Shown here: one piece after another, positions 1-32,000 of the stretch
Numbering within the stretch: position 1 is the stretch's first letter
Layout of the letters: each line of letters starts with the position of its first letter
Assembly: GCA_016840465.1 (NCBI GenBank)
Contig: JAEOSH010000007.1
Span: 30,001-62,000, forward strand
Direction of reading: 5' to 3'
From: Candidatus Baldrarchaeum yapensis
GTDB taxonomy: Archaea > Asgardarchaeota > Baldrarchaeia > Baldrarchaeales > Baldrarchaeaceae
Length of the DNA: 32,000 nt
Position numbers and translations under genes: made by a program
Notes under the pieces: generated by a model
Databases searched by the model: none
The model's input: the letters and a program-made list of their open reading frames with translations, nothing else
Told to the model about the DNA's origin: nothing

Positions 1-2
1 AT

Positions 3-686
3 TACGATCTGAAAGCGTCACAAGCAATACTAAAGCTGTATTCCCATGGCATCGATGTGTATCACATACAAAGGCTACTAAGTACCGGATTACTCGGTAT
101 AAAGAAGCAAAGGCGCATCGTTCCCACTAGATGGTCGATAACAGCAGTTGACAAAATCATCGGTGACTTCTTACTGAAGGAAGTAAAGTGCATGCCGCTC
201 ATAAATGAAATTTTACTTTTCCATCATGAGTATCTCGGGAATCATTACGAAATCCTACTTATACCCCGTCCATACAGCTTCGAAATGATAGAGATATGGA
301 TGCCGCGGAGTGTGTGGGTCAGCGGAAAGAATCCTTCTGTTTTTGTAAACTGGGAGCTACATGATGGAAGAGCACAGGAGATGGATGGCGGATACTATGC
401 GGTTAGGTTACCGGTACTTGAGTATTTAAGGCGCATAAAAAGGCAGGCATGTGTGATAGCGGTAAGAGAAATAAGACCGGAATATTATGCTCCTGTCGGC
501 AACTGGCAAATAAGAGAAAACGTGAGAGCGGCGCTTTCGAGAAATCCTGAGGTGTTTGATGACGTACGCGAGGCCATTGCGAGAATGTCATCACGTTTGA
601 AAACATCACTCCACCTGTGGCTTCCAAAGTCGTATTTACTCAAATTGTTGGAGAAGCAAACAATATTGGACTCATTTCTCCGATGA
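3..686 (+). CDS. nreA: Nre-family DNA repair protein, C-terminal part (5'-truncated at window edge)
   Basis: Frame is open from position 3. It carries the Nre motif RRIVPTRWSITAVD, GGYYAVRLPVLEYL and a C-terminal PCNA-interacting PIP box QTILDSFL. Confidence 0.88.
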   Translation, partial: YDLKASQAILKLYSHGIDVYHIQRLLSTGLLGIKKQRRIVPTRWSITAVDKIIGDFLLKEVKCMPLINEILLFHHEYLGNHYEILLIPRPYSFEMIEIWMPRSVWVSGKNPSVFVNWELHDGRAQEMDGGYYAVRLPVLEYLRRIKRQACVIAVREIRPEYYAPVGNWQIRENVRAALSRNPEVFDDVREAIARMSSRLKTSLHLWLPKSYLLKLLEKQTILDSFLR

Positions 687-697
687 GCACAATTTCT

Positions 698-1630
698 CTA
701 TTGGATCTTCAGAACAACATTATCTCCGACCGATAGACCTATATGCTCCGCTATCGGCGGGCACTTGACCCTCAATATCAAGAATACCGGTTTCTCGAGG
801 CGCCCTATGAAGTGCGTGAACGTCTCGTAATTTGATTGTCCTTTTGCAATTACGAAATCGCAACTCCTATAAACTTCGATGAACTTCCTAGACATTCTCC
901 TAAAATCGACTCCCAAGATGTTATTTCCGGTGCTTATGATCTCGGCATACTTGTCGATACCCACGTATCTCGCATCCTCTACCGTGGCGTCATTGGAAAT
1001 CGGCGCGTCCTTTGCAGCATAATAAACTTTCAATCCCATCTCTACCAAGAATCTGACAAGTATTCTGTCAAATGCCGTCTCTCCCGCGTTATCTCCAATG
1101 TATAACACGATCCTGCTCTCCTTAATTTTCTTTAACAGCAATGACAGGTCGTTTACTGCAAAGCCACGCTCAAGAATCTCTTTGTATATTCCAGTTAACT
1201 GATTGAGATCAAATTTGTGCAGAGCACTTCCATAATCTATGACGTTCCCCGTAATTGCGGCAGCAACCGCTTTGTATAACCGTTTATAGACATCCTTCTC
1301 CGAGAACACATCCTCTTCTACCTTCGCCGCAACCGCCATCCCCATCCTATTGCTCTCTTCCTTTAACACTTTATAGGGATCCGGGTTTCCCGTCACGTCT
1401 GCAATCTCCCAGTAGAGTTCTGTCGCAATCCACGCCGGTCTATCCATAACCATCTCATCAAACCTATCATGCAATATCGCCAGCACCCTTTTTATCGCTT
1501 TGAACTTCTTTTCCTCATCTGGCGTTGAGAGATCTATCGTTTTTATCGCAACATCCAGAAGACAGAGAAAACACACGGGTTTTGTGATGCTTCTCCTTAA
1601 CTCCTCTGGTGAGACCTTCCTTTCGCCCAT
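698..1630 (-). CDS. DUF89/ARMT1-like damage-control metal-dependent phosphatase
   Basis: N-terminal CFLC, GNVIDYG, GDNAGETAFD, NDAT and KGQSNYET motifs. Start moved to ATG 1630 (MGERK), downstream of a GGTGA SD; the track start of 1717 overlaps the upstream gene. Confidence 0.85.
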   Translation of the reverse strand: MGERKVSPEELRRSITKPVCFLCLLDVAIKTIDLSTPDEEKKFKAIKRVLAILHDRFDEMVMDRPAWIATELYWEIADVTGNPDPYKVLKEESNRMGMAVAAKVEEDVFSEKDVYKRLYKAVAAAITGNVIDYGSALHKFDLNQLTGIYKEILERGFAVNDLSLLLKKIKESRIVLYIGDNAGETAFDRILVRFLVEMGLKVYYAAKDAPISNDATVEDARYVGIDKYAEIISTGNNILGVDFRRMSRKFIEVYRSCDFVIAKGQSNYETFTHFIGRLEKPVFLILRVKCPPIAEHIGLSVGDNVVLKIQ

Positions 1631-1653
1631 CAGCATCACCACAATATGGGGAT

Positions 1654-2550
1654 TTATTTGTCTGTTTGTAAAATCCTCGCAAGCATCTCGATTATGAATA
1701 TCGAGCATAGCGAACACGTTATGCCGTTACTGTCATAGGTTGGCGTCACTTCTACCAAGTCAAATCCCACAACATCTCCCCTAATACCGCGAATCAGAGT
1801 TATAAGTTCGGTGGGAGAAAGACCAGCTGGCTCGGGGTTCGATACCCCAGGAGCCCATGCGGGATCTATGACGTCGACATCTAAACTGACATACACGACG
1901 TCAGTATCCTCGAAAATTTCCGTGATTTTCCTTATAATCATCCTAATATCCTTTTTTACAACATCAGAACTAATTACGTTGAGCCCCAATTTTCTAGCGT
2001 CCCGATACTCATTAGGTACCGTAGAATACCCCCTGAACCCGATAACCGCAATATTTCTGGGATTTACGTTACATTTCTCAATAATGTTTCTGAGTACAGT
2101 CGCATATGATAGTCGGAACCCCCGCGGATACTCCTTCATGAAATCCAAATGTGCATCAAGCCAAAGTATCCCGAGTGATCCGACATTTTTAGAAATACCT
2201 CTAATTATCGGGAAAGAGATGCTGTGGTCCCCGCCCATTGCCACAAACGGCACTCCCTCGGAGGAGATTCTCATGAAAGCATCCTCTATGAGCGAAAGAC
2301 ATCTGTTAATGCTAAAGAAAAATGCAAACTTCAAATTTCCCGCATCTCCAATACTTCCCTCGCAAACGTCGATATCAAGATCCGGGATCCACCCGCTATA
2401 AATCAAAGATGCACGTCTTATAGCATCTGGTGCCTTTTTTGACCCCTTACGGGAAAAGCACAGCCTATCGAACGGTACTCCAATAATAATCGCTTGTAAC
2501 CCTCTTATTTCGTCCAACCTGACACGTGGAAAGTTTAGGAAGGTTACCAT
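1654..2550 (-). CDS. speB: Ureohydrolase (agmatinase/arginase family)
   Basis: GVPFD, GGDHS, DAHLD, DVDVIDPAWAPGV and DLVEV metal-binding motifs. The start ATG overlaps the upstream stop (TAATG at 2548-2552). Substrate is uncertain. Confidence 0.8.
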   Translation of the reverse strand: MVTFLNFPRVRLDEIRGLQAIIIGVPFDRLCFSRKGSKKAPDAIRRASLIYSGWIPDLDIDVCEGSIGDAGNLKFAFFFSINRCLSLIEDAFMRISSEGVPFVAMGGDHSISFPIIRGISKNVGSLGILWLDAHLDFMKEYPRGFRLSYATVLRNIIEKCNVNPRNIAVIGFRGYSTVPNEYRDARKLGLNVISSDVVKKDIRMIIRKITEIFEDTDVVYVSLDVDVIDPAWAPGVSNPEPAGLSPTELITLIRGIRGDVVGFDLVEVTPTYDSNGITCSLCSIFIIEMLARILQTDK

Positions 2551-3827
2551 TACGGACACACGTGGAACTTGTCTCCAGGCGCAGGACAGTATGCCTCGAT
2601 GCCATAAATCTCCCTTAACTCGTTAGCCAACCCAATGGTCGACTCCTCATCACCATGAACCGTGAAAACAGTTGCACCATTGCATACTTTAGTTAACATG
2701 GAAAGTAGTTCGGTCCGGCCCGAGTGAGATGACAATTCAAAGTATCTTATTTCCGCCTTTACCTCCTTTTCCTTTCCACCAATTCTTATCTTCTTCGTCT
2801 CCAGGATTTCCCTGCCTGGCGTCCCCTTAACCTGATATGAAACGTAGAATAGCGCACTAGTCGGGTCGTTGTATATGTACTTTAAGTACCAGTCAGCAGA
2901 TCCTCCAACCAACATGCCTGCCGGTGAAACTATGACGCTGGGGCTTGAAATTACCTTATACCGCTCGTTTGCATCCTGTATCCATTTCACGCTTTTAAGG
3001 GCCTCGACCAGAAGATTGTAATCCTTCACAGCCTCCGGATGTTGTAGTAGTATTCTACTCGCGTGTCTTGCCATCCCGTCAAGAACAACTCTTCCATCGA
3101 ACCCGTATTTTCTGAAAATACACAGAACCTCCTGTGACCTGCCAACCGAAAATGCGGGTATCAGCACCACGCCGCCTCTTTCCAAAACTTCTTTAGTGGC
3201 CTCTATAAGCTTTCTCTCCTCCCTCTTCCGTGGCGGATGATCTCTAAGCGCGTATGTGCTCTCAGTTATTATTACATCGACGTGTCCGATCTCCGTATCC
3301 GCAGGCCTTAGCAGTTGGGTCTCCCTGGTGTTTATATCCCCGGTGTACCAGATTCTCACCCCATCAATATCGAGTAATATCGATGCGCTACCCGGTATGT
3401 GCCCGGCGTCGAGCAATTTTACTCTTATCCTATCATTAATGTTGTACCACGTGTTCGGATTCAGGAGAATGGCATTGTTGCGCATCAGCTTGACTTCTCT
3501 CTTACTGAACGGCAGCGGTTCTCTTGCGACATTGAACATGTCATAGATTAGGAGTTCCGTAAGGTCGAGGGTTGCAGGGGTCATTATCACGGGTACTTCT
3601 GAAAAGTTAAACAGCAGTGGTATTGCCCCACTATGGTCAATGTGGGCGTGAGTTAGTATTACTGCATCCAGATGCACGACGTCGCATGGTAGTGGCCATT
3701 CTATCTTTTTAGAGGGTGTGGCACCATAATCCAGCAAAATTCTTCCTTCTTCACACTCGACAAGTATTGCAGAGCATCCTACTTTTCTCGCGCCACCAAG
3801 AAACCTTAACGTGACCTCTTTCTTCAT
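2550..3827 (-). CDS. Beta-CASP metallo-beta-lactamase ribonuclease (aCPSF-like, no KH domains)
   Basis: LTHAHIDH, AGHIPGS, YTGD, ESTY, SSH and VHGD motifs. Starts at MKKEVTLRFLGGARKVG (ATG 3827). Confidence 0.88.
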   Translation of the reverse strand: MKKEVTLRFLGGARKVGCSAILVECEEGRILLDYGATPSKKIEWPLPCDVVHLDAVILTHAHIDHSGAIPLLFNFSEVPVIMTPATLDLTELLIYDMFNVAREPLPFSKREVKLMRNNAILLNPNTWYNINDRIRVKLLDAGHIPGSASILLDIDGVRIWYTGDINTRETQLLRPADTEIGHVDVIITESTYALRDHPPRKREERKLIEATKEVLERGGVVLIPAFSVGRSQEVLCIFRKYGFDGRVVLDGMARHASRILLQHPEAVKDYNLLVEALKSVKWIQDANERYKVISSPSVIVSPAGMLVGGSADWYLKYIYNDPTSALFYVSYQVKGTPGREILETKKIRIGGKEKEVKAEIRYFELSSHSGRTELLSMLTKVCNGATVFTVHGDEESTIGLANELREIYGIEAYCPAPGDKFHVCP

Positions 3828-3961
3828 TTTTCTCTCCACTATGGGTTTTCGCTCTTTGTTGAAAGGAGAGACTATGAATTTAAAGCTTATGATAGCAAGA
3901 ACACCGGACGGCAAAATAATCAGATCAGCGTGCTCGGAATGGACTAGGGTGTGAGAAAAAG

Positions 3962-6900
3962 TTACCAGAATATAGAGGGAAGGTATTCCCAGTATTCATC
4001 GAGTGCCAGCACCTGCATTTTTCCAAAACCTCCAAGTTCCCTGTACTCCCTGATAGCTCTCACTATCGCCGCCGCGAGTTCGAGATTCGTAACGACTGGA
4101 ATGTTGAACTCAACGGCCTTTCTCCTTATGAGATACTCATCCTCCAGCATTGCGGAGTACTTTTCCAGCGTTATACTGGAGGGTATATTTATTACTAGAG
4201 AGATCTTCCGATCTACAATGTAATCCCATATATTGGGCTTCCGTTCCGGCTCACTTATCTTGTATAGCACGTGTGCGTTTATCCCATGCTCCCTTAATGC
4301 CTCAGCGGTATGCTCTGTTGCGTAGATCTTAAATCCTAAACTCTCCAACTCCTTCGCTATCGGGATTATCGCCTTCTTAAGTTCCGGTCCACCGACCGAT
4401 ATTAATACCGACCCGCCGTCTACCGGAACCTTAAAACCAGCCGCAAACAGCGCCTTTATCAGCGCCTCGGAAAAGTGGAACCCGAAGCAAGCGACTTCCC
4501 CGGTGCTCACCATTTCAACTCCCACTACGGGGTCCGCGCCATCCAGTCTCATGAATGAGAACTGCGGCACCTTCACGCCCACATAAGGTAGGTTCTCAAA
4601 GTTATTCGGAATATTGAGTTCTCTGAGTTTCTTGCCAAGAATGACTGCGGTGGCAACCTCCATCAGGTTAACTCCTATTGTTTTACTTACGAACGGCATG
4701 CTCCTAGACGCCCTCAGATTGCATTCTATTACGTACACGGTGCCGTTCTTGACCAAGTACTGTATGTTGAAGGGTCCTCGAATGCGTAAGGCTCTTGCAA
4801 TCTTCCACGTGTACTCCCTTATCTTGTCGAGTATCTCGGATGAAATCGTCTGCGGCGGAATACTCATAGTTGCATCTCCGCTATGCACACCGGCATTTTC
4901 CACATGCTCTATTATCGCACCTATGAACACATCCTCCCCATCAGATACCGCGTCGACCTCGACCTCGCGTGCACCCATTATGAACTTGCTAATAACAACC
5001 GGATGCTCCTCCGAAACCTTTGCGGCCTCCATAAGATACTTCCTTAATTGCGTCGGCGTATAAGCGACGTTCATCGCGGATCCGGATAATACGTAACTGG
5101 GCCGCACGAGCACCGGATACCCTATCTTCCTAGCGAACTCCTCCGCATCCTCTATACTTGTGAACTCACTCCATGGAGGTTGTGGAATTCCCAACTCATC
5201 TAGCAGTTTGCTGAACTTTGCCCTATCCTCGGCCCTATCTATGCTCTCCGCCGATGTGCCTAAGATGTTAACACCAGCCCTCGCTAACTTTAACGCTAAG
5301 TTGTTCGGAATCTGTCCTCCCACCGATAAGATTACGCCGAGAGGCCCCTCCTTCTCCACGATGTCAAGCACCCTTTCAACGGTCAGTTCCTCGAAATAAA
5401 GTTTGTCGGTGATGTCATAGTCGGTTGAAACAGTTTCGGGGTTGTAATTTATTATGATGACCTCGTCTATGCCGTTCCTCTTGAGCGCCCACACCGTGTT
5501 AACCGAACACCAGTCGAATTCAACAGATGACCCTATTCGGTAAGTTCCGGAACCGAGCACTATGACCTTTTTCTTTTCGTTCGAAAAGGATATGTCGTCC
5601 TCCTCTCCACCATACGTTACATATAAATAATTTGTCTTTGCGGGCCACTCTGCGGCGAGAGTGTCTATCTGCTTAACAACGGGAACTACACCGAGCTCCT
5701 TTCTTAACCTCCTAACCTCCTCCTCTTTCATTCCCCAGCATCGTGCAATCTGCGCATCACTGAATCCCAGGCGTTTAGCCTCCTTTAACAACCTTTTGAG
5801 GAACTTTTTATCTTTAAATTTCTCCCTAGGAATTGCCCTGAGCCTTCTCTCCATGTCAACTATATTCTTTATCCTGTAAAGGAACCACTTGTCTATGCCA
5901 GTCAATTTGTAAATTTCGTCAATCGAGAGCCCCATTTTGATTGCCTTAACTATCTTAAAGAGACGCTCGTCCGTCGGGTTCTTTAAAACATCAATTACCT
6001 TCTCAAGTGGCTCGGGCTCGTCATCATCGGGGTTGCATACGAGGCCTACCTTTCCTATGTCCAGCATTCTGACAGCTTTCTGAATAGCCTCTTCGAAACA
6101 CCTGCCTATCGCCATTACCTCTCCTACGCTCTTCATCTGGGTCCCTATCCGCCTGCTAACTCTACGGAACTTTCTGAAGTCCCATCTCGGTATCTTCACA
6201 ACAACGTAATCAAGGGCAGGCTCAAAGCACGCCGTGGTGATTCCCGTCACTTTGTTCAACAGTTCCGGAAGCGTGTACCCTATCGCGAGTTTTGCAGCAA
6301 TATATGCGAGGGGATATCCCGTCGCTTTCGAGGCAAGGGCTGAACTTCGTGAGAGGCGCGGATTAAGTTCTATTGCTCGATAATCCTCCGAACTTGGACT
6401 GAGAGCAAACTGTATGTTGCATTCGCCGACTATTTTTAATTCACGAACAATCCTTATACTTGCCGCGCGTAAGAGATGATATTCCGTATTTGTGAGAGTC
6501 TGCGAGGGTGCTATGACTATACTTTCCCCGGTATGTATTCCCATGGGATCAAAATTCTCCATATTGCATACGGTTATGCAGTTGTCCTCATAATCCCTAA
6601 CAACCTCGTACTCTATCTCCTTCCACCTGTCTAAATACTCCTCCACTAGTATCTGTCCGATCATGCTTTGGGCAAGTCCTCTTCTGGCTATCTCTATGAG
6701 TTCCTCCCTATTGCGGGCAACACCCGATCCCTTACCACCGAGAGCATAGGCCACACGAACTATAACAGGATACCCTATCTCTTCCGCAATCTCAACGGCT
6801 TCCTCGACGGAAAATGCCGATCTGCTTTTCGGTATCGGAACATTGGCTCTCATCATCGCCTGCCTGAAAAGTTCCCTGTCTTCCGCTATTTTTATTGATT

Positions 6901-7261
6901 CTATCGAGGTTCCCAGAACCTCAACACCGTACTTCTCAAAGACTCCCCTCTCTGCGAGTTCTACTCCACAGTTAAGGGCCGTCTGTCCTCCAAACCCGAG
7001 TAGTATTCCATCGGGTCTTTCTTTCTTTATGACCTCTTCCACGAACTCCGGACTCACGGGCAAAAGATAAACCTTATCGGCGAGCCTAGGATCCGTCTGG
7101 ATCGTTGCAACGTTCGGGTTCACGAGTATGGTCTTTATACCCTCCTCCTTAAGGGCCTTCAACGCTTGGCTTCCCGAGTAGTCGAACTCCCCTGCCTCTC
7201 CAATTTTTATTGCGCCGCTTCCCAGTATTATTACCTTCTTTATCCACTCAAACCTAGGCAT
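3962..7261 (-). CDS. carB: Carbamoyl-phosphate synthase large subunit
   Basis: 1099 aa. GSGAIKIGEAGEFDYSG, duplicated ATP-grasp halves, NPRLSRSSALASKATG and a C-terminal MGS domain. Confidence 0.98.
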   Translation of the reverse strand: MPRFEWIKKVIILGSGAIKIGEAGEFDYSGSQALKALKEEGIKTILVNPNVATIQTDPRLADKVYLLPVSPEFVEEVIKKERPDGILLGFGGQTALNCGVELAERGVFEKYGVEVLGTSIESIKIAEDRELFRQAMMRANVPIPKSRSAFSVEEAVEIAEEIGYPVIVRVAYALGGKGSGVARNREELIEIARRGLAQSMIGQILVEEYLDRWKEIEYEVVRDYEDNCITVCNMENFDPMGIHTGESIVIAPSQTLTNTEYHLLRAASIRIVRELKIVGECNIQFALSPSSEDYRAIELNPRLSRSSALASKATGYPLAYIAAKLAIGYTLPELLNKVTGITTACFEPALDYVVVKIPRWDFRKFRRVSRRIGTQMKSVGEVMAIGRCFEEAIQKAVRMLDIGKVGLVCNPDDDEPEPLEKVIDVLKNPTDERLFKIVKAIKMGLSIDEIYKLTGIDKWFLYRIKNIVDMERRLRAIPREKFKDKKFLKRLLKEAKRLGFSDAQIARCWGMKEEEVRRLRKELGVVPVVKQIDTLAAEWPAKTNYLYVTYGGEEDDISFSNEKKKVIVLGSGTYRIGSSVEFDWCSVNTVWALKRNGIDEVIIINYNPETVSTDYDITDKLYFEELTVERVLDIVEKEGPLGVILSVGGQIPNNLALKLARAGVNILGTSAESIDRAEDRAKFSKLLDELGIPQPPWSEFTSIEDAEEFARKIGYPVLVRPSYVLSGSAMNVAYTPTQLRKYLMEAAKVSEEHPVVISKFIMGAREVEVDAVSDGEDVFIGAIIEHVENAGVHSGDATMSIPPQTISSEILDKIREYTWKIARALRIRGPFNIQYLVKNGTVYVIECNLRASRSMPFVSKTIGVNLMEVATAVILGKKLRELNIPNNFENLPYVGVKVPQFSFMRLDGADPVVGVEMVSTGEVACFGFHFSEALIKALFAAGFKVPVDGGSVLISVGGPELKKAIIPIAKELESLGFKIYATEHTAEALREHGINAHVLYKISEPERKPNIWDYIVDRKISLVINIPSSITLEKYSAMLEDEYLIRRKAVEFNIPVVTNLELAAAIVRAIREYRELGGFGKMQVLALDEYWEYLPSIFW

Positions 7262-8501
7262 GTCTCCTCACCATTCTCAAGAACTCGTCGAAGAGGTGGC
7301 TCGTATCAACCGGACCCGGCGACGCCTCAGGATGAAACTGTACTGAGAATGCAGGCATCTTCTTATGCCGAATGCCCTCAATCGTCTTGTCGTTCACGTT
7401 TATAAACCACAACTCTAGATCTGTGCCCTTAAGGGAGTCCATGCTGACGGCGTAGCCGTGATTCTGTGAGGTGATAAAGCATCTTCCGCTTTGAATTTCC
7501 ATACATGGCTGATTTTGGGATCTATGGCCATATTTGAGTTTATAGGTATCAGCACCCATCGATAAGGCGAGTATCTGGTTTCCCAAACATATTCCGAAGA
7601 AAGGAATTCCCCCCTCTACGATCTCTCTCACAGCGTCTACCGTCTCCCTCACCATCTTCGGATCTCCCGGACCATTGCTTGCAAGTACACCGTCAGGCTT
7701 GAACTCCAATATTTCATCGGCGGGCATGTCGTATGGGGTTCTTATAACCTCCGCTCCCCGTGCAAGAAGACTTCTAATAATATTTAGTTTAACACCGCAA
7801 TCTATCACCACTATCCGATACTTTGGCCTCGGAACGGTGTGAATCACGGGTTCCTTGGGACTCACATATTTTACCAGATTCTCAGTGTTCGGATCCTCCA
7901 TTTTTCTCAGTTTCTCAAACAATTTCTCGAAAGGAATGTCATCATCCGAGTCGAAAAATGCAATCATCCCCTTCATTACGCCGTATTCCCGAAGCCTCCT
8001 CACAAGCGCCCTCGTATCTATACCTTCTATCCCTGGTATCCCCTCTTCCAGTAGCCAGTCGTGTAGTGACCGACTCGATGACCAATGACTTGGTTGCTTG
8101 CATAATTCGTTAACTACTAAGCCGCGTACCTTTATTCCCATGGACTCAAAATACCGCGGAAGTCCGTACTCATCCTTCACGGAATATGACGGAACTCCAT
8201 AATTTCCAATGTGAGGATATGTTAAGACGAGTATCTGCCCGTAATATGAAGGATCCGTTAATGTTTCGGGATACCCTACCATTCCAGTATTAAAGACGAC
8301 CTCTCCATATGTGTCGGTGGGGGAGCCGAAGGCCTTGCCTATAAAAAAGCTTCCGTTCTCTAATAGTAGTACGGCGACCTTCTCCGTATCATCCTCGTAA
8401 TAGCCCAGAGGAATGTCACCAGCCGTCAGGGCGAAACCCTCAGAGACATAGGAAGGTACTTTTTTAAGGTTTTTGGTATCTTTCGGATCATAATGGCACA
8501 A
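7254..8501 (-). CDS. carA: Carbamoyl-phosphate synthase small (glutaminase) subunit; true start uncertain
   Basis: GEVVFNTGMVGYPETLTDPSY, SNGPGDP, GICLG (catalytic Cys) and VQFHPEASPGP. Overlaps the carB start by 8 nt. Confidence 0.96.
   Translation of the reverse strand: MCHYDPKDTKNLKKVPSYVSEGFALTAGDIPLGYYEDDTEKVAVLLLENGSFFIGKAFGSPTDTYGEVVFNTGMVGYPETLTDPSYYGQILVLTYPHIGNYGVPSYSVKDEYGLPRYFESMGIKVRGLVVNELCKQPSHWSSSRSLHDWLLEEGIPGIEGIDTRALVRRLREYGVMKGMIAFFDSDDDIPFEKLFEKLRKMEDPNTENLVKYVSPKEPVIHTVPRPKYRIVVIDCGVKLNIIRSLLARGAEVIRTPYDMPADEILEFKPDGVLASNGPGDPKMVRETVDAVREIVEGGIPFFGICLGNQILALSMGADTYKLKYGHRSQNQPCMEIQSGRCFITSQNHGYAVSMDSLKGTDLELWFINVNDKTIEGIRHKKMPAFSVQFHPEASPGPVDTSHLFDEFLRMVRRHA
8460..8475 (-). 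promoter_or_regulatory. Putative BRE/TATA element for carAB
   Basis: The minus strand reads AAAAACCTTAAAAAA (purine-rich BRE-like stretch followed by TTAAAAA), about 90 nt upstream of the conserved CarA N-terminus. Confidence 0.45.
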
Positions 8502-8951
8502 CTAAGTTACATATGTATCATTGGAGGGAATGAAGACGGTATTTGTGACCGAGGCAAGCAATTTAGCACGTACCATGTATAACATAGAGGCAATGTTCAC
8601 GTTCCTCTTAAACTCGATAACTTACCTAAAATCGGAATCGAATATTCACAGTATCCATTTTCTTGATACAGATTGTTATTCTGCAAATGAGAGCGTATCC
8701 GCGTATCATATGGCGATGGACTTTAAATCGGGAAAAACATTCCTATTGGAGTTTATTATCGTGAGAACATATGCCCCGCTTTGGTTAGAGGCACGACTCT
8801 TTAAACGATCTTTTGGGGAAATAGTCACGGTAGTATGCGGAGCGTTTTATAGAAAATTCCAAGCAATATCGTTACCATTCGTGTGTATGAATCCCCATTT
8901 GGAATCCTTTAAGCGAAATTTATTTTTTGGTGATTTCCTTAATATAATCTG

Positions 8952-9374
8952 GTGTTGAAATTGCTCGATGAACTGGACAAGCGGATTATCGAAATATTAA
9001 AAGAGGATGCTAGGACGCCTTTCACCACCATAGCTAGCAAGTTAGGTATCTCTGAAGCAGCGGTAAGGAAGAGAGTCCGAAGGCTTGTCGACTCCGGTGT
9101 CATAAAGAAATTCACTATAGAAACGTCTATGGAGGGTGGCGCGCAGGCTATTGTAATGTTATCCGTCAATACAAAAATTCCGTGCCCCGAAATATCGAGG
9201 GAAGTGAGAAAAATAGAAGGAGTACGTGCAGTTTATGAGGTATCAGGCGAATACGATATTGTGGTGTTTCTGAACGGTCCGGATAATGATGCGCTCAACC
9301 GTATGATCGATGAGATAAGAAAAATAAATGGCGTTCTTAAGACGACAACAATGGTAATATTGAAGGCGTGGTGA
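8952..9374 (+). CDS. lysM: Lrp/AsnC-family transcriptional regulator, LysM-like
   Basis: N-terminal HTH (LDELDKRIIEILKEDARTPF...SEAAVRKRV). The RAM domain with PCPEIS, YEVSGEYD, NRMIDEIR and ILKAW closely resembles crenarchaeal LysM as I recall it. Confidence 0.8.
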   Translation: MLKLLDELDKRIIEILKEDARTPFTTIASKLGISEAAVRKRVRRLVDSGVIKKFTIETSMEGGAQAIVMLSVNTKIPCPEISREVRKIEGVRAVYEVSGEYDIVVFLNGPDNDALNRMIDEIRKINGVLKTTTMVILKAW

Positions 9375-10285
9375 GGCCGCTGAAGCCTCATGCACGGGAA
9401 TACCTAAAAGCAGCAGCGGAGATCGCAGAGAGAGTTCTCAAAGAGGCAGAAAAAATAATAAAACCGGGAATAAAGATAATTGAAATCTGTGAAAAACTAG
9501 AACAGTTGATAAGAAGGCTAGGAGGGCGCCCCGCGTTTCCAGTGAATATTTCAATAAACGATATCGCGGCCCATTATTCCTCCCCTCCCCAGGATCCAAA
9601 AAGAATACCTCACGGATCCCTCGTTAAGGTGGATATCGGGGTACACGTTAATGGCTATATTGTCGATATCGCAAAAACTCTAAACCTCGGAAGCGGCCTG
9701 ACGGATCTAATAAAGGCAACTGAGGACGCGTTGGAGGCCGCAATCGACCACATCAAGGCAGGTGTTAGGGTTTCGGAGATAGGTGCAGTGATAGAAAGAG
9801 AAATTAAAAGATATGGTTATAATCCGATAAAAAACCTTGCTGGTCATGCAATGGAACGTTATAATCTTCATGCTGGACTTTCAATACCAAATGTTTCGTC
9901 ACCACGCCCTTTGGGCATACTAGCCCCCAAGCTGCATGAAGGAATGATAGTGGCAATAGAGCCATTCGCCACCACAGGAAAACGAGCATATGTTGTTGAC
10001 GATCGCCCCATCTCGATATTTAAACTCACTGAGAAAAAGCCCAAAACAAGGGACGAGTCACGAATTTACTCTTTAATATGCAGGAGATGCCAGATGTTGC
10101 CTTTCTCATTAAGATGGTTTGACGAGATAACCGGATCCGGAAAAGCGGTGAAAACATTTACGAAAATGATATCAGAAGGGATAATTTATGCATATCCCCC
10201 ACTTAGGGAAGTCGATAAGAATCCTGTGGCTCAGGCAGAAACCACCGTGATCGTACATAAAAATGGAGCCGAAAGACTTGTATAG
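9368..10285 (+). CDS. map: Methionine aminopeptidase type II
   Basis: AAHYS, KVDIGVHVNGYIVDIA, NLAGH, AIEPFAT and AQAETTV. The last conserved His in the usual EHT appears as ETT. Confidence 0.92.
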   Translation: MVRPLKPHAREYLKAAAEIAERVLKEAEKIIKPGIKIIEICEKLEQLIRRLGGRPAFPVNISINDIAAHYSSPPQDPKRIPHGSLVKVDIGVHVNGYIVDIAKTLNLGSGLTDLIKATEDALEAAIDHIKAGVRVSEIGAVIEREIKRYGYNPIKNLAGHAMERYNLHAGLSIPNVSSPRPLGILAPKLHEGMIVAIEPFATTGKRAYVVDDRPISIFKLTEKKPKTRDESRIYSLICRRCQMLPFSLRWFDEITGSGKAVKTFTKMISEGIIYAYPPLREVDKNPVAQAETTVIVHKNGAERLV

Positions 10286-10681
10286 TTATCGTCTTCTCCT
10301 TCTCCTTCTTCTCCTTCTAGTAATACTTTTCGTAACCTTCTTTTCTTCGGTTATAGGCTCTCCTCTTTCTATTTTCTCCACAATCTCCCTTATGTGGCTC
10401 ATGCTCTTCTCCAAACCATCGTTTCCCTTTATGAAAACACATGTTACTTCCATTTCTTTGATGAAAGCCGCTATTGAGAACTCATCAAACGCAATGAACC
10501 GGGGCTTCGGCTTATCAAGGCTTCCACCCATGAACCACAAATAAATGTTCACGAAGAGGTCCTCTATGTTCACATTGAAGTTTTCATCGAGTTTTTTGAC
10601 TTCTTTGAGCACAGGACCCTGCTCTATATCGAAGTCTATCTTTACGATCGCCGCTATGTCTTTGACACCAAACTCAAACAC
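10286..10681 (-). CDS. Small hypothetical protein, probable longin/uDENN-like fold, with C-terminal poly-Arg tail
   Basis: 131 aa. The GTG start immediately follows the GTPase stop, with a GAGGTGA SD. It has an N-terminal hydrophobic strand plus FDIEQGP motif, an apparent beta-beta-alpha-beta-beta-beta-alpha pattern and 10 terminal Arg. The CDS is well supported; the fold call is inference. Confidence 0.7.
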   Translation of the reverse strand: MFEFGVKDIAAIVKIDFDIEQGPVLKEVKKLDENFNVNIEDLFVNIYLWFMGGSLDKPKPRFIAFDEFSIAAFIKEMEVTCVFIKGNDGLEKSMSHIREIVEKIERGEPITEEKKVTKSITRRRRRRRRRR

Positions 10682-11164
10682 TCACTTCACCTCCAGTGCC
10701 AATTTTTTGAACTCCTTCATGAGGATGTGATACATTTTCACTCTCTCACGAGGGTCTATTGCCACAAGACCATACGTGGGAACTTCTAATAAATCTTGCA
10801 CACGGTTCGGCTTCATCGCACCTGGGAGGTCCTGCTTATTCGCAATCGCAATTACACGGTATCCGTCAATTTTCTTTAACTCCTCTAGTATTTTCTTCGA
10901 CTGCAGAACATTCACGGGAGTGCTATCGGTCACCAGGATAACAAGGGTGCTCCCCTTGAGTATCTGGGGCCATAGAGTCCGAAACCTCTCATGCCCCGCT
11001 AGGTCGAAAAGCGAAACCTCATGCTCTCCGAATGATATTTTCCCGAGGTCAAAGCCTATAGTTGGTCTATATTCGAGCGGAGGTGGAGCACCGGTCAACA
11101 ATTTTATTATTGTCGTTTTACCAACCCCCGGTAGTCCCACGAAGCTCACTTTCACTGTGCCCAT
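10682..11164 (-). CDS. Small Ras-superfamily GTPase, Arf-like
   Basis: G1 GLPGVGKTT, Arf-type switch I PTIGFD, G3 DLAGHERFRTLW, G4 NKQD. 160 aa with no N-terminal amphipathic helix and no C-terminal Cys motif. Confidence 0.92.
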   Translation of the reverse strand: MGTVKVSFVGLPGVGKTTIIKLLTGAPPPLEYRPTIGFDLGKISFGEHEVSLFDLAGHERFRTLWPQILKGSTLVILVTDSTPVNVLQSKKILEELKKIDGYRVIAIANKQDLPGAMKPNRVQDLLEVPTYGLVAIDPRERVKMYHILMKEFKKLALEVK

Positions 11165-11226
11165 GTAGACCCCCTCTGTAAGACCGAACCCATCAATTTA
11201 AGAGTAGGTAATAGTAAGAAAGCAGG

Positions 11227-11568
11227 GTGAGAATGTTGGAAGAGTACGCCGAGAACCAGTTAACACGACGCGAGAAGATAATGAAGATACTAGAGGAATC
11301 GGACCACTTCATGACGGTAGATGAACTTGCGTATATACTAGAAATCAAAGGAAAGGAGCGAAGGAGGCTATACGAGGACATAACGCACGTTGCCAAGAGC
11401 GTAAGGGCACTCTCGCAGGGAAGAAAGATTCTTGTAATGCAACCCCCTCAATGCAGAAAGTGCGGGTTCGTTTTCACAAACTTAAAAAAGCCGTCGAAAC
11501 CTAGAAGATGTCCCAAATGTTATTCAACGTGGATAGAACCCCCAAAGTTCAAGATAGTTAAAAGATGA
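11227..11568 (+). CDS. Archaeal HTH plus Zn-ribbon predicted transcriptional regulator (COG3357-like)
   Basis: TRREKIMKIL...LYEDITHVAKS HTH, CRKCGFVF and RCPKCYSTWIEPPKF zinc ribbon. Confidence 0.85.
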   Translation: MRMLEEYAENQLTRREKIMKILEESDHFMTVDELAYILEIKGKERRRLYEDITHVAKSVRALSQGRKILVMQPPQCRKCGFVFTNLKKPSKPRRCPKCYSTWIEPPKFKIVKR

Positions 11569-11578
11569 AGTTGTATAA

Positions 11579-11914
11579 CTAGAATTTCCTCCTAAGTACA
11601 CAGAGGTACATATCTTCCTCCGTTGCTATAACTATTTGCTTCTCCTCGCCCCTCTCATTTACAAAATCGACTATCACAAAGAGCAACTTGCCCAGATTTA
11701 ACTCGTTGGCGGCCCTTCGTGCCTCCGTACTAACACTCTTCACATGAGCGGCGAGCGCCTCGGCGTGCGAAGTCTTAAGGGTGGACTGTAAGGGGAACCC
11801 CTCGTCATCAACTACAAGTACACCTTCGACTCCTCTTTCACGTGATAAGTTCTCAAGAGTCTTCTGCAAGGCTATCGGCAATAATAGATAACTTGAGTCT
11901 CTCTCGTCGCTCAT
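11579..11914 (-). CDS. Roadblock/LC7 (MglB/LAMTOR-like) domain protein
   Basis: Helix followed by GVEGVLVVDDEGFPLQS, a long helix (AEALAAHVKSV...ANELNLG) and three terminal strands. Start placed at ATG 11914 (MSDERD). Confidence 0.85.
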   Translation of the reverse strand: MSDERDSSYLLLPIALQKTLENLSRERGVEGVLVVDDEGFPLQSTLKTSHAEALAAHVKSVSTEARRAANELNLGKLLFVIVDFVNERGEEKQIVIATEEDMYLCVLRRKF

Positions 11915-12042
11915 AGGAACCCCTTGCACCACACTGAGTGTTCTTTTTACAATTAGTAACAATACCTTAATATAATGTGCGCTCCATCTACAATCAACGG
12001 AAGGTGTATTACCGATAAAGTAGTGGGACGGGGTGAGCAGTT

Positions 12043-12690
12043 TTGGTTAAAGTAAAATGGCTGGGACACGCATGCTTTGAGATAAAAGGCGAAACTGTAA
12101 CTATAGTTACGGATCCACACGACGGCACATCACTCAACATACCTCGTCCGAAAGCGGAAGCCGACATAGTCCTCGTAAGCCATACGCACTTCGACCACAT
12201 GGACGGCATAAAATTCGTTAAAAGGCCCGATGCCGAGGAGATAGTTGCAAAGACGGGAGAGATGGAGATCAAGGGCGTAAAAATAAAGGGAATAAAGAGT
12301 TATCACGACAAATCGATGGGAAGACAACGGGGAGAAAACGTAATATATGTATTTGAAGTTGATGGAGTGCGATTTTGCCACCTTGGTGATCTAGGGCATA
12401 TTCTGACGGATGAACAAGTGCGTGAGATCGGGGAAGTTGACGTTCTCCTCATTCCGGTGGGTGGCACGTTCACCATCGACGCCCGTGAGGCGTCCGAAAT
12501 CATTGAAATGCTCAAACCGAAGATCGTAATTCCTATGCACTACAAAATAAAGGGACTGAATTTGCCCATATCTGGTGTAGAAGAATTCATTGCGGATAAA
12601 AAGAATGTAGAGAAGATTTCAGGGTCTGAGGTTGAGATAACAAAGGAGAACCTGCCGGGCGAGACGAAGATCATAGTATTGTCAATATGA
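12043..12690 (+). CDS. Metallo-beta-lactamase-fold hydrolase (Lactamase_B_3/UlaG-like)
   Basis: WLGHACF, TDPH, SHTHFDH, HD, HLGD and PMHY. GGTGA SD before the TTG start. Confidence 0.88.
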   Translation: MVKVKWLGHACFEIKGETVTIVTDPHDGTSLNIPRPKAEADIVLVSHTHFDHMDGIKFVKRPDAEEIVAKTGEMEIKGVKIKGIKSYHDKSMGRQRGENVIYVFEVDGVRFCHLGDLGHILTDEQVREIGEVDVLLIPVGGTFTIDAREASEIIEMLKPKIVIPMHYKIKGLNLPISGVEEFIADKKNVEKISGSEVEITKENLPGETKIIVLSI

Positions 12691-12696
12691 CAACAC

Positions 12697-12897
12697 TCAC
12701 TTTGACAAAATCCTTTTTCTTAGAGATGAAATGTACTGCTGAAGTTTCTCGGTGGCATTTATCGCAAGAGCAATTTTTCTCTTCATGATGTCATCGTCCA
12801 AATTCTCCTGTATTCTCTGGAGTTCCGCAAGTAAACTAGATAAAAGATTACTGGCTTCTATGAAACACCTTTCTAGAAGTTCGTACTTCGTGCTCAT
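12697..12897 (-). CDS. Small helical hypothetical protein
   Basis: About 66 aa, amphipathic helical hairpin pattern. SD-like GAGG/GGTG upstream; sits at the end of a same-strand gene run. Confidence 0.55.
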   Translation of the reverse strand: MSTKYELLERCFIEASNLLSSLLAELQRIQENLDDDIMKRKIALAINATEKLQQYISSLRKRILSK

Positions 12898-12910
12898 ACA
12901 CACCATCCTC

Positions 12911-13696
12911 TTAAACTTTGGAACACATTTCCTTTAACATTTTGATTGCTCTTTTTACCTTTATCTTGGCCTCCTCCAAGTTACTTCCCCTTGCGGAAAC
13001 CCAGACTTTAATTCTAATCGTATCCCTGAACGCCCCCGGCATCGACTTTATATATACTCCCTCGATTTTCCTCATAACCTCGTCTATTAGTGGTGAAAGC
13101 TTGGATTCGTCGATTATGGGCATTTCAGCAATTTCCTCATACATGACGCCCTTGATTCTGGACTTTATTATTTCTGAAACCTGATTATCGAATATCCATT
13201 TGAGTTCTCGGGGAACTCCAGGAAGACATATTATCATCGCGTTCGGAAGTTCTAATAACACTCCAGGCGCCCCTCCAACCCTGTTATCGAGGGCTTTTGC
13301 TCCCTCAGGCAACATTGCCATCTTCTTCCTAGGTGGTGTTATCTCAGGTGTATCCACTATACCAAGTTGATAAAAAAGTTGATACTGCCTTTTAACAATT
13401 TCTAGTGCCTCCTCGTTAAGCACTAACTTTAAATTGAACGCGTGAGCCACACCCTCTAGGGTTTTATCGTCATGTGTAGGGCCAAGTCCTCCACTTGTTA
13501 TCACAATTTCGCAACCATCATCAATTAATCGTTTTAACGCCTTTGCAATATCATTCACGTTATCTCTCACTACCATTATTTCCTTTACCAAAAAACCCAT
13601 TTCCTTCAACTTCTTCGCAAGCCAATTGCTGTTCGTGTCCTGGATTACTCCGTCAAGTATCTCATTTCCGATCACAAGTATCCCCACAGTTATCAT
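12911..13696 (-). CDS. CinA N-terminal / molybdopterin-binding-fold protein
   Basis: IGNEILDGVIQDTN, VRDN, SGGLGPTHDDKT and LPGVPREL. No C-terminal PncC domain. SD precedes ATG 13696. Confidence 0.85.
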   Translation of the reverse strand: MITVGILVIGNEILDGVIQDTNSNWLAKKLKEMGFLVKEIMVVRDNVNDIAKALKRLIDDGCEIVITSGGLGPTHDDKTLEGVAHAFNLKLVLNEEALEIVKRQYQLFYQLGIVDTPEITPPRKKMAMLPEGAKALDNRVGGAPGVLLELPNAMIICLPGVPRELKWIFDNQVSEIIKSRIKGVMYEEIAEMPIIDESKLSPLIDEVMRKIEGVYIKSMPGAFRDTIRIKVWVSARGSNLEEAKIKVKRAIKMLKEMCSKV

Positions 13697-13706
13697 TCCC
13701 ACCCCC

Positions 13707-14285
13707 TCAACGACTTCGTGCTCGCCATTCAAATGCAATTACCACAAACATTATGAAAATGAAGAATGCAACCAGCATCGGAGTGAACGTCTTGACAATA
13801 TATCGTACTGCAAGCATTTTCATATCCTCAATATTTACTATCGTTCTTCGTGCGAATACCAGCAGTATCACATATGCGCCATACGCTGCAAACACGGGCC
13901 ATGCCAAGTACCCGCCTCCTAGAAGCATAAGTAAAATTGCGACGCCCAACTTGCTAAACGTTGGGTCGAGTACCTGATGGGGCAATTCTTCATCGGGGTC
14001 GTATTGAAAATAGTATGTTAGTAGGAACGGTGGGATTTCAAGCCTAATAAGGGAAATTGCTTGAAGAGCCGCCTGTATTGGCAGTAAAACGGCGCAAATA
14101 ACAAGCGCATAAAGAAACAACATGTCAGAGAGCGAAGATGGAGGGAAAATATGGGGAAATGCCTCAGTAATTCCTATAAATGCCAATCCTATGAAAACAA
14201 CAGATATTATATGGATGACAGCGGCCTTAAATGCGTGTTTAAGGTTCCTTATCTTTACTTCCTTTTCCTCTTCGACCCCCAGCAT
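13707..14285 (-). CDS. Integral membrane protein of unknown function
   Basis: 192 aa with about 4-5 hydrophobic segments; sits tightly within the serS gene run. Confidence 0.7.
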   Translation of the reverse strand: MLGVEEEKEVKIRNLKHAFKAAVIHIISVVFIGLAFIGITEAFPHIFPPSSLSDMLFLYALVICAVLLPIQAALQAISLIRLEIPPFLLTYYFQYDPDEELPHQVLDPTFSKLGVAILLMLLGGGYLAWPVFAAYGAYVILLVFARRTIVNIEDMKMLAVRYIVKTFTPMLVAFFIFIMFVVIAFEWRARSR

Positions 14286-15852
14286 TTCCCCTGCCCCCAG
14301 GCGGCCATGTTATCAATTTGGGAACTTCGGGCAATTCATCCCCAATGTACTTCTTTATTTCATCGGGCCATTCGTTGAATTCAAAACCCCATCTCGTCAG
14401 GAAGACATATGCCCATCTGGACGGACCAATACCAGCGCACCCTGTCCATATGGGTCTATTTGCACGGTCTCTAAACCTGAACCTCTTAGCGTAAAAGTCC
14501 GTATGCACATGGAACGATGAAATTTCCAGCTCCGCCTCTGGTCGGCTCTTCGTTTGGAAAGGCAATATTACCGTGAGATCATATGTTTTCACGAATTCAG
14601 TACTTTCTTCTTTTTCAACTTTACCAGCATGTTCCAAATACACGGCAGTTGTTGCATCAACCCTCCACTCTAGGTCAAAGATTTTGTCAATGATTTCAAC
14701 GGCCCGTTCAAGAACTTGATCACGTATTTCAATGCATTTTTCGGGAGTTGTTAGCCATGTAAACTCTATCCTGTGGAACTCATTAAGCCTCTCTAAACCT
14801 TTCAGCCCACCTCCTTCCCAGCGCCATGTTGGCCCATTTCTGTCAAAGAACTTTATGGGGTTCTTTTCAAGTTCGCTTGCGTCCACAATCTCGTTACGGA
14901 AGAGCTCGTAGAACGGCTCACATTGGGCATACGAGAGCGCGTATAATGGCGGTCTCAGTTTTTCCTTGAGCAGATCAACTGGTATTTCATCGGTTATTTC
15001 AACGAGGTCTATGAAATCCTCAAAGTCCTCGACATTCCTAGAAATCGGTGGACAGACGAATAGCATCTCGTGCGGAATTGCAAGTTGCCCCTTTCTCTTC
15101 TCAACATCAAGGGGTATCAACCTAGGAAATATTACCTCGATGAATCCGAGTGGTTTTGCTATCCTGTCTATCACAAGTTGCTCTATAGCTCTTATTAATG
15201 CAGTGAAGGGAGGCAACAATTGCCAGACACCGGCACCCGGATATTCTTTAACCCATCCGAGCCTCACAGCCTCTTCTGTCGGATCGCTCCTTAACTTGTA
15301 CTTATGGAGTCTGGGCTCGCTTCTCCTGACTGTTCTTACGAACTCCGCCTTGCCTCTTATTCTCTGTGCAATGATCTTTTCTTCAAGTCTTCTGAGCAGT
15401 CTATCAATGTAATTATCGCGTAGCGCTTTCTCATCGATATCTTCAAGTTCAAGGTACACCTTTTTTCCGTCAAATCTAAGCTCCTTAACGAAAGGCAACC
15501 TTACGGGCTCTAAAGGCTCCTCCGAAACCTCGGTCTCTATTTTAAATTCCTGCACCTCTATGTCCTTTACCCCAATCTTGTACTTTCTACCTAGATTTGC
15601 AGCGAGAACGTTCTTTAATCGAAGAATCGCAACATGGGACCTGACATATCGCCCACTCATTATGTGGACCCATATTCCATCGTCTAATATTTTCCAGTCA
15701 ACAATTCTTGGGGCCTCCTCTCTTTTGTCTGCAGGACAACCCTTAAGAAATTCCTTTTCCTCAACTTTTGCAATAAGATCGGCGATGAAGTCCTTAGCAT
15801 CCTCGGGTATCTGCCTAGTGAGTTTAAGAACAGCCTTAAGATCAAATTTCAC
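14239..15852 (-). CDS. serS: Seryl-tRNA synthetase, atypical methanogen-type (SerRS2)
   Basis: N-terminus SGRYVRSH...LGRKYKIG, then VCPP, YAQCEPF, FFDRNG, ERLNEFHRIE and WTGCAGIG. These match the zinc-dependent methanogen-type SerRS, including the Cys/Glu/Cys Zn ligands. Confidence 0.85.
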   Translation of the reverse strand: MKFDLKAVLKLTRQIPEDAKDFIADLIAKVEEKEFLKGCPADKREEAPRIVDWKILDDGIWVHIMSGRYVRSHVAILRLKNVLAANLGRKYKIGVKDIEVQEFKIETEVSEEPLEPVRLPFVKELRFDGKKVYLELEDIDEKALRDNYIDRLLRRLEEKIIAQRIRGKAEFVRTVRRSEPRLHKYKLRSDPTEEAVRLGWVKEYPGAGVWQLLPPFTALIRAIEQLVIDRIAKPLGFIEVIFPRLIPLDVEKRKGQLAIPHEMLFVCPPISRNVEDFEDFIDLVEITDEIPVDLLKEKLRPPLYALSYAQCEPFYELFRNEIVDASELEKNPIKFFDRNGPTWRWEGGGLKGLERLNEFHRIEFTWLTTPEKCIEIRDQVLERAVEIIDKIFDLEWRVDATTAVYLEHAGKVEKEESTEFVKTYDLTVILPFQTKSRPEAELEISSFHVHTDFYAKRFRFRDRANRPIWTGCAGIGPSRWAYVFLTRWGFEFNEWPDEIKKYIGDELPEVPKLITWPPGGRGNAGGRRGKGSKDKEP

Positions 15853-15886
15853 AAGCGCACACCTCTCACAAGTCTTATCTCCGATA

Positions 15887-16741
15887 TCATTTGAAGATTT
15901 TTATCGATGCGTACCCGACAACTCTGCCAAGATCTCCGGTGATGTCGCCGGACGTCGCATATTTTAAAAGCTTTGCGCCCTTGGCTCCCATATTTTTCAC
16001 AGCAACCAGCATCGCCGCCACCGGCCCATATCCGCACATCGAAATCCTGAACTTATCGACCTTCGAAAACAATTCCCTTTCGTCTAATGCTAAGATCGCG
16101 GAAATCGCCTGAGCATCCTTGTCCATGGCAACATTATGTGGCTCATAATGCGTGAAGTCCGTGCTAGCAATGATCACGCAGTTAAGCCCTTTAACGGCAG
16201 ATGAGATTGCCTTTCCCAGGTCTCTTGCAGCTGAAAGAGTCTGTAAAAGCATGGTAATGGGAACGAACTCAAAACTCCCGTAAATGTACTGCAAAAACGG
16301 AATTTGCACCTCGACACTATGCTCGTACGTGTGTCCCAAATCGTCCTCCGACGCGTACTCGCTGTTCTTTATAATTTCCTTAGCAATATCTTCATCTATC
16401 CTGACCCGTCCAAGTGGGGTTTCCCACTCACCCGTGGACATCACAGAAATCGAGGAACCCACACCACTGTGATTAGGACCTATTATTATGAAAAGATCCG
16501 GCCGACCATCAGTTGCAAGATCTAAGAACCCGTGGGCAGCAACTGGACCGCTATACATGTAGCCAGCATGTGGAGAAACGAGCCCCAAGATTCTTCTCTC
16601 CCCGGCCACATTCACTCTCGGAAGTGTTTGAGGACCAAGCCTGTGAAGGAAACACCCTTCTATTTGCTTCTTTAAGTTCTCAGGATCTCCCGCGTAGAAC
16701 GTTCCCGCAACGTACGGTCTTCTAACGGTGTCTTTCTTCAT
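15887..16741 (-). CDS. MEMO1-family protein (AmmeMemoRadiSam protein B)
   Basis: VRRPYVAGTFY, PHAGYMYSG, GPNH, EHSVEVQIPF, STDFTHY and SMCGYGP. Confidence 0.93.
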   Translation of the reverse strand: MKKDTVRRPYVAGTFYAGDPENLKKQIEGCFLHRLGPQTLPRVNVAGERRILGLVSPHAGYMYSGPVAAHGFLDLATDGRPDLFIIIGPNHSGVGSSISVMSTGEWETPLGRVRIDEDIAKEIIKNSEYASEDDLGHTYEHSVEVQIPFLQYIYGSFEFVPITMLLQTLSAARDLGKAISSAVKGLNCVIIASTDFTHYEPHNVAMDKDAQAISAILALDERELFSKVDKFRISMCGYGPVAAMLVAVKNMGAKGAKLLKYATSGDITGDLGRVVGYASIKIFK

Positions 16742-17229
16742 TTCGATTCCTCCAATCCCTCATACTGATAGGTCCCACTGTATCCCCTTTCTACTTTTTC
16801 GGCTTTTATAAAAATTATTTGCGCAATGCGCGCATTCTCGGTTAAGACGATCCCGTATGGATTGAAAACCGCAAGTAGCCCTACCGCCCTTCCCTGATAG
16901 CCCGCATCGTAGAGAGCTGTGAAGATAGTTGCCCCCATCCTTAATAGTGAAGAGCGCGGGAGAACTATTGCAACGTGATCGAGAGGGACCTTTACGATCT
17001 CACGATACCTTATCAGGTACGATCCGGGATTCAGCTTGTACCTTCCATTTTCCGGGAGCAATCTCTCGGTGCGTGGCAGTTTTCTAAGTGAGTTGTCAAA
17101 ATCCAGAACTCCGGCCTCGATGAAGCCGTACAACTCGCCGATTGTGAGATCCACCCCGTTGGGTTGCACCTGCACGTTCTTGGAAATGAAATTTTCAATA
17201 AAACCGAGCGCGCGGCTTCCGAGTATCAC
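16738..17229 (-). CDS. dut: Trimeric dUTPase / dCTP deaminase family protein
   Basis: VQPNGVDL, PRSSLLRMG, LYDAGYQG, RIAQIIF and GYSGTYQ. ATGA overlap with the MEMO1 gene. Confidence 0.85.
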   Translation of the reverse strand: MILGSRALGFIENFISKNVQVQPNGVDLTIGELYGFIEAGVLDFDNSLRKLPRTERLLPENGRYKLNPGSYLIRYREIVKVPLDHVAIVLPRSSLLRMGATIFTALYDAGYQGRAVGLLAVFNPYGIVLTENARIAQIIFIKAEKVERGYSGTYQYEGLEESK

Positions 17230-17344
17230 GCACACGCCCCTTCACCAACACATATTTTGGGAGTTGTTGCCAAAAATATTTGCAATACACTGTTACGACT
17301 CTCAAATCAATACCCCGCGTCAGCCATACTTGAGATGGTGAAGG

Positions 17345-18262
17345 ATGATTAAGGATCCTTACGGAAGGCCCGTCACGGGGCTTAGAATCTCAATAACACG
17401 TAGATGTAACCTCAATTGCATTTACTGTCATAGAGAAGGGGAAGAGTCATCACACATTCCTACTGAAATGTCGCCTGAAGAGATCAGTAAGATAGTGGAG
17501 ATCGCAACAACCCTCGGAATCTCAAAAATAAAACTTACAGGAGGCGAACCCCTAATAAGGGCCGATATCGTCGAAATAGTGAGGAAAATTTCCGAAATAG
17601 GAAGTATACAGGATCTCTCAATTACAACTAACGGGGTACTTCTTGAAAAGTACGCAGACAGACTATATAATGCGGGGTTAATGAGAGTGAATGTCAGCCT
17701 CGACACCTTAGATCCCGAGAAATATAAGAGGATAACCGGGCATGCCTTCTTGGAAAACGTCAAGAGAGGGATAAAGAAGGCGCGGGAGGTGGGGCTCTAT
17801 CCAATAAAGGTCAACATGGTCATACTCAGAGGAATTAATGAAGATGAAGTGTGGAAGATGGTAGAGTTTTGCAACCGAATGGAAGCAATTTTACAACTAA
17901 TAGAACTTGTCCCGCTGGGCACGCCCGATTTCGGAAAATATTACGTCGATCTCGATAAGATAGAGCAAGAACTTGCAATGCGGGCAGAAAAGGTAATTCC
18001 TCGCAAACTCCACCACAGAATGAAATATTACCTTTATGATGGAGCCGAAGTAGAAGTAGTTCGCCCCTTTCATAATTCCATCTTCTGTGCGAACTGCACA
18101 AGGATAAGGCTCACAAGTGATGGGAAATTAAAGCCTTGCCTTATGCGTAACGACAATCTCGTGGACATATTAACACCCCTCAGAAGGGGAGCTTCGGATG
18201 AGGAACTGAAAAACCTCTTCTTAAAGGCAATATCCTTGCGAGAACCGTTCTATAAGGGGTGA
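17345..18262 (+). CDS. moaA: GTP 3',8-cyclase (molybdenum cofactor biosynthesis)
   Basis: DPYGRP..LRISITRRCNLNCIYC radical-SAM motif, TGGEP, and a second cluster motif CANCTRIRLTSDGKLKPC. Confidence 0.95.
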   Translation: MIKDPYGRPVTGLRISITRRCNLNCIYCHREGEESSHIPTEMSPEEISKIVEIATTLGISKIKLTGGEPLIRADIVEIVRKISEIGSIQDLSITTNGVLLEKYADRLYNAGLMRVNVSLDTLDPEKYKRITGHAFLENVKRGIKKAREVGLYPIKVNMVILRGINEDEVWKMVEFCNRMEAILQLIELVPLGTPDFGKYYVDLDKIEQELAMRAEKVIPRKLHHRMKYYLYDGAEVEVVRPFHNSIFCANCTRIRLTSDGKLKPCLMRNDNLVDILTPLRRGASDEELKNLFLKAISLREPFYKG

Positions 18263-18266
18263 TTTT

Positions 18267-18551
18267 ATGGGAAAAATCGTAAAGATAATCCTGCTATTCA
18301 TCTTACTGGTGATGGTATCGACGTCCTTCTTCTTCCATTGCAATCTGTTGCTGGAACTGGAAGAATCGATTAAATACGGGTATTCTATAATAGGCTTTGA
18401 GCAGAAACCATTCATGTATAAAATAGATCTTTTACGGGGCAGTAAGGAGTATCCGGGAATATGGACACTTGATATCGCGCAAATAACTCTTTTGATATCG
18501 CTGATAATAACATTGGTTTTACTACTGTTAGATATCACTAAAAAAGAATGA
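18267..18551 (+). CDS. Small membrane protein of unknown function
   Basis: 94 aa with hydrophobic helices at both termini. ATG lies 5 nt after the moaA stop, with GGGGTGA upstream. Confidence 0.6.
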   Translation: MGKIVKIILLFILLVMVSTSFFFHCNLLLELEESIKYGYSIIGFEQKPFMYKIDLLRGSKEYPGIWTLDIAQITLLISLIITLVLLLLDITKKE

Positions 18552-18565
18552 ATTGGAAATTAAAG

Positions 18566-19744
18566 TCAGAACAACTTATTCGAGAGTATATGGACACACG
18601 ACACCTGGGGTCCTGCACCGCCAATGTTGTGCTGTAATCCGATCTCTGCACCCTCAACTTGCCTTTTTCCAGCCTCGTTTCTGAGTTGCCAGAAGATCTC
18701 AACTATCTGCGCGGTCCCAGTCGCGCCTATCGGATGTCCATGAGACTTCAATCCACCACTCGGATTCACTGGCAACTTTCCGCCAAGGTATGGTATTCCC
18801 TCCTCTATGAACTTCCCTCCCTCGCCCTTCTTGCAGAATCCAAGATCCTCATAGCTTATCAACTCGGTCGGTGTGAAGCAGTCGTGCACCTCCGCGAAGT
18901 CTATGTCCTTAGGCTCTATCTTTGCCATCTTATACGCTTGTCTTGCTGCCTCAACTGTAGGTTCCATGGTAACATAAGACTTCCTTAAATGTATCAGGAA
19001 GGGGTTCGTTGCAAGCCCACTTCCCTGGACATACACTGGTGCATCCGTGTACTTCTTCGCAAGGTCTGCTCTACATACTATAACGGCGGCGGCTCCGTCA
19101 GTTATCGGGCAACAATCCAGAAGGTGCAGAGGCCACGAAACTATCGGCGACTTTAGCACATCTTCGACCTTTATTTCCCTTCTAATATGCGAATAAGGAT
19201 TGAGAGCCCCATGCTTGTGGTTCTTTACCGCAATCATTGCAAAATGCTCTATTTTCGTACCGAACTCGTGCATGTGGCGTGTGGCGTAAAGAGCAAAGGC
19301 GGAAGGCATCGTTATTGCGTAAACCCATGGATAGTGAGGAACCGCACGCCCTATTGCCTCTATGAGTCCACCTGGTCTATCTAACATCTTTTCGCAAGAA
19401 ATGACCAGTACCACATCATAAAGCCCAGCGGCAACAGCCATACATGCGTTTCTAAAAGCGTCACTACCAGTTGCGCACGCATTCTCGACGCGTGTTATCG
19501 GTTTTCCTACGAGCCCTGTGACCTCGGCAACAGTGGCCCCAGTTGCCGGTCCCATAACCGTACCGTACCACACTGCCTCGATTTCCTTCTGTGGGTCGAT
19601 ACCCTTATCAACGCTGTTTATACAGTTGATATAAGCCTCAGCAAGCATATCCTCGAAACTCTTGTCGTAATGTTCCCCGAAGGGTATCATCCCCGCTCCT
19701 ACTACCGCAACCTTATTCCTCAGGGATCTTATCTCGATCGACAT
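18566..19744 (-). CDS. Archaeal thiolase (acetyl-CoA C-acyltransferase, SCP2/AcaB type)
   Basis: VENACATG (catalytic Cys), EVHDCFT, NPSGGLKSHGHPIGATG and HNIGG. Confidence 0.93.
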   Translation of the reverse strand: MSIEIRSLRNKVAVVGAGMIPFGEHYDKSFEDMLAEAYINCINSVDKGIDPQKEIEAVWYGTVMGPATGATVAEVTGLVGKPITRVENACATGSDAFRNACMAVAAGLYDVVLVISCEKMLDRPGGLIEAIGRAVPHYPWVYAITMPSAFALYATRHMHEFGTKIEHFAMIAVKNHKHGALNPYSHIRREIKVEDVLKSPIVSWPLHLLDCCPITDGAAAVIVCRADLAKKYTDAPVYVQGSGLATNPFLIHLRKSYVTMEPTVEAARQAYKMAKIEPKDIDFAEVHDCFTPTELISYEDLGFCKKGEGGKFIEEGIPYLGGKLPVNPSGGLKSHGHPIGATGTAQIVEIFWQLRNEAGKRQVEGAEIGLQHNIGGAGPQVSCVHILSNKLF

Positions 19745-19758
19745 ATGATCACCTCACA

Positions 19759-20145
19759 CTACCTTATCGGTCTAAATTTATACCCGTATTCCACCCTTCC
19801 CTCTTCCTCGCTTATTCTCCTAAACACTATCTCCACCGGCATATCGACCTTCACTTCCTTGGGATCACATTCTGTCAGGTACCCAGTCAAACGGGCGCCA
19901 TCTTCCATCTCGACAACCGCATAAATTGCCGGAGTTTCAGCGCCCCGCGGCATTATGTAGCTTATTGTGTAGGTAACGATTTTTCCTTTCCTTGCAACCT
20001 CAACCTTTTCGAGGTCTGTGCTTCCGCATTCTATACAGATTTTCCTAGTTGGAAACATTATTTTCCCGCATTTCTTGCATTTTGAAGCTTCTAACCTATA
20101 AATCGATGGACTCAGCCTCCAAAAATCTGGAAATGCGGTTGCCAT
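19759..20145 (-). CDS. DUF35 Zn-ribbon/OB-fold acyl-CoA-binding protein
   Basis: CKKCG...PTRKICIECG, followed by an OB fold (YAVVEMEDG...VDMPVEIVFRR...YGYKFRP). Confidence 0.93.
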   Translation of the reverse strand: MATAFPDFWRLSPSIYRLEASKCKKCGKIMFPTRKICIECGSTDLEKVEVARKGKIVTYTISYIMPRGAETPAIYAVVEMEDGARLTGYLTECDPKEVKVDMPVEIVFRRISEEEGRVEYGYKFRPIR

Positions 20146-20151
20146 ACCTTA

Positions 20152-21213
20152 TCACCTCATCCCGTACATCATTTGGTATAATTTCAGAAATCTCAAATAT
20201 GTCGGGTAATCGATGTACGTCTTCTTGTTGATGTACGTGTTGACTATTTTCTGCCTCTTAGCCTCTATGGCATCAGTCACCTTAATTGAAAAAGCGTCAC
20301 TACAGCCGCTACCATACGATGCCATCAATATCCTTTCTCTCGGTTTCGCCATGTCGAGTACGGCCGCCAGTGCTATTAAAACCGATGCACATCCGCAATC
20401 TCCGATGAACTGCGCAATGGGCATCATTCCGGCCATTATGTGAGCAGGTGTTAACCCGATCTTTGGTGCAAGTCTCATCAAGTAACCTCTAGGGTCAGGC
20501 GGTTCTGTGAACACGGCATACTTGAAATCGGATGGCTTGAGATTCAGTTTCTCATATAGGCTCTTGCACGCTTTCTCCACATGCATTATGTAACCAAACT
20601 CCCTCGAGAACCTTGACAAGGAAACCCTTGGCACTTGGTCCTCGACGTTCTTCCAACGCTCTGTGAAGTCAGTAGAATATGTGGCGAACCCCTCGATTTC
20701 TGCAATGATGTTGTCCTTGCCCAGAACTAGCGCAGCGGCTCCCGCACTCATTGTGAACTCCATGCCTTCCCTATCGCCAGGTGGTGGCACCAGCACATCA
20801 GTCCCTATCACGAGGCCATAATTTACTTCTCCCGATCTTATTGCGTTTACGCATGCTATAAGAGCGGCAGTACTGGCTCTCGCCGATCCTGTGAAGTCTA
20901 TCCTCTGTGCACTCGCACTTGCTCCGACAACTTCGGCAATTATCGTTGATACTTGCTTTTCCAAATACGGGCTGCTTGTTGTTCCGACGTATACTGCACC
21001 AAGTTCACTGCCATCAATTTTTGCATGCTTAATTGCGTTTAATGCCGCTTCCACGGCCATCGTGACAGCGTCCTCGTCATAATACGGCACCGTTTTTTCG
21101 CCTGGTGGCTTCATTGGTAGCTTCCAGGCCTCAGCGATGTCTGACAATTTTATCCTGCACCAGGGAATATAGACGCCGTATCCAACAATGCCCGCCTTAG
21201 GTCCATCAGACAA
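20152..21213 (-). CDS. HMG-CoA synthase-like protein lacking catalytic residues
   Basis: Collinear with archaeal HMGCS (AGIVGYG.YIP, EK.VP..DED, SYGSG, SDAF, YIDY), but GSESHPY is GTTSSPY, EFACK is TGSAR and FHQPN is FTEPP. TTG start at 21213 follows a GGTGA SD. Confidence 0.85.
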   Translation of the reverse strand: MSDGPKAGIVGYGVYIPWCRIKLSDIAEAWKLPMKPPGEKTVPYYDEDAVTMAVEAALNAIKHAKIDGSELGAVYVGTTSSPYLEKQVSTIIAEVVGASASAQRIDFTGSARASTAALIACVNAIRSGEVNYGLVIGTDVLVPPPGDREGMEFTMSAGAAALVLGKDNIIAEIEGFATYSTDFTERWKNVEDQVPRVSLSRFSREFGYIMHVEKACKSLYEKLNLKPSDFKYAVFTEPPDPRGYLMRLAPKIGLTPAHIMAGMMPIAQFIGDCGCASVLIALAAVLDMAKPRERILMASYGSGCSDAFSIKVTDAIEAKRQKIVNTYINKKTYIDYPTYLRFLKLYQMMYGMR

Positions 21214-21262
21214 TTTGATCACCGGAATTACATGACTAGGCAGAAAAAATGTCATAATCGCA

Positions 21263-21276
21263 TATATAAAGGTTCC
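21263..21276 (-). promoter_or_regulatory. Putative TATA box of the HMGCS-like/DUF35/thiolase operon
   Basis: The minus strand reads GAACCTTTATATA about 50 nt upstream of TTG 21213. Confidence 0.55.
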
Positions 21277-21313
21277 ACGGGTATGCAACTGGCGAAATTT
21301 AGGAAAATAACTT

Positions 21314-22732
21314 TCAACAACGAATATCTCCTTTCCTCAGTTTTATTCGTTCACGAACCTCAGCATATTTTGCAAGCCCGGCTAATGCCTTAACCGCTCT
21401 CTCGGGCGACGGAAACAGCGGAACTCCCTCCTCCTGCAATTTGTTCAAAAACTCCATATATTCCTTCGGGGGTGCCGTTATGGATGCAACTACCGGCTTT
21501 CCGGTCTCTTCTGCGATCTTTGCAAGTTTCCTAAGCGGTGGAAGAACTACTGGATGATACAGCGAGATGAACAAGAGAGCATCGACATTTGGATCCTTTG
21601 CAATGGCATCTAGGCACTTTTCCACGACCAGAGGATTCGTTGTCGAAACAAACCCTAAGTCAACCGGGTTTGATCTTATGGTAACTGGCGGAAGCAACTC
21701 CCCTATGATATTAGTTGTATCTTCCGAAAACTCTGCAACTTCAAGTCCATGTTCATGCAGGAAGTCCAATGCCACCATGGAAGGTCCAGCCTCCTTTGAT
21801 GCGATAGCAACTCTCTTCCCTCTCGGTATTGGGCATAAAGATAGTGCCTTGGCAACGTCAAATAATTCGATACAGCTATTCACGATCACTGCACCATGTT
21901 GTTTCAGTCCTGCAATGTACAATTTGTAATTGCCTGCAAGAGCGCCCGTATGCGATAATGACGCCTTATCGCTAATCGGCATTTTACCAACCTTATAAAC
22001 AACTACAGGCTTACGCTCAGAGGCGTATTCCAATGCAGCAAGGAGTTCACGCGCATTCTCCACCCCTTCTATGTAAAGCGCGATTACTCTCGTCTGAGGG
22101 TCATCAGCAAGATAATAGAGCATATCACTGAAGTCAACGATGCACCGATTACCGAGTCCTATTATCTTTCCGAATCCAAGTCCCTCATTCATTCCATAAT
22201 ACGCAATTATATGGCAGATACCACCGCTCTGACTGACTATTGAGACGTTTCCCCTCTTCACATTGCTCAATGTTGGGGTAAATGAAGCATTCATTTTTGC
22301 GTGAAGATTGACGATCCCGAATGTGTTTGGGCCGACTATTTTAATCCCATATTTTCTTCCAAGTTTTATTACTTCTTCTTGAAGCTTTATTCCCTCAGCT
22401 GATCCCGTTTCCTTGAAACCTGCACTTATTATAACGGCGGCTCGTACACCCTTCTCTCCGGCTTCTTTTACCACGGAGGGAACAACTCTCGCCGGCGTTG
22501 TCACCACTATCATATCAACTTCTTCTGGAATGTCTTTTATCGATTTGAAGCCTGGGACATCCTGTACATTTTCGCCTCGTGGATTTACTGCAAATATCCT
22601 GCCCTCGTACCCAGACGTTTTCAAACTCATGACGACATAAAAGCCGAGGTTTTCAAGCCTTGGTGTCGCTCCTACAACGGCTATGCTTCGGGGTTCGAGC
22701 AGGGGCGAATATTCGCTTAATATGTCGGTCAA
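21314..22732 (-). CDS. acdA: Acyl-CoA synthetase (NDP-forming), alpha subunit
   Basis: EPRSIAVVGA CoA-binding fold, ISAGFKE, IVGPNTFG, SQSGG, SHTG (phospho-His) and NPVDL. No ATP-grasp (beta) part. Confidence 0.88.
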   Translation of the reverse strand: MTDILSEYSPLLEPRSIAVVGATPRLENLGFYVVMSLKTSGYEGRIFAVNPRGENVQDVPGFKSIKDIPEEVDMIVVTTPARVVPSVVKEAGEKGVRAAVIISAGFKETGSAEGIKLQEEVIKLGRKYGIKIVGPNTFGIVNLHAKMNASFTPTLSNVKRGNVSIVSQSGGICHIIAYYGMNEGLGFGKIIGLGNRCIVDFSDMLYYLADDPQTRVIALYIEGVENARELLAALEYASERKPVVVYKVGKMPISDKASLSHTGALAGNYKLYIAGLKQHGAVIVNSCIELFDVAKALSLCPIPRGKRVAIASKEAGPSMVALDFLHEHGLEVAEFSEDTTNIIGELLPPVTIRSNPVDLGFVSTTNPLVVEKCLDAIAKDPNVDALLFISLYHPVVLPPLRKLAKIAEETGKPVVASITAPPKEYMEFLNKLQEEGVPLFPSPERAVKALAGLAKYAEVRERIKLRKGDIRC

Positions 22733-22828
22733 AACGTATCACCTACTCATTATCAGCAAGATAACCTATGTTAACCAATTATTTAAGTTAAGGCCGAGTC
22801 GCGAATTTCGAAATAAAAAATGAAAAGG

Positions 22829-23479
22829 CTATCTTTTGCTCTCAAGCACCCTAATTATATCGTTAAAAACTTCATCTATGCTCCTCTCTCCATTTATGTT
22901 AATAAGTAGCCCCTTTTCCTCATAATACTTAAGTAACGGCAATGTTTGTTTTCTATAGACCTCTAATCTGTTCCTTATAACTTCCTCTTTGTCGTCATCT
23001 CTCTGATAAAGTTCTCCGCCGCACATATCGCAAATGTTATCCTCCTTGGGAGGGTCGAACATTAAATGGTAGATCTTCCCGCATTTTTTGCAAATTCTCC
23101 GGTATGACAATCTTCTTACGACCTCATCATCTGAAACTTCAAGATTTATCACCGCATCGAGTTTAATGTTCAATCTCCTAAGAAGGTCGTCAAGCGCCTC
23201 CGCCTGCGCCATTGTTCGTGGGAACCCGTCCAGTATGAATCCGTTTCTGCAGTCTTCTCTTTTCAGCCTCTCTTCAATTATTCTGATGATTATATCATCG
23301 GGAACCAGTTCGCCCCTGTCCATGTAGGATTTTGCAAGCTTCCCAAGCTCTGTCCCTCTTGCAACCTCTTCCCTCAATATGTCGCCAGTGGCGATGTGCG
23401 GTATTCCAAAAACCTCCGAAAGCTTTTTCGCCTGAGTCCCCTTGCCGGCGCCCGGCGGTCCGAACAGTATTATTCTCAT
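22829..23479 (-). CDS. adk: Adenylate kinase (bacterial-type, Zn-LID)
   Basis: [41 protein letters not shown] and QRDDD. Confidence 0.96.
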
Positions 23480-23489
23480 TTTCTCTCCC

Positions 23490-23945
23490 TCACATTTCCT
23501 CCTCTAGGAACCTCCTTATCCTCGGTGGTAGTTCTTCGCTTTTAACAATTTTGCGTATAGCGGAGAGTATGACCGGATGCCATCTCACGATATCGAAAAG
23601 AGTGACTATCCCTACAAGCTTCTTCCTTTCAACGATGGGGAGTTTTTTGATCCTATTGAGCACCAACTTCTTTGCGGCCTCTTCTAATGTCATAGTCGGG
23701 GTTCCGGTGACAATGGGAGTTGACATGACCTCCTCCACCTTAGTAGTATCGGGATTCTTTCCCTCAATTATGACCTTCCGCAGGACATCCCTTTCCGTCA
23801 AAATTCCAACAGGCTCGTCGTTCTTCACCACCACAACGCAACCTATCTCCTTCTCGTTCATCAGCCTCACGGCATTCTTCACGCTCTCATCGGGGGTTAC
23901 GGTGACAACGTCTCGTACCATAACATCCCCAACTTTAACGCTCAT
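23490..23945 (-). CDS. CBS-pair domain protein
   Basis: [31 protein letters not shown] and [10 protein letters not shown]. Confidence 0.9.
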
Positions 23946-24034
23946 GCTCTCGCCTCCGGCGTATGTTAAAGATAGAAGTGGCAATTGATATTTATAAATC
24001 AGCGTTCGTATAAATCCAATAAGGTGGCGACGGG

Positions 24035-24862
24035 ATGATTATGCTCCTCTGGATACTTCTCATAGTGTTGGCTCTATGCGTAGTCCTAGCACTGTTCCTC
24101 TGGAACTTTCCGTGGATATTGAGGTATTACACGCTAAAAATTTTCAAGTACGATATAAAACTTGATAACAAGGCAATATTTATTTCCGATCTCCATGTAA
24201 ATGTAAATGATGCATGTGATGGTAGATTTTTGCGTGTACTTGGCGAATTTATTGTTAATGAAAACGTTAAGCGCTTAGTGATCGCGGGAGATTTCGTGAA
24301 CTTCGTGCATAAGAGCATATCCAGAGATAGACTGGAAAAAATGATAGCACAGGCCGTTAGAACGATCGGCATCCCGAAAAATTACTACATTGAAATATTT
24401 TACGTTACTAGTACCACCTCACATGATCCTAAGGTCTCGGAGATGATAAACTTCTCCGTGGACAACGCCGAAGTGTTTGTCATCCCTGGTGCGCTAATTC
24501 TAGAGGTAAATGGGAGGACAAAGTTCTGTGTTGTACATGGTGATTACGTCTCCAGAAATGGTTTCCTATCGTCAATTTTGAACAGAATTGCTGCCATATT
24601 CGGAAGAAAATTATATCTGGAGAGAAAGTTGAAATCTGTAATAGGCTTAGACGCCGAAACATGGCTAATCATGGGGCACACGCACATGCCCGGCGTTGAC
24701 CCCGCAAATAGAGTTGCAAATTGTGGTTCGTGGGGCTCCCACTTCGCACGTTACGCGACCCGTACTCTGATCCTCATGGATCGTGGGTCCCTAAAGTTGC
24801 TCAAAAATTTAGGAAACGGTTCTTGGGCTACAATCTACAAAACAAGAATAGTGATAGATTGA
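24035..24862 (+). CDS. Membrane-anchored calcineurin-like metallophosphoesterase (LpxH-like)
   Basis: N-terminal TM helix; SDLH, GDFVN, SHD, VHGD and GHTH. Confidence 0.78.
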   Translation: MIMLLWILLIVLALCVVLALFLWNFPWILRYYTLKIFKYDIKLDNKAIFISDLHVNVNDACDGRFLRVLGEFIVNENVKRLVIAGDFVNFVHKSISRDRLEKMIAQAVRTIGIPKNYYIEIFYVTSTTSHDPKVSEMINFSVDNAEVFVIPGALILEVNGRTKFCVVHGDYVSRNGFLSSILNRIAAIFGRKLYLERKLKSVIGLDAETWLIMGHTHMPGVDPANRVANCGSWGSHFARYATRTLILMDRGSLKLLKNLGNGSWATIYKTRIVID

Positions 24863-25015
24863 TTTATCGGTTGCAGAGTCTCATGACGGAGTGAAATGAT
24901 ACAGCTCATAACACCAGAGTATGATTGTGGCAACCTCAGCTATTTATGGTTCTCCGTACGAAATATTTAACGCCGGGCGATATTAGACTAATAAAAAATG
25001 ACGGAATGAACGAAA

Positions 25016-26917
25016 ATGAGGAAGTCACGGGCAAAAGCCTCATGGAAGGATCCCTTGCAGTATTTTCCATACACGCCCCGTGAGGGACAGATCGAACTGA
25101 TGGAGTTTATTCAAGATGCGATTTCTAAGAAGAAGAACGTGTGCATACATGCGGCCACCGGTTTTGGAAAAACTCCAGTTATTCTCGCTGCGCTTCTCCC
25201 GTATGTTATTCGGAGGCGCAAATATATAGTATGGGCGGTAAGAACCGGAAATGAGACCGATAGGCCTATCGAAGAACTGAAAGAGATCGTGAAGAGGAGG
25301 GGTGTGGAAGTTTTCGGCCTATCTCTCAGGGGAAAGCGAGATATGTGCCTTATCGCAAGAGAACTTGAGGTTTCTGACTACAATTCTGTCTCAATACTAT
25401 GTAAGAAGAAGAGAAAAGACTGCCCTTATTACCGTAGGGTTCAGGTAACCCCGGAAATACTGGAGGAGCCGCGGACGTTCTCCGAAATATTAACGTACGC
25501 TAAGGAAACGAAGATGTGCCCCTACTTCCTACAGATCAGCCTACTCGACCACGTGCAGGTAGTTTCGTTAAGTTACAATTACATAATCCGTGACGACTAC
25601 GGATGGATTATCCGTGGCGCTCTACCGCTTCGTGATACGTTTCTCGTCGTGGATGAGGCACATAACCTCCAGTTTGCCTGTGCAAATATAAACTCTGATA
25701 GGATAACTCTGAACTCGGTGGAGCGTGCAATAAGCGAATTGAGAAAGTTTTCGTCATCGCAGACTGGAGATCTAGGCAAGAAATTGCTGAAATTGCGAAA
25801 ATACATGGTGGATATTGGAGGAAATTTAAAGAAGGATCAAGATGCAACATTCGATCCGCAGGACATGTTAGAGAAAACATCGATACTCTATGACGATATG
25901 AAATTGATGATAAAACTCGGCGACATCATTCACACTAGGCAGATAAACCTAGGAAAGGCTCCTCGCTCATCACTTTATCACTTAGGGATATTTTTGGCCA
26001 ATTTACTCGATTGCATTGATGAAGAGGGAATAGCATTTTTGGTGTACAAAGAGAATGGAAATGTTGTTTTCGAGACTTGGGATATGCGTGCTGCGGAGGT
26101 CTTAGCATATAAATGGAAGCAGTTCTATGCTTGCATATTTTGTTCCGGTACTTTATCTCCTCTCGGAGCATTTGCAGATACAGTTGGCTTGGAAAATTGG
26201 AGCGGAAAAGTAATAACGTCGTTCGCGGATACGTCTAAGGTCATGACCTTAATACTGAAAACTTTAACAACGAAGGGAGAGGAATTGGAGCCCGAAATGG
26301 CAGATAAGTACCTGAAAGCGATTAAGATGTTCTTGGAAAACTTTCCCTATAATGCTGCGATTTTCTGCGCCAGTTACCGCATACAGAACGACCTACTCCC
26401 CGGAATAAAGGAGATAACCAGTGAATTGGGCAGGCCATTGTTTGTTGAGGTAGAGGGAATGAGTGGTGACGCTGCAAAGGGAGTCCTCGAAGAATTCAAA
26501 CAGTGTGCTCATAAGGGAAGACCGGCCGTTCTTTGTGCCACGATGACTGGACGTTTTTCTGAAGGTGCAGATTTCCCAGGAAAGGAATTGGAGGGAGTAT
26601 TTCTAGTGGGTATCCCGTTTGAGAAGATGACTACCCGCACGCGGCTTTATATCGACTACTACATCAGACTTTATGGAGAAGAAAAAGGACTCATGTACTC
26701 TTACGTAATTCCTGCGCTGAGAAGGGCATCACAGGCCATAGGAAGGGTCATAAGGTCAAAAGAAGACCGTGGCCTTTTCATATGCGGGGATGAGCGCTAT
26801 GCGTACATGAAATACTTTCAACTACTTCCGGATTACGTTCAGGAAACGGCCCGTGTCATAAAACCTGAATATCTCCCAAGTATGATAAAGTTGTTTGAGA
26901 GAAAGACCTCGAGTTGA
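25016..26917 (+). CDS. xpd: XPD/Rad3/DinG-family Fe-S DNA helicase
   Basis: Q-motif PYTPREGQ, ATGFGKT, four Fe-S Cys (DMC, ILC, KDCPYY, KMCPYF), DEAH, SGTL, EGADF and QAIGRVIR. Confidence 0.92.
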   Translation: MRKSRAKASWKDPLQYFPYTPREGQIELMEFIQDAISKKKNVCIHAATGFGKTPVILAALLPYVIRRRKYIVWAVRTGNETDRPIEELKEIVKRRGVEVFGLSLRGKRDMCLIARELEVSDYNSVSILCKKKRKDCPYYRRVQVTPEILEEPRTFSEILTYAKETKMCPYFLQISLLDHVQVVSLSYNYIIRDDYGWIIRGALPLRDTFLVVDEAHNLQFACANINSDRITLNSVERAISELRKFSSSQTGDLGKKLLKLRKYMVDIGGNLKKDQDATFDPQDMLEKTSILYDDMKLMIKLGDIIHTRQINLGKAPRSSLYHLGIFLANLLDCIDEEGIAFLVYKENGNVVFETWDMRAAEVLAYKWKQFYACIFCSGTLSPLGAFADTVGLENWSGKVITSFADTSKVMTLILKTLTTKGEELEPEMADKYLKAIKMFLENFPYNAAIFCASYRIQNDLLPGIKEITSELGRPLFVEVEGMSGDAAKGVLEEFKQCAHKGRPAVLCATMTGRFSEGADFPGKELEGVFLVGIPFEKMTTRTRLYIDYYIRLYGEEKGLMYSYVIPALRRASQAIGRVIRSKEDRGLFICGDERYAYMKYFQLLPDYVQETARVIKPEYLPSMIKLFERKTSS

Positions 26918-26925
26918 GCATCTCA

Positions 26926-27372
26926 CTATTTTATGAGTTCAAATACACATTCCGGCGCTCCTGCCATCTTTGTCTGCACTCTTCTTATGCCCTTTATGTT
27001 AAAGAGAGAGCCAACTCCCTCGAGGAATCCCTCAGTTATTGCACAGAGCAGGGGCTCTCCTTTTATTTTCCAAAACGGACAGTTCTTTACCTTAACACGA
27101 ATGACATTCTCCAGCTCCTCTATCTCCGGTTCTACATTCAGCCTGGACATCGAGTGCTCGAGCACCTCTTTAAGGGTTCCCGCTCCCGTGAACTTCATGA
27201 TCGCCCGTGCCACATCCACGCCATACTTTCGGGAAGAGAACCTTAAAATTCCAGTCGCTCCTTTCTCCCCGATCACGTCCTTCATTCCCTTAATTGCAAC
27301 CCGGAGAAAGCTACCATAAAAGTAAAGTAACGCACTAAGTACACGAATTCTACGCCGATAGGTCTCCTCCAT
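26926..27372 (-). CDS. V4R-domain protein (methanogen output domain / Bet3-like fold)
   Basis: Helical N-terminus (IGEKGA..ILRFSSRKYG..VA), then KNCPF, LCAITEGFLEG and MAGAPECVFEL. Confidence 0.78.
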   Translation of the reverse strand: MEETYRRRIRVLSALLYFYGSFLRVAIKGMKDVIGEKGATGILRFSSRKYGVDVARAIMKFTGAGTLKEVLEHSMSRLNVEPEIEELENVIRVKVKNCPFWKIKGEPLLCAITEGFLEGVGSLFNIKGIRRVQTKMAGAPECVFELIK

Positions 27373-27791
27373 AATATCCACCCCAAACACCGAGTATCTG
27401 GACGGCGCTCACGTACACCAAAAGTTGTCTTATTATTAAACTTAACCACACGGAAAAATCGTCGCTATAAATGTCCATTATCGAACGAGGGATTCCCTGT
27501 AAATGACATCGCCATCTACTCAAGAAAGCATCATGAAACTTTTCCTATGAGCATTTTAACAACCTTTAAGGAACCGTAAATCACATGGAGACGGAGGTGG
27601 TGGCCAGCCTTGGGCAGATAACTCGCTTGTGAGCACACCTTATATTTGCAAACCTGCAGGTATCGTTACGGAAATAATTCGACCTCGGAAATGTTTGTAT
27701 GTCAGAGTGTGTACCATGATTACATCGATCTTCCACGGATGTTCTTGCCGTAGTACCCGAATATAAACAACCGCCGCTTCCAGACTCTCTA

Positions 27792-28874
27792 ATGAGCCCA
27801 ATAGAGGGTGCATCGGAGATGCAAAATAAAATGCTGAATGTGAAGTTGTTGATCGCAGGGTTCGACGCCATGAATAAGCACTTTATCGAGACTCTCATAA
27901 AGAAATATGAAGTTCTGCAGAAAAATTTTAAAATACGCCCTGTAATTGTCGCAATCATAGATCCAGCTCTCGGATGCATATATGACGGAAAAGGGTTTCC
28001 TCTTCATGAAGTGCTCTGTATATACCAAGGTGAAAACGTGCTCCTCGGCACTAGAAAAATATGCACGCCCTCAGGAGCCCTAGATCTAATAAGAACTCTC
28101 GATTATGACATCATGGTCGAAATGGGCGCAGTCAACATGGAGACCGGAGAACCATCGCTATCATACATTAAAGAGGCAATAAAGAGTGGGCACCATGTGG
28201 TTACTTCCAATAAAGGCCCCATATTGGTTGCATACCGCATGCTATCTGAACTTGCAGAAAAACATGGAGTCGCTCTGAAATTTGAGTCCTCGGTCATGGA
28301 CGGAATTCCGATAATACGCTTAATAAAGGAAGGTCTTGCAGGCGATAATATTAGAAGAATAGACGGCATATTTGATGCAGGAGTGAATTATGTGCTATCT
28401 AAGATGGAAAATGGAGAATCTTTCGACGATGCTGTCTTTGAAGCCCGCCAGATGGGATTTCTGGAAGCGGATCCATACGTGAACCTAGATGGGTGGGACT
28501 CGGCAATAAAGGCGGTAATATTAGCAAATGTATTAATGAACGCTGATATGAGGCTCAGAGATGTCGAGAGGGAAGGAATATCTTGCCTGACTCGCGATGA
28601 CATGAGGTGGATTATGCGCAACGGTAGGAGGATAAGGTTGATAACTCGAATATGGAGAGAGAACGGAAAAGTACGCGCTTCCGTAAAACCAGAACTCTTG
28701 GAGTTCTCTGAAGAGTTCGCGTATGTGACAGGATATAGAATCTCGGTCTCGTTCACGCTGGAGGCTGCAGGAAAGATTGTAGTTATGGGAAGTGGTATGA
28801 GTAGTATGAGGATCGCGCAAGCCATTCTTTCAGATGTGATATCAATTTGTATGAAAATGAGGAATCGGGAATAA
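27792..28874 (+). CDS. Homoserine dehydrogenase-like protein, divergent
   Basis: HVVTSNKGP, FESSVMDGIPII and GFLEADP...GWDSAIK. The Rossmann glycine motif is degenerate (GFDAMN). Confidence 0.75.
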   Translation: MSPIEGASEMQNKMLNVKLLIAGFDAMNKHFIETLIKKYEVLQKNFKIRPVIVAIIDPALGCIYDGKGFPLHEVLCIYQGENVLLGTRKICTPSGALDLIRTLDYDIMVEMGAVNMETGEPSLSYIKEAIKSGHHVVTSNKGPILVAYRMLSELAEKHGVALKFESSVMDGIPIIRLIKEGLAGDNIRRIDGIFDAGVNYVLSKMENGESFDDAVFEARQMGFLEADPYVNLDGWDSAIKAVILANVLMNADMRLRDVEREGISCLTRDDMRWIMRNGRRIRLITRIWRENGKVRASVKPELLEFSEEFAYVTGYRISVSFTLEAAGKIVVMGSGMSSMRIAQAILSDVISICMKMRNRE

Positions 28875-28957
28875 ATGAAAACAGATGACCCTAAATGTCT
28901 CGACACGAGGAGAATCTGACAATAAATACAAAATCCTGTATGGCAAATAAAAGCAAG

Positions 28958-29131
28958 TTATTCCTCTTCTTCCTCCCATTCCTCTTCCTCTTCTTCTTCC
29001 CACTCCTCCTCTTCTTCCCACTCCTCTTCTTCTGGCCATTCTTCCTCTTCTTCCTCCCATTCCTCCTCAGGCCACTCTTCTTCCTCTTCCCACTCCTCTT
29101 CCTCCCATTCCTCGTTATCAAATCCGCTCAT
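28958..29131 (-). CDS. 57-aa Glu/Trp-repeat acidic micro-protein
   Basis: ATG 29131 preceded by a GAGGTGG SD. MSGFDN followed by (E)2-7-W repeats: 41 Glu, 8 Trp, 2 Pro. Mixed GAA/GAG codons. Confidence 0.72.
   Translation of the reverse strand: MSGFDNEEWEEEEWEEEEEWPEEEWEEEEEEWPEEEEWEEEEEWEEEEEEEWEEEEE
28961..29113. repeat. Low-complexity imperfect tandem repeat (Glu codons interrupted by TGG)
   Basis: Plus strand is almost purely C/T with periodic CCA, e.g. ttcctcttcttcccattcctc. Confidence 0.9.
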
Positions 29132-29339
29132 ACTTTCCACCTCTTTCTCAACAACGATCTCTCGACATCTAAATGTGTACCAAATTTTTATCACAGATGA
29201 TGTTTAAAAAGTTAGTGAAGGAATAGACGTTCCTATGGTGCTGAATCTGAAGCTTTCACGATAGGAGAGGATTTGAATATTGTCAAGAAATGCTCTTCCG
29301 TCATGGTGTAACTCTAAACTTGGTCGGAGGTGTTATTAG

Positions 29340-29960
29340 GTGACGCTTTCTATCATTGCGATCGACCGCAAAGCAGGCCTAATGGGAGTCGGTGTCGTGA
29401 CGGGCTCCATAGCAGTAGGCTCACGGGTTCCATGGTCGGTAGCGGGAATAGGAGTAGTGGCGACACAGGCATACACGAATGTCTCCTATGGTTGCAAAGG
29501 ATTACTATTGCTGAAGCGTGGTCTTCGTCCAAAAGACGTTCTTAGCATATTGCTACAGGAGGACCCCGGGCGTGAGTATAGACAGGTATGTATAATGAAC
29601 TCTGAGGGAGAATTTGCTGTATTTACGGGTAAGCATTGTCCTCAAAGTTATGGCGAGTATCTGGGGAAGGATTTTTGTGTTATTGGGAACCTATTAGTAG
29701 GAACGGATGTTATAGAGGCAACAGCGAGCGCATTTGAGAAAACAAAATCTAACATTCTCCCAGTTAGGATATTAAAAGCACTGGAAGCGGGGGTTTGTGC
29801 TGGTGGAGATAAGCGTGGTCATAGGTCGGCCGCATTAATAATTAGCGAGACGATGCCTTCAGATATTCCATGGCTCATAAATCTGAGGGTCGACTTAAGC
29901 GAGAATCCGATAAATGAACTTTTTAAAATATACGAGATGTACCGTGCGTCTCTGGGTTAA
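29340..29960 (+). CDS. DUF1028 family protein (Ntn-hydrolase-like)
   Basis: MTLSIIA.D...GVGV...AVGSRVPW...GVVATQA, RQV, FTG, GN.L and AGGDKRGHRSAAL. Confidence 0.88.
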   Translation: MTLSIIAIDRKAGLMGVGVVTGSIAVGSRVPWSVAGIGVVATQAYTNVSYGCKGLLLLKRGLRPKDVLSILLQEDPGREYRQVCIMNSEGEFAVFTGKHCPQSYGEYLGKDFCVIGNLLVGTDVIEATASAFEKTKSNILPVRILKALEAGVCAGGDKRGHRSAALIISETMPSDIPWLINLRVDLSENPINELFKIYEMYRASLG

Positions 29961-29982
29961 TAAAAAATTAAGAGGATGTTAT

Positions 29983-30675
29983 CTACGGTCCCATGACCTC
30001 TTCCGGCTCCACTTCTATTATTCCAAGCAACTTGCCCATCAATTGATCAACTTTCTTCACGTGAGGCACCATCTCGAGCGTAATTGCCTTTCTTTCCGTG
30101 GGAAAGAAGAATGTTACTTTCCCACATCCAAATATCAAGTACTCGAAAACATCGCTTATTTCAATGTGGTATCTCATGCCAGTGGTCGAAAACCTCTCCA
30201 CCTTTCCGAATAAGCCCACTCTGTGGCTTATCTGATTAGGCTCTATGATCCAATAGTTCCATCTCCTGCTCAGCCATACCAAGAAAAGTATGAATAGCGT
30301 TCCTATTCCTATTGCCAAGAACGCCTCCGGAGAGAACGTTAAATTTAGTCCAAGCAGGGCTTTACCTATAGCTCCTGCTGTTACTGGCATGTAAGGTGAG
30401 AACACTATATATAGCAGGACGATTATGACGATCAAAAATATTAGCGCCAATGTTTTCATTTCATCGAACTCAAACGCCATCACGAGCACGTTAAACAGGA
30501 ATAACGCGATGAAAGCGAGCCCTAAGGTCGTCGCGAGTGTTGGCACGAACCACTCCACGATTCCGAAGATTACTGCCATTACCGCTGATGGAATTATCGC
30601 TATTACCTTAGGGTACGATCTTATGATTATCTTTTCCAACTCTCCCTGCTCTCTTTTTGTCTCAGTAGAACTCAT
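29983..30675 (-). CDS. Membrane protein with C-terminal bacterial PH-like (bPH_2) domain
   Basis: About 4 TM helices followed by NYWIIEPNQISHRVGLFG...DVFEYLIFGCGKVTF. Confidence 0.7.
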   Translation of the reverse strand: MSSTETKREQGELEKIIIRSYPKVIAIIPSAVMAVIFGIVEWFVPTLATTLGLAFIALFLFNVLVMAFEFDEMKTLALIFLIVIIVLLYIVFSPYMPVTAGAIGKALLGLNLTFSPEAFLAIGIGTLFILFLVWLSRRWNYWIIEPNQISHRVGLFGKVERFSTTGMRYHIEISDVFEYLIFGCGKVTFFFPTERKAITLEMVPHVKKVDQLMGKLLGIIEVEPEEVMGP

Positions 30676-30800
30676 TCTATCTCCCTCAAGTATCCCTTAG
30701 CAATCAGATGTCGTGGCGAGTATAAAATTTTGTATCAAGGGAATTCTGTTCTTCCCACTTATATACTTAAACATCTGACAAAAAAAGAAATTTGCAAGGT

Positions 30801-31616
30801 TTATGCCTCTACGGTCTCGTTCTTATGGAGTCTATCAATCTTATTCAATATGAACATGAGCAATCTAGAGGACTGTGTGCGTGCACGCTTTTTCACAAGC
30901 GTTCTCCAATCTCTTTTCTCGAGTATTACAAAGTCCGCAAGAAGCCTGTCACACTGATCTCTTCGTGAGGCACTGTTAAGATGACTTATGTCTTTCCACA
31001 CCACAAGCCAGGGTTTTGAGATGTAGAAAAGATCATGCATACTCTCGATGACTCTTAAAATCTCTGACCACAAACTGTTGGCGTGGGAGGAGAGGGCGTA
31101 TGCAACCGCGTCATAGAAGTAATTGAAGTAACAGTTTGAAGAAACGCTAAAGAGGGCTTTCCTTAGGAACTTTAACTTGCCAAAGTATAGAGTGAACGTA
31201 CGCTCAACCTCTCTGATCTTACTGGTACATATTACCTCTAGTCCGGACTCCTCCACTAGTCCCCTTATCCTATTTCTCTCTTCCGCGTTCCTCATATAAG
31301 TCCTGAAGGTTGTAATGTCGTCAACCTCACCAGTGTAGTAGTACACTATCTTTTCATGTTCTCTTTTCCACACACCTCCCATTCGTATGAGTATGGGAAC
31401 CTCGCTCTTTATGTTGAACTCCTTAGGTAGCAGCTCTATTAATATTGAGAACCTGAAAGCATGAGTTCCTATTTCGAAGCACATGTCAGCGCTCTCAGGG
31501 ATTACCTTCACTGGGAATTTTCCCTCAAATTCACTCACATGGATATAGTATCCCTCAAGCAAGTTCCCCTTGAGCCACGGCCTTTTTATCCTACGGCAAA
31601 AGGATCTCTGAGGCAC
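30801..31616 (-). CDS. Hypothetical protein
   Basis: 271-aa ORF filling the interval, with charged composition like the real genes. GAGGG upstream of GTG; no recognised motif. Confidence 0.6.
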   Translation of the reverse strand: MPQRSFCRRIKRPWLKGNLLEGYYIHVSEFEGKFPVKVIPESADMCFEIGTHAFRFSILIELLPKEFNIKSEVPILIRMGGVWKREHEKIVYYYTGEVDDITTFRTYMRNAEERNRIRGLVEESGLEVICTSKIREVERTFTLYFGKLKFLRKALFSVSSNCYFNYFYDAVAYALSSHANSLWSEILRVIESMHDLFYISKPWLVVWKDISHLNSASRRDQCDRLLADFVILEKRDWRTLVKKRARTQSSRLLMFILNKIDRLHKNETVEA

Positions 31617-31819
31617 CTACAACCCTCTTCTTCCTTTATTGGAGAGATGACCATACCATAATATTAAGCGATCTTTCAAAATTTAATATTTGGGTGTTGC
31701 TCCTTCCTTTGCGATATGCATTTTGCCGACAATAGAAGTACCGGAATAACGGCGTAAATTGTCAAAGCCCCCTTCTTCGCAACCTCATGCTCCCTCTCAC
31801 CGTTCCAATAACCGTCACA

Positions 31820-31827
31820 TTTATATA
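31820..31827 (+). promoter_or_regulatory. Putative TATA box of the thermosome gene
   Basis: TTTATATA about 66 nt upstream of ATG 31893; SD GGAGGG at 31881-31886. Confidence 0.55.
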
Positions 31828-31892
31828 GAAGTGCTTATTGACTACATCACACGCTAACCTGAGGAAAGATTTCCCATCTAGGAGGGATTTCA

Positions 31893-32000
31893 ATGTACTT
31901 AAGTGGCCAACCTGTATTGATTCTTAAAGAAGGAACAAGAAGAGCAGTCGGACGCGACGCGATGCGGTCCAACATAATGGCCGCGCGCATAATTGCGGAG
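31893..32000 (+). CDS. ths: Thermosome (group II chaperonin) subunit, N-terminus (3'-truncated)
   Basis: Manual translation gives [36 protein letters not shown], the canonical thermosome start. Confidence 0.95.

Follow-up and report, generated by a model that had tools for sequence, protein, structure and literature searches.

When an Arf-family GTPase gene runs without a gap into the gene for a small longin-type protein, do the two products work together, and if they do, how might the second act on the first? The locus that raises this question lies in the window, by which we mean the whole stretch of 32,000 nucleotides that was analysed from Candidatus Baldrarchaeum yapensis. Asgard archaea encode dozens of eukaryote-like small GTPases and longin/roadblock proteins. 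Their GTPase and regulator genes are mostly not in operons, which makes it hard to match a regulator to its GTPase; in MK-D1, GTPase genes are generally not found in operons with longin or roadblock genes (Tran et al., PMC10933270). A 2025 paper in Traffic describes 15 Asgard longins as 'FLCN/SMCR8-type' with a GP motif, and poses the identity of their GTPase clients as an open question (PMC12290439). Our answer for the present locus is that the two genes, which form a conserved pair, provide a ready-matched switch and candidate partner. The observation made in a preliminary description of this DNA is confirmed, while the interpretation placed on it is supported in part.

The genes and signals at the locus are as follows, in window coordinates.

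10682..11164, minus strand: gene for an Arf-family small GTPase of 160 aa (Pfam Arf), with its TGA stop at 10684-10682
10687..10694, minus strand: Shine-Dalgarno-like GGAGGTGA, within the 3' end of the GTPase gene and 5 bases ahead of the partner GTG
10286..10681, minus strand: partner gene of 131 aa, a short form of an Asgard longin-plus-winged-helix family
11165..11226, no strand: divergent intergenic region of 62 bases, read from the sequence
11227-11568, plus strand: PF0610-like gene (winged helix plus zinc ribbon), beyond the 62-base intergenic region
11579-11962, minus strand: true Roadblock/LC7 gene, after the PF0610-like gene (Pfam Robl_LC7, 5.2e-13)

The partner ORF extends from a GTG start (10681-10679) to a TAA stop (10288-10286). 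Its GTG follows the TGA of the GTPase gene with zero gap, and both ORFs are in one frame with that TGA as their sole separator. The ORF coordinates thus bear out the layout first claimed, down to the Shine-Dalgarno-like stretch inside the end of the GTPase gene, and our translation of partner residues 9-28 agrees with the letters quoted at the time. We regard GGAGGTGA, the letters of which can be read directly, as a candidate ribosome-binding site of the partner gene. Downstream, the partner stop abuts the TAG of a convergent methionine aminopeptidase gene (9368-10285). On the other side, 31 bases ahead of the GTPase ATG, stands a TATA-like TTAAATT (11195-11201, minus strand), and the 62-base region is probably the promoter region of the pair; a GATATTA-type word that is common upstream in other lineages is absent from these 62 bases. 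The roadblock gene at 11579-11962 was considered as a third member of the module and rejected. The neighbours of the pair vary between loci, and a search with the window's roadblock as query found no homologue within 1.5 to 3 kb of the pair at other loci.

The assignment of the upstream gene as Arf-like is upheld by a match to Pfam Arf (2.1e-19, 70 bits, cutoff 22.3) and by its nearest solved sequences, which are Arl8 (Arl8A/B), Arl3, Arl2, Arf1/6 and the Asgard ArfR. Its nucleotide-binding motifs are located as follows.

11114..11137, minus strand: G1/P-loop GLPGVGKT, from the translation
10991..11005, minus strand: G3 motif DLAGH, from the translation and the orthologue alignment
10829..10840, minus strand: G4 motif NKQD, from the translation and invariant in the orthologue alignment

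G10, P12, G15 and K16 are invariant when 25 orthologues are aligned, and switch I is intact as PTIGF in both alignment and translation. The PTxGF switch I, DxxG[QH] and NKQD of an Arf-type G domain are therefore all found in the window's GTPase. There are two departures from a textbook Arf. Only 4 residues precede strand 1, so that there is no N-terminal amphipathic helix of the sort that is coupled to an interswitch toggle in Arf proteins, and the residue that follows DxxG is His, whereas most orthologues carry Gln (DFGGQ).

A Pfam scan of the window's partner at E <= 10 gave no match, and a profile search of solved chains found no sequence-level match between the N-terminal domain of its family and any solved longin. 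Structure prediction and the family alignment delimit three parts of the protein.

10364..10657, minus strand: predicted longin-type domain, residues 9-106 (AlphaFold2 and structure searches)
10613..10633, minus strand: F-D-x3-G-P hairpin FDIEQGP, residues 17-23, at the beta1-beta2 turn
10289..10318, minus strand: ten-arginine tail, residues 122-131, modelled as disordered

Given an alignment of 23 homologues, AlphaFold2 produced a model with a pLDDT of 82, rising above 90 in the core; with the single sequence the pLDDT was 54, and that model was left unused. The model contains strands at residues 9-18 and 22-30, a helix at 39-51, strands at 62-64, 68-75 and 78-85, and a helix at 91-106, and residues 107-131 are disordered. 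This is the order beta-beta-alpha-beta-beta-beta-alpha, forming a five-stranded antiparallel sheet without an N-terminal helix, and the part after the opening strands (helix, three strands, helix) is as it had been predicted from the sequence. Only one C-terminal helix is present, the second longin helix being absent. Since the N-terminal helix is missing, the order is longin-like rather than roadblock-like; a Roadblock/LC7 (MglB-like) assignment fails on the model, which opens with strand 1, and in Pfam, where Robl_LC7 is unmatched.

Foldseek against the PDB returned LAMTOR2/3, Asgard roadblocks, AP sigma and mu, and TRAPP (E ~2e-3, TM ~0.5), and comparison with Swiss-Prot models returned AP sigma, TRAPPC4, LAMTOR3, Ykt6, DENND11 and Npr2. 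VIA-align matched LAMTOR2 (Z 8.5), BLOC-3 (Z 8.3) and the Lokiarchaeal longin 8yqg (Z 7.6), with further matches to Mon1-Ccz1, MglB, DENND1A, Lst4 and SRX within a Z range of 6-8.5. A shape search of the Atlas placed the partner family itself first, followed by sybindin and AP sigma. Beyond family members, nearly all of these matches are longin or roadblock GTPase platforms. The model and every structure search thus agree with the longin-like fold first proposed, and we conclude that the partner is, as modelled, a longin-type fold of the longin/roadblock platform superfold, with the proviso that the fold scores are moderate and neither tell subtypes apart nor point to GAP-type longins in particular. 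Read at face value, top matches that include LAMTOR2, TRAPP subunits, Mon1-Ccz1 and BLOC-3 would make the partner a classical platform, a GEF or scaffold of the TRAPP, Mon1-Ccz1, Ragulator or DENN type that binds the GTPase when it is nucleotide-free or GDP-bound and activates it, and most longin platforms are indeed GEFs (PMC10933270). We nevertheless hold this to be improbable, given that the invariant residues described below fall in the hairpin between beta1 and beta2 and in the loop that follows helix 1, which would put them off the classical helix face, and that the GP motif is reported missing from GEF-type longins (PMC12290439).

Among 35 homologues, D18, G22, P23, Y47, F50, G53 and P60 are invariant, F17 is present in at least 90%, and F68 and F83 are also nearly invariant. 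In the model G22-P23 open strand 2, in keeping with the definition of the GP motif as closing the loop that leads into this strand; the motif is described as specific to the GAP-type longins FLCN, NPRL2, SMCR8 and C9orf72, being absent from adaptins, TRAPP subunits, DENND proteins and GEF-type longins, while some Asgard longins carry it together with an arginine finger (PMC12290439). The essential W33-D34 of C9orf72 lies four residues ahead of its G38-P39 (PMC12290439), and F17-D18 lies at the same distance ahead of G22-P23 in the partner family. Of the F/W-GP signature that the preliminary description had ascribed to longin and uDENN domains alike, the likeness to NPRL2, FLCN, SMCR8 and C9orf72 therefore stands, while the likeness to DENN proteins does not. 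As DENND proteins are without the GP motif (PMC12290439), 'uDENN-like' is the wrong label for the partner, and the 131 aa with their disordered tail offer no core DENN and dDENN after a uDENN.

The arginine finger is found in FLCN and SMCR8, and not in C9orf72. No arginine is invariant anywhere in the partner domain over the 35 homologues, so that the finger of GAP-type longins is lacking. Position 75, in the beta4-beta5 turn, is K in the window and K, R, D, E or H in relatives, which agrees with the earlier remark that this loop holds no Arg; R61 is frequent, but is replaced by K, L, M, Q or T in some relatives. These observations bear on the proposal that the partner is a true GAP of the C9orf72-SMCR8/FLCN/NPRL2 kind, in which a longin dimer would insert a catalytic residue and switch the GTPase off. 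The proposal draws on a motif reported in GAP-type and not GEF-type longins (PMC12290439), on a spacing equal to that of C9orf72, on the NPRL2/3 architecture of longin plus winged helix that the relatives share, and on the nearest Atlas cluster, 19% of whose members match Pfam NPR2 (score 0.89, a lead only). It is difficult to reconcile with the missing invariant arginine and the variable turn, with the fact that the best motif match, C9orf72, is a non-catalytic subunit, with a conserved pair that encodes no second longin subunit, and with Pfam NPR2 and folliculin, which among the families listed are matched neither by the window's partner nor by 35 members of its family. We consider it rather unlikely.

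How general is the pairing? An exhaustive search of 1.8 billion cluster representatives at E <= 1e-3 recovered only 12 relatives of the partner, and a related-loci search with the window's partner protein alone gave no match. Among 400 genomes from the phylum Promethearchaeota/Asgard, the family profile detects members in 164, mostly as one copy per genome, and the family is unannotated and Asgard-only. An orthologous GTPase gene lies directly upstream of the partner gene on the same strand at 80/80 loci in species-representative genomes, at 29/30 loci from the phylum search (the exception being at a contig edge) and at 15/15 loci picked from other GTDB families; these three locus sets overlap one another. 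The usual junction between the genes is an ATGA overlap, and translational overlap is kept across about ten GTDB families. We conclude that the pairing is far beyond chance, and the synteny across Asgard genomes that was to be expected of a functional pair is found.

Here a GTPase counts as an orthologue at E <= 1e-52, a threshold set after seeing the score gap that separates stand-alone orthologues (at least 196 bits) from fused paralogues (at most 166 bits). By this measure 164/400 genomes carry the GTPase, and the distributions of GTPase and partner by family are almost identical. Both occur in families f8, f18, f24-f28, f9, f15 and f10, and neither was found in f7 (0/86), f5 (0/31), f21 (0/22), f14, f23 and others. 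Conservation and co-inheritance of the pair extend over about a dozen Asgard families. Families f8 and f18 retain the GTPase and the partner at sites distant from each other. The closest relatives of the window's partner (P0002/L150, G003 and G004) have no GTPase gene directly upstream: the P0002 contig has ~290 bases of non-coding-looking DNA there, in G003 and G004 the partner gene adjoins a PF0610-like gene with the GTPase absent, and the four f2 genomes, which are 82-91% complete, yielded no GTPase orthologue at E <= 1e-52. One might take the unlinked genes of f8 and f18, and these nearest relatives, to mean that the two proteins do not interact and that adjacency reflects co-regulation of two unrelated functions. 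That explanation would have to account for a translational overlap kept over so many families, for co-inheritance even where the genes are unlinked, for a partner fold that is that of a GTPase platform and for paralogous modules that repeat the pairing, and we judge it highly improbable.

The paralogous modules came to light because the GTPase profile also finds proteins of 276-292 aa that are fusions of an N-terminal longin-like domain with a GTPase from the same clade, bearing TDSTP and NKQD signatures. The genes for these fused GTPases overlap genes for proteins of 350-400 aa that start with W-D-x3-G and continue with winged helices. Two metagenome contigs carry such a module, as does the window's own genome (locus L147 on contig 76), and in G003 and G004 it lies ~3 kb from the partner gene. 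Profile-profile comparison of the partner family with the paralogue's partner family gives E 2.4e-4 (probability 43%), in a co-linear alignment of 152 columns that takes in the linker and the first winged helix as well as the longin domain. GTPases of this clade are thus paired repeatedly with proteins that combine a longin domain and winged helices.

A winged helix is also what most members of the partner family carry. The typical member has ~185 aa and consists of the longin domain, an acidic linker and a C-terminal winged helix, the last of which matches HTH_DeoR (1.2e-8), HTH_11 (7.3e-8) and ArsR (1.1e-7) in Pfam; profile matches to solved chains are to winged-helix regulators only, and are confined to this C-terminal domain. 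Members from f15 and f10 have another C-terminal module in its place, which at a guess might be a helix-hairpin-helix (Pfam IMS_HHH at E 0.14 only). Fused forms of at least 350 aa were not found in a search that is weak as evidence. In the window, the ten-arginine tail sits where most relatives have the acidic linker plus winged helix. P0002, which is 55% identical to the window's partner, keeps the similar tail KRRKRRRRRR, and in a genus of the same order (g2) the protein, of 112 aa, ends in a short basic stretch.

These architectures run counter to two parts of the original interpretation, namely that the partner is a stand-alone domain and that the locus represents a minimal ancestral prototype. 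Most members are not stand-alone, and in a tree the short form of the window falls into a clade of four members (support 100/97) that lies among winged-helix forms, with the branching between them left unresolved. A two-gene prototype is likewise at odds with the closest relatives, which lack a directly upstream GTPase. Loss of the winged helix is the more economical explanation for the short form, because the paralogous family has a winged helix in the aligned position, with the root of the tree not settled. The short form is therefore a convenient minimal version, and no primitive status is implied.

By analogy with the winged helix in the same place, the arginine tail may bind nucleic acid. 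There is another way to read it. Polybasic tails of Ras and Rho proteins bind acidic lipids, and the tail might equally be a membrane anchor, by means of which the partner would recruit a GTPase that has no N-terminal helix of its own to anionic lipids, as a minimal membrane-recruitment module; retention of the tail in P0002 would suit such a role. Most members, however, have at this position an acidic linker and a transcription-factor-type winged helix, which is not a membrane-binding design, and no transmembrane or lipid-binding gene is conserved beside the pair. We find a membrane anchor quite improbable.

Gene layout, fold class, motif, conservation, co-inheritance and the domain architecture of relatives are the observed parts of the model that we put forward. 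The two genes would form one transcription and translation unit that supplies an Arf-family switch together with its dedicated docking partner. That the two proteins form a specific complex we think probable. Contact with the GTPase is most likely made near the nucleotide pocket by the invariant F-D-x3-G-P hairpin, which lies at the sheet's loop end; C9orf72 and other GP-motif longins use this site on Arf and Rag GTPases. The complex would depend on nucleotide state. The longin domain may read the switch or reset it with no need of an arginine finger, in the way that MglB acts on MglA; a GAP-like resetting of this finger-less kind and a pure effector role appear to us about equally likely. Through its C-terminal module the complex would be held to a polyanion, for which nucleic acid is the likeliest candidate; this module is a transcription-factor-type winged helix in most lineages and the ten-arginine tail in the window. 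That the two proteins bind each other, by which surface they do so, how this affects the GTP cycle and what the tail binds are matters that we infer. A prediction of the complex of the GTPase, GTP and partner residues 1-112, made with custom alignments, scored 0.07 against a mark of 0.32, a result that weighs neither in favour of binding nor against it. Taken whole, with the longin sheet docking by its hairpin end in a nucleotide-dependent way and the C-terminal module tethering the complex to nucleic acid, the model has our cautious preference by a little. Less likely, each taken singly, are a catalytic GAP that brings a finger of its own, a GEF platform of the classical kind and a membrane-anchoring tail.

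Of the known systems, C9orf72-SMCR8(-WDR41) shares with the partner the longin fold and the [W/F]-D-x3-G-P hairpin before strand 2, with identical spacing, and its client is an Arf-family GTPase, as is the GTPase of the pair. In contrast, the pair has no DENN part, no arginine-finger partner resembling SMCR8 and no WDR41, the proteins are of very different size (~480-940 aa as against 131-190 aa in the partner family), and there is no sequence-profile match. At most, the partner would work in the manner of MglB or of the finger-less subunit C9orf72. In NPRL2/3 a longin at the N-terminus is followed by winged helices at the C-terminus (Levine 2013, PMC3747258). The GP-motif longin plus winged helix of NPRL2/NPRL3, which in GATOR1 form a GAP for RagA/B, recurs in most family members and in the 350-400-aa paralogues. 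Unlike NPRL2/3, the window's partner lacks the winged helix, and neither an Arg finger nor a DEPDC5 is present; its presumed client is an Arf-like GTPase in place of Rag, and Pfam NPR2 is unmatched. NPRL2-like longins in Asgards have already been reported (Liu et al., preprint). The Asgard GP-motif longins of PMC12290439 are described as having an arginine finger, which the partner family lacks, and it is by this description that we set the two apart. A literature search found no published description of the present GTPase-longin operon.

The MglA/MglB operon, like the pair, joins two small genes, one for a Ras-like GTPase and one for a platform-fold regulator. MglB is a GAP that works without an arginine finger. 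It differs from the partner in having the roadblock order with an N-terminal helix, no GP motif and no attached nucleic-acid-binding module, and MglA, unlike the GTPase of the pair, lies outside the Arf family. The actinobacterial conservon (CvnB roadblock, CvnC DUF742, CvnD GTPase) likewise unites a GTPase, a platform fold and a winged-helix-like protein, but keeps platform and helix-turn-helix as separate proteins, includes a sensor kinase and has an MglA-like GTPase. The longin plus winged-helix paralogue in the window's genome matches DUF742 at 5.5e-6 with 26.6 bits, just under the 27-bit cutoff.

A translationally coupled pair offers one concrete, testable answer to the question of which GTPases GP-motif Asgard longins serve (asked in PMC12290439). 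If the winged helix or the arginine tail does bind nucleic acid, a eukaryote-type GTPase switch would be tied to gene regulation and not to membrane traffic, and such a link would change how 'trafficking' signature proteins of Asgards are read. A bolder reading, which we regard as doubtful, is that [F/W]-D-x3-G-P Asgard longins are direct archaeal kin of the C9orf72/NPRL2-type longins, that the pair keeps their original Arf/Rag-like client, that the winged helix wires the switch to DNA as a GTPase-controlled transcription or chromatin factor, and that the module was rewired to membranes later, in eukaryotes. Were it true, the window, with its thermophile-like short form (160 + 131 aa), would hold the smallest version of the module that occurs in nature. 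For structural work the window's version is in any case well suited, being small and from a genome with thermophile-like proteins. The pair is also present in the cultured Lokiarchaeum ossiferum, whose partner protein NEF87_004960 is, in common with other members of the family, named 'hypothetical protein' in public records.

The two ends of the partner gene in the window are both tightly joined to their neighbours. At 10285/10286 its TAA touches the TAG that ends map, the convergent gene for methionine aminopeptidase, with a spacer of zero, and therefore the ten arginine codons form a 30-base pyrimidine tract on the plus strand just past the map stop; this convergent, abutting arrangement is also kept in the 55%-identical relative (locus L150). 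At the other end, a single TGA (10682-10684) lies between the GTPase and partner open reading frames, which are in the same frame, such that read-through would yield a 292-aa GTPase-longin fusion. Given that the junction in most other lineages is an out-of-frame ATGA overlap, we consider the shared frame to be probably due to chance.

Beyond the GTPase gene lie two genes that differ in how far they accompany the pair:

11227-11568, plus strand: PF0610-like gene (winged helix and zinc ribbon), divergent from the GTPase gene
11579-11962, minus strand: true Roadblock/LC7 gene, two genes away from the GTPase gene, with a Pfam match at 5.2e-13 and a weak one to LAMTOR5

The PF0610-like gene is a recurrent neighbour: in two genomes of the same order, G003 and G004, a homologue adjoins the partner gene, and another lies near the GTPase-partner pair in genome G150 (L056). 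The PF0610-like N-terminal winged helix is weakly matched by four partners of the long form, which has a C-terminal winged helix of its own (best E 8e-4). Other lineages yielded no homologue of the Roadblock/LC7 gene close to the pair, and so the three-gene neighbourhood of GTPase, longin and roadblock is confined to the genome of the window.

Upstream of the GTPase gene, GATATTA / GATAATA-type words occur within 220 bases at 50-65% of loci (L004-L137), frequently as inverted pairs, where about 0.1-0.15 per 220 bases would be expected, although these loci are closely related and do not make an independent count. None is present in the window's intergenic region.

A different C-terminal module of about 70 aa replaces the winged helix in partners of families f15 and f10, at these loci:

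L008:1471-2052
L010:1343-1933
L054:2486-3055

The module carries two G-[IL]-[PG]-type hairpins (IPIEL...GIPY...GLG.KR) and may be a helix-hairpin-helix, a reading for which the sole profile match is Pfam IMS_HHH at E 0.14.

The genome of the window also holds a second module, larger than the GTPase-partner pair, on contig 76 (L147:64-3380, minus strand). Its members are:

351-aa W-D-x3-G longin and winged-helix protein
276-aa longin-fused Arf-like GTPase, its gene overlapping that of the 351-aa protein
180-aa coiled-coil protein
303-aa longin and winged-helix protein, with weak DUF742 and NPR2 matches

G003, G004 and two metagenome contigs, L151 and L152, show this layout as well.

A further contig bearing the Asgard pair (L107, DATKTW010000082.1) was deposited as an actinobacterial MAG, 'Candidatus Nanopelagicaceae bacterium', a name that probably reflects a binning error.

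Follow-up and report, generated by a model that had tools for sequence, protein, structure and literature searches.

What does a thiolase complex do once its synthase subunit has lost its catalytic residues? This question is raised by a locus in the window analyzed here, a 32-kb stretch of DNA (32,000 nucleotides) from an Asgard archaeon, in which genes for an HMG-CoA synthase (HMGS)-like protein, a DUF35 protein, and an SCP2-type thiolase are co-located in a tripartite arrangement on the minus strand. The archaeal thiolase/DUF35/HMGS complex of PDB entry 6ESQ has the same three components and is the best solved match for each of them, with 215 bits for the HMGS-like protein, 97 bits for DUF35, and 270 bits for the thiolase.

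The HMGS-like gene (20152..21213, minus strand) encodes 353 amino acids from a TTG at 21213. The longest frame in the list of open reading frames spans 20152–21288 on the same strand; TTG 21213 is the likely start, as it is preceded at a distance of 3 nt by a Shine-Dalgarno-like GGTGATC (21217..21223, minus strand, read from the sequence) and agrees with the N-termini of homologues. In a phmmer search of the PDB, HMGS-like residues 32–367 align to the 6ESQ synthase without gaps in the motifs. At the catalytic Glu there is a Thr (GTTSSPY for GSESHPY, 20965..20985), at the nucleophilic Cys an Ala (TGSARA for EFACKA, 20875..20892), and at the catalytic His another Thr (FTEPP for FHQPN, 20497..20511, all on the minus strand), so that both the end-to-end alignment and the three replacements reported in the sequence-only reading of this DNA hold. 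The alignment also shows a fourth replacement absent from that reading, in which the Asn of the tetrad has become Asp (IGDCGC for IGNTY, 20389..20406, minus strand). The Glu-Cys-His-Asn tetrad of the archaeal synthase accordingly reads Thr/Ala/Thr/Asp. When these four positions were replaced in the archaeal complex, HMG-CoA formation was lost (PMC12960953), so by analogy the known mechanism of HMG-CoA synthesis is closed to this subunit. Likewise, the channelled conversion of acetyl-CoA to HMG-CoA cannot run in a trio whose synthase tetrad is gone. The two Cys residues of IGDCGC were considered as an alternative nucleophile and rejected, as they are conserved in no relative.

The gene was previously described as intact and not decaying, and its relatives agree. 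The tetrad is missing from all 13 of its nearest homologues (49–55% identity) and dN/dS is close to 0.1 (0.08–0.12 among three of them, with dS near saturation), which argues against chance decay; the values for the trio thiolase are similar (0.07–0.13). Judged from these comparisons, the HMGS-like protein is a pseudo-enzyme conserved under purifying selection. It also belongs to what, on our sampling, is a large, old, and diverse family with its own derived motifs, as 155 of the 185 HMGS-like sequences sampled lack the tetrad. A Ser precedes the lost Cys in 134 of these 155, and a Gly lies two residues past the lost Asn in 138. That Ser, the Thr at the Glu position, and a Gly-Asp-x-Gly loop are found in most of the tetrad-less sequences, which come from many clades, and in none of the 30 canonical ones. 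The nearest clade of the window protein is known from metagenome contigs only, which limits taxonomic statements, and a related-locus search of species representatives returned no close orthologue, the best match being a Dehalococcoidia MAG at 46% identity.

The other two subunits carry the features expected of their families. The DUF35 gene (19759..20145, minus strand; PF12172 and PF01796) begins 6 nt past the HMGS-like stop and encodes a scaffold protein with a Zn-ribbon (CKKCG/CIECG) and an OB fold, its best PDB match being the DUF35 chain of 6ESQ. The SCP2/archaeal-type thiolase gene (18566..19744, minus strand; PF22691 and PF00108) begins 14 nt past the DUF35 stop, and its product scores 448 bits against NF004720, above the cut-off. 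The catalytic Cys motif ENACATG (19466..19486), VHDCF with its HDxF (18875..18889), and GHPIG (18725..18739, all on the minus strand) are intact here and in all relatives examined, as had been read from the sequence for the Cys, HDCF, and GHP motifs; the 6ESQ thiolase has the same catalytic motifs. A GGTGAT ribosome-binding motif precedes all three starts, and six of six sufficiently long contigs of the closest clade share the order HMGS-like, DUF35, thiolase. A predicted complex of thiolase, DUF35, and HMGS-like subunits, with alignments as input, scored 0.61 and a control 0.73, which speaks neither for nor against binding.

In contrast to the 6ESQ complex, the window trio has no link to genes of the mevalonate pathway. 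The genome encodes a canonical HMGS-DUF35 fusion with an intact tetrad (576 bits) on another contig (C96), within a mevalonate cluster that includes an adjoining mevalonate kinase and IDI2. Therefore the sequence-only reading was right that the window trio does not form the entry complex of the mevalonate pathway, and the second, intact HMGS that it expected is present. Moreover, three genomes (the Asgard genome G015, and G025 and G030) each contain a fully intact canonical operon together with a trio lacking the tetrad, which gives the trio a role distinct from that of the operon.

We consider it probable that this role is that of a complex in which the thiolase alone is catalytic, acting as a thiolytic terminal module of acyl-CoA fermentation. 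The trio would be a paralogue of the archaeal thiolase/DUF35/HMGS complex in which the HMGS-like subunit is retained for structural reasons, with DUF35 joining it to the thiolase so that it completes an interfacial CoA-binding chamber. We infer complex formation, this scaffold or chamber role, and the direction and substrate of the reaction, which would be cleavage of a 3-oxoacyl-CoA (in the simplest case acetoacetyl-CoA) with CoA to acetyl-CoA and a shortened acyl-CoA. The thiolytic direction is expected because the condensation is unfavourable and lacks a synthase to draw it forward. An ADP-forming acyl-CoA synthetase alpha subunit (ACD-alpha), together with the single ACD beta subunit of the genome (contig C64), would in turn use the acyl-CoA products to yield acid and ATP. 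The acyl-CoA feeding such a module would derive from fatty acids or amino acids, and the module would be distinct from the mevalonate entry.

The closest known system, compared by its published description, is PfACAT/HMGS-DUF35 of Pseudomonas fluorescens (Liao et al., Nat Commun 2026; PMC12960953), which cleaves acetoacetyl-CoA and forms neither HMG-CoA nor acetoacetyl-CoA. By analogy, this is the activity proposed for the window trio. Both systems combine an HMGS lacking the tetrad with a thiolase that keeps its Cys, HDxF, and GHx, and neither has PKS or NRPS neighbours. They differ in that PfACAT has a bacterial host and a fused HMGS-DUF35, whereas the Asgard trio is encoded by separate genes and, unlike the bacterial locus, has an ADP-forming acyl-CoA synthetase linked to it. 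The authors mined bacterial genomes only and treated archaeal complexes as mevalonate enzymes (PMC12960953). Biochemical evidence for a complex with a dead HMGS and a live thiolase thus dates from 2026 and comes from a bacterium; the type is not yet described from archaea.

The gene neighbourhood is consistent with thiolysis. An ACD-alpha gene (21314..22732, minus strand; PF13380, PF13607, and PF19045; TIGR02717, 426 bits) lies directly upstream of the HMGS-like gene on the same strand, and the same arrangement is repeated in G015, which makes ACD-alpha a probable functional partner of the trio on grounds of gene order. These are the only two of the examined trios that ACD-alpha adjoins, and the 100-nt gap between the genes, with a TATA-box-like TTTATATA (21263..21270, minus strand) that may serve as a promoter element, makes co-transcription uncertain. 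An adenylate kinase (22829..23479, minus strand; PF00406, 198 bits) lies upstream of ACD-alpha and is noted as context only; the other genes of the window are housekeeping genes. In relatives, a 3-hydroxyacyl-CoA dehydrogenase is encoded directly upstream of the trio, with enoyl-CoA hydratase, MaoC, acyl-CoA dehydrogenase, and CoA transferase close by. The G015 trio is accompanied by an acyl-CoA dehydrogenase, a beta-keto-acid cleavage enzyme, and an AMP-forming acyl-CoA synthetase in addition to ACD-alpha; beta-oxidation genes were not found near the trio on two relatives' contigs (L114 and L115). Taken by gene content, the neighbourhood here and in relatives is catabolic, and the genome as a whole is rich in acyl-CoA metabolism, with eight thiolase folds, nine DUF35 domains, four 3HCDH, approximately eight ACAD, and eight ACD-alpha genes. 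Of the two activities offered earlier, acyl-CoA thiolysis or acyl transfer, the first is now much better supported; transfer to phenolic acceptors is unsupported because the window lacks PKS and NRPS genes and the neighbours are catabolic.

The KT/DUF35 pairs of Sulfolobus acidocaldarius and the benzoylsuccinyl-CoA thiolase BbsAB (PDB 7PXP) likewise combine an SCP2-type HDxF thiolase with DUF35 and act on acyl-CoA thioesters, but lack a third subunit of the HMGS fold. Several KT/DUF35 pairs occur per genome, notably in Asgard archaea, and the Sulfolobus pairs function in fatty-acid synthesis without an HMGS-fold partner (bioRxiv 10.1101/2024.07.05.601840), so they make both the need for the dead subunit and the direction of flux less certain.

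These pairs also favor a biosynthetic thiolase, which we regard as unlikely here. Under this alternative the window enzyme would supply acetoacetyl-CoA to the live HMGS-DUF35, either by free diffusion or through co-assembly of two half-dead paralogous complexes, or it would be the condensing enzyme of a CoA-dependent archaeal fatty-acid synthesis. It is suggested as an acetoacetyl-CoA source because the mevalonate-locus thiolase of this order has lost its nucleophilic Cys. The C96 thiolase has EIGGVSS and YGPF in place of the ENAC and HDCF of live thiolases, and the same Cys-to-Gly loss is found in the canonical thiolases of three genomes of the order (G001, G002, and G004). That all three window subunits match the mevalonate complex best points in the same direction. 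However, the genome has four other live thiolases, and it is the C58 pair that scores highest against the models PRK12578 (568 bits) and PRK06064 (576 bits). Trios also occur alongside an intact canonical thiolase (G015, G025, and G030), and no trio was found in two genomes whose canonical thiolases are dead (G002 and G005). In addition, the neighbours are catabolic and include neither mevalonate nor reductase/dehydratase genes, and thiolase condensation is thermodynamically unfavourable without a coupled synthase.

A related possibility, which we hold to be improbable, is that in this Asgard order mevalonate entry is split between two reciprocally degenerate paralogues of the complex, one on C96 with a live HMGS and a Cys-less thiolase and one in the window with a live thiolase and a tetrad-less HMGS. 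The two might co-assemble through their dead subunits, which would act as docking adaptors, or depend on one another in some other way; if so, archaeal lipid synthesis would in fact draw its acetoacetyl-CoA from the window trio. A strict rule pairing each dead canonical thiolase with a trio was considered and rejected, as it is contradicted in both directions, by the three genomes with a trio and a live canonical thiolase and by the two with a dead canonical thiolase in which a trio was not found.

The HMGS-like subunit might instead have gained a new catalytic or ligand-binding function, for instance by serving as a regulatory sensor or by providing a second site for acyl-CoA. The derived Ser, Thr, and Gly-Asp-x-Gly residues shared by most of the 155 tetrad-less sequences and by no canonical one lie near the old active site and could have a ligand-binding or catalytic role beyond pure scaffolding, and this subunit is under purifying selection equal in strength to that on the thiolase. 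We nevertheless find this reading improbable, as no invariant Cys, His, or Glu substitutes for the tetrad in the 14-sequence clade alignment and both Cys residues of IGDCGC are unconserved in relatives. The dead subunit has also diverged faster (44–55% identity, compared with 70–71% between the window thiolase and the trio thiolases of relatives), and in PfACAT/HMGS-DUF35, PpATase, and SmaATase all catalysis resides in the thiolase subunit.

The last two of these, PhlABC (PpATase; PDB 5M3K/5MG5) and MucABC (SmaATase; PDB 9VBO/9VBT), have the tripartite architecture and tetrad-less HMGS-like subunit seen in the window, and kinship with PhlABC had been claimed from the sequence. Our comparison with active HMGS and PhlA does not bear this out: the HMGS-like, thiolase, and DUF35 subunits score 162, 122, and 65 bits against PhlA, PhlC, and PhlB, and 215, 270, and 97 bits against the 6ESQ chains. 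In the tree, PhlA-like (CGQD-type) sequences, recognized by signature and length and not by name, form a clade (100% SH-aLRT) sister to canonical HMGS (99%), and the window clade lies outside this pair. A Friedel-Crafts C-acyltransferase of the PhlABC/MucABC kind, CoA-independent or acetyl-CoA-dependent and acting on a small non-CoA acceptor, is thus very improbable despite the shared architecture, the Asp common to PhlA and the window protein at the Asn position, and the rank of PhlA as second-best solved match, given that PhlC and MucB lack HDxF (PMC12960953) and sit in antibiotic gene clusters whereas the window thiolase keeps HDCF among catabolic neighbours, and that PKS, NRPS, and aromatic-pathway genes are absent from the 32-kb window and from the relatives' contigs.

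If the trio is a thiolytic module, as we favor, its distribution bears on how the complex evolved. It was argued in 2026 that bacteria were free to repurpose it since mevalonate is not essential to them (PMC12960953). The Asgard loci suggest that archaea repurposed it as well, through duplication, with the canonical enzyme retained. Thiolase modules associated with beta-oxidation genes and with ADP-forming acyl-CoA synthetases would also bear on the handling of fatty acyl-CoA in Asgard archaea, a matter of interest for the archaeal-to-eukaryotic lipid transition.

The family also affects annotation. The HMGS-like protein scores 326 bits against NF003274 (cut-off 244) and 285 bits against TIGR00748, below the cut-off of 353. 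Because it passes the former, it receives the name HMG-CoA synthase in databases, as its relatives already have, and counting such genes as mevalonate enzymes would therefore overstate or misplace the pathway in Asgard and other archaea. Six further tetrad-less trios of the same kind are present in Asgard genomes, and the genome analyzed here encodes a second paralogue on contig C12, in which HMGS and DUF35 are fused and another ACD-alpha lies nearby.

Four genes lie in tandem on the minus strand of the window and were assigned by Pfam and NCBIfam as the alpha subunit of an ADP-forming acyl-CoA synthetase (ACD-alpha, 21314-22732), an HMG-CoA-synthase-like (HMGS-like) protein (20152-21213), a DUF35 Zn-ribbon/OB protein (19759-20145), and an SCP2/archaeal-type thiolase (18566-19744). 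The last three, hereafter the trio, are separated by 6 nt (HMGS-like to DUF35) and 14 nt (DUF35 to thiolase), with GGTGAT ahead of all three. For the HMGS-like gene, TTG 21213 is the most likely start codon, given a GGTGATC 3 nt 5' of it, an upstream box, and agreement with homologue N-termini; the box, TTTATATA, lies ~50 nt 5' of the TTG, within the 100-nt gap between ACD-alpha and the HMGS-like gene. The window of this Asgard host also encodes a rare "methanogen-type" seryl-tRNA synthetase (537 aa; 14239-15852, minus strand), with a PF18490 tRNA_bind_4 N-domain and a class II core.

Residues 32-367 of the HMGS-like protein align, without gaps in the motifs, with the HMG-CoA synthase of Methanothermococcus thermolithotrophicus in the solved archaeal thiolase/HMGCS/DUF35 complex (6ESQ; 215 bits). 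In this alignment the catalytic Glu is replaced by Thr (GTTSSPY, 20965-20985), the Cys by Ala (TGSARA, 20875-20892), and the His by Thr (FTEPP, 20497-20511), all on the minus strand and exactly where the sequence-only reading had placed these three losses; a fourth replacement, Asn to Asp (IGDCGC, 20389-20406, minus strand), was absent from its list. Liao et al. (PMC12960953) showed that the archaeal complex no longer forms HMG-CoA once these same four residues are replaced. The thiolase keeps its motifs (ENACATG, VHDCF, and GHPIG), as that reading had also claimed. The observation of an HMGS-like subunit lacking the Glu-Cys-His-Asn tetrad beside a live thiolase is solid.

The HMGS-like gene is not decaying, in line with the earlier claim: the tetrad is absent in relatives, dN/dS is low, and gene order is kept. 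In a search of 5.8 billion proteins, the 13 nearest matches share 49-55% identity with it (one carries the label Bathyarchaeia), and all of them lack the tetrad; mean column identity in the 14-sequence clade alignment is 69%. Pairs among three relatives give dN/dS of 0.08-0.12, comparable to the thiolase (0.07-0.13), these values being rough because dS is near saturation. The order HMGS-like, DUF35, thiolase recurs in 6 of 6 relatives' contigs of sufficient length. The thiolase is the most conserved member (70-71% identity to relatives, against 44-55% for the dead subunit and 47-53% for DUF35), as expected if it is the catalytic subunit.

The trio shares the architecture of the HMGS/ACAT/DUF35 module, and one characterised complex, PfACAT/HMGS-DUF35 of Pseudomonas fluorescens, has its residue pattern; this complex catalyses only acetoacetyl-CoA cleavage and makes neither HMG-CoA nor acetoacetyl-CoA (PMC12960953). 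The sequence-only reading had instead likened the trio to the acyltransferase PhlABC. Its dead HMGS-like subunit, live thiolase, and separate intact HMGS all stand, but the residue pattern is of the PfACAT/HMGS-DUF35 rather than the PhlABC type. The best solved matches are the 6ESQ chains for both the thiolase (270 bits; PhlC, 122 bits) and DUF35 (97 bits; PhlB, 65 bits), and no genes pointing to polyketide or aromatic chemistry were found in the window or on relatives' contigs. The activity is probably also of the PfACAT/HMGS-DUF35 type. Dead-HMGS/live-thiolase systems have been mined from bacterial genomes (PMC12960953), and multiple KT/DUF35 pairs are reported in Asgard genomes without mention of a dead HMGS third subunit (bioRxiv 10.1101/2024.07.05.601840). 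In the literature searched, the type is described in bacteria only and no paper on archaeal tetrad-less HMGS paralogues was found; the trio would be a new archaeal case of a type already known from bacteria.

We also compared 185 HMGS-fold sequences (the best 150 representatives at 50% identity, selected matches from the first search, and the three HMGS-fold genes of the window's own genome), only 30 of which carry E-C-H-N. The tetrad-less sequences have common derived residues that the 30 canonical ones all lack: Ser immediately preceding the lost Cys (134/155), Gly two residues past the lost Asn (138/155), Thr at the Glu position (95/155), and Asp at the Asn position (82/155). In unrooted trees (FastTree, 184 rows; IQ-TREE quick, 62 rows) the window protein falls in a small tetrad-less clade outside the pair formed by canonical HMGS and its sister, a PhlA-like clade (CGQD signature, ~360 aa; 99% SH-aLRT for the pair).

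In the closest clade, a 3-hydroxyacyl-CoA dehydrogenase lies directly 5' of the trio, and other neighbours include enoyl-CoA hydratase, MaoC dehydratases, acyl-CoA dehydrogenase, and a family-III CoA transferase. The window's genome encodes 8 thiolase folds, 9 DUF35 domains, 4 3HCDH, and ~8 ACAD. Its 8 ACD-alpha paralogues (463-504 aa frames) accompany a single ACD-beta (ATP-grasp_5, contig C64), which suggests that several alpha subunits of differing acyl-CoA specificity share one beta subunit. Based on the catabolic-type neighbours, the acyl-CoA-rich genome, and the PfACAT/HMGS-DUF35 activity, we infer that the thiolase, in complex with its non-catalytic HMGS-fold partner, probably cleaves a 3-oxoacyl-CoA thiolytically, the products feeding the ADP-forming acyl-CoA synthetase to yield ATP. 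The dead subunit would take part in an interfacial CoA chamber, which is retained in PpATase (PhlABC) and SmaATase (MucABC).

Sub-canonical HMGS-like paralogues occur in 11 of 31 Asgard genomes. The tetrad is incomplete in all six that were fetched, from five genomes; five have lost all four residues, while the copy in G030 keeps Cys and lacks Glu, His, and Asn. Each adjoins a thiolase with ENAC, HDCF, and GHP, and DUF35 is present at five, the G004 contig stopping at the HMGS-like gene. The G015 cluster (acyl-CoA dehydrogenase, beta-keto-acid cleavage enzyme, ACD-alpha, HMGS-like, DUF35, thiolase, plus an AMP-forming acyl-CoA synthetase in convergent orientation) repeats the window's arrangement of ACD-alpha then trio. 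Its cleavage enzyme (BKACE; PF05853, 327 bits; L120:11005-12021) lies between the acyl-CoA dehydrogenase and the operon of ACD-alpha and trio, a hint that acetoacetate or beta-keto acids are metabolised in the vicinity of such thiolase complexes.

The window's genome (96% complete, 100 contigs) has three HMGS-fold genes. The second, intact HMGCS proposed earlier is present on contig C96 as an HMGS-DUF35 fusion with a full tetrad (576 bits; L032:8492-10012, plus strand), in a mevalonate cluster (L032:2992-10012) with minus-strand genes for DUF35 (2992-3381), thiolase (3386-4627), type-2 IPP isomerase (5955-7073), and mevalonate kinase (7057-8091), the latter two adjoining the fusion. The third, on contig C12 (L033:570-6457; L003), is another tetrad-less HMGS-like-DUF35 fusion (501 aa; TTTPPY, SSLRC, FYAND), with a live thiolase of the PRK06157 type after it; just upstream, on the opposite strand, are a 503-aa ACD-alpha paralogue two genes off and a 528-aa ORF. 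The C12 HMGS-like protein groups within a large clade of fused "TLYN"-type proteins. Two actin-family genes (C7:22542-23660, Pfam Actin 440 bits; C70:1317-2393, 312 bits) are consistent with the Asgard origin of the genome.

In the C96 thiolase, ENAC has become EIGGVSS and HDCF has become YGPF, with GHP kept; here a live HMGS accompanies a dead thiolase, the reverse of the situation in the trio. Canonical HMGS loci were inspected in 21 Asgard genomes (20 besides the window's, L124-L143), 20 with a thiolase within reach, the G008 contig stopping short of any. The nucleophilic Cys is gone in 7 of 20 and retained in 13. The replacement is Gly in the same-order genomes G001, G002, and G004, Glu in G005, Asp in G012, and Asn in G028, the last in two tandem copies of HMGS plus thiolase genes. 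Every canonical HMGS checked in the other genomes keeps Glu and Cys, and the His motif matches except in G028. Trios coexist with an intact canonical thiolase (G015, G025, and G030), and dead canonical thiolases occur where no trio was found (G002 and G005), so the trio does not merely complete a divided pathway. Judged by NF003274, two genomes of a same-phylum family (G011 and G021; 98-99% complete) lack a canonical archaeal HMGS, with top scores of 172 and 161 bits from frames of 490-550 aa, and must use a mevalonate entry enzyme of another type. In the window organism's order, acetoacetyl-CoA must be supplied by some thiolase other than that of the canonical locus; five live thiolases, the window's among them, are candidates.
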